Part shown: positions 1 through 64,000 of the stretch, piece after piece | How positions within the stretch are numbered: the stretch's first letter is position 1 | Layout of the letters: each line of letters begins with the position of its first letter | DNA from: Escherichia coli | Lineage (GTDB): Bacteria; Pseudomonadota; Gammaproteobacteria; Enterobacterales; Enterobacteriaceae | Assembly (NCBI RefSeq): GCF_013122565.1 | Contig: NZ_CP053258.1 | Length of the DNA stretch: 64,000 nucleotides | Direction: 5' to 3' (one strand) | The notes under the pieces: generated by a model | The model's input: the letters and a program-made list of their open reading frames with translations, nothing else | The model's database searches: none | What the model was told of the DNA's origin: nothing | Position numbers and translations under genes: made by a program

Positions 1-39
1 GCGCACGATTGCTAATCTGTTAACGGCGTAAACTAATAT

Positions 40-140
<101 letters not shown>

Positions 141-164
141 TTCGCCCCGAACGTTGAATGAATT

Positions 165-950
165 GTGGTTCTTATGTCCGAAACAAAAAACGAACTTGAA
201 GACCTGCTGGAAAAAGCAGCAACCGAACCGGCTCACCGCCCGGCCTTTTTCCGTACTCTACTGGAATCCACCGTCTGGGTGCCGGGTACGGCGGCGCAGG
301 GCGAGGCAGTAGTTGAAGATAGCGCGCTTGATTTACAGCACTGGGAAAAAGAAGATGGCACCAGCGTCATTCCTTTTTTTACCTCGTTAGAAGCACTTCA
401 ACAGGCGGTTGAAGACGAACAGGCATTTGTCGTAATGCCCGTTCGCACATTGTTTGAGATGACCCTTGGTGAAACGCTCTTCCTTAATGCCAAACTGCCA
501 ACCGGTAAAGAGTTTATGCCGCGTGAAATCAGTTTGTTGATTGGTGAAGAAGGGAGTCCGCTGAGTAGTCAGGAAGTACTGGAAGGCGGTGAATCGCTGA
601 TATTATCGGAAGTCGCAGAGCCGCCAGCACAAATGATTGATTCACTCACCACCTTATTTAAAACCATTAAGCCAGTGAAGCGTGCTTTTATTTGTTCAAT
701 TAAAGAGAACGAAGAGGCACAGCCTAATTTACTTATTGGCATTGAAGCCGATGGTGATATCGAAGAAATTATTCAGGCGGCGGGAAGTGTAGCGACCGAT
801 ACATTACCTGGCGATGAACCAATCGATATTTGTCAGGTGAAAAAAGGGGAAAAAGGAATTAGCCACTTTATTACCGAACATATTGCGCCATTCTATGAAC
901 GTCGCTGGGGTGGTTTTTTGCGTGACTTTAAACAGAATCGGATAATCTAA
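165..950 (+). CDS. sseB: SseB (enhanced serine sensitivity protein)
   Basis: ORF track 261 aa; track start is GTG at 165, an in-frame ATG at 174 (MSETKNE..., 258 aa) is the more likely start; position next to sseA as in E. coli. Confidence 0.9.
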   Translation: MVLMSETKNELEDLLEKAATEPAHRPAFFRTLLESTVWVPGTAAQGEAVVEDSALDLQHWEKEDGTSVIPFFTSLEALQQAVEDEQAFVVMPVRTLFEMTLGETLFLNAKLPTGKEFMPREISLLIGEEGSPLSSQEVLEGGESLILSEVAEPPAQMIDSLTTLFKTIKPVKRAFICSIKENEEAQPNLLIGIEADGDIEEIIQAAGSVATDTLPGDEPIDICQVKKGEKGISHFITEHIAPFYERRWGGFLRDFKQNRII

Positions 951-990
951 AATATGCCGCCCTAAAGGGCGGCATTCTGGCTTACCTGCT
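951..990. terminator. Hairpin directly after sseB stop; T-run is on the - strand side, so likely terminator of ryfA copy 1 and weak terminator for sseB
   Basis: aaaatatgccgccctaaagggcggcat: GC stem with flanking A-run on + and T-run on -; repeated at about 1627-1660 and 2309-2340. Confidence 0.5.
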
Positions 991-1252
991 GTTCTGAAGG
1001 TTGTTAACCACCAGTAAATTGTCGCCGGAGAGACTCCGGTTATTATTTACCTCGGTTAACAGCGCACCAGAAACAATAAGTACGATACAGAAGCACCGTA
1101 TCTTCATTGTGCGGTCCATGCGAAGACCGCATCACGACAGCACCACTGGCGATATTGCCGCGATAGCAAGCGCTGAGACGCGCTTGCTCTAAAGGTCGCG
1201 GAACATCCTTTCCTTAAGCCAGCGCCCGCTTGCGAGACGGCGGAAAGGGCCG
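955..1252 (-). ncRNA. ryfA: ryfA-like transcript copy 1 (mRNA-like RNA carrying a small ORF)
   Basis: Conserved TATTAT -10 candidate on - strand at about 1259-1264; hairpin terminator at about 951-990; ~300 nt, matching the recalled ~304-nt ryfA between sseA and sseB in K-12. Confidence 0.5.
982..1119 (-). CDS. Small hydrophobic protein, 45 aa (MDRTMKIRCFCIVLIVSGALLTEVNNNRSLSGDNLLVVNNLQNSR); candidate TimP-like type I toxin
   Basis: Hand translation of - strand; hydrophobic N-terminal segment; ORF conserved in all three units with synonymous changes; too short for the ORF track. Confidence 0.45.
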   Translation of the reverse strand: MDRTMKIRCFCIVLIVSGALLTEVNNNRSLSGDNLLVVNNLQNSR

Positions 1253-1295
1253 CAGTGGATAATACACTAACAGAACAATAATAACTCTCTTTTGC

Positions 1296-1324
1296 TTGAC
1301 AAAAAGAGAGTTACTGGCGAGTAT
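1296..1324 (+). promoter_or_regulatory. Candidate sigma70 promoter for + strand small RNA, copy 1 (TTGACA-17-GAGTAT)
   Basis: Perfect -35 TTGACA, 17-nt spacer, GAGTAT; same architecture in all three units although the spacer sequence differs in unit 3. Confidence 0.4.
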
Positions 1325-1330
1325 TGTCTC

Positions 1331-1428
1331 CGCTGAGACGCGCTTGCATTACTACGGTAATACAACCTGCTGGAAAGGCCGCGAACCAAACCGGCAACAA
1401 ATAGCCGCCTGATTTTGGCGGTTTTTTG
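1331..1428 (+). ncRNA. Candidate ~100-nt antisense-type sRNA, copy 1 (TimR/RyfB-like antitoxin RNA)
   Basis: Predicted start just after the promoter; 5' 17 nt cgctgagacgcgcttgc identical to 1171-1187 in the ryfA leader; ends at hairpin plus T-run at about 1405-1428. Confidence 0.4.
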
Positions 1429-1430
1429 TT
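1405..1430 (+). terminator. Intrinsic terminator of candidate sRNA copy 1
   Basis: ccgcctgattttggcgg hairpin followed by TTTTTTG. Confidence 0.55.
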
Positions 1431-1550
1431 GTTTAAAGAAAGTGAAATTACACGTTTAAGTAATATCTTTTATTGGTTAGTATTTTTAATATTAAGCGAA
1501 AATTGTTTATATTTGTCTGAATTCGGACTAATAAGTCAGGTTATTTTAAT

Positions 1551-1628
1551 ATCGAACATATTGCGCCATTCTATGAATGTCGCTGGGGTGGGCTTTTGCG
1601 TGACTTTAAACAGAATCGGATAATCTAA
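1551..1628 (+). pseudogene. Duplicated 3'-terminal fragment of sseB (last ~23 codons plus stop)
   Basis: Near-identical to 873-950, encodes ...HIAPFYECRWGGLLRDFKQNRII*; no start or upstream coding sequence. Confidence 0.6.
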
Positions 1629-1629
1629 A

Positions 1630-1930
1630 ATATGCCGCCCCAAAGGGCGGCATTCGGGCTTACTTGCTGCTCTGACGGTTGTTAACCACCAGTAAATTGT
1701 CGCCGGAGAGACTCCGGTTATTATTTACCTCGGTTAACAGCGCACCAGAAACAATAAGTACGATACAGAAGCACCGTATCTTCATTGTGCGGTCCATGCG
1801 AAGACCGCATCACGACAGCACCACTGGCGATATTGCCGCGATAGCAAGCGCTGTGAAACACCTGCATTTACGGCCACGGAACATCCTTTCCTAAAGCCAG
1901 CGCCCGTTTGCGAGACGGCGGAAAGGGCCG
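1630..1930 (-). ncRNA. ryfA: ryfA-like transcript copy 2
   Basis: Same architecture as copy 1; TATTAT on - strand at about 1937-1942, hairpin terminator at about 1627-1660. Confidence 0.45.
1660..1797 (-). CDS. Small hydrophobic protein, 45 aa, copy 2 (C-terminus ...VVNNRQSSK)
   Basis: Same frame and start as copy 1; differences confined to the last residues. Confidence 0.45.
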   Translation of the reverse strand: MDRTMKIRCFCIVLIVSGALLTEVNNNRSLSGDNLLVVNNRQSSK

Positions 1931-1973
1931 GTGTCGATAATACGCTAAATAAACAATAATTACTCTCTTTTGC

Positions 1974-2002
1974 TTGACAAAAAGAGAGTTGCTGGCGAAT
2001 AT
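1974..2002 (+). promoter_or_regulatory. Candidate promoter for + strand sRNA, copy 2 (TTGACA-17-GAATAT)
   Basis: Same spacing as copy 1. Confidence 0.4.
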
Positions 2003-2008
2003 TGCTCT

Positions 2009-2110
2009 GCTGTGAAGCACCTGCGTTGCTCATGCAACACAAGTCAATCTGCTGGAGAGGCCGCGAACCAAACCGGCAACAAATAACCGCCTGATCTTGG
2101 CGGTTTTTTG
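2009..2110 (+). ncRNA. Candidate antisense-type sRNA, copy 2
   Basis: 5' region gctgtgaagcacctgcgtt matches 1849-1868 with two A-to-G differences that would give G-U pairs; hairpin plus T-run terminator at about 2085-2110. Confidence 0.4.
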
Positions 2111-2230
2111 TTGCTTAAAGAAAGTGAATTTACATGTTTAAGTAATATCTTTTACCGGTTAGTATTTTTAATATTGAGCGGGATTTGTTTATATTTGTCT
2201 GAATTCGGACTAATAAGCCAGGTCATTTTA

Positions 2231-2310
2231 ATATCGAACATATTGCGCCATTCTATGAACGTCGCTGGGGTGGTTTTTTGCGTGACTTTAAACAGAATCG
2301 GATAATCTAA
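2231..2310 (+). pseudogene. Second duplicated 3'-terminal fragment of sseB
   Basis: Identical in sequence class to 873-950 and 1551-1628. Confidence 0.6.
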
Positions 2311-2311
2311 A

Positions 2312-2612
2312 ATATGCCGCCCCAAAGGGCGGCATTCGGGCTTACCTGCTGTTCTGAAGGTTGTTAACCACCAATAAATTGTTGCCGGAGAGACTCCGGT
2401 TATTATTTACCTCAGTTAACAGCGCACCAGAAACAATAAGTACGATACAGAAGCACCGTATCTTCATTGTGCGGTCCATGCGAAGACCGCATCACGACAG
2501 CACCACTGGCGATATTGCCGCGATAGCAAGCACTGTGGGGTGCCTGTATTTACGGTCATGGAACATCCTTTCCTAAAGCCAGTGCCCGTTTGCGAGACGG
2601 CGAAAAGGGCCG
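2312..2612 (-). ncRNA. ryfA: ryfA-like transcript copy 3
   Basis: TATTAT on - strand at about 2619-2624; hairpin terminator at about 2309-2340. Confidence 0.45.
2342..2479 (-). CDS. Small hydrophobic protein, 45 aa, copy 3 (D33N plus two synonymous changes relative to copy 1)
   Basis: ACC to ACT and CTG to TTG silent substitutions preserve the reading frame. Confidence 0.45.
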   Translation of the reverse strand: MDRTMKIRCFCIVLIVSGALLTEVNNNRSLSGNNLLVVNNLQNSR

Positions 2613-2658
2613 TTAAGAATAATACTCTCATGTTTGAATAATTACTCTGTTTATTATC

Positions 2659-2687
2659 TTGACATGGCCAGGCATAAAAGAGAGTAT
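2659..2687 (+). promoter_or_regulatory. Candidate promoter for + strand sRNA, copy 3 (TTGACA-17-GAGTAT)
   Basis: Hexamers and 17-nt spacing kept although spacer and upstream palindrome have diverged. Confidence 0.4.
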
Positions 2688-2692
2688 TTCAA

Positions 2693-2795
2693 CACTGTGG
2701 GGTGCCTGCGTTGCTCCGGCAACACAAGCCAACCTGCTGGAAAGGCCGCGAACCAGACCAGCAATAAAAAACCGCCAAATTCGGCGGTTTTTTAT
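2693..2795 (+). ncRNA. Candidate antisense-type sRNA, copy 3
   Basis: 5' cactgtggggtgcctg identical to 2531-2546 in the ryfA-3 leader; ends at terminator 2768-2797. Confidence 0.4.
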
Positions 2796-2800
2796 TGCCT
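2766..2800. terminator. Bidirectional intrinsic terminator between sRNA copy 3 (+) and sseA (-)
   Basis: caataaaaaaccgccaaattcggcggttttttattg: GC stem flanked by A-run and T-run. Confidence 0.6.
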
Positions 2801-2809
2801 GTAAAAAGC

Positions 2810-3655
2810 TTATTTCACTGGCTCAACCGGTAAATCTGCCCGCGCGCCCCATTCACTCCATGCGCCGTCGTACAGTTTCACGTTTGGCACATCCAGCGTC
2901 GCGAGTGCCAACAAAACCACGGCTGCTGTTACACCAGAGCCGCAGCTGACGATAATCGGTTTGTCATAGCTGACGCCGCGACCAAAAAATATCGCATCCA
3001 GTTCATCGGTCGTTTTTAGTTCGCCTTCGCGCACCAGTTCCGTCCACGGAACGTTCAATGCACCGGGAATATGTCCGCGACGTAAACCTGGGCGAGGTTC
3101 ATCAACTTCTGCGTTAAAACGTGCAGCCGGGCGGGCATCAACAATTTGCGCCGTATTTTCATGGCTTGCCAATAATACATCGGTTACTTTCACCACGGCT
3201 TCAGGATTAAACGCGGCGTTAAACTCTCCTTCCGGCAGCTCTACTGCACCTTCTTCTAACAACAGATCATCGCGCTGCCAGCCTGCAAGTCCACCCCCCA
3301 GAATCGACACTTTCTCTACACCAAAGGTGCGCAGCATCCACCATGCTCGTGGGGCTGAGAAAAGATTACCTTCGTCATAGACAATCAGGTGCTTATCCTG
3401 GTTAACGCCTAATTCACGCATTGCCACGGCGAACGTTTCCGGGCGCGGCAGCATGTGCGGAAGCGGGGAAGTGTGATCAGAAAGCGCTTCGATATCAAAA
3501 AACACTGCGCCGGGAATATGTCCATTCAGATACTCCTGAGCAACGTTACGATCTTCCTGTCCAGGCGACGCCATGCGGGCATCGATAATCTGAATTTCCG
3601 GGTCATCAATATGTTCGGCGAGCCAGTCGGCTCCTACAAACCATGTCGTGGACAT
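2810..3655 (-). CDS. sseA: 3-mercaptopyruvate sulfurtransferase (rhodanese family)
   Basis: 281 aa from ATG at 3655 (MSTTWFVGADWLAEH...); track ORF extends further upstream; active-site CGSGVTA. Confidence 0.93.
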   Translation of the reverse strand: MSTTWFVGADWLAEHIDDPEIQIIDARMASPGQEDRNVAQEYLNGHIPGAVFFDIEALSDHTSPLPHMLPRPETFAVAMRELGVNQDKHLIVYDEGNLFSAPRAWWMLRTFGVEKVSILGGGLAGWQRDDLLLEEGAVELPEGEFNAAFNPEAVVKVTDVLLASHENTAQIVDARPAARFNAEVDEPRPGLRRGHIPGALNVPWTELVREGELKTTDELDAIFFGRGVSYDKPIIVSCGSGVTAAVVLLALATLDVPNVKLYDGAWSEWGARADLPVEPVK

Positions 3656-3861
3656 AGGCATCTCCATTTTTGCCGGGGTTAGGCTAAATTGTCGGATGTT
3701 TAGTGAAAAGCGACAAGCAAAAGAGGCTGATTTGGCTGTCTGAGCCACAATTCTCACTAAAATTCGGATTGTATGGGCGTGATACTGAATTACATAACGT
3801 AAATTCTCACGCATAATAATTATTCGACGTTGCTAACGGGCCATTGTGGCAGGGATGAAAA

Positions 3862-6800
3862 ATGAAAAAGTTACGCTTAGCCGCCTGCATGCTAATGCTG
3901 GCGCTGGCAGGGTGCGACAACAACGATAACGCGCCAACAGCGGTGAAAAAAGATGCGCCTTCTGAAGTTACTAAAGCGGCCTCTTCAGAAAACGCGAGTT
4001 CAGCAAAACTCTCCGCGCCAGAGCGACAAAAACTGGCACAACAGAGTGCCGGTAAGGCGCTGACATTGCTGGATCTCGCTGAAGTCCAACTTGATGGTGC
4101 AGCCACGCTGGTGCTGACGTTCTCCATCCCTCTCGACCCGGATCAGGATTTCTCACGCGTTATTCATGTCGTCGATAAAAAAAGCGGCAAAGTGGATGGT
4201 GCCTGGGAGCTGTCAGATAATCTTAAAGAGCTGCGTTTACGCCACCTCGAACCGAAACGTGATTTGATCGTTACTATTGGCAAGGAGGTCAAAGCACTCA
4301 ACAACGCAACCTTCAGTAAAGATTACGAAAAAACTATAACTACCCGCGACATCCAACCCAGCGTCGGTTTTGCCAGCCGTGGTTCGCTGCTGCCTGGTAA
4401 AGTCGTTGAAGGGCTGCCGGTAATGGCGCTCAACGTTAATAATGTCGATGTTAACTTCTTCCGCGTTAAGCCAGAATCTCTGCCAGCATTCATTAGCCAA
4501 TGGGAATACCGCAATTCGCTGGCGAACTGGCAGTCAGACAAACTGCTGCAGATGGCGGATCTGGTCTACACCGGACGGTTTGATCTCAATCCTGCGCGTA
4601 ACACCCGTGAAAAATTATTGCTGCCGCTGGGCGATATCAAACCGCTTCAGCAGGCGGGCGTGTATCTGGCTGTGATGAATCAGGCTGGACGTTACGATTA
4701 CAGTAATCCCGCGACGCTGTTTACGTTAAGTGATATCGGCGTTTCAGCTCACCGTTATCACAATCGTCTGGATATCTTTACCCAAAGTCTGGAAAACGGC
4801 GCGGCCCAGCAAGGAATTGAAGTCTCTTTATTAAATGAGAAAGGGCAGACTCTGACTCAGGCAACAAGTGACGCTCAGGGGCATGTGCAGCTGGAAAATG
4901 ATAAAAATGCGGCATTACTGCTGGCACGTAAAGACGGTCAGACAACGCTACTCGATTTAAAACTTCCGGCGCTGGACTTAGCAGAATTTAACATTGCTGG
5001 CGCGCCAGGCTATAGCAAACAGTTTTTCATGTTTGGCCCGCGCGATCTTTATCGCCCAGGTGAAACGGTCATCCTCAATGGTTTGCTGCGTGATGCAGAC
5101 GGTAAAGCGTTGCCCGATCAACCCATCAAGTTAGACGTGATTAAACCCGACGGGCAGGTACTCAGGAGCGTCGTTAGTCAGCCGGAGAATGGCCTCTACC
5201 ACTTAACCTGGCCACTCGATAGCAATGCGGCAACCGGTATGTGGCATATTCGCGCTAACACGGGCGATAACCAGTATCGGATGTGGGATTTCCACGTCGA
5301 AGATTTTATGCCAGAGCGCATGGCGCTGAATCTGACCGGTGAGAAAACCCCGCTTATGCCGAAAGATGAAGTGAAATTCTCCGTGGTGGGGTACTACCTG
5401 TACGGTGCACCTGCTAATGGTAATACTTTGCAAGGGCAACTTTTCCTGCGCCCACTGCGTGACGCTGTGTCAGCCTTACCTGGTTTTGAATTCGGCGATA
5501 TAGCTGCCGAAAACCTTTCCCGCACGCTGGATGAAGTTCAGTTGACGCTGGATGATAAAGGGCGCGGCGAAGTTTCTACAGAAAGCCAGTGGAAGGAAAC
5601 GCATTCCCCATTACAGGTTATTTTCCAGGGTAGTTTGCTGGAATCGGGCGGTCGCCCGGTGACGCGCCGCGCTGAGCAGGCTATCTGGCCTGCCGATGCA
5701 TTGCCGGGGATCCGTCCGCAGTTCGCCTCGAAATCGGTTTACGATTATCGCACTGACAGCACGGTGAAACAGCTCATTGTTGATGAAGGCAGTAACGCCG
5801 CTTTTGACATCGTTTATAGCGATGCGCAAGGCGTGAAAAAAGCTGTGTCGGGCTTGCAAGTGCGCCTGATTCGCGAACGCCGTGATTACTACTGGAACTG
5901 GTCAGAAGATGAAGGCTGGCAGTCACAGTTTGATCAAAAAGATCTGATCGAAAATGAACAAACTCTGGATCTTCAGGCGGATGAAACCGGTAAGGTCAGT
6001 TTCCCGGTAGAGTGGGGCGCTTATCGTCTGGAAGTCAAAGCGCCGAATGAAGCGGTCAGTAGCGTGCGTTTCTGGGCTGGCTATAGCTGGCAGGACAACA
6101 GCGACGGGAGCGGTACCGTGCGACCCGACCGTGTCACGCTGAAACTGGATAAAGCCAGTTATCGCCCTGGCGATACCATCAAGTTGCATATTGCCGCGCC
6201 AACGGCGGGTAAAGGTTATGCGATGGTCGAGTCCAGTGAAGGGCCGCTGTGGTGGCAAGAGATTGATGTTCCGGCTCAAGGGCTAGATCTGACGATTCCG
6301 GTCGATAAAACCTGGCATCGTCATGATCTGTATTTAAGTACACTGGTGGTACGTCCTGGCGATAAATCTCGCTCCGCGACGCCAAAACGCGCGGTTGGGG
6401 TGTTGCATCTTCCGCTTGGTGATGAAAACCGTCGCCTCGATCTGGCGCTGGAAACACCAGCAAAAATGCGTCCCAATCAGCCATTAACCGTGAAAATTAA
6501 AGCCAGCAATAAAAATGGTGAGATGCCAAAACAGGTGAATGTGCTGGTGTCTGCCGTTGATAGCGGTGTGCTGAATATTACTGACTACGTTACCCCCGAT
6601 CCGTGGCAGGCGTTCTTTGGTCAGAAACGCTATGGTGCAGACATTTACGATATTTACGGTCAGGTCATTGAAGGTCAGGGGCGTCTGGCAGCTCTGCGTT
6701 TTGGTGGCGATGGTGATGAGCTGAAACGTGGTGGTAAACCGCCGGTCAATCACGTCAATATTGTCGCGCAGCAGGCGCTGCCGGTAACGCTCAATGAACA

Positions 6801-8823
6801 GGGCGAAGGCTCGGTTACACTGCCAATTGGCGATTTTAACGGTGAATTACGCGTCATGGCGCAAGCCTGGACGGCAGATGACTTCGGTAGCAACGAAAGC
6901 AAAGTGATAGTTGCCGCACCGGTGATTGCTGAACTGAACATGCCGCGCTTTATGGCGAGTGGCGATACCTCGCGTCTGACGCTGGATATCACTAATCTTA
7001 CCGATAAACCGCAAAAACTGAACGTTGCCCTGACCGCCAGTGGTTTGCTTGAACTGGTCAGCGATTCACCCGCAGCCGTTGAATTAGCGCCAGGTGTGCG
7101 TACTACGCTGTTTATCCCGGTGCGAGCATTGCCGGGTTATGGCGATGGAGAAATTCAGGCCACCATTAGCGGGTTAGCGTTACCGGGTGAAACCGTTGCC
7201 GATCAGCATAAGCAGTGGAAAATCGGCGTCCGTCCGGCGTTCCCGGCACAAACGGTTAATGACGGTACGGCGTTGCAGCCTGGTGAGTCATGGGCGATTC
7301 CGGCGGATGGATTGCAAAACTTCTCGCCTGTTACGCTGGAAGGGCAATTGTTGTTGAGCGGCAAACCACCGCTGAACATCGCACGTTATATCAAAGAGTT
7401 AAAAGCGTATCCGTACGGCTGTCTCGAGCAAACCGCCAGCGGCCTGTTCCCGTCACTTTATACCAACGCAGCCCAACTGCAGGCGTTGGGCATCAAAGGC
7501 GACAGTGATGAGAAACGCCGTGCATCGGTCGATATCGGCATTTCCCGTTTGCTGCAAATGCAACGTGATAACGGCGGCTTTGCGCTGTGGGATAAAAACG
7601 GTGACGAAGAGTACTGGCTGACGGCTTACGTGATGGATTTCCTGGTCCGCGCAGGCGAACAGGGTTACAGCGTGCCGACAGACGCCATTAACCGGGGTAA
7701 TGAGCGTCTGCTGCGCTATTTACAAGATCCGGGCATGATGTCGATCCCGTACGCGGATAATCTCAAAGCCAGTAAATTCGCCGTACAGTCTTACGCTGCG
7801 CTGGTGTTGGCCCGTCAGCAAAAGGCTCCACTGGGTGCGCTGCGTGAAATCTGGGAGCATCGTGCAGATGCCGCTTCTGGTTTACCGCTGCTGCAACTTG
7901 GCGTTGCGCTGAAAACCATGGGTGATGCAACGCGTGGTGAAGAAGCGATTGTGCTGGCGCTGAAAACGCAGAGAAATAGTGATGAGCGGATATGGCTGGG
8001 TGATTACGGTAGTCCACTGCGCGACAACGCGTTAATGCTCTCCTTGCTGGAAGAAAATAAACTGCTACCCGATGAGCAGTACACTTTGCTGAACACACTT
8101 TCGCAGCAGGCGTTTGGTGAACGCTGGCTATCGACGCAGGAAAGTAACGCGTTGTTCCTGGCTGCCCGTACGATTCAGGATTTACCGGGTAAATGGCAGG
8201 CGCAAACCTCTTTCTCATCTGAGCCGCTGATAGGCGAGAAAGCGCAAAACAGCACTCTGAATAGCGATCAACTTGCCACCTTGCAGGTGACCAACAGTGG
8301 CGATCAGCCGTTATGGCTGCGTGTGGATGCCAGCGGTTATCCGCAATCCGCACCTTTACCGGCGAACAATGTGCTGCAAATCGAGCGTCATATTCTTGGT
8401 ACTGATGGTAAGAGCAAATCGCTGGACTCGTTACGTAGCGGCGATCTGGTGCTGGTCTGGTTGCAGGTAAAAGCCAGTAACAGCGTGCCAGATGCGTTAG
8501 TCGTGGATTTGCTGCCTGCGGGTCTGGAACTGGAAAACCAGAATCTGGCGAACGGTAGCGCCAGCCTGGAGCAAAGTGGTGGCGAAGTGCAAAACTTACT
8601 GAACCAGATGCAGCAGGCGAGTATTAAGCACATTGAGTTCCGTGACGATCGCTTTGTGGCGGCGGTTGCCGTTGATGAATACCAACCGGTAACGCTGGTG
8701 TATCTGGCGCGGGCGGTGACGCCGGGAACGTATCAGGTACCGCAACCGATGGTGGAATCAATGTATGTTCCCCAATGGCGGGCGACTGGCGCGGCTGAAG
8801 ATCTGCTGATTGTCAGACCGTAA
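3862..8823 (+). CDS. yfhM: Alpha-2-macroglobulin-family lipoprotein
   Basis: 1653 aa; lipoprotein signal LALAGC; thioester motif CLEQ (YGCLEQTAS); adjacent to pbpC. Confidence 0.95.
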   Translation: MKKLRLAACMLMLALAGCDNNDNAPTAVKKDAPSEVTKAASSENASSAKLSAPERQKLAQQSAGKALTLLDLAEVQLDGAATLVLTFSIPLDPDQDFSRVIHVVDKKSGKVDGAWELSDNLKELRLRHLEPKRDLIVTIGKEVKALNNATFSKDYEKTITTRDIQPSVGFASRGSLLPGKVVEGLPVMALNVNNVDVNFFRVKPESLPAFISQWEYRNSLANWQSDKLLQMADLVYTGRFDLNPARNTREKLLLPLGDIKPLQQAGVYLAVMNQAGRYDYSNPATLFTLSDIGVSAHRYHNRLDIFTQSLENGAAQQGIEVSLLNEKGQTLTQATSDAQGHVQLENDKNAALLLARKDGQTTLLDLKLPALDLAEFNIAGAPGYSKQFFMFGPRDLYRPGETVILNGLLRDADGKALPDQPIKLDVIKPDGQVLRSVVSQPENGLYHLTWPLDSNAATGMWHIRANTGDNQYRMWDFHVEDFMPERMALNLTGEKTPLMPKDEVKFSVVGYYLYGAPANGNTLQGQLFLRPLRDAVSALPGFEFGDIAAENLSRTLDEVQLTLDDKGRGEVSTESQWKETHSPLQVIFQGSLLESGGRPVTRRAEQAIWPADALPGIRPQFASKSVYDYRTDSTVKQLIVDEGSNAAFDIVYSDAQGVKKAVSGLQVRLIRERRDYYWNWSEDEGWQSQFDQKDLIENEQTLDLQADETGKVSFPVEWGAYRLEVKAPNEAVSSVRFWAGYSWQDNSDGSGTVRPDRVTLKLDKASYRPGDTIKLHIAAPTAGKGYAMVESSEGPLWWQEIDVPAQGLDLTIPVDKTWHRHDLYLSTLVVRPGDKSRSATPKRAVGVLHLPLGDENRRLDLALETPAKMRPNQPLTVKIKASNKNGEMPKQVNVLVSAVDSGVLNITDYVTPDPWQAFFGQKRYGADIYDIYGQVIEGQGRLAALRFGGDGDELKRGGKPPVNHVNIVAQQALPVTLNEQGEGSVTLPIGDFNGELRVMAQAWTADDFGSNESKVIVAAPVIAELNMPRFMASGDTSRLTLDITNLTDKPQKLNVALTASGLLELVSDSPAAVELAPGVRTTLFIPVRALPGYGDGEIQATISGLALPGETVADQHKQWKIGVRPAFPAQTVNDGTALQPGESWAIPADGLQNFSPVTLEGQLLLSGKPPLNIARYIKELKAYPYGCLEQTASGLFPSLYTNAAQLQALGIKGDSDEKRRASVDIGISRLLQMQRDNGGFALWDKNGDEEYWLTAYVMDFLVRAGEQGYSVPTDAINRGNERLLRYLQDPGMMSIPYADNLKASKFAVQSYAALVLARQQKAPLGALREIWEHRADAASGLPLLQLGVALKTMGDATRGEEAIVLALKTQRNSDERIWLGDYGSPLRDNALMLSLLEENKLLPDEQYTLLNTLSQQAFGERWLSTQESNALFLAARTIQDLPGKWQAQTSFSSEPLIGEKAQNSTLNSDQLATLQVTNSGDQPLWLRVDASGYPQSAPLPANNVLQIERHILGTDGKSKSLDSLRSGDLVLVWLQVKASNSVPDALVVDLLPAGLELENQNLANGSASLEQSGGEVQNLLNQMQQASIKHIEFRDDRFVAAVAVDEYQPVTLVYLARAVTPGTYQVPQPMVESMYVPQWRATGAAEDLLIVRP

Positions 8824-11136
8824 ATGCCTCGCCTGTTAACCAAACGCGGCTGCTGGATAACGCTGGCAGCTGCGCCCTTTCTCCTTTTTCTTGCAGCGTG
8901 GGGAGCAGATAAACTCTGGCCTCTACCGCTGCATGAAGTCAATCCCGCACGAGTGGTCGTGGCGCAGGATGGTACGCCGCTCTGGCGCTTCGCCGATGCT
9001 GACGGCATCTGGCGTTATCCGGTAACAATCGAAGATGTTTCTCCACGTTACCTTGAAGCGCTGATCAATTATGAAGATCGCTGGTTCTGGAAGCATCCGG
9101 GGGTGAATCCATTCTCGGTGGCGCGCGCAGCATGGCAAGATCTCACTTCGGGACGGGTTATTTCCGGTGGCAGCACGCTCACTATGCAGGTTGCTCGTCT
9201 GCTTGATCCTCACCCCAAAACATTTGGCGGCAAAATTCGCCAGCTCTGGCGCGCGTTGCAACTGGAGTGGCATTTGTCTAAGCGTGAAATTCTGACCTTG
9301 TATCTTAACCGCGCTCCGTTTGGCGGTACGTTGCAGGGGATCGGTGCGGCAAGTTGGGCTTATCTCGGAAAATCGTCTGCGAATTTAAGCTATTCCGAGG
9401 CGGCAATGCTGGCGGTGTTGCCGCAAGCGCCCAGCCGACTGCGCCCGGATCGCTGGCCGGAACGTGCCGAAGCCGCGCGTAATAAAGTGCTCGAACGGAT
9501 GGCTGCGCAAGGTGTGTGGTCCCGTGAGCAGGTAAAAGAGTCAAGGGAAGAACCCATCTGGCTGGCACCCCGACAAATGCCGCAACTGGCACCGCTGTTT
9601 TCGCGCATGATGCTCGGTAAAAGCAAAAGCGACAAAATTGTTACTACGCTGGATGCCGGTCTTCAACGACGTCTGGAAGAACTGGCGCAAAACTGGAAAG
9701 GACGATTACCACCGAGCAGCTCACTGGCGATGATCGTGGTTGATCATACCGATATGCGTGTTCGCGGCTGGGTGGGATCGGTTGATCTCAACGATGATTC
9801 ACGCTTTGGTCATGTCGATATGGTCAATGCGATCCGATCGCCAGGATCGGTGCTCAAACCGTTTGTTTATGGTCTGGCGCTGGATGAAGGCTTGATCCAC
9901 CCGGCATCACTGCTGCAAGACGTCCCCCGGCGCACCGGTGATTATCGACCAGGTAATTTTGATGGCGGTTTTCATGGCCCGATCAGCATGAGCGAGGCGC
10001 TGGTGCGCTCGCTGAATTTACCTGCTGTGCAGGTGCTGGAAGCCTATGGCCCGAAACGGTTTGCGGCAAAGTTACGCAATGTTGGATTGCCGTTATATTT
10101 GCCCAACGGTGCTGCGCCGAATCTTTCACTCATACTCGGCGGCGCTGGTGCAAAACTGGAAGATATGGCGGCAGCGTATACCGCGTTTGCTCGCCACGGC
10201 AAGGCAGGCAAATTGCGCTTACAGCCTGACGATCCGCTGCTTGAACGGCCTTTAATGTCGTCGGGGGCGGCGTGGATCATTCGCCGGATTATGGCTGATG
10301 AAGCGCAACCCTTGCCGGATAGTGCCTTGCCGCGCGTCGCCCCACTGGCATGGAAAACGGGCACCAGCTATGGCTATCGTGATGCCTGGGCGATTGGGGT
10401 TAACGCTCGCTATGTCATTGGGATCTGGACTGGCAGACCGGATGGCACGCCCGTTGTTGGTCAGTTTGGCTTTGCCAGCGCCGTACCGCTGTTGAATCAG
10501 GTTAATAATATCTTATTGTCGCGCAGTGCTAATCTGCCGGAAGACCCGCGCCCGAACTCAGTCACTCGTGGCGTTATCTGCTGGCCGGGCGGACAGTCTT
10601 TGCCGGAAGGTGACGGTAACTGTCGCCGCCGCCTGGCAACCTGGTTGCTGGACGGGAGCCAGCCGCCAACTCTATTACTGCCGGAGCAGGAAGGCATTAA
10701 TGGCATTCGTTTTCCCATCTGGCTGGATGAAAACGGCAAACGTGTTGCCGCTGATTGCCCTCAGGCGCGACAAGAAATGATAAATGTCTGGCCGCTACCG
10801 CTGGAACCCTGGTTGCCCGCATCAGAACGCCGCGCTGTGCGCTTACCACCGGCCTCGACAATTTGCCCGCCATACGGTCACGATGCACAACTCCCGCTGC
10901 AGCTGACAGGCGTTCGCGATGGCGCGATTATTAAACGTTTACCGGGCGCAGCAGAAGCGACTTTGCCGGTGCAATCAAGTGGAGGAGCAGGTGAACGCTG
11001 GTGGTTTCTGAATGGCGAACCGTTAACTGAACGCGGGCGCAACGTGACCCTGCATTTGATGGATAAAGGCGATTATCAATTGCTGGTGATGGATGAGGTG
11101 GGGCAAATCGCGACAGTGAAATTTGTCATGCAATAG
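8824..11136 (+). CDS. pbpC: Penicillin-binding protein 1C
   Basis: 770 aa; ATG immediately follows yfhM stop (TAAATG). Confidence 0.95.
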   Translation: MPRLLTKRGCWITLAAAPFLLFLAAWGADKLWPLPLHEVNPARVVVAQDGTPLWRFADADGIWRYPVTIEDVSPRYLEALINYEDRWFWKHPGVNPFSVARAAWQDLTSGRVISGGSTLTMQVARLLDPHPKTFGGKIRQLWRALQLEWHLSKREILTLYLNRAPFGGTLQGIGAASWAYLGKSSANLSYSEAAMLAVLPQAPSRLRPDRWPERAEAARNKVLERMAAQGVWSREQVKESREEPIWLAPRQMPQLAPLFSRMMLGKSKSDKIVTTLDAGLQRRLEELAQNWKGRLPPSSSLAMIVVDHTDMRVRGWVGSVDLNDDSRFGHVDMVNAIRSPGSVLKPFVYGLALDEGLIHPASLLQDVPRRTGDYRPGNFDGGFHGPISMSEALVRSLNLPAVQVLEAYGPKRFAAKLRNVGLPLYLPNGAAPNLSLILGGAGAKLEDMAAAYTAFARHGKAGKLRLQPDDPLLERPLMSSGAAWIIRRIMADEAQPLPDSALPRVAPLAWKTGTSYGYRDAWAIGVNARYVIGIWTGRPDGTPVVGQFGFASAVPLLNQVNNILLSRSANLPEDPRPNSVTRGVICWPGGQSLPEGDGNCRRRLATWLLDGSQPPTLLLPEQEGINGIRFPIWLDENGKRVAADCPQARQEMINVWPLPLEPWLPASERRAVRLPPASTICPPYGHDAQLPLQLTGVRDGAIIKRLPGAAEATLPVQSSGGAGERWWFLNGEPLTERGRNVTLHLMDKGDYQLLVMDEVGQIATVKFVMQ

Positions 11137-11284
11137 TCTGTTTTGTCCCTGATTGTTGCTTAAACTGGGTTTATTTTAAAAAAATGTTACCTTCAGCAAT
11201 AGTCAACGGCCCTGTTGCTCATTATAATCCGCGCCATCTCGTACGCTGGTACAGACAACAACAGAACAATTTACAGAGGTAAAC

Positions 11285-11716
11285 ATGGCTATTGAACGTA
11301 CTTTTTCCATCATCAAACCGAACGCGGTAGCAAAAAACGTCATTGGTAATATCTTTGCGCGCTTTGAAGCTGCAGGGTTCAAAATTGTCGGCACCAAAAT
11401 GCTGCACCTGACCGTTGAACAGGCTCGTGGCTTTTATGCTGAACACGATGGAAAACCGTTCTTTGATGGTCTGGTTGAATTCATGACCTCTGGCCCGATC
11501 GTGGTTTCCGTGCTGGAAGGTGAAAACGCCGTTCAGCGTCACCGCGATCTGCTGGGCGCGACCAATCCGGCAAACGCACTGGCCGGTACTCTGCGCGCTG
11601 ATTACGCTGACAGCCTGACCGAAAATGGTACCCACGGTTCTGATTCCGTCGAATCTGCCGCTCGCGAAATCGCTTATTTTTTCGGCGAAGGCGAAGTGTG
11701 CCCGCGCACCCGTTAA
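11285..11716 (+). CDS. ndk: Nucleoside diphosphate kinase
   Basis: 143 aa, [15 protein letters not shown]...; matches recalled E. coli Ndk. Confidence 0.97.
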
Positions 11717-11775
11717 TAATTTCGTAAATGCCGCGTGCAAACGTGGCATCCGTGCGCCAGAATTTGTACAATGAA

Positions 11776-11819
11776 GCGCCCCCGGACGAGCAGCCGCTCA
11801 CCGGGGCGTTTCTTTTTTC
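11776..11819 (+). terminator. Intrinsic terminator downstream of ndk
   Basis: gcgcccccgg...ccggggcg hairpin followed by TTTCTTTTTT. Confidence 0.6.
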
Positions 11820-11865
11820 AACCCTCCAGGGGCCATAACGTGTAATAACGAGGCCGGAATAGCAT

Positions 11866-13020
11866 ATGTCTGAACAATTAGTCACACCTGAAAACGTCAC
11901 CACGAAAGATGGAAAAATCAACCTGCTGGATCTCAACCGTCAGCAGATGCGGGAGTTTTTTAAAGATTTAGGTGAAAAACCCTTCCGCGCCGATCAGGTG
12001 ATGAAGTGGATGTATCACTATTGCTGCGACAACTTTGATGAGATGACCGACATCAACAAAGTGTTGCGCGGCAAACTGAAAGAGGTGGCGGAGATCCGCG
12101 CACCGGAAGTGGTTGAAGAACAGCGTTCATCTGACGGCACCATTAAATGGGCGATCGCCGTTGGCGATCAGCGCGTCGAAACGGTGTATATCCCGGAAGA
12201 CGACCGTGCCACGCTCTGCGTCTCTTCGCAGGTGGGGTGTGCGCTGGAGTGTAAATTCTGTTCCACCGCCCAGCAGGGCTTTAACCGCAACCTGCGGGTA
12301 TCGGAAATTATCGGTCAGGTGTGGCGTGCGGCGAAAATCGTCGGCGCAGCAAAAGTCACCGGTCAGCGCCCAATCACTAACGTAGTGATGATGGGCATGG
12401 GCGAGCCGCTGCTCAACCTGAACAACGTCGTTCCGGCGATGGAAATCATGCTTGATGATTTCGGTTTTGGCCTGTCTAAACGTCGCGTCACGCTTTCTAC
12501 TTCCGGTGTAGTTCCGGCGCTGGATAAACTGGGCGATATGATCGACGTTGCACTGGCAATTTCCCTGCACGCGCCGAACGACGAAATTCGTGACGAAATT
12601 GTGCCGATCAACAAAAAGTACAATATCGAAACGTTCCTTGCTGCGGTGCGCCGTTATCTGGAGAAATCCAACGCCAATCAGGGCCGAGTCACTATTGAAT
12701 ACGTGATGCTTGACCACGTTAACGACGGCACTGAACACGCGCACCAACTGGCGGAACTGCTGAAAGATACGCCGTGTAAGATCAACCTGATCCCGTGGAA
12801 CCCGTTCCCGGGTGCGCCGTATGGACGCAGCTCGAACAGCCGTATCGACCGTTTCTCAAAAGTGCTGATGAGCTACGGTTTCACCACTATTGTGCGTAAA
12901 ACTCGTGGTGATGATATCGATGCTGCCTGTGGTCAGTTGGCGGGCGATGTTATCGACCGTACAAAACGTACCCTGCGTAAACGGATGCAGGGTGAAGCCA
13001 TCGACATTAAAGCGGTCTGA
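11866..13020 (+). CDS. rlmN: 23S rRNA/tRNA m2A methyltransferase, radical SAM
   Basis: 384 aa; CALECKFC (CxxxCxxC) motif. Confidence 0.95.
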
Positions 13021-13024
13021 TAGC

Positions 13025-13066
13025 CATTACGCCACGGTTACTTTATGTACCGTGGCGTAATGTTTT
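13025..13066 (+). terminator. Hairpin terminator after rlmN
   Basis: 13-bp perfect stem cattacgccacggt/accgtggcgtaatg followed by GTTTTAT. Confidence 0.5.
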
Positions 13067-13304
13067 ATGAATGAAGTATTAAGTTGCAATTGTCTGGTCA
13101 ATATTAACGGTGCGTTTTTGCTGACTTTAAGGCAGTATGTAACGATGCAACAGTAAGTTAGCCTTAGTGAATGTGGGCTTTGTCACGAGCACACAGACGG
13201 TCTTATACTGTATGATAACGGTTAACTTAACGGATGTTTCGCGGTGTGGGTGAGCATGATGGTTCACCGGCATCTCAATTCTCATTTAAACGTACCTGCA
13301 GCGA

Positions 13305-14318
13305 ATGAATACTGAAGCCACGCACGACCAAAATGAAGCACTTACTACCGGCGCTCGCCTGCGTAATGCTCGCGAACAACTAGGACTTAGTCAGCAGGCC
13401 GTTGCCGAGCGACTTTGCCTGAAGGTTTCCACGGTACGCGACATTGAAGAAGATAAGGCACCCGCCGATCTTGCTTCAACATTCCTGCGCGGATATATCC
13501 GCTCTTATGCGCGTCTGGTACATATTCCAGAAGAAGAACTGCTGCCAGGGCTGGAAAAGCAGGCTCCACTACGGGCTGCAAAAGTTGCGCCGATGCAGAG
13601 TTTTTCCCTCGGTAAACGCCGCAAAAAACGTGACGGCTGGCTGATGACCTTCACCTGGCTGGTGTTGTTTGTGGTTATCGGCCTGAGCGGTGCCTGGTGG
13701 TGGCAAGACCACAAAGCTCAGCAGGAAGAGATCACCACTATGGCCGATCAATCTTCGGCGGAACTGAGCAGTAATAGCGAGCAGGGGCAGAGTGTTCCGT
13801 TAAATACGTCGACAACTACAGATCCGGCTACAACGTCCACGCCGCCAGCGTCTGTGGATACTACCGCAACCAACACGCAAACACCTGCCGTAACTGCGCC
13901 AGCACCAGCTGTTGATCCGCAACAGAATGCGGTTGTCTCGCCTTCGCAGGCAAATGTTGAGACCGCCGCGACCCCGGCACCAACGGCAACAACAACGCCA
14001 GATGGCGCTGCGCCGTTGCCAACCGATCAGGCTGGCGTGACCACGCCGGCGGCTGATCCGAATGCGCTGGTGATGAACTTTACTGCCGATTGCTGGCTGG
14101 AGGTCACTGATGCTACCGGTAAAAAATTGTTTAGCGGTATGCAGCGTAAAGACGGTAATTTGAACTTAACCGGCCAGGCACCGTACAAACTGAAAATTGG
14201 TGCGCCAGCCGCAGTACAGATCCAGTATCAAGGGAAACCTGTCGATCTGAGTCGTTTTATCAGAACTAACCAGGTTGCGCGTCTGACCCTCAATGCCGAA
14301 CAATCACCGGCGCAGTAA
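13305..14318 (+). CDS. rodZ: Cell-shape protein RodZ (HTH, single TM)
   Basis: 337 aa; N-terminal HTH, hydrophobic segment, Pro/Thr/Ala-rich linker. Confidence 0.93.
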
Positions 14319-14344
14319 CAGACGGGTAACGCGGGAGATTTTTC

Positions 14345-15463
14345 ATGCATAACCAGGCTCCAATTCAACGTAGAAAATCAACACGTATTTACGTTGGGAA
14401 TGTGCCGATTGGCGATGGTGCTCCCATCGCCGTACAGTCCATGACCAATACGCGTACGACAGACGTCGAAGCAACGGTCAATCAAATCAAGGCGCTGGAA
14501 CGCGTTGGCGCTGATATCGTCCGTGTATCCGTACCGACGATGGACGCGGCAGAAGCGTTCAAACTCATCAAACAGCAGGTTAACGTGCCGCTGGTGGCTG
14601 ACATCCACTTCGACTATCGCATTGCGCTGAAAGTAGCGGAATACGGCGTCGATTGTCTGCGTATTAACCCTGGCAATATCGGTAATGAAGAGCGTATTCG
14701 CATGGTGGTTGACTGTGCGCGCGATAAAAACATTCCAATCCGTATTGGCGTTAACGCCGGATCGCTGGAAAAAGATCTGCAAGAAAAGTATGGCGAACCG
14801 ACGCCGCAGGCGTTGCTGGAATCCGCCATGCGTCATGTTGATCATCTCGATCGCCTGAACTTCGATCAGTTCAAAGTTAGCGTGAAAGCGTCTGACGTCT
14901 TCCTCGCTGTTGAGTCTTATCGTTTGCTGGCAAAACAGATCGATCAGCCACTGCATCTGGGGATCACCGAAGCCGGTGGTGCGCGCAGTGGGGCAGTAAA
15001 ATCCGCCATTGGTTTAGGTCTGCTGCTGTCTGAAGGCATCGGCGACACGCTGCGCGTATCGCTGGCGGCCGATCCGGTCGAAGAGATCAAAGTCGGTTTC
15101 GATATTTTGAAATCGCTGCGTATCCGTTCGCGCGGGATCAACTTCATCGCCTGCCCAACCTGTTCGCGTCAGGAGTTTGATGTTATCGGTACGGTTAACG
15201 CGTTGGAGCAACGCCTGGAAGATATCATCACTCCGATGGACGTTTCGATAATCGGCTGCGTGGTGAATGGCCCAGGTGAGGCGCTGGTTTCTACACTCGG
15301 CGTCACCGGCGGCAACAAGAAAAGCGGCCTCTATGAAGATGGCGTGCGCAAAGACCGTCTGGACAACAACGATATGATCGACCAGCTGGAAGCACGCATT
15401 CGTGCGAAAGCCAGTCAGCTGGACGAAGCGCGTCGAATTGACGTTCAGCAGGTTGAAAAATAA
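14345..15463 (+). CDS. ispG: HMBPP synthase (MEP pathway)
   Basis: 372 aa. Confidence 0.95.
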
Positions 15464-15573
15464 TAACGTGATGGGAAGCGCCTCGCTTCCCGTGTATGAT
15501 TGAACCCGCATGGCTCCCGAAACATTGAGGGAAGCGTTGAGGGTTCATTTTTATATTCAGAAAGAGAATAAAC

Positions 15574-16863
15574 GTGTCGAAGAAAATTCAGTCTGTACGC
15601 GGTATGAATGATTATTTGCCAGTGGAAACCGCTGTATGGCAACGCGTTGAGCGCATAATTAAAAGCGTCGTTGAGTCTTACGGATACAGTGAGATTCGCA
15701 CACCTATTCTTGAGCAAACGCCACTGTTTAAGCGCGCTATCGGTGAAGTTACTGATGTTGTTGAAAAGGAGATGTACACCTTCAACGATCGTGAGCGTGA
15801 TGCGAAAGAGGTTGTTTCGTTAACTCTTCGCCCTGAAGGTACAGCAGGATGTGTACGCGCCGGCATCGAGCATGGCCTTCTGTACAATCAGGAACAGCGT
15901 TTGTGGTATATGGGACCGATGTTCCGCCACGAGCGCCCGCAAAAAGGGCGTTATCGTCAGTTCCACCAAATCGGTCTGGAAGTTTTCGGTCTGCAAGGTC
16001 CGGATATCGACGCTGAACTGATTATGCTCACCGCCCGCTGGTGGCGTGCGCTGGGTATCTCCGAACACGTAACTCTTGAGCTGAACTCTATCGGTTCGCT
16101 GGAAGCACGTGCCAATTACCGCGATGCGCTGGTGGCATTCCTCGAGCAGCATAAAGAAAAGCTGGACGAAGACTGCAAACGTCGCATGTACACTAACCCG
16201 CTGCGCGTGCTGGATTCAAAAAATCCGGAAGTGCAGGCGCTTCTCAACGACGCTCCGGCATTAGGTGATTATCTGGACGAGGAATCTCGTGAGCATTTTG
16301 CCGGTCTGTGCAAACTGCTTGAGAGCGCGGGGATCGCTTACACCGTAAACCAGCGTCTGGTGCGTGGTCTGGATTACTATAACCGTACCGTTTTCGAGTG
16401 GGTGACTAACAGTCTCGGCTCCCAGGGCACCGTGTGTGCAGGCGGTCGTTATGACGGTCTTGTGGAACAACTGGGCGGTCGTGCAACACCGGCTGTCGGT
16501 TTTGCGATGGGCCTCGAACGTCTTGTATTGTTAGTACAGGCCGTTAATCCGGAATTTAAAGCCGATCCTGTTGTCGATATCTATCTGGTGGCTTCAGGTG
16601 CTGATACACAATCTGCGGCTATGGCATTAGCTGAGCGTCTGCGTGATGAATTACCGGGCGTGAAACTGATGACCAACCACGGCGGCGGCAACTTTAAGAA
16701 ACAGTTTGCCCGTGCTGATAAATGGGGTGCCCGCGTTGCTGTGGTGCTGGGTGAGTCTGAAGTGGCTAACGGCACAGCTGTAGTGAAGGATTTGCGCTCT
16801 GGTGAGCAAACGGCAGTTGCGCAGGATAGCGTAGCCGCGCATTTGCGCACGTTACTGGGTTAA
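15574..16863 (+). CDS. hisS: Histidyl-tRNA synthetase
   Basis: 429-codon ORF from GTG with upstream aagaga SD-like sequence; class II aaRS; start codon choice uncertain. Confidence 0.9.
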
Positions 16864-16880
16864 GGAAGGAGAAGGACAGC

Positions 16881-17501
16881 GTGGAAATTTACGAGAACGA
16901 AAACGACCAGGTTGAAGCGGTTAAACGCTTTTTTGCTGAAAATGGCAAAGCACTGGCTGTTGGGGTGATTTTGGGCGTTGGCGCACTGATTGGCTGGCGC
17001 TACTGGAACAGCCATCAGGTTGATTCTGCACGCTCCGCTTCTCTTGCCTATCAAAATGCGATTACCGCAGTGAGCGAAGGCAAACCGGATAGTATCCCGG
17101 CGGCGGAAAAATTTGCTGCTGAAAATAAAAATACCTATGGTGCGCTGGCTTCTTTGGAACTTGCGCAGCAATTTGTTGACAAAAATGAACTAGAGAAAGC
17201 TGCCGCCCAGTTACAACAGGGGCTGGCAGACACGAGCGATGAAAATCTCAAAGCCGTGATAAATCTGCGTCTTGCTCGCGTTCAGATACAGCTCAAGCAG
17301 GCTGATGCCGCGCTGAAAACCCTTGATACCATCAAAGGTGAAGGGTGGGCTGCCATTGTTGCCGACCTGCGTGGTGAAGCATTGCTGAGCAAAGGTGATA
17401 AGCAAGGTGCGCGTAGTGCATGGGAAGCAGGCGTGAAAAGCGATGTTACTCCGGCACTGAGCGAAATGATGCAGATGAAAATTAATAATTTGTCCATCTG
17501 A
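16881..17501 (+). CDS. yfgM: TPR-like inner-membrane protein YfgM
   Basis: 206 aa, GTG start, MEIYENENDQ... Confidence 0.9.
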   Translation: MEIYENENDQVEAVKRFFAENGKALAVGVILGVGALIGWRYWNSHQVDSARSASLAYQNAITAVSEGKPDSIPAAEKFAAENKNTYGALASLELAQQFVDKNELEKAAAQLQQGLADTSDENLKAVINLRLARVQIQLKQADAALKTLDTIKGEGWAAIVADLRGEALLSKGDKQGARSAWEAGVKSDVTPALSEMMQMKINNLSI

Positions 17502-17511
17502 GAGGGACCCG

Positions 17512-18690
17512 ATGCAATTGCGTAAATTACTGCTGCCAGGACTGCTTTCCGTTACCCTTTTAAGCGGCTGTTCGCTGTTTAACAGCGAAGAAGATGTGGT
17601 AAAGATGTCCCCATTGCCGACCGTTGAAAACCAGTTTACGCCGACCACGGCGTGGAGCACTTCCGTTGGTAGCGGCATTGGCAACTTCTATTCCAATCTT
17701 CATCCGGCACTGGCGGACAACGTTGTCTATGCAGCGGACCGCGCTGGTTTAGTAAAAGCGCTGAATGCGGATGATGGCAAAGAAATCTGGTCTGTCAGCC
17801 TGGCCGAGAAAGATGGCTGGTTCTCTAAAGAGCCTGCATTACTTTCTGGCGGTGTGACCGTGTCTGGTGGGCATGTCTACATTGGCAGCGAAAAGGCGCA
17901 GGTTTACGCGCTGAATACCAGCGATGGTACTGTGGCATGGCAAACTAAAGTCGCGGGTGAAGCACTTTCGCGCCCGGTGGTCAGCGACGGTCTGGTGTTA
18001 ATCCACACCAGTAACGGTCAGTTACAGGCGCTGAACGAAGCTGACGGCGCTGTCAAATGGACAGTTAACCTCGATATGCCTTCGCTCTCTTTGCGTGGCG
18101 AGTCTGCGCCAGCAACGGCTTTTGGTGCGGCCGTCGTGGGTGGCGATAATGGTCGCGTCAGTGCAGTGCTGATGGAACAAGGCCAGATGATTTGGCAGCA
18201 GCGTATTTCCCAGGCGACCGGTTCTACCGAAATTGACCGTCTGAGTGATGTTGACACGACTCCCGTCGTTGTTAACGGCGTTGTTTTCGCGCTGGCCTAT
18301 AATGGTAACCTGACGGCGCTTGATCTGCGCAGTGGTCAGATTATGTGGAAACGCGAACTGGGTTCGGTGAATGATTTCATCGTCGACGGCAATCGCATCT
18401 ATCTGGTCGATCAAAATGACCGGGTGATGGCGTTGACCATTGATGGCGGCGTTACGCTGTGGACACAAAGTGATCTGCTACATCGCCTGCTGACTTCTCC
18501 GGTGCTGTATAATGGCAACCTGGTGGTAGGTGACAGTGAAGGTTATCTGCACTGGATTAACGTCGAAGATGGTCGTTTCGTTGCCCAGCAAAAAGTTGAT
18601 AGTTCCGGTTTCCAGACTGAACCGGTTGCCGCTGACGGCAAACTGCTGATCCAGGCAAAAGACGGAACCGTGTACTCTATTACACGTTAA
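17512..18690 (+). CDS. bamB: BAM complex lipoprotein BamB
   Basis: 392 aa; lipobox LLSGC; beta-propeller repeats. Confidence 0.95.
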   Translation: MQLRKLLLPGLLSVTLLSGCSLFNSEEDVVKMSPLPTVENQFTPTTAWSTSVGSGIGNFYSNLHPALADNVVYAADRAGLVKALNADDGKEIWSVSLAEKDGWFSKEPALLSGGVTVSGGHVYIGSEKAQVYALNTSDGTVAWQTKVAGEALSRPVVSDGLVLIHTSNGQLQALNEADGAVKWTVNLDMPSLSLRGESAPATAFGAAVVGGDNGRVSAVLMEQGQMIWQQRISQATGSTEIDRLSDVDTTPVVVNGVVFALAYNGNLTALDLRSGQIMWKRELGSVNDFIVDGNRIYLVDQNDRVMALTIDGGVTLWTQSDLLHRLLTSPVLYNGNLVVGDSEGYLHWINVEDGRFVAQQKVDSSGFQTEPVAADGKLLIQAKDGTVYSITR

Positions 18691-18710
18691 TCGTCTCTGT
18701 CGTTCACTTT

Positions 18711-18748
18711 GAAAACGGCTCCTGGACAGGGGCCGTTTTCCTGTTTTT
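18711..18748 (+). terminator. Intrinsic terminator after bamB
   Basis: aaaacggctcctggacaggggccgtttt hairpin then CCTGTTTTT. Confidence 0.55.
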
Positions 18749-18807
18749 AACAACGACGCGAATATAGCGTGCGTTGTCTGATGATTTATAAAAATGAGGC
18801 TTTAAAC

Positions 18808-20280
18808 ATGGTACCTGTGGTCGCGCTTGTCGGGCGCCCTAACGTAGGAAAATCCACGTTATTTAACCGTCTAACTCGCACCCGAGATGCGCTGGTTGCG
18901 GATTTCCCGGGTCTGACTCGTGACCGTAAGTACGGTCGTGCGGAAATTGAAGGCCGTGAGTTTATCTGTATTGATACCGGCGGGATTGATGGTACAGAAG
19001 ACGGTGTAGAAACCCGCATGGCGGAACAGTCGCTGCTGGCGATTGAAGAAGCGGACGTCGTACTGTTTATGGTGGATGCGCGCGCGGGCCTGATGCCGGC
19101 AGATGAAGCGATTGCCAAACATCTGCGCTCCCGTGAAAAACCGACCTTCCTGGTGGCAAACAAAACTGACGGTCTGGATCCCGATCAGGCAGTGGTTGAT
19201 TTCTACTCGCTTGGTTTAGGTGAAATCTACCCGATCGCCGCGTCTCACGGTCGTGGCGTATTAAGTCTGCTGGAGCATGTGCTACTGCCGTGGATGGAAG
19301 ATCTCGCACCGCAAGAGGAAGTCGACGAAGACGCTGAATACTGGGCGCAATTTGAAGCGGAAGAGAACGGCGAAGAAGAAGAGGAAGACGACTTCGACCC
19401 GCAAAGTCTGCCGATCAAACTGGCGATTGTGGGTCGTCCGAACGTAGGTAAGTCTACACTCACTAACCGTATTCTTGGTGAAGAGCGCGTTGTTGTTTAT
19501 GACATGCCTGGTACGACGCGTGACAGTATCTACATTCCAATGGAACGCGATGGACGTGAGTATGTGCTCATTGACACCGCTGGCGTACGTAAACGCGGTA
19601 AAATCACCGATGCTGTAGAGAAATTCTCCGTAATCAAAACGTTGCAGGCCATTGAAGATGCCAACGTGGTGATGTTGGTGATTGATGCGCGCGAAGGTAT
19701 TTCCGATCAGGATCTCTCCCTGCTGGGCTTTATTCTCAATAGTGGGCGCTCACTTGTCATTGTGGTGAATAAGTGGGATGGCCTGAGCCAGGAAGTGAAA
19801 GAGCAGGTGAAAGAAACGCTGGACTTCCGTCTGGGCTTTATCGATTTTGCTCGTGTGCACTTTATCTCTGCCTTGCACGGCAGTGGTGTTGGTAACTTGT
19901 TTGAATCAGTACGTGAAGCGTATGACAGCTCCACCCGTCGTGTGGGGACCTCTATGCTGACGCGCATCATGACGATGGCTGTTGAAGATCACCAACCGCC
20001 GCTGGTACGCGGTCGTCGTGTGAAGCTGAAATATGCACACGCCGGTGGTTATAATCCGCCGATTGTGGTGATTCACGGTAACCAGGTGAAAGACCTGCCT
20101 GATTCCTACAAGCGTTACTTGATGAACTACTTCCGCAAATCGCTGGACGTAATGGGATCGCCGATTCGTATTCAGTTCAAAGAAGGGGAAAACCCGTATG
20201 CGAACAAGCGTAACACCCTGACGCCAACCCAGATGCGTAAACGTAAGCGCCTGATGAAGCACATCAAGAAAAGTAAGTAA
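18808..20280 (+). CDS. der: Double-domain ribosome-assembly GTPase Der (EngA)
   Basis: 490 aa from ATG at 18808 with GAGG SD (track ORF starts earlier); two GRPNVGKS P-loops. Confidence 0.95.
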
Positions 20281-20342
20281 TTACTTATCTGGTTTCCCTT
20301 TTCTCATGGAGAGGGAAACCGAATAACACGCGAGGAGTATTG

Positions 20343-20558
20343 ATGGAATTCAATTGCCCAACCTGCCATAAACCTCTCGAACATCACGGCGAGACGGCTC
20401 ATTGCGTAACTTGCGACAAAGATTTCACCATCCAGGCACTTTGCCCTGACTGCCATCAGCCGCTACAGGTGTTAAAGGCTTGTGGCGCTGTGGACTATTT
20501 CTGCCAACATGGCCACGGATTAATTTCTAAAAAACGCGTTGAGTTTATTATTGCTTAA
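20343..20558 (+). CDS. yfgJ: Zinc-ribbon protein YfgJ
   Basis: 71 aa from ATG at 20343 with GAGGAG SD; CxxC...CxxC pairs. Confidence 0.85.
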   Translation: MEFNCPTCHKPLEHHGETAHCVTCDKDFTIQALCPDCHQPLQVLKACGAVDYFCQHGHGLISKKRVEFIIA

Positions 20559-20575
20559 TATCATCTGAATGTATG

Positions 20576-20610
20576 GTTTTATCATTTGTATTTAATATAT
20601 AAATGATAAA
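20576..20610. promoter_or_regulatory. Perfect 10-bp inverted repeat in AT-rich region upstream of sinH
   Basis: tttatcattt-N13-aaatgataaa. Confidence 0.3.
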
Positions 20611-20767
20611 GCCATCTCTTATTGGTTAAATCACTAGTACATGTGAGTGAAATCATTTTGATAAATTTTTAGGAATATATTTAGTTTTTCTGACGTGCCT
20701 TCCTGAATGTTCTGGCATAGAATATTAGAGCTTATTCATCAAATTATCATTGCCACAGGGAAAGTGC

Positions 20768-22942
20768 ATGCTGCGATGGAGTCGCTTTATAATGTTACTA
20801 TTTATCTCTGCTGCAACTCCTGCGGCAGAGATAAATAGTAAGCAAAATGAATCGTTACCTGATTTAGGCAGCCAGGCGGCTCAACAAGTAGAACAAACGG
20901 ATAAGGGTAAATCGTTAAAAGAGCGTGGAGCCGATTACGTCATCGATTCTGCTACGCAAGGGTTCGAAAACCTGACCCCCGAGGCGCTGGAATCTCAGGC
21001 CAGAAGCTATCTGCAAAGTCAAATCACCTCAACCGCGCAATCTTATATTGAAGAGACACTCTCTCCCTACGGTAAGGTCCGTTCGAATCTCTCTATTGGT
21101 CAAGGTGGCGATCTGGATGGTAGCTCCATCGATTATTTTGTTCCCTGGTATGATAATCAAACGACCGTTTATTTCAGTCAATTTTCTGCGCAACGAAAAG
21201 AGGACCGTACGATCGGGAATATCGGAATTGGAGCAAGACATAATTTCGATGAATGGCTTTTGGGTGGAAATATATTTTACGATTATGATTTCACCCGTGG
21301 GCATCGACGTTTAGGTTTGGGGACAGAGGCCTGGACCAATTATTTAAAATTTTCTGGCAACTATTATCATCCGCTCTCTGACTGGAAAGACTCTGAAGAT
21401 TTCGACTTTTATGAAGAGCGCCCTGCGCGCGGTTGGGATATTCGCGCTGAAGCCTGGTTACCTTCTTATCCGCAACTGGGGGGCAAAATTGTCTTCGAGC
21501 AATATTACGGTGATGAAGTCGCCCTTTTTGGTACGGATAATTTAGAGAAAGATCCCTATGCGGTGACGCTAGGACTGAATTATCAACCGGTACCGTTACT
21601 GACAGTTGGAACGGATTATAAAGCGGGGACAGGAGATAACAGCGATGTCAGCATTAATGCCACTCTTAATTATCAATTCGGCGTTCCGCTAAAAGATCAA
21701 CTCGACAGCAATAAAGTAAAAGCAGCCCACTCGTTGATGGGCAGTCGCCATGATTTTGTCGAGCGTAATAACTTTATCGTCCTGGAATATAAAGAGAAAG
21801 ACCCTCTGGATGTGACGTTGTGGCTGAAAGCGGATGCGACCAACGAGCACCCTGAGTGCGTCATTAAGGACACTCCAGAAGCGGCGATCGGGCTGGAAAA
21901 ATGTAAGTGGACCATTAACGCACTGATCAATCACCACTACAAAATTGTCGCTGCGTCATGGCAGGCGAAAAACAATGCCGCCCGCACGCTGGTGATGCCG
22001 GTCATCAAAGAAAATACCATCACTGAAGGCAACAACAACCACTGGAATCTGATACTGCCAGCCTGGCAGTACAGCTCTGACAAAGCCGAGCAGGAAAAAC
22101 TCAACACCTGGCGGGTACGGCTGGCGCTGGAAGATGAAAAGGGTAATCGGCAAAACTCCGGCCTGGTTGAGATCACCGTTCAGCAGGACCGTAAAATTGA
22201 GCTGACCGTCAATAACATTGCTGATGTGCCTGATGAGAATAACCACAGCCATGAAGCCAGCGCTCAGGCGGATGGCGTTGATGGTGTGGTCATGGACCTC
22301 GAGGTGACGGACAGTTTTGGCGATAACACGGACCGCAACGGTGATGCTCTGCCAGAAGATAATCTTGCACCGCAGCTCTACGACGCTCAGGACAAAAAAG
22401 TCACGCTAACCAATAAACCCTGCTCGACCGACAACCCCTGCGTGTTTATTGCCAAACAAGATAAAGAAAAGGGAACGGTAACCCTCTCCAGTACATTGCC
22501 AGGCGTTTTCCGCTGGAAAGCGAAAGCGGCTCCCTACGATGACAGTAACTATGTGGATGTCACGTTTATTGGATCTGATATCGGCGGGCTTAATGCTTTC
22601 ATTTACCGGCTTGGGGGAGCGAAGCCAGTCAATTTGATCGGCAATGATAAAGACCCCCTGCCGCTGGGCAACACGTACCGATTTGTGTTGTGGCGTGATG
22701 CCAACAAAGACGGCGTTTTTCAGCAGTCGGAAAAACTAACCGATGAAGAGATGACTCAGTACGACTACAAGTGGGAATTTACCGGCAAGAGCATCAATGG
22801 CGAAGTAGGTGCGCAGGCGAACACATCCAATGCAGACATTGTAATACCGGCGACCAACCGTGAAGCGGCGCAATCCTATGGTGCAAAAGTGGAAGATGGC
22901 TTGCAGGGTTACGGTTTACGCGTGCTGTACACCAAAAAATAA
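20768..22942 (+). CDS. sinH: Inverse autotransporter adhesin, intimin/invasin family (SinH-like)
   Basis: 724 aa from ATG at 20768 with AGGGA SD (track starts at 20750); signal peptide; N-terminal beta-barrel-like region; C-terminal passenger; gene absent at this site in K-12. Confidence 0.8.
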   Translation: MLRWSRFIMLLFISAATPAAEINSKQNESLPDLGSQAAQQVEQTDKGKSLKERGADYVIDSATQGFENLTPEALESQARSYLQSQITSTAQSYIEETLSPYGKVRSNLSIGQGGDLDGSSIDYFVPWYDNQTTVYFSQFSAQRKEDRTIGNIGIGARHNFDEWLLGGNIFYDYDFTRGHRRLGLGTEAWTNYLKFSGNYYHPLSDWKDSEDFDFYEERPARGWDIRAEAWLPSYPQLGGKIVFEQYYGDEVALFGTDNLEKDPYAVTLGLNYQPVPLLTVGTDYKAGTGDNSDVSINATLNYQFGVPLKDQLDSNKVKAAHSLMGSRHDFVERNNFIVLEYKEKDPLDVTLWLKADATNEHPECVIKDTPEAAIGLEKCKWTINALINHHYKIVAASWQAKNNAARTLVMPVIKENTITEGNNNHWNLILPAWQYSSDKAEQEKLNTWRVRLALEDEKGNRQNSGLVEITVQQDRKIELTVNNIADVPDENNHSHEASAQADGVDGVVMDLEVTDSFGDNTDRNGDALPEDNLAPQLYDAQDKKVTLTNKPCSTDNPCVFIAKQDKEKGTVTLSSTLPGVFRWKAKAAPYDDSNYVDVTFIGSDIGGLNAFIYRLGGAKPVNLIGNDKDPLPLGNTYRFVLWRDANKDGVFQQSEKLTDEEMTQYDYKWEFTGKSINGEVGAQANTSNADIVIPATNREAAQSYGAKVEDGLQGYGLRVLYTKK

Positions 22943-22996
22943 GATTGGCGTAAGGCCAGTCGGCCAGTCGCTGAAGATTCATTAAGGAGAGACTCA

Positions 22997-23974
22997 ATGA
23001 AGCAGGACAAAAGACGCGGTCTGACCCGGATCGCATTGGCGCTGGCACTGGCTGGTTACTGCGTGACGCCCCTGGCGCTGGCGGAAGACAGCGCGTGGAT
23101 CGACAGCGGCGAGACCAATATTTTCCAGGGGACTATTCCGTGGCTCTACCCCGTTGATGAAGATGAGGTAACTGGCGCGGGTCGGGTGACGTTAACCTCT
23201 GACTATAAAGGTACTCGTCCGTCGGGAAGTACATCCGACAAGCGTATGTACTCTGGCGACAAATTAACGCTCAGTTGGGTGATTGGCGATACTGAAGGCG
23301 ACGTCGATCTTGGTACGGCGGGTAAAGATGCAAAAACCATCGACACCATCCGCTGGATGAGCTACAAGGACGCCCAGGGTGGCGATCCGAAAGAGCTGGC
23401 AACAAAGGTGACCACTTACACCCTTACCGATGCCGACCGTGGTCGTTATATCGGTATTGAAATTACCCCAACCACCCAGACGGGTACGCCATACGTTGGG
23501 ACTGCGCTGCATCTTTATGATGTTTCGAATGCTAACGGCGGGGGAAGCGATAAAGATAACGTTGATCCAGGACCGGTAGTTAACCAGAACCTGAAAGTCG
23601 CCATCTTTGTTAAAGACACCTCGACTAACCTCATTAACGGTAGTACGCCAATCCAGTTGGGCAAAACGTACGTCGCCAAACTGTACTCGGATGAGAACAA
23701 AAACGGTCAGTATGACGCAGGTACTGACGTTGATGTTACCGCCAATTACGACTTCCGTTGGGTTCTTTCTGACACCAGCGATCAGCTCGGTACGGGGGGC
23801 GGCATTGTTAACTCAAGCTTCGATAATCAAAACCTGGTCATCCCTGCGACCAACGACGAAGCCAGAACCAACCTTAACGGCCCTGCTCGTGATGGCAAAG
23901 ATGCCCTTGCGATCCCGACCAACGGCGATGGGGTTCAGGGTTACAAACTGCAGATTATCTACAAACACAAATAA
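22997..23974 (+). CDS. sinI: Secreted protein homologous to the C-terminal domain of SinH (SinI-like)
   Basis: 325 aa; signal peptide; last ~80 aa align with the SinH C-terminus (...VIPATN.EA...GVQGY.L...Y.K). Confidence 0.75.
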   Translation: MKQDKRRGLTRIALALALAGYCVTPLALAEDSAWIDSGETNIFQGTIPWLYPVDEDEVTGAGRVTLTSDYKGTRPSGSTSDKRMYSGDKLTLSWVIGDTEGDVDLGTAGKDAKTIDTIRWMSYKDAQGGDPKELATKVTTYTLTDADRGRYIGIEITPTTQTGTPYVGTALHLYDVSNANGGGSDKDNVDPGPVVNQNLKVAIFVKDTSTNLINGSTPIQLGKTYVAKLYSDENKNGQYDAGTDVDVTANYDFRWVLSDTSDQLGTGGGIVNSSFDNQNLVIPATNDEARTNLNGPARDGKDALAIPTNGDGVQGYKLQIIYKHK

Positions 23975-24094
23975 CACTTGCTCAACAGCATTCCCGCAAG
24001 GGAATGCTGTTTCCGCATATTTTGCTTAATCCAGGATTAAGCAAAATATGTTGATGCGGTAACCGTTCGTTAAATAACTGGTGGAGTTCTTTTC

Positions 24095-27000
24095 ATGTCC
24101 CAGCCCCTGAAACCCGGCACTTTTTATGTTCTGCTTGTATTGCTGCTAACCGCAATGCTGCCGGGATGGTCATGGGCGGGCTCATCATGGCAAGACTCAT
24201 CCGATACGGCGGGTGAATTTAACGGTACCGTCCCCAATGCCGACAGCGCCAGTATGCCGGTTTATCAGGGCAGTATTTGGCTTGATCCTGCAAAGCCCCA
24301 TGATGTTTCGTTTTCCGCTAAACCCAATGAATTTAGCGTTAATCTGGATGTGTCGAAGCTGATTGTGACGAACCCGCAGGACCTGGAAGGCGATGTGTTT
24401 ACCAACCCGCGTTGGGAAAACCAAACGCCGCCAGTGGTCTCTTTAGTCTGGGCGGATGCGGCGACACCGGAAACCCCACTTAATCCTCAGCCAGTGGCTG
24501 GGCGTTCCTTTTGTGCGCAAGGGCTTGCCGGGCGTTCGCTGGTTGTCTGGCCGCAGCCAGACCCACAGCAGACCATGCCGCAGCTTTATCTACGCACCTC
24601 GACAGGTTATCCCTATGAAAGTCTTCTGACGCTTGTCGATAAGAAAGTGACGTTAAATATTGCACCGGCCCAGGGCGACTTAATTTCTGTCAGCGCGGCC
24701 GGTTATGACGACACCGTGGGCGGGGCGAAAACTACCGTTGGCGGCAATATCACGTTGACCGTTACCACCAAAGACTGCAGCGGTAACGTTGCCGGAAATA
24801 TTCCTTTTATTATCAAACGCAAAGATGCTGAAAACCGACAGGGCGCAGTCAACAATGCTTCGCCGGTTGTTCTGGACAAAACTGAACTGACCACTATCGC
24901 GACCGAATATCACAGCACCACGGATGCGAACGGCGTTGCGACGATCACGGTCACGCAACCCAACGGCCCTGGTGTAAAAACGCCGCTGGTAGCCAGTCTT
25001 TCAGGTATTGGTCAAACCAGTGAAACGGCAGTGATCTTTACCGTCCTTACCAGCCCGGATGTCCCTCAAGCCATGATGTGGGGCCATATGCCCGATACGC
25101 TAAAGGCCCATGATTATACGTTCAGTCGGCCAAAACTGGCGGCGGAGGTCGATAACGAAAATGGTACCGTTAACGATCACAATGAAACCTGGTCTACCTT
25201 CACCTGGAATGGTGCGGATAAACATTGCGACATTTTGCCTGGTATGCGCCAGTTTGGCGCGTTGGCAACGGTGGTGCCCACGACAGTTCAGGATCTCGTT
25301 GGTTGGCCGATACAGGGTAACTACTACTGGTCATCACTGGCGGGGATGACCGGACAGCACCATGCGGCGGATGTTTCCAACCGTAGCGAAGCGCAAAAAC
25401 CGGACGATACGACGTTTATTGTCAGTTGTGTCGATAAAGACGCTCCTGACGTTGAACCGAAACTGGTGCTAACACCGGGAAGCTATGATTCGACGTTAAA
25501 GGCGATGAAAGTAAAGGTGGGGGAAGAAGCGTCTCTGCGTGTAACCATCACCGATAATAAAAACAATAATCAACCGCTGGCGTATTACTACTTTTCGTTA
25601 CATCTGGATGACGGCATCAACCGTAAAAATCAATCGGATGCGGCATGGGAAGCGCATCCGGTGCAGATAGCGGGTGGCAGCAATGTCCATCAGGTTGACG
25701 CGCATACCTATGAAGGCATTACGGATGTGAACGGTCAGGCATCACTGACGCTAACGCAACCGGGCGGCGCGGGCGTGAAAACACACATTACTGCGAAAAT
25801 GCGCAGCGACTTCACCACGTCGGATGAGAAAGACGTGATTTTTACAGTCATTACCAGCCCCGATACTGACAAAGCCCGGATGTGGGGGCATATGCAGGGT
25901 ATTATTGATTCTAATAATATCTTTAAACGTCCACGGCTGGCAGATGAAACCGACCATGAACTCGATTCAGTGCGAGAGAACAACGAAGACTGGGCGCTGT
26001 TCGACCAAAATGGCAGCATGCAGGCTGAATGTGGTGTAGGTCATATTCCGAGCCAGAATCAATTACAGGGTCTGTTCACGGCGCATCCTGGCAATGCGAT
26101 TGGCACCGAATATGGCTGGCCGACGGCGCAAAAAGATTACCTTAGTGCGGTACAACAAGAGCCACACTCCTCCGTGAACCTGGGCACAGGTAACATCGAC
26201 ACCTATTCAGGCTTTAAGCAGAACTATCTCTCCTGTTCCGGTAATGAGATGGTTGCTCAGATTACCGCAACGACCGATCATGACGTTTCCGTGGGTAGCA
26301 GGGCGCAGGCTAAAGTTGGAGAAACCGTCACCATGACGGTGCATACCTTCAATGCACTGAATAATGCGCCCGTGCCGTTTACCGCCTTCAGCATCACAAA
26401 GGAGATGGGTAAAAACCGTCAGGGGCAGACTACCGGATATACCGATCCGACGAGTGGCGCAATTGAGATGAATGGCAAGCTCTACGGAACATCCCAGGCC
26501 TCGGTGGTTTATTCCGGGACTACGGATGCACAGGGCTACGCAACGGTGGAGATTGAACAACCGCAGGGCGTGGGCTTAGCGACGCCGCTAAATATTGCGC
26601 CTGTGAACTCCTACATTCCCAATACAGTAAATTACAACGTGATTTTCACCACGCCTACCAGCCCGGATGCGGTGGCGGCGCAGATGTGGGGGCATATGGA
26701 TGAGACTATTACAGTCGATTCTTTAACCTTCACCCGGCCTAAACTGGCAGCGGAAGTTTCCAGCCCGGATGCGACATTGACAGAAAATAATGAAGTCTGG
26801 GCGCGTGTGAGTCAGGCGAATACATCCAGTATAAGTAAAGGTGGCTGCGGAGCGAATATGCTGCCGCGTCGATCCCAGCTTAGCGCGCTCTATGATGCCA
26901 ATAACGGTAATGCTGTACAGACAGTACACGGCTGGCCAACTCTGCGTGAGCCTTACTGGAGTAGTTCCCCTGCGGATAAAGTTCCTCATTTTTACACCAT

Positions 27001-30000
27001 TGCTCTCAATGATGGCGCACAGGCTATTGGCGGTAGCAACGCGGTTTATGTCAGCTGCCTGACGACGGCAAATAATCCTGCAAACGCTATTACTTTAGAG
27101 GTGGTGGATCAGGCGCAATGGAACGCGACGGCGAAAGCGGCGAAGCTGAAAAAAGGCGAAACGCTCCAGGTTAAGGTAACGGTGAAGGATGCTCAGGGCA
27201 ATGCACTGTCGGATATGCCATTCACCCTGAAACGTGGCGATGGTTATACTCGCTCAAATGAAAAACATATTGCTGGCAGCGGGGATGCGCTGGTTGCGCC
27301 AGTCATCGTCAACGGTGGCCTGACGGATGAGACTTCACTGAATGACACCGCGACAGCATACGCTACCATGACCGGCAGCGACGGCACTAAAATACTTACC
27401 ATAACCCGCCCTGAGACGCATGGCACCAAAACGGCGCTGATCGCTGCGCTGTATTCTGATGCAACGAAAAACGCCAGCCTCGACACCATTTTTACCGTTG
27501 CGACCAGCCCGGACAGCGATAAGGCGAAAATGTGGGGGCACATGGCGGAAACGGTGACGGCTACTGACGGCACGGTATTTAAACGCCCGCGCTTACTGAA
27601 AGAGTGGTCAACTCAGTCCTCTCTTACTGAAGATAATGAGGTCTGGGGGTTGTATAACATCAGCGATGCAAAATCTACCAGCAATGGCTGTGGCGCTAAT
27701 TATGTTCCTGCGCAGGTTGGGCTGGAGTCACTGTTTGACAATAACCGCAGCAACGCGATGAAAACCGTACAAGGTTGGCCGGTAGATACCCATTATCTTT
27801 CAAATACCTCAAGTACCGACAGTTTATCGCAGCATAATTACAAAGCCGTGGATCTGGGCAATGGTACCAGTACCTCAATATCCGCTTCCGAGAGGAAGTT
27901 GTTAACCTGCCAGACGACCGCGGTGTTACAGGCAAGCCAGATTCTGCTGGACGCAGCGGATCCAACCACCTTCGACAGCACAAATAATGTTGTCAAAGTT
28001 AAAAAAGGCGAAGCGGCAGTGGTGCGTGTAACCACGAAGGATTCGCAGGGGAATCCTGTAGGAAATACCGCATTTACCCTCAAACGAAACCACAGCGTGA
28101 ACAGGGCTAATGCGTCGAATACCACGTCGATTGCTTCACTGGTGGTAACGGATGCATGGGGAAATACTCAGGACAGTTTTCTTTCAACGTCCCTGGTCAT
28201 ATATGGCGTAACGGGGGCCGATGGCACCACCACCTTTACACTGAAACAAGACCAGTCTACCGGCTTAAAAACGGAACTCACGGCAGCGCTGGACTCCTCC
28301 AGCAGCATTACATCGTCGCTTCCCGTCGTCTTTACGGTGCTTACCAGCCCGGATTCGCCAAAAGCCAAATTCTGGGGGCATATGGCTGAAACGGCGACAG
28401 GCGATGACGGTCTCATTTATAAAAGACCATTGCTGAGAGACGAGATTAGCGCCTCTAGCGGTATCAGCACCCTGACAGAAGAGGGGGAAAACTGGTCTGC
28501 ATTCTGGGCGAACAATGCTAATGATACTTCGATAAGTGGTTGTGGCGCAGAGTATGTTCCCTCTGCCGATGAACTTAAGGCCATTTATGCGCACCAGGGG
28601 GGGAGCGCATTGCATGGTGCTATTGGCTGGCCAGTTTCGAAGCCCTATATCTCGAATACCGTCGCAGATATGTTCACTCAACCCTTTAAGTTTGATGTCG
28701 TTTCGCTGAAGACAGGAGATGAAACACAGATTTCATCAGGTAGTGGTGTAGGGCCTCTGAGTTGCCGGACCACACCTGTCGCCGTTGCCAGTCAGATCAT
28801 TGTTGAGGCGAACGATGCGGCGCAATTTGTCAAAGTTGACGATACCTTGAGTGCACTGAAAGTGAAAAAAGGTGAAGACGCGGTGATTCGCGTGGTGACC
28901 AAGGATGCGCAGGGGAATACCGTGCCCAATGTTCCCTTTATTCTCAAGCGCGAGGGCTCGAGAAACCGTCAAAATGTCGAGATGATAAACAAATCGATTA
29001 CGGTGATTAACGCGGCAGGGACTTCTACGAATGTGCTTAGTTCGTCAACACTGCTTTATGGGGTAACGGGCGCGGACGGGACTACCACGTTTACAGTAAA
29101 ACAAGATGATTCTATGGGTCTGATGACCAATATGTACGCTCAGTTGTATCAGTCGACGATAGAATCCAACAAATTACCGGTGATGTTTACCGTTATAACC
29201 AGCCCGGATACGCCTCTGGCAAACTACTGGGGGCATATGTCTGAAACCTTCACGACAAGGTCGGGGGTTGTCTTCAAGCGGCCAATGCTTAGTGCCGAGC
29301 ATCCAGCGGGGCAGTCAACCGTGGATAATAATGAAACCTGGCTTTCCTTGAATACAGCAGCAAAAAATGATGTCAGCAAATCAGGCTGTGACGAACCTTA
29401 TCAACCGTTATTAAGCGAACTTCAGGAGTTGTACAGTGAACATCCTAATGGTGCGATAGGAACCGATTTAGGCCTGCCGCTGACGAAAACCTGGTGGGCT
29501 TACGATAAAGTGGCCAACTCGAATGCCTGGTACGATCAGTCTGTTAATTTGTCGAATGGGTCAAGCGCCAGGGCGTCGTCAACCACCGTGGCGTTTGTGC
29601 CCTGTCTGGTAAACCCTCATCCAGTGGCTGCTTCTATTGAGATAACCTCCACGGCACTGGATGCGGAGAAAACGGCCAGTAACGATGGTCGCCCCAGCGC
29701 AACCGCACCGAAAGGTACGGCGATCCGGATGACGGTGATTGTGCGGGATAGCGCAGGAAATCCATTGCCCGGCGCCAACTTTAACCTCGTACGCGGGACG
29801 GCATTGGATCGTGCAAAATACAGTGTCGATAGTTCAGCTGATGATCTTACTCTCGTGCCTGTCACGCCTGCTGGCGTAAATATGACTCTCACGAGTAATA
29901 CATCAAAAGCACTGTTGACGACAGGCAGTGATGGTAAAGTGACCTTTGATGTGACGCAAAACGGGACTTATGGGCTGGCAACCCCGCTCACTGCAACATT

Positions 30001-32149
30001 GCTACGCGACACTTCAATAAGCGCCACGATGGATGTCATTTTCACGGTGATAACCAGTCCCGACTCACCGAAAGCAAAATACTGGGGTCATATGCCCGAC
30101 ACGTTTACCAGCAGTGCGGGGGTGACCTTTAAACGGCCGCTACTGGCAGCCGAAGCGACCTCCGGGTCCTCGGTTGGCAGTAATAATGAGTCGTGGTCAT
30201 ACATTGGTATTAACGAAAGAGCTACGTCGGATTGCTCACTGGAGTATCAGCCGCGTCTTAATGAGTTACAGGGGTTATATAACGATCATCCTGGCGGGGC
30301 CATACAGACGGATCTGGGGTTACCTGTAGCTGCCGGAAGTGGAAACTGGTGGGCTTATGAAATGAGTATGCCTAACCCCAGCGGGTCGGTGTGGTTTTAC
30401 GGCATCATTAATTTGAAAACGGGACAATCGTCGACCACGTCGAGTGGATTCGCTTTAATGCTCTGCCTGACGCAGCCGCATACGGTACCGGCAAGCCTTA
30501 CACTGTCATCAACCGCCTACGATGAAGGCAGAACCGCCAGCAATGGTGGCACACCTACGTCATCTGTGAAAAAAGGTGAGACGCTTCCCTTAGTGGTGAC
30601 GATCAAAGATGCCAATGGTAACCCCGTTGGCGGCGAAGGCGTTACGCTCAAGCGCGCGCAGGCGAAAAGCCGTTCAGGTATCTCTGTCTCCCCCACTACC
30701 GCCGATGATCTTATTTTAAATGAAGTCACACCGGAATCAGCCAGCTTTTCCTTCGCCGCGGATTTGGCATCATGGAGCGGCATCACCGGCAGTGACGGCA
30801 CTGTAACGTTCAATATTACACAAAAAAATACAATCGGCCTGGTAACGCCGTTTACAGCCTCATTGGGGCGAAATCCGCAGGTCACCGCCAACCAGGACCT
30901 GATGTTCACGGTGGTAACCAGCCCGGATTCGCCGAAGGCAAACTACTGGGGGCATATGCCAGCAACCTTGACGGCAGTGAATGGTGCGGTATTTGAACGC
31001 CCGAAATTGTGGAGTGAACTGCCATCGACCTCCGGCGTCGGCAAGATCAATAACAATAATGAGGACTGGCCGTACTATTCACCGACAAAAAAATCTGATG
31101 AGAGTGTGACCCCTTGCGAAGTGGCAAGACAGCCTCTGCTTAGTGATTTAAATTCGCTGTCTGCGCGTTATCCGAATAACTCCTTCGCTGCTGAAACGGG
31201 CTGGTCTGTGTATTACACCTGGTGGGCAGAGGATAAATCCGCCGCGGGTAAAGATCAGTCGGTGGATTTGAGAGATGGCACGCTGTATACGTATGCATCA
31301 GGAGCATTTCAACCTTGCCTGGTTAACGCGCGTTCAACTGTTTCTAGCGTCACACTTACCTCAACGGCGTTTGACGCTACCACTCAGGCGGCGAAAGTGA
31401 AAAAAGGCGAAGCCATGCCGGTGACGGTCACGGTGAAAGACAGCGCCGGGAAAACGGTGCCGAATGTGGCTTTTACCCTGAAACGCGGTGATGCTGCGCC
31501 AAGAAACCCTGGTATGGCCTTGTACGGTGATGTGGATGCGATGGATGACCTGACCGTTCAACCGACATCGGGAGCGGCGGTGACGTGGTCTGAAAGTGGC
31601 AACTTGCTACAGGGGACCACTGGCTCTGACGGCACCGCGACGTTTATGATTAAACAGGATCATTCGCCGGGCTATAAAACCCCTTTGACGGTCACGTTGG
31701 ACAATAACACCAGCATCACTGCGACAATGGACGCTATTTTCACCGTCGTGACCAGCCCGAATGTCTCAAGCGCCTATTACTGGGGGCACATGGCAGATAC
31801 GACCACGGTGAACGGTAAAACACTGCATCGCCCGTTGTTGGCATCGGAGCTACCTGCGAATGCTTCTTCCCCAGCCACGCCTGACGTAAACAATGAAGCC
31901 TGGGCTATGGGGCATATGGTGGATTCAAGGAATTGGGATATCGAGGCGCAGTGTGGCAGCTTGACCAACGCGCCAAACGATGACGACTTAATGGGTCTGT
32001 ATACTAACTTTAGTTCGCTGGGTTGGCCTGCATCCCCGAGTTTTCCTTACTTATCTTCTCAGAGATGCGGCGTGTTTGAGAACAGTGGACAACAGGACTG
32101 CGCTATTGCGCCAGGCAACACAAAAGGTTTTGTGACTTGTACCCAATAA
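24095..32149 (+). CDS. ratA: Giant repetitive surface/secreted protein (RatA-like)
   Basis: 2684 aa; signal peptide; nine ~275-aa repeats each with F-T-V-x-T-S-P-D...W-G-H-M and two conserved cysteines. Confidence 0.85.
24990..31830 (+). repeat. Nine imperfect tandem coding repeats of ~810-860 bp inside ratA
   Basis: ccagcccggat...tgggggcatatg recurs near 25045, 25855, 26660, 27505, 28345, 29205, 30055, 30915, 31755. Confidence 0.85.
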
Positions 32150-32157
32150 GATGACCA

Positions 32158-33636
<1,479 letters not shown>

Positions 33637-33695
33637 TTATTCAGTCGATAGTAACCCGCCCTCCGGGGATAGCAAGCATTTTTTGCAAAAAGGGG

Positions 33696-33724
33696 TAGAT
33701 GCAATCGGTTACGCTCTGTATAAT
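33696..33724 (+). promoter_or_regulatory. Candidate guaBA promoter (-10 TATAAT at about 33719-33724, GC-rich discriminator)
   Basis: ctctgTATAATgccgcgg about 45 bp upstream of guaB ATG. Confidence 0.4.
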
Positions 33725-33767
33725 GCCGCGGCAATATTTATTAACCACTCTGGTCGAGATATTGCCC

Positions 33768-35234
33768 ATGCTACGTATCGCTAAAGATGCTCTGACGTTT
33801 GACGACGTTCTCCTCGTTCCTGCTCATTCTACCGTTCTGCCGAATACTGCTGACCTCAGCACCCAGCTGACGAAAACTATTCGTCTGAATATCCCTATGC
33901 TTTCCGCAGCAATGGATACCGTAACGGAAGCGCGCCTGGCTATTGCTCTGGCTCAGGAAGGCGGTATCGGCTTTATCCACAAAAACATGTCCATTGAACG
34001 CCAGGCAGAAGAAGTTCGCCGTGTGAAAAAACACGAATCTGGTGTGGTGACTGACCCGCAGACTGTTCTGCCAACCACGACGCTGCGCGAAGTGAAAGAA
34101 CTGACCGAGCGTAACGGCTTTGCGGGCTACCCGGTCGTTACCGAAGAAAACGAACTGGTGGGTATTATCACCGGTCGTGACGTACGTTTTGTGACCGACC
34201 TGAACCAGCCGGTTAGCGTTTACATGACGCCGAAAGAGCGTCTGGTCACCGTGCGTGAAGGTGAAGCCCGTGAAGTGGTGCTGGCAAAAATGCACGAAAA
34301 ACGCGTTGAAAAAGCGCTGGTGGTTGATGACGAATTCCACCTGATCGGCATGATCACAGTGAAAGATTTCCAGAAAGCGGAACGTAAACCGAACGCCTGT
34401 AAAGACGAGCAAGGCCGTCTGCGTGTTGGTGCAGCGGTTGGCGCAGGTGCGGGTAACGAAGAGCGTGTTGATGCGCTGGTTGCCGCAGGTGTTGACGTTC
34501 TGCTGATCGACTCCTCTCACGGTCACTCTGAAGGCGTTCTGCAGCGTATCCGTGAAACCCGTGCTAAATATCCTGATCTGCAAATCATCGGCGGCAACGT
34601 GGCAACAGCTGCAGGTGCACGCGCTCTGGCAGAAGCTGGTTGCAGCGCGGTTAAAGTCGGTATCGGCCCTGGCTCTATCTGTACGACTCGTATCGTGACT
34701 GGCGTAGGTGTTCCGCAGATCACTGCCGTTGCTGACGCAGTTGAAGCGCTGGAAGGCACAGGTATTCCGGTTATCGCAGATGGTGGTATTCGCTTCTCCG
34801 GCGACATCGCCAAAGCTATCGCCGCTGGCGCAAGCGCGGTAATGGTGGGTTCCATGCTGGCGGGTACTGAAGAATCTCCGGGTGAAATTGAACTCTACCA
34901 GGGCCGTTCTTACAAATCTTACCGTGGTATGGGCTCTCTGGGTGCGATGTCCAAAGGTTCTTCTGACCGTTACTTCCAGAGTGACAACGCTGCCGACAAA
35001 CTGGTGCCGGAAGGTATCGAAGGTCGCGTAGCCTATAAAGGTCGCCTGAAAGAGATCATTCACCAGCAGATGGGCGGCCTGCGCTCCTGTATGGGCCTGA
35101 CCGGCTGTGGTACTATCGACGAACTGCGTACTAAAGCGGAGTTTGTACGTATCAGCGGTGCGGGCATTCAGGAAAGCCACGTTCACGACGTGACCATTAC
35201 TAAAGAGTCCCCGAACTACCGTCTGGGCTCCTGA
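33768..35234 (+). CDS. guaB: IMP dehydrogenase
   Basis: 488 aa from ATG at 33768 ([13 protein letters not shown]...); track ORF begins upstream; catalytic loop GPGSICTTR. Confidence 0.96.
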
Positions 35235-35241
35235 TTCTCTT

Positions 35242-35275
35242 CGCCCGACTTCATGTCGGGCGATTTATATTATCT
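35242..35275 (+). terminator. Hairpin between guaB and guaA (partial terminator/attenuator candidate)
   Basis: cgcccgacttcatgtcgggcg followed by AT-rich T-containing tract. Confidence 0.35.
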
Positions 35276-35302
35276 GTTTCACTTGCCTCGGAATAAGCGT
35301 CA

Positions 35303-36880
35303 ATGACGGAAAACATTCATAAGCATCGCATCCTCATTCTGGACTTCGGTTCCCAGTATACTCAACTGGTTGCGCGCCGCGTGCGTGAGCTGGGCGTTTA
35401 CTGCGAACTGTGGGCGTGGGATGTGACAGAAGCACAAATTCGTGACTTCAATCCAAGCGGCATTATTCTTTCCGGCGGCCCGGAAAGCACCACCGAAGAA
35501 AACAGCCCGCGTGCGCCGCAGTATGTCTTTGAAGCAGGCGTACCGGTATTCGGCGTTTGCTATGGCATGCAGACCATGGCAATGCAGTTGGGCGGTCACG
35601 TTGAAGCCTCTAACGAACGTGAATTTGGCTACGCGCAGGTTGAAGTCGTAAACGACAGCGCACTGGTTCGCGGTATCGAAGATGCGCTGACCGCAGACGG
35701 TAAACCGCTGCTCGATGTCTGGATGAGCCACGGCGATAAAGTTACCGCTATCCCGTCCGACTTCGTCACCGTAGCCAGCACCGAAAGCTGCCCGTTTGCC
35801 ATTATGGCTAACGAAGAAAAACGCTTCTATGGCGTACAGTTCCACCCGGAAGTGACTCACACCCGCCAGGGTATGCGCATGCTGGAGCGTTTTGTGCGTG
35901 ATATCTGCCAGTGTGAAGCCCTGTGGACGCCAGCGAAAATTATCGACGATGCTGTAGCTCGCATCCGCGAGCAGGTAGGCGACGATAAAGTCATCCTCGG
36001 CCTCTCTGGTGGCGTGGATTCCTCCGTAACCGCAATGCTGCTGCACCGCGCTATCGGTAAAAATCTGACTTGCGTATTCGTCGACAACGGCCTGCTGCGT
36101 CTCAACGAAGCAGAGCAGGTTCTGGATATGTTTGGCGATCACTTTGGTCTGAACATTGTTCACGTTCCGGCAGAAGATCGCTTCCTGTCAGCGCTGGCTG
36201 GCGAAAACGATCCGGAAGCAAAACGTAAAATCATCGGTCGCGTTTTCGTTGAAGTATTCGATGAAGAAGCGCTGAAACTGGAAGACGTGAAGTGGCTGGC
36301 ACAGGGCACCATCTACCCTGACGTTATCGAATCTGCGGCGTCTGCAACCGGTAAAGCACACGTCATCAAATCTCACCACAACGTGGGCGGCCTGCCGAAA
36401 GAGATGAAGATGGGCCTGGTTGAACCGCTGAAAGAGCTGTTCAAAGACGAAGTGCGTAAGATTGGTCTGGAGCTGGGCCTGCCGTACGACATGCTGTACC
36501 GTCATCCGTTCCCGGGACCAGGCCTTGGCGTTCGTGTTCTGGGTGAAGTGAAGAAAGAGTACTGTGACCTGCTGCGCCGTGCTGACGCCATCTTCATTGA
36601 AGAACTGCGTAAAGCGGACCTGTACGACAAAGTCAGCCAGGCGTTCACCGTCTTCCTGCCAGTACGTTCCGTTGGCGTAATGGGCGATGGTCGTAAGTAT
36701 GACTGGGTTGTCTCTCTGCGTGCTGTCGAAACCATCGACTTTATGACCGCACACTGGGCGCATCTGCCGTACGATTTCCTCGGTCGCGTTTCCAACCGCA
36801 TTATCAATGAAGTGAACGGTATTTCTCGCGTGGTGTATGACATCAGCGGCAAGCCGCCAGCTACCATTGAGTGGGAATGA
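35303..36880 (+). CDS. guaA: GMP synthase (glutamine-hydrolysing)
   Basis: 525 aa. Confidence 0.97.
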
Positions 36881-36903
36881 TTTGACCCTGCACTATGAAT
36901 GAA

Positions 36904-36933
36904 CAAAACCCTCTGTTACTACAGAGGGTTTTT
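36904..36933. terminator. Bidirectional terminator between guaA (+) and yfgI (-)
   Basis: aaaaccctctgttactacagagggtttttt. Confidence 0.65.
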
Positions 36934-36972
36934 TATCTTCAAGAATTATAGGCTTGAAGTTACTAACATCGA

Positions 36973-37512
36973 TTAATTAAACCAGCTGTCCGATTTGTTC
37001 TCTTCTGCTTTGCCCACGCTTTTCATCAGATCGCGACCGCCTTCAGTCATATTTCTGTTGGCGTCAGCTTCAGATTGCACCACATCGGTTTGCGCAGCTT
37101 TGTGCTTCAGTTCCTGATCGATAAATTCGTTTTCGCGCTTAACGCGGGCTTCTTCTTTCGCCAGCGCCAGTTTTTGTTTCTGAATCTCTAAGCTGCGTAG
37201 CTCATCTTCATAACTTTGATCGCGTTTTTTGTCCGCAGTGGCTTCGGCGTCCAGTTTATCCTGACGAGCTTTCTTATTTGCCGCTGCCGTTGCCGCTCTT
37301 TTGTTAGCGGCGGCCTGGGCATTTGCGCGACGTTGCTTCTCTTGCTGGATTTCCCTGTTGCGCTCCGCGACCCATTCGTCATGCTGCCTTTGCTCTTCAT
37401 TTTTACCTTGCTGTTCCGCTTCTGCGACAGCAGAGAGTTGATCCTGCAATGATGAGGCGATAGCCGGATAGCTTAAGGAGGCTAAGATGGCGCAAAGAAA
37501 AACTTTCTTCAT
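36973..37512 (-). CDS. yfgI: Periplasmic coiled-coil protein YfgI
   Basis: 179 aa; signal peptide; Lys/Glu/Ala/Gln-rich. Confidence 0.85.
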   Translation of the reverse strand: MKKVFLCAILASLSYPAIASSLQDQLSAVAEAEQQGKNEEQRQHDEWVAERNREIQQEKQRRANAQAAANKRAATAAANKKARQDKLDAEATADKKRDQSYEDELRSLEIQKQKLALAKEEARVKRENEFIDQELKHKAAQTDVVQSEADANRNMTEGGRDLMKSVGKAEENKSDSWFN

Positions 37513-37527
37513 GACTCCTCCTGATTA

Positions 37528-38046
37528 TTAGCTCTTTTCAGGACATTTGGTATTTGGCTGAATACGCGTTTCGTTATACGTCGTGGTAATAACAACGGCT
37601 AAACCTGTCGTAAACTGGCACTCTTTACCCACCTGGGTGGAGGTATACACTTTGGTGCCTTCCTTATACGTTAAAGAAACACCTTCCACTAAGGTTTTAT
37701 CATTCACCATAGAACCCGCTGCCGCGCCTACAGCTCCGCCGCCAACTGCACCTGCCGTCGTTCCGGAATTGCTGCCAGACCCGACGTTGTGGCCGATAAC
37801 ACCGCCAGCGACTGCGCCAATAAGCGCGCCGAAGGCTTGTGCGTTCCGTTTATTTTGGGAGTTGTCTACGGCAACTTTTGCGGGAAGAATGGAAATAATA
37901 TTAACGGTTTTAGTTTCTTGTTTGGTATTCAGTTGATCGGTTTGATAAACATCGGCGGCATGATCGTCAGCATTTGACTGGCATCCTGCCAGAGTGAATG
38001 ACGCTAACATTGCCACAGGCAGAAGACATTTTTTAAATTTCATCAC
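37528..38046 (-). CDS. yfgH: Outer-membrane lipoprotein with glycine-zipper region
   Basis: 172 aa; lipobox LAGC; GxxxG-rich segment. Confidence 0.85.
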   Translation of the reverse strand: MMKFKKCLLPVAMLASFTLAGCQSNADDHAADVYQTDQLNTKQETKTVNIISILPAKVAVDNSQNKRNAQAFGALIGAVAGGVIGHNVGSGSNSGTTAGAVGGGAVGAAAGSMVNDKTLVEGVSLTYKEGTKVYTSTQVGKECQFTTGLAVVITTTYNETRIQPNTKCPEKS

Positions 38047-38356
38047 TATTCCTTGTTATACACATTACGAAAAATAAGACATTTAAGATCATCAAAAGAG
38101 GAAAGTAAATGTATTGCGTATAAAGGGATAGATTAAATTTATTAAAATTCACTCGGGGAATAATTTATAAAAATACATCATTACAACATATATATTAATT
38201 TTATATTTATTTCGCAGCCAAACAGGATAAACATCAGTCAGGACAAAGACGTAAAACTTAAGATGGAAGAATATCTGCCGCTTTGATAATCCCAAAGAGC
38301 AAAAGCATCCGACAGCGAAGTGCCGTTATGTTCTGTGAAAGTGGAGAAGGTAACCG

Positions 38357-38548
38357 CTAACGTTGTACCGGTGATTCGACGGAGAGTGTGGATTGCTGAG
38401 CTTCTTTTTTGCTCTGATGGTGCTGCCAGGCACCGACGGACGAGTAGATAAAACGGCCAAAGAAGAAGATAAAGCTGATGAGCAGTACGATACGGGTCAT
38501 GCGACTGTTAAATCGGTGTCGTTTTCGCATACTGGTTGCCTGACTCAC
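38357..38548 (-). CDS. yfgG: Small membrane protein YfgG
   Basis: 63 aa; one hydrophobic helix. Confidence 0.7.
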   Translation of the reverse strand: MSQATSMRKRHRFNSRMTRIVLLISFIFFFGRFIYSSVGAWQHHQSKKEAQQSTLSVESPVQR

Positions 38549-38899
38549 AAAAGGTTCCTTGAAGTATGTCCCACGCTGTGGACGGTACTTACATTAAGGC
38601 ACAACAGGACAAAATGGTCAATTCTTCGTTATGTAAAAAAGCGTCAGCGGATACATATTTTAATGTTATGGAAGTTAATTTAATTATTTACAATGATGAT
38701 GTAATAATGATGAATTAACATGATAAACGTAATAATTCATTAATCAGGGTTATTTTGTTTGATATATATCAATTGGAACTTTCATATGACACTTAGAATC
38801 AATGCTCTCTATAGTGATGAATAATCATCATTCGAAGTCAGGTGGGATGCCTGTCTGAATACACCTCCTTCAGGATGTGGGGGATTCTGCTGAGCATCT

Positions 38900-41143
38900 A
38901 TGAAACTGAATGCAACTTATATAAAAATACGTGATAAATGGTGGGGGCTTCCGCTGTTCCTGCCTTCTTTAATCTTGCCCATTTTCGCCCACATTAATAC
39001 TTTCGCGCATATTTCTTCCGGTGAGGTTTTTCTCTTTTATCTGCCTCTGGCACTGATGATCAGCATGATGATGTTTTTCAGCTGGGCGGCATTGCCAGGG
39101 ATCGCCTTAGGGATTTTTGTCCGCAAATATGCAGAGCTTGGTTTTTACGAAACGCTCTCATTAACGGCTAATTTTATTATCATTATCATTCTCTGTTGGG
39201 GTGGTTACAGGGTCTTTACTCCCCGGCGTAACAACGTTTCACATGGTGATACCCGTTTAATTTCCCAGCGTATATTCTGGCAGATTGTGTTTCCTGCAAC
39301 GCTGTTTCTGATACTTTTTCAGTTTGCTGCGTTTGTAGGATTACTGGCGAGCAGAGAAAATCTGGTCGGTGTCATGCCTTTTAACCTCGGGACTTTAATC
39401 AATTATCAGGCCTTACTGGTGGGTAATCTGATCGGTGTCCCGCTGTGTTACTTCATCATTCGGGTAGTGCGAAATCCATTTTATTTACGTAGCTATTATT
39501 CGCAATTAAAACAGCAGGTTGATGTCAAAGTCACCAAAAAAGAGTTCGCACTCTGGCTACTGGCATTAGGTGCTTTATTGTTGCTGTTATGCATGCCGTT
39601 AAATGAAAAAAGCACAATTTTTAGCACCAATTATACCTTGTCATTATTGCTGCCCCTGATGATGTGGGGAGCGATGCGCTATGGTTATAAGCTGATTTCA
39701 CTGCTCTGGGCGGTCGTGTTGATGATCAGCATCCACAGCTATCAAAATTACATTCCCATTTATCCTGGCTATACCACGCAGCTGACCATAACCTCCTCCA
39801 GTTATCTGGTATTCTCTTTTATTGTCAATTATATGGCTGTATTGGCAACCCGTCAGAGAGCGGTAGTCAGACGCATTCAGCGGCTTGCGTATGTGGACCC
39901 GGTGGTTCATCTGCCAAATGTTCGCGCACTGAATCGCGCGTTGCGTGATGCCCCCTGGTCTGCGCTTTGTTATTTACGCATCCCTGGCATGGAAATGCTG
40001 GTTAAGAACTATGGCATCATGCTGCGGATTCAATACAAGCAAAAACTTTCTCACTGGCTGTCACCCTTACTGGAACCGGGTGAAGATGTTTATCAGCTTT
40101 CGGGTAACGATCTCGCGCTGCGACTGAATACAGAATCGCACCAGGAGCGCATTACCGCACTGGATAGCCATCTCAAGCAATTTCGTTTCTTTTGGGATGG
40201 CATGCCGATGCAACCGCAGATTGGCGTCAGTTACTGCTATGTGCGCTCGCCAGTGAATCATATCTACCTGCTGCTGGGAGAGCTAAATACGGTCGCCGAA
40301 CTTTCCATCGTGACCAACGCCCCGGAAAATATGCAGCGTCGCGGGGCAATGTATTTGCAACGCGAATTGAAAGATAAAGTCGCGATGATGAATCGACTAC
40401 AGCAGGCGCTGGAACACAACCATTTTTTCCTGATGGCCCAGCCGATTACCGGTATGCGTGGTGATGTTTACCATGAAATTCTTCTGCGCATGAAAGGTGA
40501 GAATGATGAACTGATCAGCCCCGATAGCTTCTTGCCGGTCGCGCACGAATTTGGTTTATCGTCGAGTATCGACATGTGGGTCATTGAGCATACGCTGCAA
40601 TTTATGGCTGAAAACAGAGCGAAGATGCCCGCTCACCGTTTTGCTATTAATCTGTCTCCAACCTCGGTATGTCAGGCTCGTTTTCCTGTTGAAGTCAGTC
40701 AGTTGCTGGCTAAATATCAGATTGAAGCGTGGCAACTTATTTTTGAAGTCACCGAAAGTAATGCTCTGACCAATGTTAAGCAGGCGCAAATCACCTTGCA
40801 GCATCTTCAGGAATTAGGCTGCCAGATTGCGATTGATGATTTCGGCACCGGCTACGCCAGCTATGCGCGGCTTAAAAATGTGAATGCCGATCTGCTTAAA
40901 ATTGACGGCAGTTTTATCCGCAATATTGTGTCAAATAGTCTGGATTATCAGATAGTGGCATCGATTTGCCACCTGGCGCGAATGAAGAAAATGCTGGTAG
41001 TGGCAGAGTACGTTGAAAACGAAGAGATCCGCGAGGCGGTGCTCTCTTTGGGGATCGATTATATGCAGGGTTATCTTATTGGTAAGCCGCAACCGTTAAT
41101 TGATACGCTGAATGAAATCGAACCCATTCGCGAAAGTGCCTGA
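38900..41143 (+). CDS. pdeF: Cyclic-di-GMP phosphodiesterase PdeF (MASE1, degenerate GGDEF, EAL)
   Basis: 747 aa; multi-TM N-terminus; EAL-domain C-terminus. Confidence 0.9.
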   Translation: MKLNATYIKIRDKWWGLPLFLPSLILPIFAHINTFAHISSGEVFLFYLPLALMISMMMFFSWAALPGIALGIFVRKYAELGFYETLSLTANFIIIIILCWGGYRVFTPRRNNVSHGDTRLISQRIFWQIVFPATLFLILFQFAAFVGLLASRENLVGVMPFNLGTLINYQALLVGNLIGVPLCYFIIRVVRNPFYLRSYYSQLKQQVDVKVTKKEFALWLLALGALLLLLCMPLNEKSTIFSTNYTLSLLLPLMMWGAMRYGYKLISLLWAVVLMISIHSYQNYIPIYPGYTTQLTITSSSYLVFSFIVNYMAVLATRQRAVVRRIQRLAYVDPVVHLPNVRALNRALRDAPWSALCYLRIPGMEMLVKNYGIMLRIQYKQKLSHWLSPLLEPGEDVYQLSGNDLALRLNTESHQERITALDSHLKQFRFFWDGMPMQPQIGVSYCYVRSPVNHIYLLLGELNTVAELSIVTNAPENMQRRGAMYLQRELKDKVAMMNRLQQALEHNHFFLMAQPITGMRGDVYHEILLRMKGENDELISPDSFLPVAHEFGLSSSIDMWVIEHTLQFMAENRAKMPAHRFAINLSPTSVCQARFPVEVSQLLAKYQIEAWQLIFEVTESNALTNVKQAQITLQHLQELGCQIAIDDFGTGYASYARLKNVNADLLKIDGSFIRNIVSNSLDYQIVASICHLARMKKMLVVAEYVENEEIREAVLSLGIDYMQGYLIGKPQPLIDTLNEIEPIRESA

Positions 41144-41148
41144 ATAAT

Positions 41149-41175
41149 GCGGGCCGACATTTCTCGTCGGCCCGC
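41149..41175. terminator. Bidirectional hairpin between pdeF (+) and ppx (-)
   Basis: gcgggccgacatttctcgtcggcccgc, 10-bp perfect stem. Confidence 0.5.
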
Positions 41176-41181
41176 AAAGCA

Positions 41182-44794
<3,613 letters not shown>

Positions 44795-44919
44795 TACCAC
44801 TTTTACTCCGTTTTATTCACGGGACACTGCCTGGATATTATGGCGAGCAATATTGGCAGATGTCCAACTATGCCAGAAAAGGGGGAAAAAAACTGCTGGA
44901 GCTTGCGATTTACAGGTGA

Positions 44920-44950
44920 ATTGAAAAACGCCAGCGGCAGAGCTGGCGCT
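44920..44950 (-). terminator. Intrinsic terminator downstream of purN
   Basis: On - strand: agcgccagctctgccgctggcg followed by TTTTTC. Confidence 0.5.
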
Positions 44951-44965
44951 TTAACTACGGGGGCA

Positions 44966-45603
44966 TTACTCGTCGGCAGCGTAGCCCTGCGGCGGCAGAC
45001 ATTGACCATCCAGCCACGCGGCGTTTTCGTGCATTTTCAGACGACCATCGGCAAACCAGCTAATCACCAGCGGATAAATAGCGTGTTCCTGGGTTTGCAC
45101 GCGGGCGGTGATGTCATCTTCCGTATCACCAGCAAATACCGGGACTTTCGCCTGTAAAATAACCGGGCCACCGTCCAGTTCATCGGTGACGAAATGCACC
45201 GATGTACCGTGCTCTTCATCGCCATTTTCCAGCGCCTGACGATGGGTGTGTAATCCGGGATATTTCGGCAGCAGAGAAGGGTGAATGTTCAGTAAACGCC
45301 CGGCATAGTGGGAGACAAACGCCGGGCTGAGAATGCGCATAAAACCAGCCAGCACGACCACATCGGGTGCGTACATGTCGATTTCATGAATCAACTCCCG
45401 GTCATAGGCTTCACGACTGTCAAACGCGCTGGCGATGAGCGTATGCGTTGCAATACCCGCCTGGCGGGCGCGTTCAAGGCCGAACGCGTCGGCCTTATTG
45501 CTGAAAACTGCCCGTACGGTGCCTTTAATTTTGTTGGTTTTACAGGCGTCAATAATTGCCTGTAAATTACTTCCGTTGCCGGAAATAAGCACCACAATAT
45601 TCA

Positions 45604-45604
<1 letters not shown>
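44966..45604 (-). CDS. purN: Phosphoribosylglycinamide formyltransferase
   Basis: 212 aa. Confidence 0.96.
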
Positions 45605-46659
<1,055 letters not shown>

Positions 46660-46704
46660 TTACTTGCGGTAGAAAAATAAAATTCGGCGCAATTCTAACA
46701 GGGA

Positions 46705-46720
46705 AAGCAAACGTTTGCGA
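46705..46720. promoter_or_regulatory. PurR operator (PUR box) upstream of purMN
   Basis: cgcaaacgtttgct on the - strand, matching the palindromic PurR box consensus. Confidence 0.7.
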
Positions 46721-46915
46721 GACTGCTTTACACAACCTTTTTGCACGTCTTTTCCCCAGGCGCGCGGCGAAAGAAGACTTGTGCCAGGGCAAAGGTTAGT
46801 TTTCGGATGGAATAATCTTCTTTCATAACCATTTGAATATAAAATAACTTTATCTCAAACCGTTATCATTTTGACTAAAGTCAACGAAAATAATATTGCC
46901 GCCTTGAAGAAAGGA

Positions 46916-46940
46916 GGTATAATCCGTCGATTTTTTTTGT
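46916..46940 (+). promoter_or_regulatory. upp promoter -10 (TATAAT) and initially transcribed T8 tract
   Basis: ggTATAATccgtcGATTTTTTTTGtgg; matches the recalled UTP-sensitive reiterative-transcription arrangement of upp. Confidence 0.6.
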
Positions 46941-46965
46941 GGCTGCCCCTCAAAGGAGAAAGAGT

Positions 46966-47592
46966 ATGAAGATCGTGGAAGTCAAACACCCACTCGTCAA
47001 ACACAAGCTGGGACTGATGCGTGAGCAAGATATCAGCACCAAGCGCTTTCGCGAACTCGCTTCCGAAGTGGGTAGCCTGCTGACTTACGAAGCGACCGCC
47101 GACCTCGAAACGGAAAAAGTAACTATCGAAGGCTGGAACGGCCCGGTAGAAATCGACCAGATCAAAGGTAAGAAAATTACCGTTGTGCCAATTCTGCGTG
47201 CGGGTCTTGGTATGATGGACGGTGTGCTGGAAAACGTTCCGAGCGCGCGCATCAGCGTTGTCGGTATGTACCGTAATGAAGAAACGCTGGAGCCGGTACC
47301 GTACTTCCAGAAACTGGTTTCTAACATCGATGAGCGTATGGCGCTGATCGTTGACCCAATGCTGGCAACCGGTGGTTCCGTTATCGCGACCATCGACCTG
47401 CTGAAAAAAGCGGGCTGCAGCAGCATCAAAGTTCTGGTGCTGGTAGCTGCGCCAGAAGGTATCGCTGCGCTGGAAAAAGCGCACCCGGACGTCGAACTGT
47501 ATACCGCATCGATTGATCAGGGACTGAACGAGCACGGATACATTATTCCGGGCCTCGGCGATGCCGGTGACAAAATCTTTGGTACGAAATAA
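46966..47592 (+). CDS. upp: Uracil phosphoribosyltransferase
   Basis: 208 aa from ATG at 46966 with AAGGAG SD. Confidence 0.96.
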
Positions 47593-47608
47593 AGAATAAA
47601 AATAATTA

Positions 47609-47638
47609 AAGCCGACTTTAAGAGTCGGCTTTTTTTTG
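47609..47638 (+). terminator. Hairpin plus T-run between upp and uraA (terminator/attenuator)
   Basis: aagccgactttaagagtcggctttttttt. Confidence 0.6.
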
Positions 47639-47677
47639 AGTAAAGCGCCTATAACACATAATACAGAGGATAATACT

Positions 47678-48967
47678 ATGACGCGCCGTGCTATCGGGGT
47701 GAGTGAAAGACCGCCACTTTTACAGACAATCCCGCTTAGTTTGCAACATTTGTTCGCCATGTTTGGTGCAACCGTCCTGGTGCCCGTCTTATTTCATATT
47801 AACCCGGCGACTGTACTGTTATTTAACGGTATTGGAACGCTGCTGTATCTCTTCATCTGTAAAGGGAAAATTCCGGCTTATCTTGGTTCCAGCTTTGCCT
47901 TTATTTCACCGGTATTGTTACTGTTGCCGTTAGGGTATGAAGTCGCGCTGGGCGGCTTTATTATGTGCGGCGTGCTGTTCTGCCTGGTTTCTTTTATCGT
48001 GAAGAAAGCGGGGACCGGCTGGCTGGACGTGCTGTTTCCACCTGCGGCAATGGGCGCAATCGTTGCCGTCATCGGTCTGGAGCTGGCGGGCGTAGCTGCC
48101 GGTATGGCGGGTTTACTCCCGGCTGAAGGGCAAACGCCAGACTCCAAAACCATCATCATCTCTATTACCACCCTGGCGGTCACGGTTTTAGGTTCCGTGC
48201 TGTTTCGTGGTTTCCTGGCAATTATCCCGATTTTAATTGGCGTGCTGGTGGGGTACGCGCTCTCTTTCGCAATGGGAATTGTCGATACCACGCCGATTAT
48301 TAATGCTCACTGGTTTGCGCTGCCAACCCTCTATACGCCGCGCTTCGAGTGGTTTGCCATTCTGACTATTCTGCCAGCGGCGTTAGTGGTTATTGCCGAA
48401 CACGTAGGGCACCTGGTAGTAACGGCTAATATCGTCAAAAAAGATCTGCTGCGCGATCCAGGTCTGCACCGTTCGATGTTTGCTAACGGCCTGTCGACCG
48501 TGATCTCCGGCTTCTTTGGCTCTACGCCAAATACCACTTACGGAGAAAACATTGGCGTGATGGCGATCACCCGTGTTTACAGTACCTGGGTTATCGGCGG
48601 GGCGGCGATTTTCGCTATCCTGCTTTCCTGCGTCGGTAAACTGGCTGCTGCTATCCAGATGATCCCATTGCCGGTGATGGGTGGTGTTTCGCTGCTGCTT
48701 TACGGTGTCATCGGTGCTTCTGGTATTCGTGTGTTGATCGAATCGAAAGTGGATTACAACAAAGCACAGAACCTGATCCTGACTTCCGTGATTTTGATCA
48801 TCGGCGTCAGTGGCGCGAAGGTAAACATCGGCGCGGCGGAGTTGAAAGGTATGGCGCTGGCGACCATCGTCGGTATCGGCTTAAGTTTGATCTTCAAACT
48901 GATCAGTGTGCTGCGCCCTGAAGAAGTGGTGCTGGACGCAGAAGACGCGGATATAACAGACAAATAA
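47678..48967 (+). CDS. uraA: Uracil:proton symporter
   Basis: 429 aa from ATG at 47678 with AGAGGA SD. Confidence 0.95.
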
Positions 48968-49061
48968 TGTACCGACCGGGCAGTGTTGCTGCCCGGTTCA
49001 AACATCATGGGATTCTGTGGTAAACTTCTCGCGATTTTGTGAAATCCTGGTTGAGGTATCT

Positions 49062-49763
49062 CTGAACACACCGGCACAGCTCTCTTTGCCACTTTATCTT
49101 CCTGACGACGAAACCTTTGCAAGTTTCTGGCCGGGGGATAACTCCTCTTTACTGGCCGCGCTGCAAAACGTGCTGCGTCAGGAACATAGCGGTTACATCT
49201 ATCTCTGGGCACGCGAAGGCGCGGGGCGCAGCCATCTGCTGCACGCGGCTTGCGCGGAATTGTCGCAGCGTGGCGATGCGGTGGGCTATGTCCCGCTGGA
49301 TAAACGCACCTGGTTTGTTCCGGAAGTGCTCGACGGTATGGAGCATTTGTCGCTGGTCTGTATCGACAACATTGAGTGTATTGCAGGCGATGAGTTGTGG
49401 GAGATGGCGATTTTCGATCTCTACAATCGAATTCTGGAATCGGGCAAAACACGGTTGTTGATCACCGGCGATCGTCCACCGCGGCAGTTGAATCTGGGAT
49501 TACCGGATCTCGCGTCGCGACTCGACTGGGGGCAGATCTACAAATTGCAGCCACTTTCTGATGAAGATAAGTTGCAGGCGCTACAGTTACGCGCGCGTTT
49601 GCGTGGTTTTGAACTGCCGGAAGATGTGGGGCGTTTCTTGCTGAAGCGGCTCGACAGAGAGATGCGCACGCTATTTATGACGCTGGATCAGTTGGATCGT
49701 GCGTCGATTACCGCGCAACGTAAGCTGACCATTCCGTTTGTGAAAGAAATTCTGAAGTTGTAG
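49062..49763 (+). CDS. hda: DnaA-inactivating protein Hda
   Basis: 233 aa if started at CTG 49062 ([16 protein letters not shown]...); track ORF begins at GTG 49017 (248 aa). Confidence 0.85.
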
Positions 49764-49776
49764 ATAAGGTGTTTAT

Positions 49777-49873
49777 TGTCGGATGCGGCGCGAACGCCTT
49801 ATCCGAACTACGCGAAGTTAATCCATAGTATTCGTAGGCCGGATAAGACGTGGCAAGCGTCGCATCCGGCAAT
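49777..49873. repeat. BIME: two inverted REP elements between hda and yfgD
   Basis: gtcggatgcggcgcgaacgccttatccgaactac and gtaggccggataagacgtggcaagcgtcgcatccggc. Confidence 0.7.
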
Positions 49874-49900
49874 GTGCTTCAACTAGCGATGGAGCACATC

Positions 49901-50260
49901 TTAACCTACGATTTCCAGTACCTGCTCCGGTGGACGACCAATCCGCGCTTTGCCATTCGCGACCACAATCGGGCGCTCCATCAGCTTCGGATTATCCACC
50001 ATTGCCTGAATTAGCGCCTCTTCGCTAAGCGAACTGTCAGCCAGGTTCAGTTCTTTATAAAGATCCTCTTTCTGGCGCATCAATTCACGGGCGCTATTCA
50101 TCCCCAGCATTTTCAGCAAATCGCTCAGCGTTGCCGCATCGGCGGGTGTCTCAAGGTAGAGCACCACTTCTGGCTCCACGCCGTTTTCTTTCAGCAGGTT
50201 CAGCGTTTCCCGGCTCTTTGAACAGCGTGGGTTATGGTAGATTTTTACCTGTTTGGTCAT
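49901..50260 (-). CDS. yfgD: ArsC-family reductase YfgD
   Basis: 119 aa; N-terminal Cys (YHNPRCSKSR). Confidence 0.85.
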   Translation of the reverse strand: MTKQVKIYHNPRCSKSRETLNLLKENGVEPEVVLYLETPADAATLSDLLKMLGMNSARELMRQKEDLYKELNLADSSLSEEALIQAMVDNPKLMERPIVVANGKARIGRPPEQVLEIVG

Positions 50261-50280
50261 TGTTCTTCCTTTAATGCGAA

Positions 50281-51744
50281 TTACATCTTGGTATAAGGCT
50301 TAAAGCGTTCCTGCAGCTGGCGCAACTGGTCGATGCGAGCATCGTAACGTGCTTGTTGCAGGCTGCCTAATTTCACCTGCGAACTGGCGCTACTCAACAA
50401 GGAAATAGCCTGATCGAGTCGCCCGGCGAGCGCATAACCTTCTGCTCGCGCAGCCAGTTCCTGATCGCGGTTATTTAGCGCGGCTTCCGCCTGTGCCAGT
50501 AAATCCCAGCCGTTGCTGTCATCTTTATTGTTAAAAGTGTAGCGATTGAGAATATTGGCCGCTTCTTGTGGTTGACCGCCTTGTAGATAAGCGTTCGCCA
50601 GGTTGAGCTGCAACACAGGATTGGTGCGCAAATCACGGGCATTTTTCAGGCGATTGATTGCCTCATTGGCTTTGTTTTGCCCAAGATCGATATCGGTAGC
50701 CAGATCGAGATACCATGCGTTGCCAGGTTCTGCCGCCAGTAACGGTTGCAGCGTTTTACGCGCCTCGTCGTATTTATTGGCTTCCATCGCCTGTAAAGCA
50801 CGACCATATTGCGCCGCTCGTTGCTGACGAACGTTTCCTTTCGCCCATTCATCCAGCAAATCACTGGTGAGCTGGTTACGTCCGGAATTATACATCCCCA
50901 GTGTGCGCGCTTTCGCCAGATAGAAATCTTCCGACGACTGCACCACCATCGGGCGCATCTGATTAGCACGGTTGCGGGCATCTGCCAGACGACTTTCCGG
51001 CAAAGGGTGAGTCAATAAAATTTCCGGCGGGCGCGAGGAGTAACGCGCCTGATCGAGTAATTTTTCGAGGAAGGTTGGCATCGCCTGCGGATCGAATCCT
51101 GAGCGTTGCAGCACCTGAATACCAATGCGGTCCGCTTCCTGTTCATTTTGCTGGGTGAAACTGATCATCCCCTGGCGCGTTCCCGCCAGTGTACCGGTCA
51201 GCGCCGCCATCCCTGCCTGCGGACTGGCCATCGCCAGTAAAATAGAACCTAACGCGCCGACCCAGGTCAGCGGCGCGCTGCGCTGCTGATCTTCCATCGC
51301 TCGCGCCAGGTGACGTTGGGTGACGTGGGAGATTTCGTGCGCCATAACTGAAGCCAGTTGACTTTCGTTATCGGAATAACGGAACAGGGCAGAGTGCAGC
51401 ACCACGTTGCCGCCAAAGAAAGCAAAGGCGTTAATTTCGTCGTTGTTGATCAGAAAGAAATGAAACGGTGTCTTAACCGAATTGGCATGCGAAACCAGAC
51501 GCATCCCCAGCGAATTAATATATTGCGTTAACAGCGGGTCATTAATTAACGGCGCGCTGCCGCGTAGCTGGCGGACATAATAGTCGCCCATCTGCATTTC
51601 CTGACCAATGGAAAGCGTGCTTCCTGCGGAGGTTCCCATATCCGGCAAGGTGTCTGCGCTGTCGGCAAACGCCGGGGCTACCTGACCAATGGTCATAGCA
51701 GCAATGAGGGTTGCAACCAGGTTTTTTTTCAACTGCCTGAACAT
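50281..51744 (-). CDS. bepA: Periplasmic M48 metalloprotease/chaperone BepA (TPR)
   Basis: 487 aa; signal peptide; [10 protein letters not shown] zinc motif. Confidence 0.93.
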
Positions 51745-51956
51745 AACCTCTATCCTGTATTTCTGGAGATAGTCATTTGACCGATACTGTGAAATATCGT
51801 TCCCACCGCGCCGCCTTTGAGTGTAACGGCGAAGATTAGCCCACTCAAATGACTTTTCAGTTTCCTGAATCCGTCATAAAAAGCGAAGTCTTTTTTGTGA
51901 CATTTCGATACAATTGCGGATCGCAATCCCGCTCTTGAGGTTCAGGGAAGGTCTTT

Positions 51957-53018
51957 ATGCTCGAAATGTTGATGCAATGGTATCGCCGCCGTTTTAGCGA
52001 CCCGGAAGCGATTGCCTTGCTGGTTATTTTAGTTGCCGGATTTGGCATTATCTTTTTCTTTAGTGGCCTGCTTGCTCCGTTGCTGGTGGCTATTGTGCTG
52101 GCCTATTTGCTGGAATGGCCAACCGTGCGCCTGCAATCTATTGGCTGCTCCCGCCGCTGGGCGACGTCGATTGTATTGGTGGTTTTCGTCGGTATATTGC
52201 TACTGATGGCGTTCGTGGTACTGCCTATCGCCTGGCAGCAGGGCATCTACTTAATCCGCGATATGCCGGGGATGCTCAATAAGCTTTCTGACTTTGCCGC
52301 CACGTTGCCGCGCCGCTATCCGGCGTTAATGGATGCGGGCATTATTGATGCAATGGCCGAAAATATGCGCAGTCGGATGCTGACCATGGGCGATTCGGTG
52401 GTGAAAATTTCCCTCGCCTCGCTGGTCGGTTTGCTGACCATAGCCGTCTATCTGGTGCTGGTGCCATTGATGGTCTTCTTCCTGCTGAAAGACAAAGAGC
52501 AGATGCTGAACGCCGTTCGTCGGGTGCTGCCGCGTAACCGCGGACTGGCAGGACAGGTGTGGAAGGAGATGAATCAACAAATCACCAACTATATTCGCGG
52601 CAAAGTGCTGGAGATGATCGTGGTGGGGATCGCCACCTGGCTGGGGTTCTTACTCTTCGGGCTGAACTATTCGCTGCTGCTGGCGGTGCTGGTCGGCTTC
52701 TCGGTACTTATTCCGTACATTGGCGCATTTGTGGTAACCATTCCGGTGGTTGGCGTGGCGCTATTCCAGTTTGGTGCAGGCACGGAATTCTGGAGCTGCT
52801 TCGCGGTGTATCTGATTATTCAGGCGCTGGACGGCAACCTGTTAGTACCGGTGTTGTTCTCCGAAGCGGTTAACCTGCATCCGCTGGTGATTATTTTATC
52901 GGTGGTGATCTTCGGTGGTTTGTGGGGATTCTGGGGCGTATTCTTCGCCATTCCGTTGGCAACGCTGATCAAAGCCGTGATTCACGCCTGGCCTGATGGG
53001 CAAATAGCGCAAGAATAA
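51957..53018 (+). CDS. perM: AI-2E-family permease PerM
   Basis: 353 aa; multi-TM. Confidence 0.9.
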   Translation: MLEMLMQWYRRRFSDPEAIALLVILVAGFGIIFFFSGLLAPLLVAIVLAYLLEWPTVRLQSIGCSRRWATSIVLVVFVGILLLMAFVVLPIAWQQGIYLIRDMPGMLNKLSDFAATLPRRYPALMDAGIIDAMAENMRSRMLTMGDSVVKISLASLVGLLTIAVYLVLVPLMVFFLLKDKEQMLNAVRRVLPRNRGLAGQVWKEMNQQITNYIRGKVLEMIVVGIATWLGFLLFGLNYSLLLAVLVGFSVLIPYIGAFVVTIPVVGVALFQFGAGTEFWSCFAVYLIIQALDGNLLVPVLFSEAVNLHPLVIILSVVIFGGLWGFWGVFFAIPLATLIKAVIHAWPDGQIAQE

Positions 53019-53022
53019 TCTT

Positions 53023-53057
53023 CAGCCCGACGAACTGTTTCGCCGGGCTGATTTTTT
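53023..53057 (+). terminator. Intrinsic terminator after perM, overlapping focB stop
   Basis: cagcccgacgaactgtttcgccgggctg followed by ATTTTTT. Confidence 0.6.
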
Positions 53058-53904
53058 AGGGTTCCTGACGTAAATAAATAGCCCGATAACAAATACTCAC
53101 CAGCACTGCACCGCCGATAATATTACCCAGCATCACCGGGAGCAGATTGGCGGTAATAAAATGGCTGACCGTCAGTGCCGGAAAATTGTCTGCGCTACTG
53201 TGCGCCAGTTGCCAGAAGGGGGGAGGGGCGAAATGGCGAATGGCAATGGCGAACGGAATCACAAACAAATTGGCGATACAGTGCTCAAAGCCACTGGCGA
53301 CAAACAGGGTGATGGGCAAAATCATGGCGACGATTTTGTCGCATAACGAACGCCCGCAATAACTCATCCACAGCGCCAGGCAAACCATCAGATTGCACAT
53401 AATGCCGAGGCTGACAGATTCAGTAAATGTATGATGCATTTTGCCCTCGGCGCAGTGTAAAACCGCGACTCCCCACATCGCGTTTTCACTCATCACCAGC
53501 CCGGAAAACCAGATTAACAAACTGAAACAGGCAATACCTGCCAGATTACCGCAGGCCACCAGAAGTGCGTTAATCAGCCATGTTCGCCAACTAATAACGC
53601 CCCGACTTTTTGCCATCACCGTCATTACCGACGAGGTGAACAGGCTGGTGCCGCAAACCGCCAGCAAAATAAAGCCGAGTGTAAAGCAAAGGCCGCCCAC
53701 CAGATGGGTTAATGCCTGTGAAGACGGGGCATCGGCGATAACGGAAAGGTAAAAAGTAAATCCGATCGCCATAAACACGCCAGCGGACATCGCCATTAAA
53801 AAGACCGACACTTTACTGCGGGCAATTTTATGGGCGGCAATCCGTTCAGCGATTGCCGCTTTTCTGGCGCTCAACTGCAAGTCGAAAGAGAGTTTGTTTC
53901 TCAT
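53056..53904 (-). CDS. focB: Formate channel FocB (FNT family)
   Basis: 282 aa; polytopic membrane protein downstream of the hyf genes. Confidence 0.93.
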   Translation of the reverse strand: MRNKLSFDLQLSARKAAIAERIAAHKIARSKVSVFLMAMSAGVFMAIGFTFYLSVIADAPSSQALTHLVGGLCFTLGFILLAVCGTSLFTSSVMTVMAKSRGVISWRTWLINALLVACGNLAGIACFSLLIWFSGLVMSENAMWGVAVLHCAEGKMHHTFTESVSLGIMCNLMVCLALWMSYCGRSLCDKIVAMILPITLFVASGFEHCIANLFVIPFAIAIRHFAPPPFWQLAHSSADNFPALTVSHFITANLLPVMLGNIIGGAVLVSICYRAIYLRQEP

Positions 53905-53925
53905 GCATACTCCTGCAAAAGCAGA

Positions 53926-55938
53926 TTACAACACCTCGCGAACCGAGATCCCCAGACGCTGCATTCGTGACAGCAGCGTGGTGCGCTTCATCCCTAATCG
54001 TGTCGCCGCGCCACGGGGCCCGGCAACAATGCCATTGGTTTCTCGCAATACCTGAACAATGCGCTGAGGTTCTTCTTCGTCATTCTCTGGCGTCGTCGGG
54101 TGCAGCAACTGCGCCATTGAACTGCGAAGCGCTGAATCTTCATTTAGCGTCGGCAGTAAACGGCTTTGTCGGACATTAAGATGTAAATTCAGACTGTTAC
54201 CGCGAGTCAGCAGTACCGCTCGCTCAATCACGTTTTCCAGCTCGCGCACGTTGCCCGGCCAGTCCCACGACATCAACTGGCGTAGCGCCTCGGTCGGGAT
54301 GGCGTCAATTGCGCGATTCATATGGCGCGCCATTTTTTGCGTGAAATGTTTTGCTAAAAGAGGGATATCTTCCGGACGGTCGCGCAGCGGCGGCAATTCC
54401 AGTGGGAAGACATTCAGGCGATAAAAGAGATCGCTGCGAAACTGGCGATCTTCAACCATTTGCCACAAATCACGGTTGGTGGCGGCAATGACTCTGACAT
54501 TCACCGGGATCGTTCTACTCCCGCCGAGACGCTCAATTTCCCGCTCCTGCAATACGCGCAGCAGTTTAGGCTGAAGTTCTAACGGCAGATCGCCAATTTC
54601 ATCGAGAAACAACGTGCCGCCATCGGCAATTTCAAAACGACCACGATGGGTATTAATCGCACCAGTAAACGCCCCTTTGTCATGACCGAATAACTCACTT
54701 TCCAGAAGACTGGCGGGGATGGCAGCGCAGTTGATTTTGACCAGCGGCTTGTCGCGTCGCGGGCTAAGTTGATGGATCGCTCTGGCGATCACCTCTTTGC
54801 CGGTTCCGGTTTCACCACAAATCAACACCGTACTGTCGCTCTTCGCCACAATATCTACCTGCTGGAGCAGGTCTTCCATTGCCTGGCTTTGATAGATAAT
54901 GTCACCGACGCCCAGATTCGAAAGGAGCTGCTCGCTAAGCTGGTGGTTTTCTTGCTGCAAACTTTCCTGCAAATCGGTCATGCTACGCCAGGCATCGGCA
55001 TTGCCAACGGCAATAGCGATGCGATCGGCTATGTGTTGTAGTAGCTGGCAGTTTTCCTCACTAAAGAGAGTGGAAGAGGTATGCGCCAGCAACAATGCAC
55101 CCGGTGTATGGTTGCCAAAGGTAAGCGGTATAAGGAGCGCAGATTCGCAGCCGTTAGATGCAAGTAAGTGTAATAACGGGTCGCGTTGCCAGAGAAACAG
55201 ATCGTCTGCACGGTGCGTCAAGGTCGGTTGTCGGGTTTGTAGCGTTTGTGTCAGCAATACACTGTCGCCAGGCATATTGCGTGGCAGACACGCACAATGT
55301 GAGGCAGAAAGATCGCTGCACCACAGGCTGAACTTCTCGTTCTTTCGATGATCGCCCAGTACCATACTGACTGAAGCCAGACCGAAAAAATGATGGATCT
55401 CACGAGCGACGTCAGCGATCAGATCGTCGAGATCAAGATGTGACAGCACTGCATTAGTGATATCCACCAGTACCCGATGATGATCGCGATCTTTCTCCAG
55501 CAAACGCAGCGCCACCTGTTGTTCTTCATCATTGAGCCATGATTGCAGAACCGGGGTGATAATGCGTGCCAGCCAGTTAAACAGTGTGCAATCCTGGGGA
55601 GTAAAACGGCTGCCGTGGGTACGTATAAAGCGTAGCTCCGCCATTCCACTACTGCCGAGAAGGACGGCGTGACGCGAATAATCGACCATCTCGCCCTGAT
55701 ACTCTGTTGTTGCCGTCACATCGCTGCCATCATCATGGTAGCGGTAATAGAAGTTGCTTTTGAGAACATGCAGTTCAATAAGTTGTACCGGGCTGAACGG
55801 CGGCGGCAGCGGGATGAAGGCGCGTAATAAAGACGCCTTGCCGTGTTTCTGTGCTAACCGCTCCGCGAGCATTCCGTTTACCGCTTCAATTGTTATTCCT
55901 TGTGGCGGGGCAAACATCGCCTCGTCTGACATAGCCAT
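53926..55938 (-). CDS. hyfR: Sigma54-dependent transcriptional activator HyfR
   Basis: 670 aa from MAMSDEAMF...; GAFTGA motif; C-terminal HTH. Confidence 0.93.
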
Positions 55939-55967
55939 CAACAGTCCTTATTAATGAGAAATCCTTC

Positions 55968-56381
55968 TCACGCAATTTTTCTGGCCATCAGATAGATGGC
56001 CGGTTCCTGCACAATTTCATCCAACAGATGAATGAATTGAATGCTACGCGCTTGCCACACAGACGTCGCGTCATCCGCCAGTGGCGCGAATGCCCGGGTC
56101 AACAGGGCGGTGTGGCTGGTGTCAATAACAATCTCACCAAAAGTCATCACCCCCAGCATCTTACGTCGGGCTTGCTCCTCTTCGACCAGTGCAAGCCAAT
56201 CTTCGTATTCCGTCAGTGGGCAGCGGAAGGCGACATTCAGACAATCAATCACGCCAACGTGATGACCGATAGCCAGTGAGTAATACATTACCTGAGAGCT
56301 GTGTTCCGGCATCTCGTCGCTACTGGCGACAAACTTTTTTCGCAGCGTCCAGAAAACAATTTCCCCGCACTCTTCAGTCAT
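55968..56381 (-). CDS. hyfJ: Hydrogenase-4 maturation/assembly protein HyfJ (HycH-like)
   Basis: 137 aa from ATG at 56381 ([10 protein letters not shown]...), overlapping hyfI stop by 8 nt. Confidence 0.85.
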
Positions 56382-57132
56382 GTAACCCCCGGAGTACGCG
56401 AAAGAGTTGCTGAACGATACTATTGAGACGCGGATCGTCGGCTTCGCGCAACCAGGTGTTAACCTGATTTCCTGTAGGATCATCGCTTAAATGGCGCAGG
56501 AGCCGATCGCAAATTTCTCGCCCCTGACGATAGCCTGCCAGCCGCCGCGCTTCTCGCTCAACGGCGATACGCTGTGATGGCGGGATCTGCGGCCACAGCG
56601 GTTGCATAGTCACCCCGGTGGGATCGCGATAATCCACCGCGTGAATCTTCTGTTGCAGCAAACCGAGCGCCACGGCGAAACCGTGAATGGTGGCGGCCGG
56701 TGTTGGCGGGCAGCCGGGGATCCAAACATCAATGGGGACAATGGTGTCGCTGCCGCCCCAGACGCTGTAGAGATCGTGGAAAATACCGCCGCCGACACCG
56801 CACGCGCCGTAGGAAACACAGATTTTATGATCGGGGGCAGACTCATACGCCCGAAGTGCAGGCATACGCATCGCCCGGGTGACTGCGCCAGTAAATAACA
56901 AAATATCGGCGTGACGCGGTGATGAAACAACCTTAATGCCAAAACGTTCTGCGTCGAATACTGGTGTGATGGCGGCAAAAATTTCGATTTCACAGGCGTT
57001 GCAGCCGCCGCAATCGACGCGATAAACGTAGGCTGAGCGACGGATATCCTGTAGCAAATGCCGCTTCATCTTTTGCGTTTGCTCGTCTAGCATGATGGGC
57101 TGGCTGACATGTTGTGTAAGCACTGGACTCAT
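56374..57132 (-). CDS. hyfI: Hydrogenase-4 small subunit HyfI
   Basis: 252 aa; NuoB-like Cys motifs. Confidence 0.93.
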
Positions 57133-57674
57133 AGCTGCTCCTTAGCCACCAGCGGTACATCTGTATCGTCGTTGATCAGCGTCGCGCGTTGTTTGCACTC
57201 CGGGCAGACGCTCGCTTGCGCCCGCAACATTTCGCGGTTTTGTGGCGCATTTTGTTGCTGTGCCAACAATTCAGCAGCCAGTGCGACGGTTTTTTGCGGG
57301 GCAAACGGGCGTTCGCAACGGCTGCAACGTTGTAGATGGAACGTCGCGCGGGTATAGAGATCGGCTTTATTGGTGACGGTCAGTTCAAAGTTATTGGTAA
57401 GCTGAATGGCTCTGGTCGGGCACACTTCTTCACAACGTCCGCAGTAAATACAACGCCCCAGATAGAGCTGCCAGGTGCGCGAATTTTGCTGGTTGTCGGT
57501 CTGGATAGTCAGCGCATTTGCCGGACAAGCACAGGCGCAGGCACCGCAGGCAATACATTGGCTGGGCATCAGGTCCGGTTTCCCGCGAAAGCCTGGGCTG
57601 ACCTCCAGTGGCGCGAAGGGATATTTCACCGTCGCGGTTCCGGCGCGCATAATAGTTTTCAGTAACTTCAGCAT
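57129..57674 (-). CDS. hyfH: Hydrogenase-4 Fe-S subunit HyfH
   Basis: 181 aa; CxxCxxCxxxCP ferredoxin motifs. Confidence 0.93.
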
Positions 57675-57683
57675 CTTCTGTCC

Positions 57684-59399
57684 TTACTTCAGCGGCGAAC
57701 GGTTACGATCAATGCCGTAGCGTTCGATCTCTTTATACGGCACGGTTTTTGACTGGCGCTTGCGCACATCAACCAGCGTCACACGGTCGGTACAGGAGTA
57801 GCAGGGATCAAGGCTACCGATAATCAGCGGTGCGTCAGAAACGGTATTGCCGCGTAGCATGTAACGCAGCACCGGCCAGTTGGCGTAGGTGGCGGCACGA
57901 CAGCGCCAGCGGAACAATTTTTGGTTATCACCGAGCATGCTCCAGTGCACGTCTTCACCGCGTGGCGCTTCAACAAAGCCGAGCGCGAATGCGTGAGGTT
58001 TATAGCTAAAGCCTTCGGTCAGCAGCGGGGTATCCGGCATGTTGTCGAGGGCAAATTCCAGCATTGCCAGCGAATCAAACGTCTCTTTGACACGGACCAT
58101 CACGCGGGAGAAGACATCGCCGCCGGTAAAGGTAAACAATGTTTTTGGAATATTGCCGTAGTCGGCGTAGGGGTGATCAAAGCGCAAATCACGGGCAAAA
58201 CCACTGCCGCGGATCAGCGGTCCTACGGGGCTATAATCACGGGCGATTTGTCGGTCGAGAATGCCAATGCCCTGAGTGCGTTGTTCCATATTCGGCGTGG
58301 CAAGCAGCATTTCTACCAGCTCGGACACGTCGGCGCGCATCTCGCGCACCAGTTTCAGCGTTTGCAGACGTTGCTCTTTGAGAATATCGCGGCGAACACC
58401 ACCAATCAGATTCAGACCGTAGGTTTTACGCGACCCGGTCAGCAATTCCGCCATCGTCATCGACTTTTCCCGCACGCGGAAAAATTGCATAAAGCCGGTA
58501 TCAAATCCAACAAAATGGCAGGAGAGGCCAAGGTTGAGCAAATGACTGTGCAGACGTTCGACTTCCAGCAGAATCGAGCGAATAGTATGCGCTCGTTGCG
58601 GCACCTCAATACCCAGTGCATTTTCAACCGAGTTGGTATAGGCCACACTGTGGGCAAAACCGCAAATCCCACACACGCGGTCCGATAAGAAGGTCACTTC
58701 GTTGTAGCCCATCCGCGTTTCTGCCAGTTTCTCCATGCCGCGATGGACATAAAACAGGCGGTAATCAGCATCGACAATTTGCTCGCCATCCACAAACAAG
58801 CGGAAGTGACCCGGTTCATCGGAGGTGATATGCAGCGGGCCGACAGGGATCACCCGCGCATCGCTGTTGCCCTCATTGATAAACGGATACGTTTCGGTAT
58901 CAGTCGTCGGTTCAGGGCGCAGTCGATAATCCATCGCATCTTTGCGCAGCGGATGCATATCTTCCGGCCAGTCATCGGGCAACACCAGGCGACGCTGATC
59001 AGGCAGGCCAACCGGAATCAGCCCGTACATATCGCGAATTTCTCGCTCGCCCCAGACCGCGGCAGGGACGCGCGGTGTGACTGACGGAAACTCCCGACTG
59101 TCGGCATCGACCAGTGCCTTCACCACGATCCAGCATTTTTCGGCCCCTTCCATTGAAAGGGCATAATAAACCGCGTAATGACCGTTAAGTGTCCGCTCGT
59201 CGTTGCCAAACAGAACCGGAAGCCAGCCATCATGTTGATAATAAAGATAATGTACAACGTCAGGCAGCAGATTGATTTTCACCGTAATGGTAACCTGTTC
59301 AGGCGTTTGTCGCTCTTCATCCAGCACCGCGCCGGGGAACTGCGTTTTCAGGGCGGCGAGAATCGCTTCGCCACGATTTGACGATGAATTAACGTTCAC
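57684..59399 (-). CDS. hyfG: Hydrogenase-4 [NiFe] large subunit HyfG
   Basis: Start taken at GTG 59399 with GGAG SD ([11 protein letters not shown]..., 571 aa); RVCGIC and DPCYSCTDR Ni-binding motifs; track ORF starts at ATG 59444 inside hyfF. Confidence 0.9.
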
Positions 59400-60969
59400 T
59401 GTGTTTCTCCGAAACAGATGCGGTGCCTGAAGGCAAAAAATCATGCCAGGTGCTACGTTGTGCAGGCAGGTCGTGCGTCCCTGAGAGGACTATAGTGGAA
59501 GCGCCCGCCAGGATCCTGATGACAGGTTGTGGAATATGCGTTCCCATCGCCAGCATCATGACCAGCAGAATCACCATTGGCGAGGTGGTCAACCAGCCAA
59601 GTTCACCCCGGTTAACGGCCTGCGGCGGTTTCGCCATTAACACCCGCGCAGCCATCCGTACCAGGCCCGCCAGCACCAGCGTTAACAGCAATAACAGCAG
59701 GACGATAATCAGCAGGTGATTACGTGCCAGTCCGGCGGTAACGGTCATAAATTCGCTAAGAAAAATGTTGAAGGGCGGCATCCCTGCCAGCGCCAGCGCA
59801 CCGCCGCCAAACAGCACGGCGGTAAATGGCATGATTTTGAGCATCCCGCAGACGACGTTGAGATCGCGCGTGCCGTACTTGAGCAGTACATTGCCGGAAC
59901 CGCAGAACAGCAGCGTTTTTGCCAGACTGTGGTTTAAGGTGTGCAGCAGCGCGGCAAAAATTCCCAGCGGCCCGCCAATGCCTAACGCCACCGCGACCAG
60001 TCCCATGTTCTCCACGCTGGAGTACGCCAGCAGACGCTTAATGTCCCGCTGCACCAGAATGAAAAATGCCGCCACGGCAACCGACAACATGCCGAAGATG
60101 AGCAACAACCGGTTGGGGAAATCGCTGCCGATGGCCTGGCAAATAATGATGTAATAGCGAATCAGCACCAACAGTGCGCAGTTCAGCAATACGGCGGAGA
60201 GCAGGGCGCTGACCGGACTCGGCGCTTCACTATGAGCATCCGGCAGCCAGGCGTGCATGGGAAATAGCCCGGTTTTGGTGCCAAAGCCAATTAGCACAAA
60301 CACAAAGGCCAACAGCATTAATGTTGGGTCAAGCAAGGACGATTGCTTAAGAACCTCACTCCAGAATATCGCCATTTCTGCCTGCGGCATAACGCTGGCG
60401 GCGTTGGCGTATACCAGCACGGTACCGAACAGACCAAAAGCGACACCAACAGTACAAATAATGATGTACTTCCATGCTGCTTCCAGCGATGAACGCTGAC
60501 CGTAAATGCCTACCAGAAACGCCGAGCTTAAGGTGGTGGCTTCGATCGCCGCCCACATCACAATCAGGTTATTGCTGGTAACAACCAGCAGCATGGTGAA
60601 CAAAAACAGATGAAAGAAACCGTAGTAATCGCACAGCGTAACAGGTGAAAGCTCGCCGTGTGCCACTTCATGACGCATGTAGCCAATCGAGTAAACACCG
60701 GTGAGAAAGCCAATCACACCAAGAATGGCGAGGAACAAACCGCCCAGACCATCAATATGAAGCCACAGTCCCGCAGCGAATATTTCTCCCGCATCAGCGG
60801 CAGTTTGGACCACCCAGAGTGCCAGAATCAGCAGCAGTGTGATCCCTAAGCTATGTAATACTGTCACGGCGCGAGTCGCAGAGTGCCCCCGTTTCCGGCA
60901 GGCAAAACAGAGCAGCGAAAAAAGCAGCGGCGTGAGCAGGAGTAAAGCGAACATCACAGAATAACTCAT
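59389..60969 (-). CDS. hyfF: Hydrogenase-4 membrane subunit HyfF (NuoL/M/N-like)
   Basis: 526 aa. Confidence 0.93.
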
Positions 60970-60973
60970 CTCA

Positions 60974-61624
60974 TTATCCCTTCAGCGCGGTCAAGTTGTT
61001 CACGTCCAGCGTGCCGTGGGTACGCCATATTTTTCTTGCCAGTAACACCATCACAATGACGGCGAAGATGGCGTCGGTAGCGATACCAATTTCCACCAGT
61101 TCCGGTGCACGCCAGGCTAGAAGCGCCAGCACCAGATGGGAGCCGTTTTCCATCAGGCAGTAACCAAAAATTTGCCGCAGGATATTGCGCTGGCTAACAA
61201 TGCACAGCAGGCCAAGCAGAAAATGACCTAACGCCACCGCCAGCGCCGGTTTCAACCCGGTAGCCATCGGTAGCTTCACGGGCTGAACGACAAATGCGCA
61301 AAGCAGGACAATTAACGCCGCGAGCAGTGCCATCATTGCCGGACCGAATAACGCTTTTTCAGGGATGTTCTGGGGAATATTTCGTGCAGCGTAAGTCATG
61401 ATTAACGGTACCAGCAGCACTTTGGTGATAAAGGCGCTGGCGGACCAGATCAGCAGTTGCTCTGTGGCGAACAGGCACGAGAGAGTGGCGAAAATAGACA
61501 CCAGCACCAGCGACTGGCAGGCGTAAAATCCGCATGACAGGCGATAGCTTTTGACGCTAATCACAAACAGCGATGTCAGCATCATCAGTCCCGCCAGATT
61601 ATTTACGATCATAGAACCGGTCAT
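60974..61624 (-). CDS. hyfE: Hydrogenase-4 membrane subunit HyfE
   Basis: 216 aa. Confidence 0.9.
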
Positions 61625-61635
61625 TCATCATCTCC

Positions 61636-63075
61636 TTACTGCAACCAGGTCGCGGCGATTACGCTGGAAATCAGCGACATCACAATCAGTACAATCAACA
61701 CCAGGCGCATTGACCCTGGCAGCGGTGCGGCATTGGCGACGGCCTCGCTCGGTTTGCCCGGCACGACGCGACCAAACCAGCGAATAAACCAGGCGAAACT
61801 GGCGACCGATTCAATCATCAGCAGAATCATGGCGGGCAGCAGGATCCAGTACTCCACTGACAACGCAAAACCGGCGGCAAACAGCGGGAATTTACTGAAG
61901 AAGCCGTTGAACGGCGGTACGCCGGTAATCGCCAGCGCTGCCACGCAGAAACCCACGCCAGGCAACGGCAGGGTGTGCAATACGCCACGCAGACGCGGCA
62001 ACAAGCGCGTGCCGCAGCTGTAACTCAGCGCACCTGCTACAAGGAAAAACAGGCTTTTAGCGAACGCGTGGTTGACGATGTAGGCGATGCTGCCCTCCAG
62101 CGCCAGCCGCGAGCCGAAGATGGAGAGAGACAAACCGAAGAACATCCAGCCAAGTTGAGTGATGGTCGACCAGGCCAGCAACCGCTTCATATCCTGCTGT
62201 GGCAAATACATCAGAAAGCCATAAAGAATGGTGACCAGGGCCATGACCATGCCAACGCCGCCAATCACATGCGGGATATTGCCGCCGTCGATAATGGCGC
62301 GGGCAAAAATGTAAACGCCCACTTTCACCATCGATGCGGCGTGGAGATAGGCGCTGATCGGTGTTGGCGCTTCCATTGCATCCGGTAGCCACGCTTGCAT
62401 CGGTAGCTGGGCCGATTTCCCCCACGCGGCAAACAGGATGCCGCCATAAACCAGATAACGTGCGTCGCCGTGTAACTCGCTCATCGCGCTAAGCGCAAAC
62501 GTTCCGGTCTGCAAAAACAGCGTGGCGGCGGCAAGATACAACCCCAACGAGCCGATATGAGTGATAAGTAACGCTTTTAGTGCTGAACGCTGCGCTTTAT
62601 CGCTCTGGTAATAACTGATCAACGCCCAGGAGCAGCCGCCCGTAATTTCAAAAAACAACAACTGACCGAGCAGCGTCGAAGAGAGTACCAGTCCCGCCAT
62701 CGCGCCGATAAACAGCAGCAAAAATGCGTAATAACGATTTGTGCCGTTATGCGGGTGTTCGCGATTTTTATCCGTCAGATAACCCGTGGAGTAGATCGTG
62801 ACCAGCAAACCGAGAAACACCACCACAAACAGAATCAGCGTACTCACGCGATCAATGACCAGGCCTAACAACGCCACATCCCCCACGTTGACCAACGTCA
62901 ACGTGACGGCAACTTTATCGGCCTGATAAAACGCGGAGATCAGTGACAACATGCACAGCGTGGTCAGCGCGGCGAACAAAACCCCCCATTCGGCGGCCCG
63001 ACGTTGTGGCGAAAACGAAACGACCAGTGCGCCGATAAAAGGCAGCAATAACGTCGTCAGAGCAAGATTTTCCAT
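61636..63075 (-). CDS. hyfD: Hydrogenase-4 membrane subunit HyfD
   Basis: 479 aa. Confidence 0.93.
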   Translation of the reverse strand: MENLALTTLLLPFIGALVVSFSPQRRAAEWGVLFAALTTLCMLSLISAFYQADKVAVTLTLVNVGDVALLGLVIDRVSTLILFVVVFLGLLVTIYSTGYLTDKNREHPHNGTNRYYAFLLLFIGAMAGLVLSSTLLGQLLFFEITGGCSWALISYYQSDKAQRSALKALLITHIGSLGLYLAAATLFLQTGTFALSAMSELHGDARYLVYGGILFAAWGKSAQLPMQAWLPDAMEAPTPISAYLHAASMVKVGVYIFARAIIDGGNIPHVIGGVGMVMALVTILYGFLMYLPQQDMKRLLAWSTITQLGWMFFGLSLSIFGSRLALEGSIAYIVNHAFAKSLFFLVAGALSYSCGTRLLPRLRGVLHTLPLPGVGFCVAALAITGVPPFNGFFSKFPLFAAGFALSVEYWILLPAMILLMIESVASFAWFIRWFGRVVPGKPSEAVANAAPLPGSMRLVLIVLIVMSLISSVIAATWLQ

Positions 63076-63091
63076 ATTCCGTCAGTGCTCC

Positions 63092-64000
63092 TTACAGACC
63101 GGTTAACCAGAAGACCCATGCAAGCGCAGCAAGGCTGAAGCCAAGCCAGGTCACATGGTGAATGAGTAAAAATCGCCCGCGTGCCAGCGTGTTTTCTGCG
63201 ATAGAGGCCAGAACAAAAATCAGCAAAACCTTGAACAGCGTAACGACAAGTGAAATCAGCAGGCAGGCGAGAGAAAGCTCTTGCGCGCGCCCAAAGGGCA
63301 GAAACAGGGCCACAAACAGTGCTGCCATCACGACCTGTTTCAGCCCCAGCCCCCATTTCGCCAACGCCAGCCCGGCACCGGAATATTCGGTCAGCGGGCC
63401 TTCCTGTAATTCCTGTTCTGCTTCAGCAACATCAAAGGGAATTTTTCCCATCTCAATGAAGCAGGCAAAACCACAGGCCAGTAACGCCAGGACGGTGGTT
63501 AGCGGCGAGTTCCAGCCCGTTGCCAGCGTATTGCTGATCATCTCGATATGCGTGGAACCTGCTATCAGCGCCAATACCAGCAGTGAGAGAATGAGCATGG
63601 GTTCGACCAGAATGCCGAGCGTCAACTCGCGACTGGCACCGACTCCCGCAAACGGGCTTCCGGTATCCAGCCCGGAAAGAGCAAAGAAAAAACGAAACAG
63701 GGCAAGAAGATAGATAAGGGTGATCAGATCGCCGCCGCCCGCAAAAGGGGAAACGGTAATAAATAGTGGTAGGGCCATCGCCAGCACCAGCATGCTGCTG
63801 ATTAATACCCACGGCATCAGGCGGAACATCAGACCTGAAGTTGTCGGCGCAACTTCCTGGCGTTTAAACAGTTTGTGGATATCGCGATAATCCTGCCAGA
63901 TCCCCGGTCCGCGGCGGGAGTGCATTCGCGCGCGTATCTGCCGGGAAATACCCGTAAAAAGCGGGGTTAGCATCAGCAGAATCACGGCCTGTGCTAACGC
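63092..64000 (-). CDS. hyfC: Hydrogenase-4 membrane subunit HyfC (NuoH-like), 5' end beyond window
   Basis: Reading frame stays open to the window edge (...ALAQAVILLMLTPLF...). Confidence 0.9.
   Translation of the reverse strand, partial: ALAQAVILLMLTPLFTGISRQIRARMHSRRGPGIWQDYRDIHKLFKRQEVAPTTSGLMFRLMPWVLISSMLVLAMALPLFITVSPFAGGGDLITLIYLLALFRFFFALSGLDTGSPFAGVGASRELTLGILVEPMLILSLLVLALIAGSTHIEMISNTLATGWNSPLTTVLALLACGFACFIEMGKIPFDVAEAEQELQEGPLTEYSGAGLALAKWGLGLKQVVMAALFVALFLPFGRAQELSLACLLISLVVTLFKVLLIFVLASIAENTLARGRFLLIHHVTWLGFSLAALAWVFWLTGL

Follow-up and report, generated by a model that had tools for sequence, protein, structure and literature searches.

Three timP–timR toxin–antitoxin modules with different recognition addresses in a probable natural tandem array between sseB and sseA of Escherichia coli

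The interval between sseB and sseA in one Escherichia coli genome raises the question of what a threefold repeated spacer encodes and whether its units are equivalent copies of one another. Within the window, i.e., the 64,000 nucleotides of contig NZ_CP053258.1 that were analyzed, a sequence-only reading had described a spacer of about 1.86 kb composed of three tandem ~680-bp units, each opening with a copy of the sseB 3' end and carrying a ryfA-like module. The measured spacer is 1,859 bp long (951-2809), and we consider it, at a probability of about 80%, to contain three paralogous timP–timR (ryfA–ryfB) type I toxin–antitoxin (TA) modules, each of them complete, in a natural tandem array whose features are compiled in Table 1.

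Table 1. Coordinates of the features in and around the array; positions refer to the window, and promoter geometry was used to predict the TimR 5' ends.
Feature	Position	Strand	Evidence and remarks
sseB CDS (258 aa)	174-950	+	ORF list; PGAP on homologous loci; exact protein recorded as E. coli SseB
Unit 1 (address type A), 678 bp	875-1552		sseB 3' end, timP-A, TimR-A, AT-rich tail
timP-A mRNA (ryfA RNA), full length	949-1253	-	Rfam RF00126, 314.0 bits, E 1.3e-87
timP-A CDS, 41 aa	982-1107	-	MKIRCFCIVLIVSGALLTEVNNNRSLSGDNLLVVNNLQNSR; translation; NCBIfam NF040796 toxic_TimP, 84.2 bits
SL2-A hairpin, timP-A 5'UTR	1166-1187	-	Putative TimR binding site; pentamer CGCGT; predicted -17.6 kcal/mol
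TimR-A, RyfB-like antitoxin sRNA, about 97 nt (predicted)	1331-1427	+	-35 TTGACA 1296-1301; -10 GAGTAT 1319-1324; address 1331-1347; intrinsic terminator 1403-1427
AT-rich junction tail, unit 1	1433-1552		IS128 match 1385-1595, minus strand; RF00125, 203 bits
Unit 2 (address type B), 682 bp	1553-2234		sseB footprint 1553-1628 first
timP-B mRNA (ryfA RNA)	1627-1931	-	RF00126, 316.0 bits
timP-B CDS, 41 aa	1660-1785	-	...NNRQSSK; NF040796, 84.3 bits
SL2-B hairpin, timP-B	1844-1865	-	Variable pentamer TGTTT
TimR-B, about 101 nt (predicted)	2009-2109	+	-35 1974-1979; -10 1997-2002; address 2009-2027; terminator 2085-2109
AT-rich junction tail, unit 2	2115-2234		IS128 match 2067-2277, minus strand; RF00125, 225 bits
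Unit 3 (address type C), 575 bp	2235-2809		sseB footprint 2235-2310 first; no AT tail
timP-C mRNA (ryfA RNA)	2309-2613	-	RF00126, 324.1 bits
timP-C CDS, 41 aa	2342-2467	-	NF040796, 84.2 bits
SL2-C hairpin, timP-C	2526-2547	-	Variable pentamer CACCC
TimR-C, about 100 nt (predicted)	2694-2793	+	Abuts sseA stop codon; -35 2659-2664; -10 2682-2687; address 2693-2708; terminator about 2768-2793
sseA CDS (3-mercaptopyruvate sulfurtransferase, 281 aa)	2810-3655	-	Right boundary of array

Self-comparison of the interval with a repeat finder located a 300-nt block three times (at 867, 1545, and 2227; 97-98% identity, spacing 678 and 682 bp), and a MAFFT alignment showed units 1-3 to be collinear over their full length. 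The proposed unit size fits the first two units but not the terminal one, which is shorter because it lacks the 120-bp AT-rich tail closing units 1 and 2. TRF reported no repeat in the array since its longest period is 500, and the repeat finder and MAFFT were used in its place. Every unit opens with a 76-bp sseB footprint (CGAACATATTGCGCC; starts 875, 1553, and 2235) ending in TAA at 950, 1628, and 2310. The footprints, templated by the last 76 bp of sseB (875-950), are 95-99% identical to one another, and their coordinates together with the alignment bear out the earlier view that the duplication breakpoints lie within the sseB coding sequence. In other three-copy genomes, the equivalent fragments are annotated as partial sseB pseudogenes (RefSeq/PGAP).

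With respect to coding content, the ryfA-like module expected in each unit was recovered as a match to the complete Rfam model (positions 1-296 of 296), above the gathering threshold of 80 bits in all three copies; three full-length matches with E about 1e-88 exclude a chance similarity. The ryfA RNA serves as messenger for the type I toxin TimP, which is repressed by the divergent sRNA TimR (PMC7667032). Consequently, the initial description of ryfA modules stands, but following the TimP/TimR work they are to be regarded as toxin–antitoxin pairs and more than sRNA genes. The TimP open reading frame is intact in all three units, exceeds the curated NF040796 cut-off of 45 bits, and shows an N-terminal hydrophobic signal-like segment, the N-terminus MKIRCFCIVLIVSGALL being invariant among the copies. 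It is conserved across Enterobacteriaceae, and an exact look-up of the unit-2 peptide returned no record. Each unit furthermore has an SL4 hairpin (identical throughout, GCGGUCUUCGCAUGGACCGC), the SL3 loop with its SL1 partner, -10 boxes (conserved TATTAT at 1260-1265 for timP-A), TimR promoters, and terminators. A candidate 7-bp SL1–SL3 pseudoknot, C[G/A]CUGGC (SL1) with GCCAGUG (SL3 loop), is found in all three units and may be the counterpart of the Salmonella pseudoknot.

The closest characterized system is timPR of Salmonella Typhimurium, where TimP toxicity and translation as well as TimR pairing and repression have been demonstrated (PMC7667032), and where SL2 is the experimentally mapped TimR site, dispensable for translation, within a pseudoknot mechanism (PMC11228461). 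Both systems share RNA family RF00126, toxin family NF040796, and a divergent non-overlapping sRNA that pairs through its 5' end with SL2 in the 5'UTR (predicted in the window); a Shine-Dalgarno (SD) sequence in SL4 and the candidate SL1–SL3 complementarity would be further parallels. They differ in that the window holds three modules in tandem, each with an SL2/TimR sequence of its own, against a single module in Salmonella, encodes toxins of 41 instead of 38 aa, and has no STM2534-like gene between the array and sseA. By analogy, each module would express two RNAs: on the minus strand, a timP mRNA (about 305 nt) encoding a 41-aa inner-membrane toxin, and, driven by a divergent promoter situated about 45 bp upstream of where timP transcription starts, a TimR sRNA (about 100 nt). 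The TimR 5' end, complementary to SL2 in its own timP 5'UTR, would destabilize the SL1–SL3 pseudoknot needed for translation and thereby keep the toxin off.

A divergent sRNA gene with a predicted 5' end complementary to SL2, followed by an intrinsic terminator, was indeed identified in every unit, the layout of TimR-A agreeing with that of TimR/RyfB1 (PMC7667032, PMC5333039). Comparison between the units revealed 97-98% identity for the toxin body, 55-69% for SL2, and 55-73% for the TimR address. The variable patches of SL2 and of the TimR 5' end co-vary, matching each other inside each unit, and all three SL2 versions are predicted to fold as hairpins. The predicted contiguous SL2–TimR pairing spans 17 Watson-Crick pairs for type A, 20 including G-U for type B, and 16 for type C. 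Cognate duplexes, calculated between the 28-nt TimR 5' end and the 38-nt SL2 region, reach predicted energies of -37.6, -37.2, and -38.2 kcal/mol versus -14.1 to -25.8 kcal/mol for non-cognate ones; RNAduplex runs with full-length RNAs had given giant loops with uninformative energies and were replaced by these short segments. As the address differs between the units, every TimR should mainly control its own timP mRNA, an orthogonality predicted from duplex energies. Some cross-talk is possible, since TimR-C would pair with SL2-B over 18 contiguous positions with five G-U pairs included (-25.8 kcal/mol, predicted).

These differences bear directly on the explanation implied by the sequence-only reading, according to which one ryfA unit was recently amplified by unequal recombination into equivalent, drifting copies. 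The 95-99% identity of bodies and footprints and the rarity of the array are in line with such a redundant triplication, but the SL2/promoter/TimR cassettes are just 55-86% identical between units, and their co-variation preserves both the predicted pairing and the SL2 hairpin. At population level, unrelated genomes, single-copy ones included, carry nearly identical versions of each cassette type, and no genome, with one exception, carries one TimR type twice. We therefore regard redundant triplication as very improbable: by sequence comparison the units are not plain recent duplicates, nor is the array a simple expansion of one unit, but rather a set of three recognition cassettes conserved across the population.

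The suspected copy-number variation was confirmed by 5,596 timP cores in 5,425 genomes; among 5,426 complete E. coli genomes, none exceeded three copies, with two copies in about 3% of the genomes and three in 4-6 of them. A sample of 15 loci yielded the three address types again, either alone, in pairs (A-B, B-A, A-C, B-C), or in triples (A-B-C, B-A-C), the order in three-copy genomes being variable. The bodies differ at 0-15 of 289 nt without clustering by address type. In the total counts, toxin addresses do not outnumber the matching TimR type, with at least 2,909 versus at least 4,549 for type A, at least 1,970 versus about 2,100 for type B, and at least 383 versus at least 579 for type C. 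When obtained by megablast with short queries, such numbers represent minimum values, as exemplified by the 68-nt TimR-B query, which retrieved 461 genomes with megablast and 2,145 with blastn; this undercount, caused by the K-12 variant having just a 27-nt exact word in common with the query, is the reason for stating the other short-query counts as lower bounds. Adjacency of cognate partners is not absolute, SL2-C adjoining TimR-A in 19KM1831, and KR2009 appears without any cognate TimR. Pairing is hence not strictly needed for viability, in agreement with the normal growth of Salmonella timR deletion mutants (PMC7667032).

How such arrays may be remodeled is illustrated by a 99.9% identical relative (GCA_052983875.1), whose two-unit B-C array joins the cassette of unit 2 to a body of the unit-1 type and appears to be the exact product expected of an unequal crossover inside the common body. 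We infer that the array was built and remodeled by unequal homologous recombination within a homogenized body of ~300 bp (sseB footprint, terminator, ORF, SL4, and SL3), whereby crossovers would gain or lose a whole address cassette (SL2, promoters, and TimR) in one step.

The same relative has to be considered in judging whether the array could be an assembly artifact, the true copy number of the strain being lower or higher. Its draft assembly has two units only, the identical stretch of about 300 bp exceeds what short reads bridge, and a Logan short-read contig (SRR11451224) that matches window 2502-13823 at 100% identity, and so apparently stems from this very isolate, ends precisely where the repeat does (window position 2502). 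A contig break at a repeat boundary, however, is also produced by a real multi-copy repeat, and the unique cassette of about 250 bp in each unit means that mis-stacking of one sequence cannot yield three units. Moreover, the A-B-C order recurs in the independent complete genome MEW, and three-unit arrays are found in at least three other genomes. An artifact consequently appears most unlikely, and the array is a real, rare but natural copy-number variant of a well-studied locus.

Escherichia coli K-12, to which the sequence-only reading assigned a single ryfA, does have one ryfA/timP but is not a clean single-copy state, as it retains a junction scar together with an additional TimR that is non-cognate. 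Its sseB–sseA locus (ryfA, 'IS128') has the same flanks as the window, the AT-rich junction segment, and both TimR-A and TimR-B; it differs in its single toxin, a timP of type B. Between timP-B and its cognate TimR-B lies a 322-bp segment that is bordered by a 16-bp direct repeat and comprises TimR-A, the AT tail, and 10 bp of the sseB footprint; SL2-B adjoins TimR-A.

The two ryfA genes of Shigella dysenteriae named in the sequence-only reading agree with the description of the 'sibling sRNAs' RyfA1 and RyfA2 with RyfB1 and RyfB2 (Fris 2017, PMC5333039), where RyfB1 lowers RyfA1 but not RyfA2. Locus and tandem arrangement are the same as in the window, including the 5-nt variable region within the RyfB-complementary stretch as the chief difference between siblings, with three genes in place of two. 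Address types A, B, and C correspond to the variable-region versions CGCGT, TGTTT, and CACCC, and the window thereby brings together three of the four versions regarded as alleles by Fris et al., who correlated 'ryfA1-like' and 'ryfA2' alleles with pathogenicity (PMC5333039). Unlike these authors, who described RyfA/RyfB, we read the modules as toxin–antitoxin pairs, following the later TimP work. In a further explanation, the three RyfA RNAs are mainly trans-acting 'sibling' sRNAs selecting different mRNA targets (e.g., ompC, fimbrial, or stress genes) through the variable region, TimR/RyfB are sponges, and toxin production is secondary or absent. Overproduction of RyfA1 abolishes ompC mRNA in S. 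dysenteriae, with no peptide detected (PMC5333039), UPEC ryfA phenotypes are independent of the ORF and persist upon its disruption (PMC8205139), and virulence phenotypes have been described for APEC mutants in ryfA and in timR (PMC13188913). The intact TimP ORF in three units and across Enterobacteriaceae, the toxicity and translation of Salmonella TimP (PMC7667032), and an SL2 that is dispensable for translation yet bound by TimR (PMC11228461), as fits an address, render a mainly trans-acting function unlikely, although the toxin and sRNA roles are not mutually exclusive.

Neither TimP/TimR (RyfA/RyfB) nor the two-copy state is new, both being published, and the three-copy state is already PGAP-annotated in a few RefSeq genomes; the array is hence not a new kind of element. 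Among the papers searched, none mentioned three ryfA/timP copies or ryfB/ryfC as whole words. In E. coli, Ibs/Sib, Ldr/Rdl, and Zor/Orz are chromosomal type I TA families that occur in multiple copies and have antitoxin RNAs specific for their cognate toxins; they resemble the window in their repeated near-identical toxin genes, each with its own antisense RNA, and in discrimination by short variable pairing regions. In contrast, the timPR copies are strictly tandem at one locus with a copy number polymorphic among strains, and TimR is divergent and does not overlap its target, so that complementarity must be kept by co-evolution of two separate patches. With three near-identical toxins beside three different RNA addresses, the array constitutes a clean natural experiment and provides material for studying the specificity of non-overlapping antisense RNAs and the co-evolution of toxin and antitoxin patches.

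Extending the interpretation to the species, we see about even odds that the timPR locus is a polymorphic array of a few orthogonal SL2/TimR addresses, comprising A, B, C, and one or more orphan types beyond these, none of which occurs more than once in a genome, with a body homogenized by gene conversion serving as recombination substrate and cassettes being acquired, lost, or rearranged as whole units. In that case, the 'ryfA1-like' and 'ryfA2' alleles of Fris et al. would be paralogous modules differentially retained by lineages, and about 40% of E. coli genomes, including K-12, would represent scars of multi-unit arrays with surplus antitoxins, which could neutralize incoming timP variants. 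The correlation of ryfA alleles with pathogenicity is thereby recast in terms of which of the paralogous modules was retained in a given lineage, and ryfA/timR deletion studies in E. coli must allow for extra or orphan TimR genes. Beyond E. coli, a palindromic hairpin pattern scan of contigs showed, among the matches listed, a single ryfA per locus in at least 13 usable enterobacterial loci, most of the listed matches being spurious and GC-rich.

Finally, the AT-rich tail was considered as a decayed copy of upstream sseB, a reading that was rejected as the local alignment score was no better than that of shuffles; with it fell the description of the unit as a simple duplication from within sseB to the TimR terminator. 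Neither upstream sseB nor any other part of the window resembles the tail, which was not found at the loci of other species and occurs in E. coli genomes at the sseB–sseA locus and nowhere else. The tail of unit 2 is 91% identical to that of unit 1. Matches to the IS128 RNA (RF00125) exceed 80 bits at both unit junctions, with 28 bits in the terminal unit. As it covers the TimR terminator/3' end and the AT tail and reaches into the beginning of the sseB footprint, the RF00125 match marks a duplication junction.

Between the stop codons of sseB (950) and sseA (2810) lie 1,859 bp, matching the ~1.86 kb spacer proposed by the sequence-only reading. A repeat finder located a 300-nt block three times (at 867, 1545, and 2227; 97-98% identity, spacing of 678 and 682 bp), and a three-way alignment showed units 1-3 to be collinear end to end. 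The three tandem units claimed earlier are thereby borne out, with the specification that unit 3 is without the AT-rich tail, a 120-bp unit-end segment, and adjoins sseA directly. The claim that each unit starts with a copy of the sseB 3' end also held, its extent being corrected to 76 bp; these footprints are 95-99% identical between units, and weaker similarity upstream of them reaches back to ~864. The triplicated feature is real and had been described correctly save for small corrections. The array is a rare three-module, higher-copy state of the known timPR/ryfAB locus.

Coordinates of the array features and an adjacent element (window positions; triple entries refer to units 1, 2, and 3)
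Feature	Positions	Strand	Remarks
Units	875-1552, 1553-2234, 2235-2809		timP-TimR modules
sseB 3' footprints	875-950, 1553-1628, 2235-2310		last 76 bp of sseB, CGAACATATTGCGCC to TAA
ryfA RNA (RF00126)	949-1253, 1627-1931, 2309-2613	minus	Rfam; full length, one per unit
timP ORFs	982-1107, 1660-1785, 2342-2467	minus	41 aa, intact
Predicted TimR transcripts	~1331-1427, 2009-2109, 2694-2793	plus	~100 nt; promoter and terminator motifs
AT-rich tails	1433-1552 (unit 1), 2115-2234 (unit 2)		120 bp
IS128 RNA (RF00125) matches	1385-1595, 2067-2277	minus	Rfam
Sigma-70-like matches in AT tails	1486-1513, 2168-2195	plus	TTAATA, 16-nt spacer, TATATT
REP/BIME-like palindromic element	11-139		upstream of sseB; inverted repeat 60-88/94-122

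The ryfA matches score 314-324 bits (gathering score 80), and the ORF within is timP in RefSeq naming. Andresen et al. 2020 (PMC7667032) identified ryfA as the mRNA for a Sec-dependent toxic peptide of the inner membrane; this mRNA is repressed by the divergently encoded sRNA TimR, the 5' end of which pairs with the timP 5'UTR. Differences among the three TimP peptides are confined to one to four C-terminal positions, and all three reach 84 bits against NCBIfam NF040796 'toxic_TimP' (cut-off 45). The timP -10 box TATTAT is common to all units, as are the SL4 hairpin with the SD sequence and the SL3 loop GCCAGUG with its complement C(G/A)CUGGC in SL1. Judged from these motifs, the latter pair is a candidate equivalent of the 7-bp Salmonella pseudoknot found to be essential (Eleftheraki and Holmqvist, PMC11228461). 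Every unit carries a plus-strand TimR promoter (TTGACA -35, 17-nt spacer, GA(G/A)TAT -10), an intrinsic terminator closes each predicted TimR transcript, and no signs of decay were seen in the timP-TimR copies of any of the three units.

The copies are DIFFERENTIATED, with between-unit identity being highly uneven along the unit. It amounts to 97-98% for terminator, ORF, SL4, and SL3, 92-96% for SL1, and 83-94% for the TimR body, and falls to 56-86% in the inter-promoter region, 55-73% in the TimR 5' region, and 55-69% in the SL2 patch. The units are differentiated cassettes (SL2, promoters, and TimR), not fresh duplicates. SL2 and the TimR 5' end, the most variable patches, agree with each other inside each unit: the plus-strand SL2 sequence is repeated at the TimR 5' end, as CGCTGAGACGCGCTTGC in unit 1, GCTGTGAA(A/G)CACCTGC in unit 2, and CACTGTGGGGTGCCTG in unit 3. 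With timP and TimR being transcribed from opposite strands, the recurring sequences are mutually complementary in the RNAs; they are hereafter called address types A, B, and C. Duplex prediction of the 28-nt TimR 5' end against the 38-nt SL2 region gave -37.6 (A), -37.2 (B), and -38.2 (C) kcal/mol for cognate and -14.1 to -25.8 kcal/mol for non-cognate combinations, the three addresses thus looking orthogonal in the model. The SL2 hairpin is predicted in all versions, at -17.6 (A), -15.5 (B), and -13.4 (C) kcal/mol. In Salmonella, experimental mapping placed the TimR site in SL2, which is dispensable for translation (PMC11228461) and therefore free to vary. In RNA sense, the variable pentamers CGCGT (A), TGTTT (B), and CACCC (C) equal three of the four 'variable-region' versions that Fris et al. 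gave as alleles (PMC5333039). In Shigella dysenteriae the TimR homologue RyfB1 lowers RyfA1, not RyfA2 (Fris 2017, PMC5333039).

A total of 5,596 conserved timP cores were found, spread over 5,425 of 5,426 complete E. coli genomes, with no genome exceeding three and none of the cores on a plasmid; 171 are extra copies beyond one per genome. This range of 1-3 timP units substantiates the copy-number variation anticipated by the sequence-only reading. Three copies were seen in four genomes (MEW, 19KM1831, PapRG-04-4, and PapM-32-1), for each of which the PGAP annotation lists three timP genes plus two sseB fragments, and two AT-rich junctions were present in six genomes; three-unit arrays therefore represent ~0.1% of genomes. 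Two-unit arrays represent ~3% of the complete genomes. The window flanks matched RefSeq complete genomes at 98.8% identity at best, and records of the exact YfhM protein of the window come from E. coli alone. Within the 15 loci sampled for address typing, the three cassette types recur, ordered A-B-C (window, MEW), B-A-C (PapRG-04-4), as pairs B-C, A-C, A-B, and B-A, and as singles A and C. No TimR type was detected more than once in a genome, apart from one case of type B in the sensitive search. Toxin addresses were at most as frequent as the matching TimR for all three types, with counts of at least 2,909 for SL2-A vs at least 4,549 for TimR-A, at least 1,970 vs ~2,100 for type B, and at least 383 vs at least 579 for type C, all being lower bounds because short megablast queries undercount (compare TimR-B).

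Any two units differ at 0-15 nt of the 289-bp body, the near-identical shared part of the unit. These differences do not group by address type; in ETEC1738 the bodies of units A and B are identical, and those of single-copy A and single-copy C genomes differ by 2 nt. As the differences are low and type-independent, the body is homogenised by recombination or gene conversion, with the cassettes staying discrete. Crossovers between homogenised bodies would normally add or remove a toxin address along with the TimR that reads it, since SL2 and TimR lie within ~150 bp of diverged DNA bordered by homogenised sequence; K-12, 19KM1831, and KR2009, described below, are exceptions. Two further contigs were found as carriers of the exact YfhM of the window. 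The Logan short-read contig of SRR11451224 (locus positions 1-320) matches window 2502-13823 at 100.000% identity and ends at 2502, the exact meeting point of unit-3-specific sequence and shared body; a break at this repeat edge is what a real repeat would give in assembly. The draft genome GCA_052983875.1 (locus positions 1991-4794) is 99.9% identical from window 1545 on, with only two mismatches past 1676, and its array consists of two units only, B-C. Its first-unit body shows one mismatch to window unit 1 and seven to unit 2, as would be predicted if the unit-1 and unit-2 bodies had crossed over and cassette A had been lost en bloc. The crossover reading is suggestive, not proven, because a collapsed short-read assembly would look no different.

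Concerning K-12 MG1655, the sequence-only reading was right about a single ryfA, as one timP (address B) is present, but the locus (1750-2570, compared with window 949-2809) is the scar of an array and has two TimR-like genes, which may be those annotated ryfB and ryfC. SL2-B adjoins TimR-A, and the cognate TimR-B lies further on, beside sseA. Between timP-B and TimR-B lies a 322-bp segment, bounded by the 16-bp direct repeat ACGGCGGAAAGGGCCG, that comprises TimR-A, the AT tail, and 10 bp of the sseB footprint. The junction segment was detected at 80-90% identity in 1,968 complete E. coli genomes; ~37% of all complete E. coli genomes appear to share this scarred architecture. Many 'single-copy' genomes, K-12 among them, are scars of multi-unit arrays. 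In the first unit of 19KM1831 (772-970), SL2-C stands beside TimR-A, and its cognate TimR-C comes only two units further on; the toxin addresses run C/B/C vs TimR types A/B/C, leaving TimR-A orphan, as if the SL2 patch alone had undergone gene conversion. The K-12-type locus of KR2009 (1130-1160) has a ~172-bp deletion taking promoter and address of the cognate TimR-B and leaving timP-B with non-cognate TimR-A only, either a tolerated antitoxin loss or an assembly error. In CB209 (1141-1300), an orphan TimR-like gene with a separate promoter and an address of a fourth kind, GAGTAGACGAGATACACTTGCAGTAATACA, follows timP-A, TimR-A, and the AT-rich junction; no matching timP was found in the CB209 locus.

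Of the E. coli genomes, 41% have the AT tail, and nowhere but at unit junctions; similarity to sseB, the rest of the window, or the loci of other species was not detected. The IS128 matches coincide exactly with the unit junction, running from the TimR terminator through the AT-rich tail into the sseB footprint. The terminal unit reaches 28 bits only. The Rfam family 'IS128 RNA' seems to represent a duplication junction and not a demonstrated RNA gene. The sigma-70-like match of the tails aims into the sseB footprint, towards the shared bidirectional terminator, and could drive a short transcript.

Among the matches listed, several of them from short loci, the sampled representative genomes of Escherichia whittamii, Escherichia sp. 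E1V33, Citrobacter, Superficieibacter, Yersinia, Rahnella, and Erwinia showed one ryfA at the matching locus and no IS128 match there. The sseB-ryfA junction differs in E. whittamii (3183-3911), because ~170 bp, absent from the window, separate the sseB 3' end (3183-3258) from ryfA (from 3429); this locus ended 215 bp past ryfA, too short to read copy number. Functionally, the array resembles Ibs/Sib, Ldr/Rdl, and Zor/Orz, multi-copy type I toxin-antitoxin families with cognate-specific antisense RNAs. System, mechanism, tandem duplication, and RyfB1 specificity are already published (PMC7667032, PMC11228461, PMC5333039). A two-copy precedent, the specificity principle, and annotation of three-copy genomes exist. 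The literature searched mentioned neither three copies of ryfA/timP nor a treatment of the variable-region 'alleles' as paralogous modules. The main additions are the differentiation of the units and the recognition of array scars in many 'single-copy' genomes.

In E. coli B derivatives (BL21/B lineage) and some clinical isolates, the IS3-family element ISEcB1 has inserted beside timP in the sseB-sseA spacer. The REP/BIME-like element of the window, with naRNA4 and ES036 Rfam matches below threshold, is ordinary for E. coli intergenic DNA.

Follow-up and report, generated by a model that had tools for sequence, protein, structure and literature searches.

Among the described systems, the locus analysed here most closely resembles the type I toxin-antitoxin module timP/timR of Salmonella enterica serovar Typhimurium. 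There, the small protein TimP is translated, inserted into the membrane and toxic (PMC7667032), and the small RNA TimR represses timP translation in vivo (PMC7667032, PMC11228461); both the mechanism and the toxicity have been published (PMC7667032, PMC11228461, PMC13000454). Toxicity upon over-expression, inner-membrane localisation and leakage have been demonstrated for this Salmonella orthologue only (PMC7667032); for E. coli and Shigella, the published studies offer no demonstration of toxicity, of membrane localisation or even of peptide production (PMC5333039, PMC8205139, PMC13188913). In Shigella dysenteriae, the transcript RyfB1 lowers the level of RyfA1, but not that of RyfA2 (PMC5333039).

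The window analysed here is a stretch of 64,000 nucleotides from an Escherichia coli chromosome (NZ_CP053258.1). It very probably contains, between sseB and sseA, three tandem copies of the enterobacterial timP/timR module. A sequence-only reading of this DNA had pointed to three related 45-codon minus-strand open reading frames (ORFs) and had suggested a small type I toxin of the TimP kind. That finding is correct, but it is not new: timP/timR is known, has been characterised in Salmonella and is annotated by RefSeq.

Results

Three tandem units between sseB and sseA

The array consists of three tandem repeat units of about 680 bp each, as defined by alignment, within an E. coli-like chromosome. 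It is flanked by sseB (174..950, plus strand), which is convergent with the first ryfA copy, and by sseA (2810..3655, minus strand). Tandem Repeats Finder reported no repeat here, the unit being longer than its 500-bp period limit. The unit boundaries are marked by the last 76 nt of sseB, which are repeated with each unit (copies start at 875, 1553 and 2235); an exact-motif search places the two plus-strand duplicates at 1553..1628, including the stop codon, and at 2235..2310, and RefSeq labels the equivalent of this duplicated 3' end a partial sseB pseudogene. An AT-rich spacer between units (1431..1552) overlaps a minus-strand match to Rfam IS128 (RF00125; 1385-1595, 203 bits) and is found in 2,241 of 5,426 E. 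coli genomes.

Each unit encodes on its minus strand a ryfA RNA of about 305 nt, that is, the timP mRNA. Copy 1 (949..1253; specificity type 'alpha') scores 314.0 bits against Rfam RF00126, covering model positions 1-296 of 296; copy 2 (1627..1931; type 'beta', the K-12 type) and copy 3 (2309..2613; type 'gamma') likewise match over their full length, with 316.0 and 324.1 bits, so that all three lie at 314-324 bits where the threshold is 80. The terminator hairpin of ryfA-1 (954-975) is common to the end of sseB. Nearly all complete E. coli genomes have ryfA (5,425 of 5,426). Between units, ryfA is 95-100% identical with the exception of one variable patch; identity is 100% across SL2-SL4 of the 5'UTR and 95-98% across the coding sequence (CDS).

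The encoded peptide belongs to the TimP family

The ORF listing confirms the three minus-strand, ATG-initiated ORFs of 45 amino acids (982-1119, 1660-1797 and 2342-2479), including the sequences that had been quoted for them, and each lies within a full-length ryfA match at the conserved position. Codon-by-codon comparison reproduced the differences described earlier: unit 3 departs from unit 1 by two silent changes (T22, ACC>ACT; L36, CTG>TTG) and by D33N, and unit 2 only at the extreme C-terminus (L41R, N43S and R45K). All three peptides match the NCBIfam profile NF040796, toxic_TimP (small toxic inner membrane protein), with scores of 83.7-83.8 bits (E = 7e-24) against a cut-off of 45 bits, over profile positions 1-39 or 1-40 of 40. 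Together with the full-length ryfA matches, this profile comparison, which the earlier reading had proposed as a check, supports the assignment to the TimP kind, and on homology the ORF is to be regarded as the E. coli orthologue of TimP rather than as merely TimP-like. The exact 41-residue sequences of all three copies are already public under the TimP name (copy 3 being WP_250880416.1); a search for contigs encoding the unit-3 peptide returned no record. The peptide consists of MKIR, a stretch of 13 residues with a mean Kyte-Doolittle hydropathy of +2.86 and a stretch of 24 residues with a mean of -0.82; that is, at the level of composition only, it has a basic N-terminus, a hydrophobic segment resembling a Sec signal and a polar C-terminus.

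Translation most likely starts at the second ATG

The 45-codon figure stands as the length of the longest ATG-initiated ORF, but not as that of the CDS, whose conserved and annotated start is codon 5. The most likely start is the second ATG, giving 41 amino acids plus a stop codon: timP-1 at 982..1107 (83.8 bits; the 45-codon ORF reaches 1119), timP-2 at 1660..1785 (83.8 bits; to 1797) and timP-3 at 2342..2467 (83.7 bits; to 2479), all on the minus strand and checked by translation. This start is favoured because the second ATG is universal, occurring in every one of 24 ryfA copies drawn from six genera. The first, by contrast, is replaced by AAG in five species (Y. similis, three Rahnella species and Erwinia) and falls within the hairpin that conceals the ribosome-binding site. 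A 45-residue product beginning MDRTMKIR... was given for CFT073 in a study of uropathogenic E. coli (UPEC; PMC8205139), and the first ATG is indeed in frame, with Escherichia, Citrobacter, Superficieibacter and most Yersinia all having it. It lacks, however, an upstream Shine-Dalgarno sequence, lying within SL4 where it overlaps the UGGA that serves the second ATG, and the second ATG is where both the NCBIfam profile (position 1 of which is residue 5 of the 45-residue ORF in timP-1) and the CDS that RefSeq annotates here in E. coli begin. Among 15 billion collected proteins, the 41-residue forms are found and the 45-residue form is missing. Moreover, the second ATG lies at nt 147 of the ryfA RNA, and the Salmonella ORF starts at +145 (PMC7667032); numbering the Citrobacter homologue from MKIR yields Leu18, Ala20 and Asp21, as published (PMC7667032). 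A start at the first ATG is, on this evidence, very unlikely.

Evidence for coding

What raises the ORF above chance is its homology (NCBIfam E = 7e-24) and not its presence in triplicate: the three ORFs are copies within one triplication, hence not independent observations, and chance ORFs are common, with 56 of at least 30 amino acids within the first 5 kb. The sequence-only reading had taken the retention of the frame with silent substitutions as a sign of coding constraint, an argument that carries little weight here. The three window copies differ by two synonymous and four non-synonymous changes, roughly the neutral expectation, and dN/dS within Escherichia is about 0.9-1.3, on very few substitutions; because of these values and the small number of changes, the local data do not demonstrate selection on the protein. 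The strong conservation could be due in part to RNA structure.

Support for coding comes instead from retention of the frame across genera, from dN/dS beyond Escherichia and from the published experiments. The timP frame is open over 38-42 codons in 24 copies from six genera, and the other frames carry stops. The dN/dS comparison, suggested earlier as a check, gives a divided answer: for Yersinia and Rahnella, whether compared within or between the two, the ratio is 0.08-0.15, as expected of a coding sequence, but within Escherichia it is near neutrality, on few substitutions. The cross-genus sample was obtained by scanning contigs with the SL4 pattern GCGGTCNNNGCANNGACCGCAC; this pattern is too loose, most of the at least 120 loci matched being chance matches in GC-rich genomes, and the 15 usable enterobacterial loci form a small sample that is biased to conserved SL4 and contains no Salmonella.

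The same DNA also carries plus-strand ORFs of 63-71 amino acids (1001-1192, 1679-1894 and 2361-2576), which are longer and are likewise repeated in every unit, so that the minus-strand ORF might be read as their antisense shadow. These ORFs start at TTG, match no family (the best score being 12 bits against a cut-off of 280), lack RefSeq annotation in homologous loci and lie opposite a transcript that experiments have established; their C-terminal ends, which fall within the hypervariable patch of SL2, are not the same from one unit to the next. Across genera, furthermore, no antisense frame is consistently open, whereas the timP frame is. That the plus-strand ORFs are the real genes can therefore be given practically no credence, and their earlier dismissal as probably spurious is supported.

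Elements controlling timP translation

Two elements of the published translational switch are intact in all three copies. The SL4 hairpin (-13.5 kcal/mol) contains the UGGA Shine-Dalgarno sequence and the first AUG, and the strands of the SL1-SL3 pseudoknot, C(G/A)CUGGC at nt 30-36 and GCCAGUG at nt 104-110, can form seven pairs. Both strands are conserved, a G-U pair being changed to A-U in unit 3, and the published pseudoknot sites G33/C34 and G102/C103 (PMC13000454) match the window positions at a 2-nt offset. Site 2 of the published switch (about nt 55-61) tentatively appears to vary between units.

By homology with Salmonella, timP translation would normally be off, its ribosome-binding site being locked within SL4, and would require a structural switch in which the SL1-SL3 pseudoknot and a long-range pairing open SL4; the 5' end of TimR would pair with the loop side of SL2 and so block this switch. 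TimP, once made, would enter the inner membrane by way of an uncleaved Sec-type signal-like segment and, if over-produced, would render the membrane leaky.

Three predicted antitoxins with co-varying recognition sequences

On the plus strand, each unit also encodes a predicted TimR-like antitoxin RNA. TimR-1 (about 96 nt, 1332..1427) is preceded by TTGACA at 1296, an 18-nt spacer and AGTATT, and ends in an intrinsic terminator at 1403-1427; its arrangement fits that of published TimR and RyfB (PMC7667032, PMC5333039). TimR-2 (about 100 nt, 2010..2109) has TTGACA at 1974, an 18-nt spacer, AATATT and a terminator at 2085-2109, its promoter scoring 10 of 12 in a promoter scan; TimR-3 (about 99 nt, 2695..2793) has TTGACA at 2659, an 18-nt spacer, AGTATT and a terminator that converges with the end of sseA. 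A conserved TimR body motif occurs once per unit.

The predicted target sites lie in SL2 of the corresponding ryfA copy, on the minus strand. In ryfA-1 (1171..1187; GCAAGCGCGUCUCAGCG), 17 contiguous Watson-Crick pairs form with the 5' end of TimR-1; in ryfA-2 (1850..1866), contiguous pairing with TimR-2 includes G-U pairs; and in ryfA-3 (2531..2546) there are 16 contiguous Watson-Crick pairs with TimR-3. Cognate pairs thus share 16-17 contiguous base pairs, with duplex energies of -37.3 (unit 1), -36.5 (unit 2) and -37.4 kcal/mol (unit 3), as against -13.5 to -26.2 kcal/mol for non-cognate combinations; these values were computed by RNAduplex for the SL2 region versus the TimR 5' end, since partners of 145 nt versus 45 nt gave inflated and uninformative values. 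The SL2/TimR recognition sequences co-vary and are different in each of the three units; the prediction is therefore that each antitoxin acts chiefly on the toxin mRNA of its own unit. TimR-1 and TimR-3 could nevertheless bind ryfA-2 moderately (-26 kcal/mol).

RyfA as a possible regulatory RNA

In pathogenic E. coli, RyfA also has regulatory phenotypes that are independent of the ORF, and this raises another explanation: that in E. coli RyfA is mainly or only a base-pairing regulatory RNA affecting stress resistance, fimbriae, motility and virulence, with a silent or vestigial ORF kept intact by conserved RNA structure. The array would in that case comprise three sibling regulatory RNAs, with the TimR-like RNAs as their sponges or partners. 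Consistent with this, ryfA alleles in which the ORF is disrupted still complement every UPEC phenotype that was tested (PMC8205139), and the peptide was not detected in Shigella (PMC5333039) or in avian pathogenic E. coli (APEC; PMC13188913), where ryfA phenotypes need timR, suggesting RNA-RNA interplay (PMC13188913). That the loss of timR is of little consequence in APEC (PMC13188913) counts against the toxin-antitoxin reading. A dN/dS of about 1 within Escherichia and the fact that identity between units is higher in the 5'UTR than in the CDS point in the same direction. Conserved RNA structure alone, however, does not predict an ORF that is kept in six genera despite heavy divergence, nor the low dN/dS of Yersinia and Rahnella; the Salmonella orthologue is a translated, membrane-inserted toxin; and the elements that control translation are intact in every window copy. 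Nor are the two roles exclusive, as RyfA may be a dual-function RNA. An exclusively or mainly regulatory RyfA is accordingly unlikely, and a timP/timR toxin-antitoxin array remains the preferred reading.

Rarity of the array and its recognition alleles

Three-unit arrays occur in about 6 of 5,426 complete E. coli genomes (about 0.1%), and a few RefSeq genomes are annotated with three timP genes. Across the complete E. coli genomes, the SL2/TimR types number about 2,987 (alpha), 1,974 (beta) and 547 (gamma); these counts, from 56-nt BLAST queries, are approximate and refer to bands of at least 95% identity, cross-type alignments appearing at 82-84%. In K-12 the TimR adjacent to ryfA is of type alpha, while ryfA is of type beta. 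A locus of the K-12 type resembles an array that has collapsed and has kept a TimR next to it that does not match. Between the window units, divergence is confined to the toxin-antitoxin recognition sequences.

A tentative proposal, perhaps somewhat more likely to fail than to hold, is that the array joins in one chromosome all three of the recognition alleles found segregating at the locus elsewhere in E. coli, and that the pairs are functionally orthogonal. Recognition modules would diversify by compensatory change, toxin-coding and switch parts would be homogenised by gene conversion, and expansion and contraction of arrays would give rise to antitoxins that are orphaned or mismatched, K-12 being an example.

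Discussion

As a discovery the locus carries little weight: the family, the RNA, the antitoxin and the unusual translation switch are published, and RefSeq names the exact peptides TimP. Its value is that of a check, in that a reading of raw sequence found a small toxin gene that had escaped annotation for some twenty years; the added value is modest and comparative. As far as literature searches show, the triple array, although already annotated, is apparently without a published analysis; a search for papers on it found none, its results being swamped by the human TIMP genes. If the proposal above is true, the array is a natural system in which to study the evolution of RNA-RNA specificity in type I modules. 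The array and the K-12 mismatch also bear on the design and interpretation of "timR" deletion experiments in E. coli.

Comparison with known systems

The window shares with Salmonella TimP/TimR (ryfA/STnc2070) both the RNA family (RF00126) and the protein family (NF040796; PMC7667032, PMC11228461, PMC13000454), together with an SL4 that sequesters the Shine-Dalgarno sequence, the strands of the SL1-SL3 pseudoknot and nearly the same distance of the ORF from the 5' end (nt 147 versus +145); a divergent, non-overlapping antitoxin RNA that would pair through its 5' end with SL2 in the 5'UTR is predicted here as well. The peptide has 41 residues in E. coli versus 38 in Salmonella, and its polar C-terminal half differs; the window has three tandem modules and Salmonella one.

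The Shigella dysenteriae genes RyfA1/RyfA2 and RyfB1/RyfB2 occupy the same chromosomal position (PMC5333039). There too, ryfA siblings lie in tandem, and ahead of each comes a divergent transcript of about 100 nt; the siblings are distinguished by a short 'variable region', which overlaps the site where RyfB pairs (PMC5333039). Shigella has two ryfA copies, however, as against three copies with three recognition types in the window, and the Shigella study, in which the peptide was not detected, treated RyfA as a non-coding small RNA (PMC5333039). The architecture of the array recurs in E. coli strain MEW (NZ_CM192120.1), for which RefSeq annotates three timP genes: sseB is followed by three units, each with timP and a TimR-like gene, a partial sseB copy separates one unit from the next, and sseA comes last; the order of recognition types (alpha-beta-gamma) is also the same. 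The two arrays are 93-96% identical, whereas their flanks are 98.4% identical; the window array therefore represents this rare configuration in another allelic form.

More distantly, the chromosomal type I modules tisB/istR-1, shoB/ohsC, zorO/orzO and dinQ/agrB each have an antitoxin that is encoded divergently and pairs in trans (PMC7667032, comparing gene arrangements). Such modules share a hydrophobic toxin of fewer than 60 amino acids, a structured mRNA with a sequestered ribosome-binding site and short antitoxin complementarity. In the multi-copy ibs/sib and ldr/rdl families, paralogous copies discriminate their own antitoxin. TimP is set apart from these toxins both by its mRNA, which is activated by refolding rather than by nuclease processing, and by its N-terminus, which resembles a Sec-type signal rather than a plain transmembrane helix (PMC7667032, PMC13000454).

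Architecture of the locus

The array lies between sseB (174-950, plus strand) and sseA (2810-3655, minus strand), the latter followed by yfhM, and consists of a tandem triplication of a ~680-bp unit that contains all three small ORFs; since these ORFs are copies within one triplication, they amount to a single observation rather than three. The 9.2 kb flanking the array matches many E. coli chromosomes at 98.4% identity, which places the window within the E. coli/Shigella lineage. Every repeat opens with the 76-nt 3' end of sseB (starting at 875, 1553 and 2235). Because the extra units are headed by such duplicates, stop codon included (1553-1628 and 2235-2310, plus strand), one end of the duplicated segment is fixed inside sseB and partial sseB pseudogenes appear in RefSeq. 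Upstream of sseB (11-139) are REP-like palindromic repeats, ordinary intergenic REP sequence, matching Rfam naRNA4 (40 bits) and ES036 (29 bits), both under their gathering scores.

Identity of the small ORFs

The sequence-only reading had described three 45-codon, minus-strand ORFs as candidate TimP-like toxins (TimP being an enterobacterial type I toxin encoded within the ryfA RNA). An ORF listing of the window returned exactly these ATG-initiated frames (982-1119, 1660-1797 and 2342-2479), and codon-by-codon comparison the same differences: D33N plus two silent changes between units 1 and 3, and only L41R, N43S and R45K between units 1 and 2. Chance ORFs of such length are common in the window DNA. 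Each of these ORFs lies inside a full-length minus-strand ryfA (Rfam RF00126; 949-1253, 1627-1931 and 2309-2613; 314-324 bits versus a threshold of 80) and matches the TimP profile, position 1 of which corresponds to residue 5 of the 45-aa ORF. Moreover, all three 41-aa sequences starting there occur verbatim in public databases under the name TimP; in the same searches the 45-aa form was not found. RefSeq annotates timP at the sseB-sseA locus as a 126-nt CDS and, in a few genomes including strain MEW, three timP genes separated by partial sseB pseudogenes, which is the architecture seen here. The observation was correct and well read, and the gene is already known and annotated.

Coding evidence and start codon

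Silent substitutions, which had been offered as an argument for coding, argue weakly: the three copies show 2 synonymous versus 4 non-synonymous changes, and dN/dS within Escherichia is 0.9-1.3 (Nei-Gojobori) on very few substitutions. Comparison across genera, using a small set picked via a conserved pattern in SL4 (the ryfA stem-loop that hides the ribosome-binding site), provides stronger evidence: the timP frame is open for 38-42 codons in all six genera, with stops in the other frames. dN/dS takes values of 0.08-0.15 when Yersinia and Rahnella copies are compared, whether in one genus or across the two, and of 0.36-0.77 when E. coli is set against other genera. The plus-strand ORFs over the same DNA had been judged probably spurious, and this is supported: they lack family matches in the profile search and annotation at the homologous loci examined, and their frames are not conserved across the genera compared.

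Although the 45-codon frame is open as described, the likely CDS is shorter. A set of 24 ryfA copies, gathered from six genera (Escherichia, Citrobacter, Superficieibacter, Yersinia, Rahnella and Erwinia), retains the second ATG (...GACCGCACAAUG) throughout. In place of the first ATG, five species (Y. similis, Erwinia and three of Rahnella) have AAG; this first codon sits, together with the UGGA Shine-Dalgarno, in the SL4 hairpin (-13.5 kcal/mol). The second ATG falls at nt 147 of the window's ryfA, versus +145 in Salmonella, and numbering the Citrobacter homologue from MKIR recovers the published Leu18/Ala20/Asp21 positions (PMC7667032). Hence the product is most likely 41 aa, encoded at 982-1107, 1660-1785 and 2342-2467 (minus strand).

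Predicted antitoxin RNAs and pairing specificity

On the plus strand of each unit, a promoter (TTGACA, 18-nt spacer, A(G/A)TATT) and, at the other end, an intrinsic terminator delimit a predicted ~96-100-nt RNA resembling the antitoxin sRNA TimR (TimR-1-like, 1332-1427; TimR-2-like, 2010-2109; TimR-3-like, 2695-2793). The 5' end of each is complementary to the loop side of SL2, the TimR target site, in the adjoining ryfA, with 16-17 contiguous base pairs in cognate pairs. Predicted duplex energies favor the cognate partner throughout: -37.3 kcal/mol versus -20.3 and -21.1 for ryfA copy 1, -36.5 versus -26.0 and -26.2 for copy 2, and -37.4 versus -13.5 and -15.5 for copy 3. Inter-unit identity is 100% from the 3' side of SL2 to SL4 and 95-98% across the timP CDS, versus 57-71% in the SL2 variable patch and 57-74% at the TimR 5' end; divergence is thus concentrated in the two halves of a recognition module, and these halves co-vary between units.

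The pseudoknot strands are conserved, unit 3 having a G-U to A-U change. Nucleotides 55-61 of ryfA (minus strand, ~1193-1199, 1871-1877 and 2553-2559), probably the 'site 2' described for the timP switch, read GCGACCU, GUGGCCG and AUGACCG in units 1-3; given this variability, the copies might differ in how their mRNA is balanced between its inactive and active conformations.

Population context and array history

ryfA occurs in 5,425 of 5,426 complete E. coli genomes, with 5,589 copies in total and at most three per genome; 2,241 of the 5,426 contain the inter-unit spacer, and only 6 have it twice. Combined, these counts imply roughly 6 arrays of three units and 150 of two, numbers that are deduced rather than enumerated; an array like the window's is rare. 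The SL2/TimR recognition types of copies 1, 2 and 3 (termed here alpha, beta and gamma) all exist as single-copy alleles as well. Approximate counts (56-nt queries, matches of at least 95% identity) are ~2,987 genomes for alpha, ~1,974 for beta (the K-12 type) and ~547 for gamma, of 5,426; the three-unit genomes inspected are ordered alpha-beta-gamma, read from the sseB side towards sseA.

The toxin half (ryfA nt 85-305; copies from the window and from loci L001 and L003) does not cluster by recognition type. Strain 14EC033 has a private change at nt 217 (R to L) common to both paralogues, and nt 164 is C in all three window copies versus T in all three MEW copies. Such within-genome sharing suggests, from small numbers, that gene conversion acts between paralogues even as their recognition modules diverge.

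At the sseA-sseB intergenic region of the K-12-like strain 3FA (L002:985-1830, compared with window 877-2815), a single intact ryfA with a beta-type SL2 adjoins an alpha-type TimR gene, and the matching beta-type TimR lies farther off, adjoining sseA, behind what is left of a deleted second ryfA, namely its promoter and the first ~17 nt. The K-12-type locus thus looks like a collapsed two-unit array. Because the neighboring TimR is alpha and the ryfA beta, an experiment on such strains that deletes 'the adjacent timR' may be removing the non-cognate antitoxin. IS128 (Rfam RF00125), which an early screen of E. coli put forward as a candidate sRNA, matches at 1385-1595 and 2067-2277 (both minus strand) and L002:1160-1368 (203-261 bits). 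Since the matched stretch comprises the inter-unit spacer, the TimR terminator in reverse complement and the beginning of the sseB duplicate, this model seems to describe a ryfA-array relic, not an independent RNA gene.

Comparison with known systems

Long taken for a non-coding sRNA, ryfA was found by Andresen et al. to encode, in Salmonella, the 38-aa TimP, which when over-expressed is toxic and causes membrane leakage, and whose repressor is the divergently encoded sRNA TimR (PMC7667032). By analogy, the window's peptides would be membrane-targeted and toxic, each repressed by a TimR-like RNA. Activation of timP mRNA occurs by refolding, not processing: an SL1-SL3 pseudoknot and site 2-4 pairing release the Shine-Dalgarno from SL4, and TimR on SL2 stops this switch (PMC11228461, PMC13000454), which the window's transcripts presumably share. 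In UPEC CFT073 a 45-aa ORF was noted in ryfA, and ryfA phenotypes are still complemented by ORF-disrupted alleles (PMC8205139). In Shigella dysenteriae the siblings RyfA1 and RyfA2 stand in tandem, and a divergent RyfB of ~100 nt accompanies each; RyfB1 lowers only RyfA1 (PMC5333039).

Follow-up and report, generated by a model that had tools for sequence, protein, structure and literature searches.

Three tandem putative timP/TimR type I toxin-antitoxin modules with distinct seed/target sequences between sseB and sseA of Escherichia coli

Organization of the sseB-sseA interval

The window, which is the whole 64-kb stretch of E. coli DNA that was analysed, harbors three tandem timP/TimR (ryfA/ryfB) modules of ~680 bp per unit between the sseB (165-950, + strand) and sseA (~2810-3660, - strand) genes, the same context as is found in annotated E. 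coli genomes, where the equivalent toxin genes are named timP by PGAP. The unit boundaries were taken from direct unit-to-unit comparison. Tandem Repeats Finder returned no repeat for the array, because the ~680-nt unit exceeds its 500-nt period limit. The timP bodies of the three units are ~98% identical, and the differences between units are concentrated in two blocks, one being the leader segment, the other the 5′ end of the divergent RNA. The start of unit 2 is marked by a duplicated piece of the sseB 3′ end (1555..1628, + strand; 71/74 nucleotides identical to sseB 877-950), and a second fragment (2237..2310, + strand) is identical to the same sseB stretch at 74/74 nucleotides; the equivalent fragments in E. 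coli genomes are labelled as partial SseB pseudogenes by PGAP. The inter-unit spacers (1385..1595 and 2067..2277, - strand) match the Rfam family IS128 (RF00125; 203 and 225 bits, respectively), the first running antisense over the TimR-A terminator and extending into the sseB fragment. Given its coincidence with the spacer between units, IS128 is unlikely to represent an independent component of the locus.

The timP toxin mRNAs

Each unit carries a match on the - strand to the Rfam ryfA family (RF00126; gathering score: 80) which spans model positions 1-296 of 296 and delimits the timP toxin mRNA at 949..1253 in unit 1 (314 bits), 1627..1931 in unit 2 (316 bits) and 2309..2613 in unit 3 (324 bits). 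These are referred to here as specificity types A, B and C. The type B leader agrees with the ryfA2 probe of Fris 2017 and with K-12, and this type is that of S. dysenteriae RyfA2 and K-12 ryfA, while type C is S. dysenteriae RyfA1-like and near the ryfA1 probe of the same study. An intrinsic terminator for the unit 1 transcript is located at 975-954 (- strand). All three transcripts contain a 41 amino acid open reading frame on the same strand, at 982..1107 (MKIRCFCIVLIVSGALLTEVNNNRSLSGDNLLVVNNLQNSR; 84.2 bits), 1660..1785 (C-terminus ...NNRQSSK; 84.3 bits) and 2342..2467 (84.2 bits), and all three exceed the curated cutoff of 45 bits for the NCBIfam family NF040796 (toxic_TimP). Furthermore, leader nt 30-36 (CGCUGGC; CACUGGC in unit 3) are complementary to nt 104-110 (GCCAGUG) in all three copies, and we infer from this complementarity that the two stretches may constitute the arms of a pseudoknot.

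Divergent TimR genes and their putative promoters and terminators

A TimR (RyfB-type) sRNA of ~100 nt is predicted on the + strand of each unit, namely TimR-A (1331..1431; seed 1331-1351, identical to the leader segment), TimR-B (2008..2113; seed 2008-2027, predicted from the seed match and pairing) and TimR-C (2693..2797; seed 2693-2712), the last of the same type as S. dysenteriae RyfB1. Each seed is preceded, at a distance of 6-8 nt, by a TTGACA/-10 consensus match, representing a putative promoter, and followed ~70-90 nt downstream by a terminator hairpin and T-run. In units 1 and 2 the hairpins at 1403-1423 and 2085-2105 (+ strand) are followed by the T-run, while that of unit 3 (2761-2798, + strand) was derived from a predicted fold. 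A promoter match and a terminator around each seed would therefore delimit an RNA of ~100 nt, as published for TimR/RyfB.

The divergent promoter region of unit 1 spans 1275..1325 on both strands. The timP promoter (-35 at 1302-1297, -10 at 1280-1275; - strand) was identified by a promoter scan, and the TimR promoter (-35 TTGACA at 1296-1301, -10 AGTATT at 1320-1325; + strand) by sequence reading and homology to the scanned site of unit 2, the two -35 boxes overlapping within a palindrome. For unit 2, the scan identified a TimR promoter with 10/12 matches (TTGACA, 18-nt spacer, AATATT; 1974..2003, + strand), which is accompanied by a divergent timP promoter (1980-1953, - strand). The putative TimR promoter of unit 3 (TTGACA at 2659-2664, 17-nt spacer, GAGTAT at 2682-2687; 2659..2687, + strand) was recognized by sequence reading and is absent from the promoter-scan list, and the timP promoter of this unit lacks the -35 box of units 1 and 2.

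A plus-strand transcript has been reported in S. dysenteriae for the same seed types (PMC5333039), which suggests that the copies in the window are likewise transcribed. The first 16 nt of TimR-C are identical to the RyfB1 cloning primer of Fris 2017. The distance from the timP 5′ ends (1253, 1931 and 2613) to the TimR starts (1331, 2008 and 2693) is 77-80 nt. A cis-antisense, Sib-like system (of the Ibs/Sib or hok/sok type) is ruled out, since the timP and TimR genes do not overlap.

Seed/target repeats and predicted cognate preference

The initial annotation had described a 16-20 nt segment occurring twice per module, ~160 nt apart, with sequences unlike between modules and alike within each. 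All three repeat pairs were recovered in their own module, and both the identity claimed for units 1 and 3 and their positions held: the unit 1 repeat (CGCTGAGACGCGCTTGC; 1171-1187 and 1331-1347; offset 160) is identical at 17/17 positions and the unit 3 repeat (CACTGTGGGGTGCCTG; 2531-2546 and 2693-2708; offset 162) at 16/16. The unit 2 repeat is also present, but had been placed one base out of register; it comprises 1850-1868 and 2009-2027 (17/19 identical; offset 159), and can be extended to 1849-1868 and 2008-2027. Both of its internal differences set a leader A against a G in the plus-strand RNA, which gives rise to G-U pairs as had been proposed. With up to two mismatches allowed on both strands, each seed has exactly two matches in the window, where dinucleotide-preserving shuffles give chance expectations of 0.02, 0.10 and 0.03, and 0/100 shuffles contained two seed matches.

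The TimR targets are situated on the - strand at leader nt 63-83 in unit 1 (1171..1191), where the target takes in the loop of stem-loop 2 (SL2) together with its 5′ arm, and at leader nt 64-83 in units 2 (1849..1868) and 3 (2531..2550). The unit 1 target forms 17 contiguous Watson-Crick pairs with TimR-A and the unit 3 target 16 with TimR-C, while the 20-nt in-register match between the unit 2 target and TimR-B consists of 17 Watson-Crick and three G-U pairs, 19 of the pairs being contiguous if TimR starts at 2009. SL2 is kept in all three types, with predicted folds of -17.3, -10.9 and -9.2 kcal/mol in units 1, 2 and 3, respectively.

RNAduplex applied to the full-length RNAs yielded meaningless long intermolecular structures (-63 to -79 kcal/mol) and no discrimination, and in-register pairing and cofold ensemble energies were used in its place. 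The cognate ensemble binding energies are -18.9, -21.9 and -19.8 kcal/mol, against -6.1 to -15.2 kcal/mol for the non-cognate pairs, and the cognate pair is always the strongest in this thermodynamic prediction, by 3.7-13.7 kcal/mol, although some non-cognate pairs are not negligible. The type B target binds TimR-A at -15.2 kcal/mol, and the same U-rich target could form an 18-pair helix with TimR-C, seven of its pairs being G-U (-11.2 kcal/mol). The better binding of the cognate RNAs (rounded, -19 to -22 vs -6 to -15 kcal/mol) agrees with the specificity proposed in the initial annotation, while insulation between the types is predicted to be incomplete.

Covariation across strains and genera

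A scan of a genome collection with the hairpin motif GCGGTCNNNGCANNGACCGCAC retrieved at least 120 loci, mostly chance matches in GC-rich genomes. Among the matches listed, real timP homologs are present at at least 15 loci, in Escherichia, Citrobacter, Superficieibacter, Rahnella, Erwinia and Yersinia, and no Salmonella, Shigella or Klebsiella representatives occur among the matches listed. Single-copy loci of distant genera have a seed/target repeat in the corresponding place, and its sequence there is entirely different. Eleven specificity types from the genera with real homologs were aligned without gaps, homologously on both sides, leaving out three loci (L069, L078 and L114) with partial nhmmer hits from which the leader position could not be extrapolated. 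In these 11 types, pairing extends to 95.9% of the cells of the 20-pair intermolecular helix, a figure favoured by the choice of the best-matching seed/target register, and 13/20 duplex positions change on both sides. The observed covariation was matched by 0/500 shuffles, and slid registers are 27-47% paired. The matching segments are thus not invariant; they differ, and covary, between strains and between genera.

Types, arrays and orphan TimR genes in E. coli

Arrays annotated as timP x3 are present in E. coli genomes in RefSeq, and the A-B-C array occurs, for example, in E. coli MEW, 19KM1831 and PapRG-04-4. Array architectures were read in 68 arrays and from aggregate counts, with TimR genes detected by fuzzy matching, as a strict anchor regex missed several. 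At least four specificity types (A-D) occur in E. coli, in mixed arrays of one to three modules arranged in several orders and including hybrid units. The same types recur unchanged in unrelated strains, each of them occurring singly as well as in combinations of two and three; they therefore represent old alleles rather than recent drift. Across 52 sseB-to-sseA arrays, all timP leaders but one have their cognate TimR in the same array. In one complete metagenomic array (L166), timP-B is accompanied by TimR-A only. Orphan TimR genes are common, with K-12 carrying one of type A, and a type D TimR is present in ~7% of the complete genomes vs ~0.7% for the type D toxin. The TimR neighbouring K-12 timP is non-cognate and the cognate TimR is located ~400 nt away; the hybrid units of K-12 and of a further array (L123) both have their cognate TimR elsewhere in the array. 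Unit hybrids and deleted timP stubs mark the locus as recombinogenic, as does a contig (L162) that has lost the stretch separating its two repeats.

We tentatively suggest, as a possibility that we would not call likely, that in E. coli this locus is kept as an array in which four or more mutually insulated classes are shuffled, where unequal recombination builds and erodes arrays of one to three toxins and selection never leaves a toxin without its cognate TimR, while readily keeping intact orphan TimR genes. The latter might confer immunity to toxin alleles that come in or recombine. The observed pattern may reflect selection for orthogonality or anti-addiction, or else debris of recombination. 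The searchable literature gave no description of the four classes, of triple arrays or of the non-cognate K-12 neighbour. A near-invariant toxin with at least four orthogonal RNA "addresses" at one locus represents a compact natural system for the diversification of sRNA-target specificity, and the population picture bears on the persistence of chromosomal type I toxin-antitoxin loci. In K-12-like strains, deletion of the timR adjoining timP would remove a non-cognate sRNA, which could confound ryfA/timR genetics.

Interpretation of the array and alternative explanations

The initial annotation interpreted the array as three specificity variants of a divergent type I toxin-antitoxin RNA pair. 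The ryfA and TimP family matches, the putative promoters and terminators, the pairing and the covariation support this view, and we consider it highly probable (about 90%) that the locus comprises three complete timP/TimR type I toxin-antitoxin modules, each with its own seed/target specificity. The minus strand of each module would give rise to a ~305-nt timP mRNA with a structured 5′ UTR, encoding the 41 amino acid inner-membrane toxin TimP, and the plus strand, ~78 nt upstream of timP, to the ~100-nt sRNA TimR, the first 17-20 nt of which would pair with the 5′ arm and loop of SL2 in the timP leader. In Salmonella, base pairing of TimR to the timP 5′ UTR prevents translation (Andresen 2020, PMC7667032), and the 5′ end of TimR acts on leader stem-loop 2 and a pseudoknot (PNAS 2024, PMC11228461). 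By analogy, TimR binding would break the SL1-SL3 pseudoknot required for timP translation, so that TimP would not be made. Since the toxin genes are near-identical and the SL2 and seed sequences differ, repression by a given TimR is expected to be directed mainly at the timP of its own module.

Instead of being a toxin mRNA and its antitoxin, RyfA and RyfB/TimR could function mainly as a regulatory sRNA and the corresponding anti-sRNA. The targets of RyfA would then be other genes (ompC, fimbriae, stress responses), TimR would titrate or destabilize the cognate RyfA, and the three copies would be three separately tunable regulators. Fris 2017 found that RyfA1 overproduction abolishes the ompC mRNA, and that RyfB1 lowers RyfA1 (PMC5333039). 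UPEC ryfA variants with a disrupted TimP open reading frame still complemented phenotypes (PMC8205139), and an APEC study treats RyfA and TimR as interacting sRNAs (PMC13188913). The TimP open reading frame is, however, intact and near-identical in all three copies and scores above the curated TimP cutoff, and the Salmonella protein has been demonstrated to be toxic and targeted to the membrane, with TimR repressing its translation (PMC7667032, PMC11228461), from which we infer toxicity for the present proteins. Furthermore, the toxin leader almost never occurs in arrays without its cognate TimR, while orphan TimR genes are common, an asymmetry which is predicted by a toxin-antitoxin pair. A predominantly regulatory role for RyfA thus appears rather improbable as a full account. 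The two functions are not exclusive, because one RNA could have both; as the UPEC and APEC ryfA phenotypes are independent of the TimP open reading frame (PMC8205139, PMC13188913), the RNA may have functions beyond toxin-antitoxin control.

The three copies could also be redundant, the seed differences reflecting neutral drift on an unstable tandem duplication, with any TimR repressing any timP through conserved flanking pairs (AAUGCA/UGCGUU) and tolerance of G-U pairs. The non-cognate ensemble energies, reaching -15 kcal/mol, the pairing of the type B target with TimR-C over 18 positions when G-U is allowed, and the metagenomic array with timP-B and TimR-A only are consistent with such redundancy. 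We nevertheless regard it as quite unlikely, given that the same types persist unchanged across unrelated strains, compensatory changes affect 13/20 duplex positions, cognate binding is the best in every comparison and the hybrid units retain their cognate TimR elsewhere in the array; in addition, RyfB1 (type C) is without effect on RyfA2 (type B) in experiment (PMC5333039). That the direct repeats are incidental by-products of duplication and recombination, with no RNA-RNA function, is extremely improbable. The recombinogenic nature of the locus, with its hybrids, stubs and deletion between repeats, would fit such an origin, but the presence of a repeat of different sequence in the same place in distant genera whose loci are single-copy, covariation far above the shuffle and slide controls, and mutational and structure-probing evidence for the Salmonella pair (PMC7667032, PMC11228461) argue against it, and the covariation and published compensatory mutagenesis refute a view of the repeats as recombination debris.

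Comparison with known systems

The timP/TimR system and its copy-specific recognition are already published, and the present finding, although correct, is largely a rediscovery: it re-derives from raw sequence a known toxin-antitoxin system and its copy-specific antisense recognition, to which it adds little, and its modest importance could lie in the population picture of types, arrays and orphans. The suggestion in the initial annotation that triplication with diversified seeds was undescribed did not hold, given the copy-specific sibling ryfA genes in the 2017 paper, the TimR mechanism literature of 2020-2026 (PMC7667032, PMC11228461; NAR 2026, PMC13000454) and the timP x3 arrays in RefSeq, while for the third copy, or triple array, no description was found in searchable papers.

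The timP/TimR pair of Salmonella Typhimurium belongs to the same Rfam ryfA family and toxin family NF040796 and is likewise located on the sseB side, with a divergent, non-overlapping TimR whose 5′ end pairs with stem-loop 2. It consists of one module, in contrast to the three in tandem with three seed/target sequences described here, and its pseudoknot disruption would extend to the present alleles by homology. For other enterobacteria, such complementary stretches have already been reported upstream of all timP genes (Andresen Fig. 8B, PMC7667032). The RyfA1/RyfB1 and RyfA2/RyfB2 genes of S. dysenteriae are tandem copies at the same locus, with a short variable region as the main difference; they number two (B-C), as opposed to three (A-B-C) here. 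RyfA was taken in that study to be a non-coding sRNA, the peptide being undetected. The RyfA2 probe matches unit 2 (type B), the RyfB1 primer equals the unit 3 seed exactly and the RyfA1 probe is one base off the present type C target. In that species a ~100-nt divergent RNA accompanies each ryfA copy, the variable region overlaps the RyfA-RyfB complementarity (PMC5333039), and RyfB1 overexpression lowers RyfA1 and not RyfA2 (Fris 2017, PMC5333039), the published experimental copy specificity being for RyfB1 against RyfA1 and RyfA2 only (PMC5333039). 

The Ibs/Sib repeats resemble the present array in forming a multicopy type I family: every toxin copy, although nearly the same as the others, is under the control of a separate antisense RNA, and a few variable recognition-domain nucleotides give discrimination. 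There are reportedly five copies of these repeats in E. coli, with cognate discrimination, in the work of Fozo in 2008 and of Han in 2010. The Sib RNAs are cis-encoded on the opposite strand and fully complementary to ibs, and the Ibs toxin family is unrelated to TimP; TimR, unlike Sib, does not overlap timP (~78 nt between the 5′ ends) and pairs over 17-20 nt only. Complementarity of ~18 nt in the toxin 5′ UTR is a feature of zorO-orzO and zorP-orzP. These two pairs, which belong to E. coli O157:H7 and are mentioned by Fris 2017, are similarly a tandem duplicate of a divergent, non-overlapping type I pair, with unrelated toxin and RNAs, another locus and two copies only, and the zorO/zorP toxin mRNA needs 5′ processing, whereas timP does not (PMC11228461). 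Divergent, trans-acting antitoxin sRNAs and a structured toxin 5′ UTR, with pairing far upstream of the ribosome-binding site, are shared with tisB/istR-1, shoB/ohsC and dinQ/agrB, and a pseudoknot with tisB (discussed in PMC11228461). These systems have unrelated sequences, are single-copy or duplicated in the antitoxin only, and act by standby-site occlusion and mRNA processing, not by the TimR route.

Organization of the three units and identity of their RNAs

Between sseB (165-950, plus strand, at the start of the window) and sseA (~2810-3660, minus strand) lie three units of ~680 bp, each with a full-model Rfam match to ryfA (RF00126; minus strand; 314-324 bits). When the three units are aligned, their bodies are ~98% identical and the differences are concentrated in two blocks, one a segment of the leader and the other at the beginning of the divergent RNA. 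A short segment occurs in both blocks of each unit: CGCTGAGACGCGCTTGC in unit 1 (leader copy 1171-1187, plus-strand copy 1331-1347; 17/17 match; offset 160), a less perfect repeat in unit 2 (1850-1868 and 2009-2027; 17/19 match; offset 159) and CACTGTGGGGTGCCTG in unit 3 (2531-2546 and 2693-2708; 16/16 match; offset 162). Each of these seeds has exactly two matches in the 64-kb window (both strands, ≤2 mismatches), while shuffles give a chance expectation of 0.02-0.10 matches per seed, and the three in-module repeat pairs described in the initial annotation are thus present. The unit 2 repeat exists as described, both mismatches setting a leader A against a G in the plus-strand RNA and giving G-U pairs, but its coordinate ranges had been placed one base out of register.

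The plus-strand repeat of each unit starts 6-8 nt downstream of a consensus match to a TTGACA/-10 promoter, and a terminator hairpin with a T-run follows ~70-90 nt downstream, predicting an sRNA of ~100 nt per unit. ryfA has been renamed timP and its divergent repressor named TimR (Andresen 2020, PMC7667032), and the three units represent this published type I toxin-antitoxin system. TimR (RyfB in Shigella) binds stem-loop 2 (SL2) of the timP 5′ UTR and disrupts a pseudoknot needed for translation (PMC11228461; PMC13000454). The predicted TimR target, leader nt 63-83, spans the 5′ arm and loop of SL2, a hairpin predicted to fold in specificity types A, B and C, to which units 1, 2 and 3 belong, respectively. 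The TimR sRNAs (1331-1431, 2008-2113 and 2693-2797, plus strand) give no Rfam match at or above a family's gathering score, and in the E. coli loci retrieved from RefSeq no gene is annotated for them. A housekeeping stretch from the window shares 99.5% identity with E. coli C, placing the window within the E. coli lineage.

The promoter regions of units 1 and 2 (1254-1330 and 1932-2008) have a common palindrome, CTCTCTTTTGCTTGACAAAAAGAGAG, within which the divergent -35 boxes overlap. That of unit 3 (2614-2692), adjoining sseA, is unlike them in sequence, and for its timP a promoter scan detected a -10-like hexamer, TATTAT, but no -35 box. The inter-unit spacers (1385-1595 and 2067-2277, minus strand) match IS128 (Rfam; 203 and 225 bits), the 3′ part of which is antisense to the TimR terminator while the 5′ part reaches into a duplicated sseB fragment. 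IS128 is confined to inter-unit positions, lying in K-12 at what is left of a lost unit, and may be an array by-product rather than an independent sRNA gene. The sole further Rfam match in the 64-kb window is the sRNA sroE (15463-15554, plus strand; 116.6 bits).

Pairing specificity and covariation

Cognate pairs form 17, 19 and 16 contiguous in-register base pairs in units 1, 2 and 3, with cofold-ensemble binding energies of -18.9, -21.9 and -19.8 kcal/mol. In non-cognate combinations the helices are interrupted, at 4-11 pairs, except for one of 18 pairs that includes 7 G-U pairs, and the binding energies are -6.1 to -15.2 kcal/mol. In these models cognate pairing is always best, as the initial annotation had anticipated, although the U-rich type B target is incompletely insulated.

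Loci were collected from 20 complete E. coli genomes, 48 metagenomic contigs and at least 15 species-representative genomes. In every genus among them, a segment of 16-23 nt lying 64-82 nt upstream matches timP leader nt 63-87, while the target and seed sequences themselves change from genus to genus. A gapless target-plus-seed alignment of one representative from each of 11 specificity types gave 95.9% paired cells in a 20-pair helix, with both-sided changes at 13 pairs, although the register of each pair was picked as the best match, which biases these values toward pairing. None of 500 column shuffles reached the observed values and pairing fell to 27-47% in slid registers. The segments thus covary, as had been expected, rather than being invariant.

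Module types and array architectures in E. coli

Judged by leader and seed sequence, E. coli modules fall into recurrent types, with target cores GCAAGCGCGTCTCAGCG (type A, window unit 1), GCAGGTGTTTCACAGCG (type B, window unit 2 and K-12), CAGGCACCCCACAGTG (type C, window unit 3) and GCAAGTGTATCTCGTC (type D, locus L182). In the 52 arrays that extend from sseB to sseA (P denotes a timP leader and r a TimR gene), PA-rA is found in 18 and PC-rC in eight, while PB-rA-rB, PB-rB-PC-rC and PA-rA-rD occur in four each, PB-rB-PA-rA in three, and PB-rB and the PA-rA-PB-rB-PC-rC order of the window and strain MEW in two each. Seven other orders were found once each (7/52), including PB-rB-PA-rA-PC-rC and the hybrid PC-rA-PB-rB-PC-rC. 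Arrays with more than one toxin copy are uncommon, timP being found at 5,586 places in 5,425 genomes, with a maximum of three per genome.

In the hybrid unit of E. coli 19KM1831 (L123, 540-1240), a type C timP leader lies beside a TimR of type A, with its cognate TimR (type C) in unit 3 of that array; the two halves of a module, leader and sRNA, can therefore recombine. The timP leader of metagenome contig OBUV01000011.1 (L162, ~1420-1540) is joined directly to the TimR body, consistent with recombination between the direct repeats having removed the ~160 nt that separate them, both promoters included. An ISEcB1 transposase (IS3-like) lies within the sseB-sseA intergenic region of BL21 and other B-lineage strains (hits H126-H143).

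K-12 MG1655 (L122, 2080-2870; also L132, L146, L163 and L178) has a single timP with a type B leader adjacent to a type A sRNA gene, and these neighbours are thus non-cognate, an arrangement for which a literature search found no paper. The type A TimR is followed by an IS128 spacer and the stub of a deleted second timP, of which only GGCGGAAAGGGCCGG... is left, with the cognate TimR, of type B, ~400 nt from timP and adjoining sseA. In 1,688 of 5,426 complete E. coli genomes, matches cover ≥80% of this stub junction.

The fourth type, D (seed GTAGACGAGATACACTTGCAG), is represented by leader and TimR in L182 and is also found in L131 (1171-1300), L153, L156, L158, L165 and L180. By sequence, its TimR gene retains an intact TTGACA-17-GAGTAT promoter and a terminator. 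This gene is present in 395/5,426 complete genomes and the type D timP leader in only 39, so that most type D TimR genes are orphan antitoxins. Toxin leaders have a cognate TimR in their own array with two exceptions, both on metagenome contigs: L166, a complete contig at ~3x coverage with timP-B and only TimR-A, and L160, an incomplete locus in which timP-A is accompanied by a B-like TimR. These could reflect assembly collapse across repeats or be real exceptions. Across the arrays read, orphan antitoxins are common and orphan toxins nearly absent, an asymmetry which is a prediction of a toxin-antitoxin relationship.

Alternative explanations

Were the copies redundant and their seeds drifting neutrally, compensatory changes in seed and target would not be expected, nor would the recurrence of identical types in unrelated strains; together with the published specificity of RyfB1 (PMC5333039), these contradict this explanation. 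The covariation result likewise contradicts an origin of the repeats as recombination debris. RyfA may have an additional role as a regulatory sRNA for which RyfB/TimR serves as the anti-sRNA, as previously argued (Fris et al. 2017, PMC5333039; PMC8205139; PMC13188913), which is compatible with a toxin-antitoxin function. The proposal that the array comprises three specificity variants of a divergent type I toxin-antitoxin pair is supported by the three ryfA copies, cognate pairing, covariation and the precedent in Shigella.

Comparison with known systems

Tandem ryfA1 and ryfA2 copies, each with a divergent RyfB of ~100 nt detected by RNA-seq, have been described in Shigella dysenteriae, where the "variable region" of the copies overlaps the RyfA-RyfB complementarity and RyfB1 overexpression decreased RyfA1 and left RyfA2 unaffected (Fris et al. 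2017, PMC5333039). The ryfA2 probe of that study (Table S1) is type B, as in window unit 2, the ryfA1 probe is type C-like and the RyfB1 cloning primer begins with CACTGTGGGGTGCCTG, the exact unit 3 seed. Complementary upstream sequences were reported for all timP homologs examined (Andresen 2020, PMC7667032). Three timP copies with partial sseB pseudogenes between them are already annotated by RefSeq/PGAP in MEW, 19KM1831, PapRG-04-4 and PapM-32-1, while a literature search found no paper using the names RyfA3 or RyfB3 or describing a triple array. The novelty claimed in the initial annotation therefore holds for the third copy only. Both the timP/TimR system and the copy specificity of its recognition have been described before; a modest lead remains in how the locus varies across the population, with four types, many orphans and the K-12 arrangement.

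Follow-up and report, generated by a model that had tools for sequence, protein, structure and literature searches.

Three differently targeted copies of the TimR antitoxin RNA in one tandem array at an Escherichia coli sseB-sseA locus

The window analyzed here, a 64-kb stretch of Escherichia coli DNA, very probably (we put the probability at about 0.93) carries three type I toxin-antitoxin modules of the timPR kind, arranged in tandem within an intergenic locus (sseB-sseA) of the E. coli type; firing of their promoters and translational repression are predicted. The plus-strand RNAs are three copies of TimR (= RyfB), the already known ∼100-nt antitoxin sRNA that silences the neighboring timP (ryfA). 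As a discovery this carries little weight, since the literature already describes TimR/RyfB and how it works, and the E. coli K-12 annotation includes the gene; the sole unusual point is the presence of three differently targeted copies in one tandem array. Three-unit arrays are rare, with one comparable array in 5,426 complete E. coli genomes, and E. coli MEW carries the identical three types in the identical order, with 95.9% identity to the array in the window.

The toxin genes are all on the minus strand, as follows:

949 to 1253, minus strand: ryfA-1, the timP-1 mRNA; Rfam RF00126, 314 bits against a threshold of 80; variable region CGCGT
1627 to 1931, minus strand: ryfA-2, the timP-2 mRNA; RF00126, 316 bits against 80; variable region TGTTT
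2309 to 2613, minus strand: ryfA-3, the timP-3 mRNA; RF00126, 324 bits against 80; variable region CACCC
982 to 1107, minus strand: timP-1 open reading frame, 41 aa; NCBIfam NF040796, 84 bits against a cut-off of 45
1660 to 1785, minus strand: timP-2 open reading frame, 41 aa; NF040796, 84 bits against 45
2342 to 2467, minus strand: timP-3 open reading frame, 41 aa; NF040796, 84 bits against 45
1259 to 1264, minus strand: candidate −10 TATTAT of ryfA-1/timP-1; same hexamer and distance as before the Salmonella timP +1
1937 to 1942, minus strand: candidate −10 TATTAT of ryfA-2; same hexamer and distance as in Salmonella timP
2619 to 2624, minus strand: candidate −10 TATTAT of ryfA-3; same hexamer and distance as in Salmonella timP

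The original prediction proposed the minus-strand TATTAT as a candidate ryfA −10, and the hexamer is indeed present 6 to 8 nt upstream of the Rfam ryfA 5′ ends at 1253, 1931, and 2613. The ryfA starts predicted at 1252, 1930, and 2612 are 1 or 2 nt from the 5′ ends of K-12 ryfA and Salmonella timP. Matches in TimP protein searches were limited to Escherichia, Shigella, and a few mislabeled records, and the exact TimP-2 sequence was not on record; a scan of the genome collection with a conserved ryfA pattern recovered six loci and no Salmonella, the pattern being too strict.

Each toxin gene is accompanied by a divergent plus-strand promoter:

1296 to 1324, plus strand: timR-1 promoter; TTGACA, 17 nt, GAGTAT
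1974 to 2002, plus strand: timR-2 promoter; TTGACA, 17 nt, GAATAT
2659 to 2687, plus strand: timR-3 promoter; TTGACA, 17 nt, GAGTAT; spacer of a Salmonella/Citrobacter-like type (…AAAAGAGAGTAT)

These promoters are exactly as originally described, and the three are the only matches to TTGACA-N17-GARTAT in the 64-kb window, where 0.00 were expected from 100 dinucleotide-preserving shuffles. Because the units are tandem duplicates, however, the three occurrences are not independent events, and on sequence comparison it is unit 3 and the other species, whose spacers differ, that are the independent support for the timR promoter. TTGAC[A/T]-17-GAnTAT is present in 13/13 intact TimR-like genes (from the window, K-12, E. 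coli MEW, L003, E. whittamii, Escherichia sp. E1V33, and two Citrobacter), with spacers in at least four unrelated classes, or five when Salmonella is included; the Salmonella promoter, as given by the published oligonucleotide EHO-1349, is TTGACA-17-GAGTAT. The timR −10 fits the consensus at only 3/6 positions, with A at position 2 and T at position 6 kept. The proposal of selection on promoter geometry is strengthened by Salmonella, the two Citrobacter, and several Escherichia loci, which keep the hexamers and 17 nt despite unrelated spacers. The spacer is 18 nt long at two E. coli loci, so that 17 nt is the preferred rather than a fixed spacing. The accompanying idea that the unit 3 spacer and palindrome are a diverged form does not hold: unit 3 resembles the outgroups (AAAAGrGAsTAT), and it is therefore units 1 and 2, with the palindrome, that are the derived form. 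We also considered whether CTGGCGAGTATTGT, present in units 1 and 2, might be a sigma-54-like element, and rejected this, as the motif is not found in unit 3, Salmonella, or Citrobacter.

Downstream of these promoters, the predicted RNAs, their terminators, and the intervening segments are arranged as follows:

1331 to 1429, plus strand: TimR-1 sRNA, ∼99 nt; seed 1331 to 1347, stem-loop 1, stem-loop 2, terminator; from alignment to K-12 and Salmonella TimR and from the fold
2009 to 2111, plus strand: TimR-2 sRNA, ∼103 nt; seed 2009 to 2024; 88% identity to K-12 timR b4811; fold
2694 to 2795, plus strand: TimR-3 sRNA, ∼102 nt; seed about 2693 to 2708; 79% identity to Salmonella TimR; fold
1403 to 1429, plus strand: TimR-1 intrinsic terminator; hairpin 1403 to 1423 plus TTTTGT; bidirectional hairpin plus T-run
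2085 to 2111, plus strand: TimR-2 intrinsic terminator; hairpin 2085 to 2105 plus TTTTGT
2764 to 2795, no strand assigned: TimR-3 terminator; palindromic, with A- and T-runs; 13-pair hairpin by RNAfold
1430 to 1626, no strand assigned: inter-unit spacer 1; AT-rich stretch and a duplicated 84-nt sseB 3′ tail (1545 to 1628)
2112 to 2308, no strand assigned: inter-unit spacer 2; same build as spacer 1
1385 to 1595, minus strand: Rfam IS128 (RF00125) match at spacer 1; 203 bits, hairpin included
2067 to 2277, minus strand: Rfam IS128 (RF00125) match at spacer 2; 225 bits, hairpin included

The expectation of a ∼100-nt plus-strand RNA per unit, ending at a GC hairpin with a T-run, is borne out, with the hairpins confirmed and lengths of 99, 103, and 102 nt when the start is set 7 nt past the −10 and the end at the position homologous to the K-12 Term-seq 3′ end. 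The predicted starts (1331, 2009, and 2694) lie 78 to 81 nt upstream of the ryfA 5′ ends, in divergent orientation, and are 0 to 2 nt from the K-12 timR annotation and the Salmonella TimR +1: the annotated K-12 5′ end is the G of GCTGTGAAGCACC, the homologue of position 2009, and the +1 of the Salmonella TimR constructs is homologous to 1333/2010/2695. The Cappable-seq and SMRT-Cappable-seq supplements list no experimental E. coli start sites near the K-12 coordinates. At the other end, Term-seq places K-12 3′ ends at 2653354(−) and 2653679(−), 8 nt past the homologous hairpins (Adams et al. 2021, PMC7815308, supplementary file 1); the K-12 distal terminator, where one such 3′ end lies, is nearly identical to that of TimR-3. 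The unit 3 hairpin (about 2764 to 2795) is predicted by RNAfold but was not caught by a consensus terminator scan, apparently because the flanking A/T runs lengthen the stem and consume the T-run. As it is palindromic with A- and T-runs, it could also serve as a terminator for the convergent sseA, whose stop codon, at 2810, it follows by 15 nt. A- and T-runs flank the timR hairpins on both sides.

Homology identifies the three RNAs as TimR. TimR-1, TimR-2, and TimR-3 are alignable with K-12 timR from the +1 to the T-run (75%, 88%, and 90% identity), and over their full length are 70%, 69%, and 79% identical to Salmonella TimR, whose sequence and promoter we rebuilt from the authors' published oligonucleotides. 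TimR-1 shares an identical seed and 95% overall identity with the proximal K-12 copy, the 3′ end of which has been mapped by Term-seq. The folds have z-scores of −2.5 to −3.8, and the consensus structure shows compensatory changes in stem-loop 1 and the terminator; the stem-loop 2 region CUGGAAAGGCCGCGAA is almost invariant between genera, more so than a plain hairpin requires. A coding role for the plus-strand RNA was rejected, as the sole open reading frames begin upstream of the predicted start and are not common to the units. With Rfam 15, no family reached threshold on the plus-strand RNAs (the best were sraL at 32.4 bits against 39, AgrB at 28, and ohsC at 26), which suggests that TimR is without an Rfam model; IS128 gave only a 24- to 25-bit terminator match on this strand, below its gathering score. 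RefSeq E. coli records have no feature annotated under the type-1 and type-3 promoter/seed regions, the latter present in 579 complete genomes. With neither an Rfam family nor a RefSeq feature under the two TimR regions searched, the three genes here would be missed by standard pipelines.

How these RNAs would act is best understood from the Salmonella timPR system, for which the mechanism has been shown experimentally (PMC7667032, PMC11228461, PMC13000454), and which is the only one in which repression of TimP and rescue have been shown (PMC7667032, PMC11228461), TimR being seen there by Northern blot. In each unit, a sigma-70 promoter, whose −35 (TTGACA) is perfect and lies 17 nt from a weak −10 (GAnTAT), would drive a ∼100-nt noncoding plus-strand TimR that ends at the intrinsic terminator, divergent from ryfA, the mRNA of the 41-aa membrane toxin TimP. 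By analogy with Salmonella, pairing of TimR with stem-loop 2 (SL2) of the mRNA would open SL2 and block or destabilize the SL1-SL3 pseudoknot needed for translation initiation, so that TimP would not be made while TimR is present. The original prediction did not include the seed/target complementarity, the feature that accounts for RNA function; the targets are:

1171 to 1187, minus strand: TimR-1 target in SL2 of ryfA-1; 17 nt, perfect Watson-Crick
1850 to 1865, minus strand: TimR-2 target in SL2 of ryfA-2; 16 pairs, one G-U
2531 to 2546, minus strand: TimR-3 target in SL2 of ryfA-3; 16 nt, perfect Watson-Crick

The TimR 5′ ends pair with ryfA positions 67/68 to 83, corresponding to the Rfam hairpin at model positions 68 to 87. 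RNAduplex, run on the first 40 nt of each plus-strand RNA against ryfA positions 50 to 100 (full-length runs gave meaningless long interactions), returned energies of −40.2, −43.4, and −41.6 kcal/mol for the cognate duplexes, compared with −20.9 to −34.6 for noncognate pairs and about −19 on average for shuffled seeds. The seeds are 59 to 71% identical to one another, and in Citrobacter and Salmonella they likewise match their own targets. Since seed and target differ per unit and change together, we infer three largely separate antitoxin/toxin pairs. A second contact, between TimR GGAAAGG and the ryfA 5′ arm CCUUUCC, was set aside, as the Citrobacter L008 sequences lack clean covariation.

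Because units 1 and 2 are ∼94 to 98% identical over long stretches, their likeness alone is no proof of selection, and only some copies might be functional, the rest being decaying duplicates in which promoter and terminator are kept merely through recent duplication. Orphan TimR copies and ryfA remnants do exist in K-12, L009, and L012, and one Citrobacter locus has lost both promoters. Nonetheless, we regard decay as improbable for this array: all three timP open reading frames are intact and score as TimP, the three ryfA match the full Rfam model, every seed fits its own target despite the low mutual identity of the seeds, the same order of types recurs in E. coli MEW, and both K-12 homologues, the orphan included, have strong Term-seq 3′ ends. 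It is far less plausible still that the hairpins serve minus-strand transcripts (the IS128 RNA, and sseA at unit 3), with the plus-strand "RNA" an accident of a bidirectional terminator beside a promoter-like site. The minus-strand IS128 matches do include the hairpins, and the A- and T-runs on both sides, together with the position of the unit 3 hairpin relative to sseA, are in keeping with such use, which is in any case compatible with TimR. However, Term-seq in K-12 puts the 3′ ends at these hairpins on the same strand as TimR, one of them listed as "antisense to IS128"; Escherichia and Salmonella share the plus-strand segment along its whole length, with the seed covarying with its target; and TimR is detected by Northern blot and functional in Salmonella.

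A different question is whether the plus-strand RNAs chiefly regulate other genes in trans, with control of timP secondary. Avian pathogenic E. coli lacking ryfA show strong phenotypes solely when timR is present, and the authors propose aberrant regulation by unpartnered TimR (PMC13188913); the persistence of expressed orphan TimR copies in K-12 and other strains, and the near-invariance of the stem-loop 2 region across genera, also point in this direction. We nonetheless consider a chiefly trans role unlikely, if less so than decay, as there is no known trans target, TimR overexpression altered none of the phenotypes tested (PMC13188913), and the seed is the sole covarying part, doing so with the adjacent timP 5′ UTR; a trans role would moreover add to the antitoxin function rather than replace it. 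We note that E. coli ryfA phenotypes independent of the TimP open reading frame have been described (PMC8205139), and the module may therefore do more than control a toxin.

Within the reading of the locus as three timPR modules, it is a tentative and somewhat doubtful proposition that the pairs are only partly insulated from one another. Noncognate pairing is appreciable: the type-3 seed can form an uninterrupted 18-pair helix with the type-2 target (13 Watson-Crick and 6 G-U), and the type-1 seed pairs with that target at 18/20 positions, its longest helix being 11 pairs. Wobble pairing with the U-rich type-2 (TGTTT) target is thus open to the G-rich type-3 seed and, less so, to type-1, but not vice versa, and such one-directional pairing would yield one-way cross-protection between units, which in turn would account for K-12-like strains keeping and expressing a "noncognate" TimR beside a type-2 ryfA. 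Unequal crossing-over, together with deletion between the 17-nt seed/target direct repeats, would drive evolution of the array, and the promoter may have been rebuilt through two offsetting 11-nt indels that retained the 17-nt spacing.

Of the four known seed/target versions, the array brings three together, and it is therefore well suited, as a natural collection, to testing how far sibling type I antitoxins tell toxin mRNAs apart. It also aids the reading of ryfA/timR deletion phenotypes in pathogenic E. coli, as copy number and orphan copies vary by strain.

The closest experimentally characterized relative is TimR of Salmonella Typhimurium (STnc2070; Andresen et al. 2020; Rizvanovic et al. 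2024; NAR 2026), which is likewise divergent from timP/ryfA and shares with the window TimRs the promoter hexamers and 17-nt spacing, a 5′ seed complementary to SL2 of the timP 5′ UTR, and a layout of stem-loop 1, stem-loop 2, and terminator, at 69 to 79% full-length identity. Salmonella has one copy, with seed CTACGGTGTGCCTGCG, whereas the window has three, with three other seeds and a different promoter spacer, and repression is here predicted. In Shigella dysenteriae, RyfB1/RyfB2 and RyfA1/RyfA2 (Fris et al. 2017) similarly form tandem "sibling" units between sseB and sseA, although two rather than three; RNA-seq there showed ∼100-nt transcripts divergent to each ryfA (PMC5333039), the complementarity spans the 5-nt variable region of ryfA, and RyfB1 lowered RyfA1 but not RyfA2 (Fris et al. 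2017). E. coli K-12 has timR (b4811, 100 nt), ryfA (b4440), and timP (b4812) at the same locus, with homologous 5′ and 3′ ends, but only one ryfA (of the TGTTT type) and two TimR-like genes, compared with three of each in the window. The K-12 TimR-like gene adjoining ryfA is type 1, noncognate, and unannotated, whereas the cognate, annotated timR is 400 nt away, past a ryfA 5′ remnant.

More distant parallels among the type I toxin-antitoxin pairs of E. coli are the divergent systems tisB/istR-1, shoB/ohsC, zorO/orzO (in tandem with zorP/orzP), and dinQ/agrB, and the multicopy ibs/sib. The zor/orz and ibs/sib systems also have paralogous copies, each of which discriminates its own partner. In the analogues as in timPR, a small hydrophobic toxin is controlled by a short sRNA from an adjacent divergent promoter, which binds the toxin 5′ UTR at a distance from the ribosome-binding site (PMC7667032). 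These analogues have no sequence kinship to TimR, the Rfam ohsC, AgrB, and OrzO-P models scoring 15 to 28 bits on the window RNAs, below their thresholds, and the Salmonella work indicates that, unlike theirs, the timP mRNA becomes active through refolding (the pseudoknot) instead of RNase processing.

The original prediction of a ~100-nt + strand RNA in each unit, with its own promoter and terminator, is supported, and the RNA is an element already known, the antitoxin sRNA TimR (RyfB), which lies beside ryfA, the mRNA of the 41-aa toxin TimP. The window's first 4.2 kb form an E. coli-type locus with sseB, three tandem units (~680 nt each), sseA, and yfhM. Promoters, terminators, and TATTAT motifs were rechecked, and the coordinates first assigned to them are all correct:

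165-950, + strand, sseB
949-1253, - strand, ryfA-1 (Rfam RF00126)
1259-1264, - strand, TATTAT, candidate ryfA-1 -10
1296-1324, + strand, timR-1 promoter, TTGACA-17 nt-GAGTAT
1403-1429, + strand, TimR-1 terminator hairpin and T-run
1627-1931, - strand, ryfA-2 (RF00126)
1937-1942, - strand, TATTAT, candidate ryfA-2 -10
1974-2002, + strand, timR-2 promoter, TTGACA-17 nt-GAATAT
2085-2111, + strand, TimR-2 terminator hairpin and T-run
2309-2613, - strand, ryfA-3 (RF00126)
2619-2624, - strand, TATTAT, candidate ryfA-3 -10
2659-2687, + strand, timR-3 promoter, TTGACA-17 nt-GAGTAT
about 2764-2795, TimR-3 terminator hairpin and T-run
2810-3657, - strand, sseA
3862 onward, yfhM

The promoter pattern occurs three times in 64 kb, always at the units, with none expected from shuffles. 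The unit 3 hairpin escaped the consensus scanner, apparently because flanking A/T runs extend its stem. Every unit carries a copy of the final 84 nt of sseB, a full ryfA on the - strand, and the + strand element, with an AT-rich spacer in units 1 and 2; the direct-repeat families begin at 867, 1545, and 2227. The sseB tail copies at 1545-1628 and 2227-2310 each open a repeat unit, so that the duplicated segment starts within sseB and extends to the spacer; the annotation of strain MEW calls the tail copies partial sseB pseudogenes. The ryfA copies score 314-324 bits (RF00126 threshold, 80), and each has an intact 41-aa open reading frame scoring 84 bits against the NCBIfam model for TimP (cut-off, 45). 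Upstream of sseB, a REP-like inverted repeat (26-122) has sub-threshold Rfam matches to naRNA4 (40.3 bits versus 59.5) and ES036 (28.9 versus 37.6).

Sequence comparison identifies the + strand RNA of each unit as TimR. The K-12 MG1655 locus is annotated with timR (b4811, 100 nt), ryfA (b4440), and timP (b4812); timR is annotated to begin at the G of GCTGTGAAGCACC, 7 nt past the -10 and homologous to window position 2009. Salmonella TimR and its upstream region, rebuilt from oligonucleotides listed in Table S2 of Andresen et al. 2020, likewise have a TTGACA-17 nt-GAGTAT promoter, and the RNA begins CTACGGTGTGCC. The three window RNAs align to both from first base through T-run, TimR-1, -2, and -3 being 70, 69, and 79% identical to Salmonella TimR and 75, 88, and 90% identical to K-12 timR. 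They share a single-stranded 5' seed, a 5-bp stem-loop, a second stem-loop, and the terminator, with compensatory changes (two GC-to-AU in the 5-bp stem-loop, one in the terminator) and folding z-scores of -2.5 to -3.8. RNA-seq of Shigella dysenteriae had revealed, for each of its two ryfA copies, a divergent ~100-nt transcript, and the two were named RyfB1 and RyfB2 (Fris et al. 2017, PMC5333039). An Rfam scan of the three TimR RNAs gives no family at threshold. RefSeq E. coli records carry no annotated feature at the type-1 and type-3 promoter/seed regions that were searched, probably the reason that the RNA looked new. We note that window 202-232, within sseB near the 5' end of its coding sequence, resembles the TimR stem-loop 2 region in the same sense (1365-1395, 2047-2077, and 2732-2762; 27/32 positions with two gaps; unit 1 local score 18, maximum 14 in 300 shuffles); coincidence or shared ancestry might account for this.

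K-12 Term-seq maps two TimR-strand 3' ends, 2653354 and 2653679 (Adams et al. 2021, PMC7815308, supplementary file 1), each 8 nt past the hairpin of one of the two TimR-like genes of K-12. The homologous positions put the 3' ends of the window RNAs near 1429, 2111, and 2795, for lengths of 99, 103, and 102 nt. The published supplements examined yielded no E. coli start-site table for the locus, so the 5' ends are placed from the K-12 annotation, the Salmonella +1, and promoter position. The timP-side starts agree too: Salmonella timP has TATTAT, 7 nt, then +1 GGCCCUUUCC (oligos EHO-1348 and EHO-1224), corresponding to 1251, 1929, and 2611; the ryfA start in K-12 and Rfam is 2 nt upstream of these positions, and each window TATTAT precedes its ryfA 5' end by 6-8 nt. 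Rfam IS128 (RF00125) matches the - strand at 1385-1595 and 2067-2277 (203 and 225 bits), spanning the inter-unit spacers together with the duplicated sseB tail and, on the opposite strand, the TimR terminators; as a genuine - strand RNA it is doubtful, since the 3' end mapped there in K-12 belongs to the TimR strand.

Each TimR is complementary, over its first 16-19 nt, to positions 67/68-83 of its own unit's ryfA. This site is the SL2 hairpin and includes what Fris et al. called the "variable region":

unit 1 (type 1), variable region CGCGT, 17 Watson-Crick pairs with the cognate seed
unit 2 (type 2), variable region TGTTT, 16 pairs, one G-U
unit 3 (type 3), variable region CACCC, 16 Watson-Crick pairs

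Cognate duplex energies (RNAduplex) are -40.2, -43.4, and -41.6 kcal/mol, compared to -20.9 to -34.6 for non-cognate pairs and an average of about -19 for shuffled seeds; Citrobacter and Salmonella seeds likewise track their own targets. The type-3 seed can form a continuous helix of 18 pairs (13 Watson-Crick and 6 G-U; 2693-2712 with 1849-1868) with the type-2 target, at -34.0 kcal/mol versus -43.4 for the type-2 cognate pair, and the reverse combination gives only 7 consecutive pairs, such that one-way wobble cross-talk between units is possible.

Selection on promoter geometry, as originally proposed, is supported. Thirteen intact TimR-like genes were compared, from the window, K-12, E. coli MEW, a second E. 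coli lineage, E. whittamii, Escherichia sp. E1V33, and two Citrobacter; all have TTGAC[A/T]-17 nt-GAnTAT, with the seed beginning 7-8 nt later, and the constant 17 nt across five unrelated spacer classes (counting Salmonella) supports such selection. The spacing is not absolute, however: two E. coli loci with a single type-2 unit (L010, 4623-4652, and L016) have TTGACA-18 nt-GAATAT through a 1-nt insertion. Unit 3 does differ from units 1 and 2 with hexamers and spacing kept, but the proposed direction of divergence appears reversed. The unit 3 spacer ends AAAAGAGAGTAT, resembling Salmonella (AAAAGGGAGTAT) and one Citrobacter (AAAAGGGACTAT), whereas units 1 and 2 have AAAAGAGAGT straight after the -35, then 11 extra nt before the final AT; unit 3 thus looks ancestral, and units 1 and 2 look derived via two 11-nt changes that offset each other and left the spacing intact. 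In units 1 and 2 the timR -35 lies at the centre of a palindrome with 11-bp arms, AACTCTCTTTT-N8-AAAAGAGAGTT (1283-1312 and 1961-1990); the palindrome is also present in K-12, MEW, and E. whittamii and absent from unit 3, Salmonella, and Citrobacter. Lying between two divergent start sites, it is untranscribed, and could be an operator or a by-product of rearrangement.

Of 5,426 complete E. coli genomes, 5,425 carry ryfA; the copies total 5,601, with no more than three in any genome, which makes multi-copy arrays uncommon. The array as a whole has an unbroken match only in MEW (95.9% identity), where the types also run 1, 2, 3; other architectures observed are single units of each type, or a type-1 ryfA and its cognate TimR accompanied by a ryfA remnant and an orphan type-2 TimR. 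A protein search showed that many of the TimP entries from public draft assemblies are "partial" and at contig ends, which suggests that short-read assembly breaks or collapses multi-copy arrays and that only complete genomes give reliable copy numbers. In a Citrobacter amalonaticus locus (AUH_CA_2023_1, L005, about 8026-8130), the SL2 target is fused straight onto the TimR body, ryfA lacks its first ~66 nt, and neither divergent promoter remains, the outcome expected of a deletion between the ~17-nt direct repeats formed by seed and target.

K-12 differs in that its type-2 ryfA adjoins a TimR that is non-cognate, having the type-1 seed CGCTGAGACGCGCTTGC, and the cognate timR is 400 nt off. 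This second gene is unannotated (L001, the K-12 locus, 1679-1778, - strand; 2653678-2653777 of NC_000913.3), and its 3' end, 2653679(-), has a higher Term-seq score than the annotated timR has, its sole label in the data being "antisense to IS128" (Adams et al. 2021, PMC7815308). In Salmonella, TimR-SL2 pairing was proven by compensatory mutations and in vitro translation (PMC7667032), and TimR on SL2 destabilises the SL1-SL3 pseudoknot required for translation initiation (PMC11228461, PMC13000454); the window copies most likely work the same way, their binding to SL2 destabilising this pseudoknot. Slightly beyond the published work that we found are the three differently targeted TimR copies in one array, the apparent polarity of the promoter change, in which unit 3 is the ancestral-like form, possible one-way cross-talk through wobble pairs, and the expressed orphan TimR in K-12.

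Follow-up and report, generated by a model that had tools for sequence, protein, structure and literature searches.

The palindrome at positions 2761–2798 of the window (the whole stretch of Escherichia coli DNA that we analysed, 64,000 nucleotides) is, with high probability, a canonical bidirectional intrinsic (Rho-independent) terminator common to two convergent transcription units, a TimR-like antitoxin small RNA (sRNA) on the plus strand and sseA on the minus strand. It has the sequence and structure of such a terminator, scores as one on both strands, and in E. coli K-12 the identical hairpin carries RNA 3′ ends on both strands. The element is already known, being the annotated 3′ end of timR and mapped in K-12, and is nothing new in kind. 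Feature coordinates are given in Table 1.

Table 1. Features at and around the hairpin beside sseA, in window coordinates
Feature	Position	Strand	Basis and remarks
Terminator hairpin, GC core	CCGCC 2772–2776 / GGCGG 2783–2787	both	sequence
Terminator hairpin, loop aaattc	2777–2782		sequence
Terminator hairpin, A6 and T6 runs	A6 2766–2771, T6 2788–2793		sequence
TimR-like antitoxin sRNA, unit 3 (putative, ~103 nt)	2694–2796	+	5′ end predicted; 3′ end predicted from K-12 Term-seq
Putative sigma-70 promoter, TimR unit 3	2659–2687	+	TTGACA 2659–2664, spacer 17 nt, GAGTAT 2682–2687; read from sequence
sseA (3-mercaptopyruvate sulfurtransferase) CDS	2810–3655	−	ORF list; RefSeq annotation at orthologous loci
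Predicted sseA 3′ UTR, 45 nt, ending ...GGCGGUUUUUUA	2765–2809	−	K-12 terminus 2653384 (+) mapped to 2765
ryfA/timP mRNA, unit 3 (timP ORF 2342–2467)	2309–2613	−	Rfam RF00126, 324.1 bits, E 1.4e-90; TimP annotation at orthologous loci
ryfA (RF00126), three units	949–1253, 1627–1931, 2309–2613	−	Rfam, 314–324 bits
Seed/target pair, unit 1	1170–1190/1331–1347		GCTGAGACGCGCTTGC
Seed/target pair, unit 2	1850–1866/2009–2025		GCTGTGAA[A/G]CACCTGC
Seed/target pair, unit 3	2531–2546/2694–2708		CACTGTGGGGTGCCTG
TimR-like terminator hairpin, unit 1	1394–1432, core 1405–1421	+	5′ flank AAATAG; score +24.8 (+), −43.3 (−)
TimR-like terminator hairpin, unit 2	2076–2114, core 2087–2103	+	5′ flank AAATAA; score +20.8 (+), −12.6 (−)
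IS128, full-length matches	1385–1595, 2067–2277	−	Rfam, 203 and 225 bits
sseB	165–950	+	neighbour upstream of the tandem units
yfhM	3862–8823	+	neighbour past sseA

The palindrome is perfect, with 16-bp arms around a 6-nt loop (gcaataaaaaaccgcc / aaattc / ggcggttttttattgc). A preliminary description of this DNA had placed a symmetric A-run/hairpin/T-run between the last ryfA module and sseA, and this is borne out: the string quoted there, caataaaaaaccgccaaattcggcggttttttattg, lies at 2762–2797, and adding the outer g/c pair gives the full palindrome. The CCGCC/GGCGG core, lengthened to 16 bp, supplies the GC-rich stem-loop of an intrinsic terminator, and UUUUUUAUUG stands directly 3′ of this core on both strands as the U-tract. 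With A6 on the 5′ side and T6 on the 3′ side of a single hairpin, the element has the A-tract/GC hairpin/T-tract arrangement by which a bidirectional terminator is defined (bioRxiv 10.1101/2024.07.17.603904). Folded as RNA, it reaches −25.6 kcal/mol (z −7.30) on the plus strand and −27.3 kcal/mol (z −7.27) on the minus strand, and none of 200 dinucleotide shuffles folded as well on either strand. Only eight distinct perfect hairpins (arms of at least 10 bp, loops of 3–8 nt) were found in the 64-kb window, while the same scan of five base-shuffled copies gave none or one each; the arms of 2761–2798 are the joint longest of the eight.

Among the other perfect hairpins of the window, those at 23984–24011 and 24016–24050 are two neighbouring palindromes, and a further one lies at 41148–41176. 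Two have A/T flanks and resemble other two-way terminators, namely 36905–36932 (aaaaccctctg...cagagggtttt) and 47608–47632 (aaagccgact...agtcggcttt).

Terminators were scored with a d'Aubenton-Carafa-type discriminant, in our own re-implementation with modern ViennaRNA energies, in which a value above zero denotes a terminator. The sseA-adjacent hairpin scored +22.3 on the plus strand and +24.1 on the minus strand, and the maximum over 300 random 62-nt segments of the window was −3.2. The preliminary claim that the hairpin can end both the plus-strand RNA of unit 3 and the sseA transcript therefore agrees with these scores, as it does with the K-12 3′ ends described below. A simple terminator scan listed 2761–2798 on neither strand. 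In our reading this is because the stem is prolonged through the A and T runs, leaving no T-tail, and the omission is a limitation of the tool and no counter-evidence to the hairpin. Rfam searches at permissive E-values returned partial matches of the hairpin to IS128, RNAI, Leu leader, rimP and others, all of them below the gathering thresholds, and none was accepted.

The window carries three tandem units of ~680 bp each between sseB and sseA (880–2830). Each comprises ryfA/timP on the minus strand, a TimR-like sRNA on the plus strand, an AT-rich spacer of ~130 bp and a 66–87-nt piece duplicated from the 3′ end of sseB along with its hairpin. RefSeq annotation of related genomes places a 41-codon timP ORF within each ryfA. 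The plus strand of every unit holds a ~100-nt RNA gene divergent from ryfA, with a TTGACA-17 nt-GAGTAT promoter and a CCGCC...GGCGG hairpin and T-run at its end; units 1 and 2 repeat the two hexamers of unit 3 at the same spacing, as does the sequence ahead of timR in K-12. At the sseA end of the array, TimR unit 3 (+) and sseA (−) converge on the hairpin, with 11 nt between the sseA stop codon (last base 2810) and the stem. The sseA gene of the window is 97–99% identical to other E. coli copies. Two mechanical ORFs that run over the hairpin, 2634–2804 (+) and 2659–2949 (+), are unsupported and were set aside.

Several further features of the array were observed. Most complete E. coli genomes typically have one or two units, and the nearest three-unit genome, that of strain MEW, is merely 96% identical across 2 kb. 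Units 1 and 2 have perfect palindromes of 10–12 bp (taactctctttt-GCTTGACA-aaaagagagtta) across the region of the divergent ryfA and TimR promoters (1282–1313 and 1962–1989), with the −35 TTGACA inside the loop; the version in unit 3 has diverged. Between sseB (+) and ryfA unit 1 (−), at 954–975, lies another shared hairpin, ATGCCGCCC-TAAA-GGGCGGCAT, which has terminator scores of +3.1 (+) and +10.6 (−) and recurs at 1632–1653 and 2314–2335; the copies in units 2 and 3 move together with the sseB fragment. In K-12, the 3′ termini of sseB (2654130, −) and ryfA/timP (2654160, +) are called at a hairpin of this type in the TRS data (PMC10687069). Upstream of sseB, a REP-like sequence at 11–139 gives sub-threshold Rfam matches to naRNA4 (40.3 bits) and ES036 (28.9 bits).

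Judged by its position and pairing potential, the plus-strand RNA ended by the hairpin is an antitoxin sRNA of the TimR/RyfB type, belonging to the third timP(ryfA)/timR module. Every timP in enterobacteria is flanked by a TimR-like RNA and then an intrinsic terminator (PMC7667032), and S. dysenteriae has RyfB1 and RyfB2, ~100-nt transcripts divergent to each ryfA (PMC5333039). Salmonella TimR represses TimP translation (PMC7667032), and RyfB1 acts on RyfA1 levels (PMC5333039). In the window, the putative TimR of unit 3 (2659–2796 with its promoter) is encoded divergently just upstream of its ryfA. The first 15 nt of this RNA are a perfect complement to the ryfA mRNA of unit 3, and match units 1 and 2 over at most 8 nt. 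The 5′ end of TimR unit 1 is complementary to the variable part of its own ryfA over 17 nt; for unit 2, the match read by eye is 17 nt with one mismatch, the longest computed perfect run being 8 nt. Non-cognate TimR/ryfA pairs across units share no more than 8 nt of complementarity. As each unit has its own seed/target pair, TimR and ryfA co-vary unit by unit, and the ryfA/timP mRNA of unit 3 is the predicted target of TimR unit 3.

Rfam describes IS128 (RF00125) as a predicted sRNA of the sseA–sseB intergenic region. At 2761–2798, only part of the model matches, with 28.4 bits (−) and 25.4 bits (+), below the gathering threshold of 80 bits; each of the full-length matches (Table 1) takes in an internal TimR hairpin together with the AT-rich spacer and the fragment of the sseB 3′ end. 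K-12 has a single mapped 3′ end at the IS128 hairpin, and it lies on the strand opposite to the annotated IS128 (PMC7815308); hence the RNA detected there is the TimR-like one. IS128 may thus be a TimR-like terminator read backwards.

The internal hairpins of units 1 and 2 had been described as lacking the upstream A-run, which would leave only the sseA-adjacent copy bidirectional. Strictly, their 5′ flanks (caacaaatagCCGCC in unit 1, caacaaataaCCGCC in unit 2) have no A6, but the run is broken and not missing: at the third position 5′ of the core, T replaces A (AAATAG in unit 1, AAATAA in unit 2), and otherwise the same 16-bp extended helix is present. This A-to-T change amounts to a U-U mismatch in the plus-strand hairpin and a broken U-tract for minus-strand transcripts. 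The unit 1 hairpin folds at −22.3 (+) and −15.4 (−), that of unit 2 at −24.8 (+) and −22.6 (−). By score, the two are terminators on the plus strand only (Table 1), in keeping with the preliminary claim; against it, the loosest consensus scan flags both on the minus strand too, and in two strains, K-12 and E300010, the internal copy has an intact A6, with a minus-strand score of +16.5. That only the sseA-adjacent copy is bidirectional therefore seems a fair statement for this window, but it is no universal rule for internal copies.

We tallied the A-run over the window and 31 Escherichia loci, with the hairpin present in 23. A search with the TimP protein reached only Escherichia and Shigella, and the comparison covers Escherichia loci; the proximal tally includes one low-quality entry, S. 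flexneri, where the hairpin is present in a noisy assembly with indels (L014). A6 is intact in all 22 sseA-proximal hairpins vs 2 of the 14 internal ones (Fisher p = 7e-8 over instances and 7e-4 over distinct sequences, the samples being phylogenetically non-independent). The 12 internal copies with the U-U mismatch keep plus-strand scores of +20.8 to +32.4. In the outer stem of the aligned copies, a compensatory exchange of U-A to C-G maintains the helix, and 95.5% of cells are paired. Of 5426 complete E. coli genomes, 5388 carry the 86-nt junction of hairpin and sseA at an identity of 95% or more, with a median of one site per genome, and the matches listed overlap the sseA annotation.

Two E. 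coli loci depart from this pattern in other ways. Strain E300010 (L009, ~1905–2600) has an element of the IS200/IS605 family (tnpA) in place of the sseA-proximal hairpin core, and the terminal hairpins of this element now flank TimR and sseA. In strain TUM18780 (L005, 2813–2860), a 17-nt slippage duplication has left two copies of ttcggcggttttttat within the 3′ arm of the hairpin beside sseA.

The A-run might have been conserved for TimR itself, through a longer A-U stem that serves termination efficiency or RNA stability, or as a site for a 3′-end-binding chaperone, and not as the U-tract of sseA. Consistent with this, the whole 16-bp helix is conserved, with its compensatory change, in proximal and internal copies alike, and the internal copy of K-12 has an intact A6 with no convergent gene, its 3′ end being the strongest that Term-seq shows at the locus. 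We nevertheless regard this explanation as unlikely, given that the internal copies bear the mismatch at precisely this place in 12 of 14 cases with plus-strand scores that stay high, so that TimR termination is seemingly independent of an intact A-run, and that the sseA-facing copy alone never loses A6.

In E. coli K-12 MG1655 the identical 38 nt lie at 2653351–2653388, likewise 11 nt past the sseA stop. RefSeq has timR (b4811) at 2653356–2653455 (−), with its 3′ end in the T-run, and the end of sseA (b2521) at 2653339 (+). By Term-seq, Adams et al. (2021) mapped a 3′ end at 2653354 (−), exactly this sequence, in one of three conditions (PMC7815308). The TRS re-analysis of the Term-seq data of Dar and Sorek (BW25113, exponential phase, LB; MG1655 coordinates) gives a primary timR terminus at 2653348–2653358 (−), with a dominant position of 2653353 and a signal of 0.998, and a primary sseA terminus at 2653381–2653389 (+), with a dominant position of 2653384 and a signal of 0.819 (PMC10687069). 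The K-12 ends lie 7–9 nt past the stem on both strands, at the U-tracts. The check that had been proposed for this site, 3′ ends on both strands, is thus answered positively at the identical hairpin of K-12/BW25113, the sseA end coming from one data set. All of these ends were mapped in K-12/BW25113 and transferred through the identical 38 nt, and the window strain would be expected to behave in the same way. The termini at 2653354 and 2653353 (−) correspond to window positions 2795 and 2796; they set the predicted 3′ end of TimR unit 3, as the start of b4811, 7 nt past GAGTAT, and its end within the T-run set the predicted limits of that RNA as a whole.

The Term-seq lists curated by Adams et al. 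(three conditions) contain no sseA 3′ end, nor do the TRS calls for matched samples from LB and minimal medium, an absence for which low sseA expression is a possible reason, and the supplements of PMC12207403 and the paper on RyfA/TimR in APEC hold nothing on sseA. Adams et al. also report a region of Rho termination antisense to sseA at K-12 2653187 (−), equivalent to window ~2962 (+) and ~170 nt past the hairpin (PMC7815308), which suggests some read-through of the TimR terminator, with Rho as a backup.

The K-12 locus differs from that of the window. K-12 timR is an orphan copy whose own ryfA is deleted to a short 5′ fragment; the window has a full third timP/timR unit, with another seed sequence in TimR and a few flanking bases changed. 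The K-12 locus (L001, 1857–2300) is a mosaic in which the single ryfA carries a unit-2-type target. The TimR-like copy adjoining this ryfA has a unit-1-type seed, is non-cognate and gives a stronger Term-seq end (2653679, −), and the annotated timR beside sseA is the cognate copy for K-12 ryfA, though without a ryfA of its own.

Term-seq maps stable 3′ ends of any origin, and intrinsic termination and 3′-to-5′ trimming back to a stable hairpin look the same in such data. The hairpin could accordingly be a terminator for TimR only, with the sseA-strand end left by 3′ exonucleases that trim read-through transcripts to the hairpin; of the data sets examined, just one has the sseA end, and its signal there is 0.819 vs 0.998 for timR. 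Set against this are the canonical U6 tract just past the GC stem on the minus strand and the score there of +24.1. The mapped sseA end, 7 nt past the stem, is where intrinsic termination predicts it, and A6 is kept in every sseA-proximal copy and usually broken in internal ones. Trimming as the source of the sseA end is for these reasons quite improbable, and we infer that the ends on both strands arise from intrinsic termination and not from processing.

Convergent units whose 3′ ends overlap by ~32 nt also match the geometry of collision-type terminators, such as that of ynaJ-uspE, in which a hairpin between convergent genes is accompanied by defined 3′ ends on both strands (bioRxiv 10.1101/2022.10.23.513370). 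It is very unlikely, however, that termination here is driven mainly by converging polymerases that meet head-on while held at the hairpin. Terminators of that class reportedly act weakly in either direction alone and do not look like intrinsic ones (bioRxiv 10.1101/2022.10.23.513370), whereas 2761–2798, with canonical U-tracts, is on both strands an intrinsic terminator of the textbook kind, and the near-identical internal TimR hairpins yield strong 3′ ends with no converging gene. A reading in which the palindrome is no terminator but arose by chance or belongs to some mobile or repetitive element (REP, MITE or IS end), as its palindromic nature and the IS200/IS605 insertion in one strain might suggest, is effectively refuted by the shuffles, the base rate of perfect hairpins, the single place beside sseA in each of ~5400 E. 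coli genomes, the homology to other TimR terminators and Rfam matches that are sub-threshold, partial and terminator-like.

With a bidirectional intrinsic terminator as the preferred reading, we propose the following course of events. On the plus strand, TimR unit 3 would start from the promoter at ~2659–2687, the CCGCC/GGCGG stem would form in the nascent RNA, and the polymerase would pause on U6 and release the RNA at ~2795–2796. On the minus strand, the sseA mRNA would pass its stop codon and copy the palindrome, where the A6 run would now encode a U6 tract, and would be released at ~2765 with a 45-nt 3′ UTR. The predicted sseA 3′ UTR and the 3′ end of TimR unit 3 share a complementary overlap of ~32 nt (2765–2796). 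The internal TimR terminators would have kept their plus-strand function with the A-run broken by the A-to-T change, there being no convergent gene in units 1 and 2 in need of minus-strand termination.

Other Escherichia retain or have lost the element. Eight cryptic-clade or unnamed Escherichia loci (sseA ~90–95% identical) have an A6/T6 hairpin beside sseA. In a scan of genome contigs, the pattern GGCCGCGAACCNNACNNGCAANAAANANCCGCC proved too strict and matched one locus only, in Escherichia sp. E1V33. The hairpin is absent from two E. albertii and six E. marmotae assemblies, which read gcaataaaaa(a)/(g)cttat... across a clean 36-nt gap bounded by A5–6 runs; the hairpin-less loci in our set are L012 and L027–L032 for E. 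marmotae and L013, L025 and L026 for E. albertii. As the outer half-arm gcaataaaaaa persists, the palindrome was probably excised in these species and not gained later in E. coli, and their lack of it indicates that the hairpin is not indispensable. E. marmotae has, besides, a fusion of the ryfA target site with the TimR seed that removes both promoters; sseA is then followed on its own strand by timP, 143 nt downstream, and no terminator separates the two.

The value of the element lies mainly in annotation: it marks where the sseA and third TimR transcripts end, and ryfA/timP lies on the strand opposite to the RNA that the preliminary description meant. Only mildly new is the comparative pattern of A-run retention and natural deletion, that is, paralogous terminator copies in one locus whose A-tract is retained only where a convergent gene uses it. 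The locus may be a natural experiment on selection for two-way termination, a speculative proposal that we think rather doubtful. If the hairpin moreover coupled the antitoxin level to sseA expression, such coupling could act through polymerase collisions or through pairing of the 32-nt complementary 3′ ends, and would predict read-through of sseA into the timP region, and of TimR into sseA antisense, in the hairpin-less species. The deletions in E. albertii and E. marmotae, together with the paralogous copies, are ready-made controls for work on bidirectional termination or timPR regulation.

In its general plan, the putative TimR of unit 3 resembles Salmonella TimR and Shigella RyfB1 and RyfB2, which are likewise ~100 nt long, divergent, equipped with a 5′ seed against the 5′ UTR of the cognate ryfA and ended by an intrinsic terminator (PMC7667032, PMC5333039). 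The Salmonella locus differs in having STM2534 between sseA and timP (PMC7667032), and its terminator is therefore presumably not common with sseA. With classical bidirectional intrinsic terminators, the hairpin shares the A6/T6 flanks, the convergent units, the U-tracts on both RNAs and the overlapping, complementary 3′ ends; its sole departure, and nothing essential, is that one partner is a ~100-nt antitoxin sRNA and not an mRNA.
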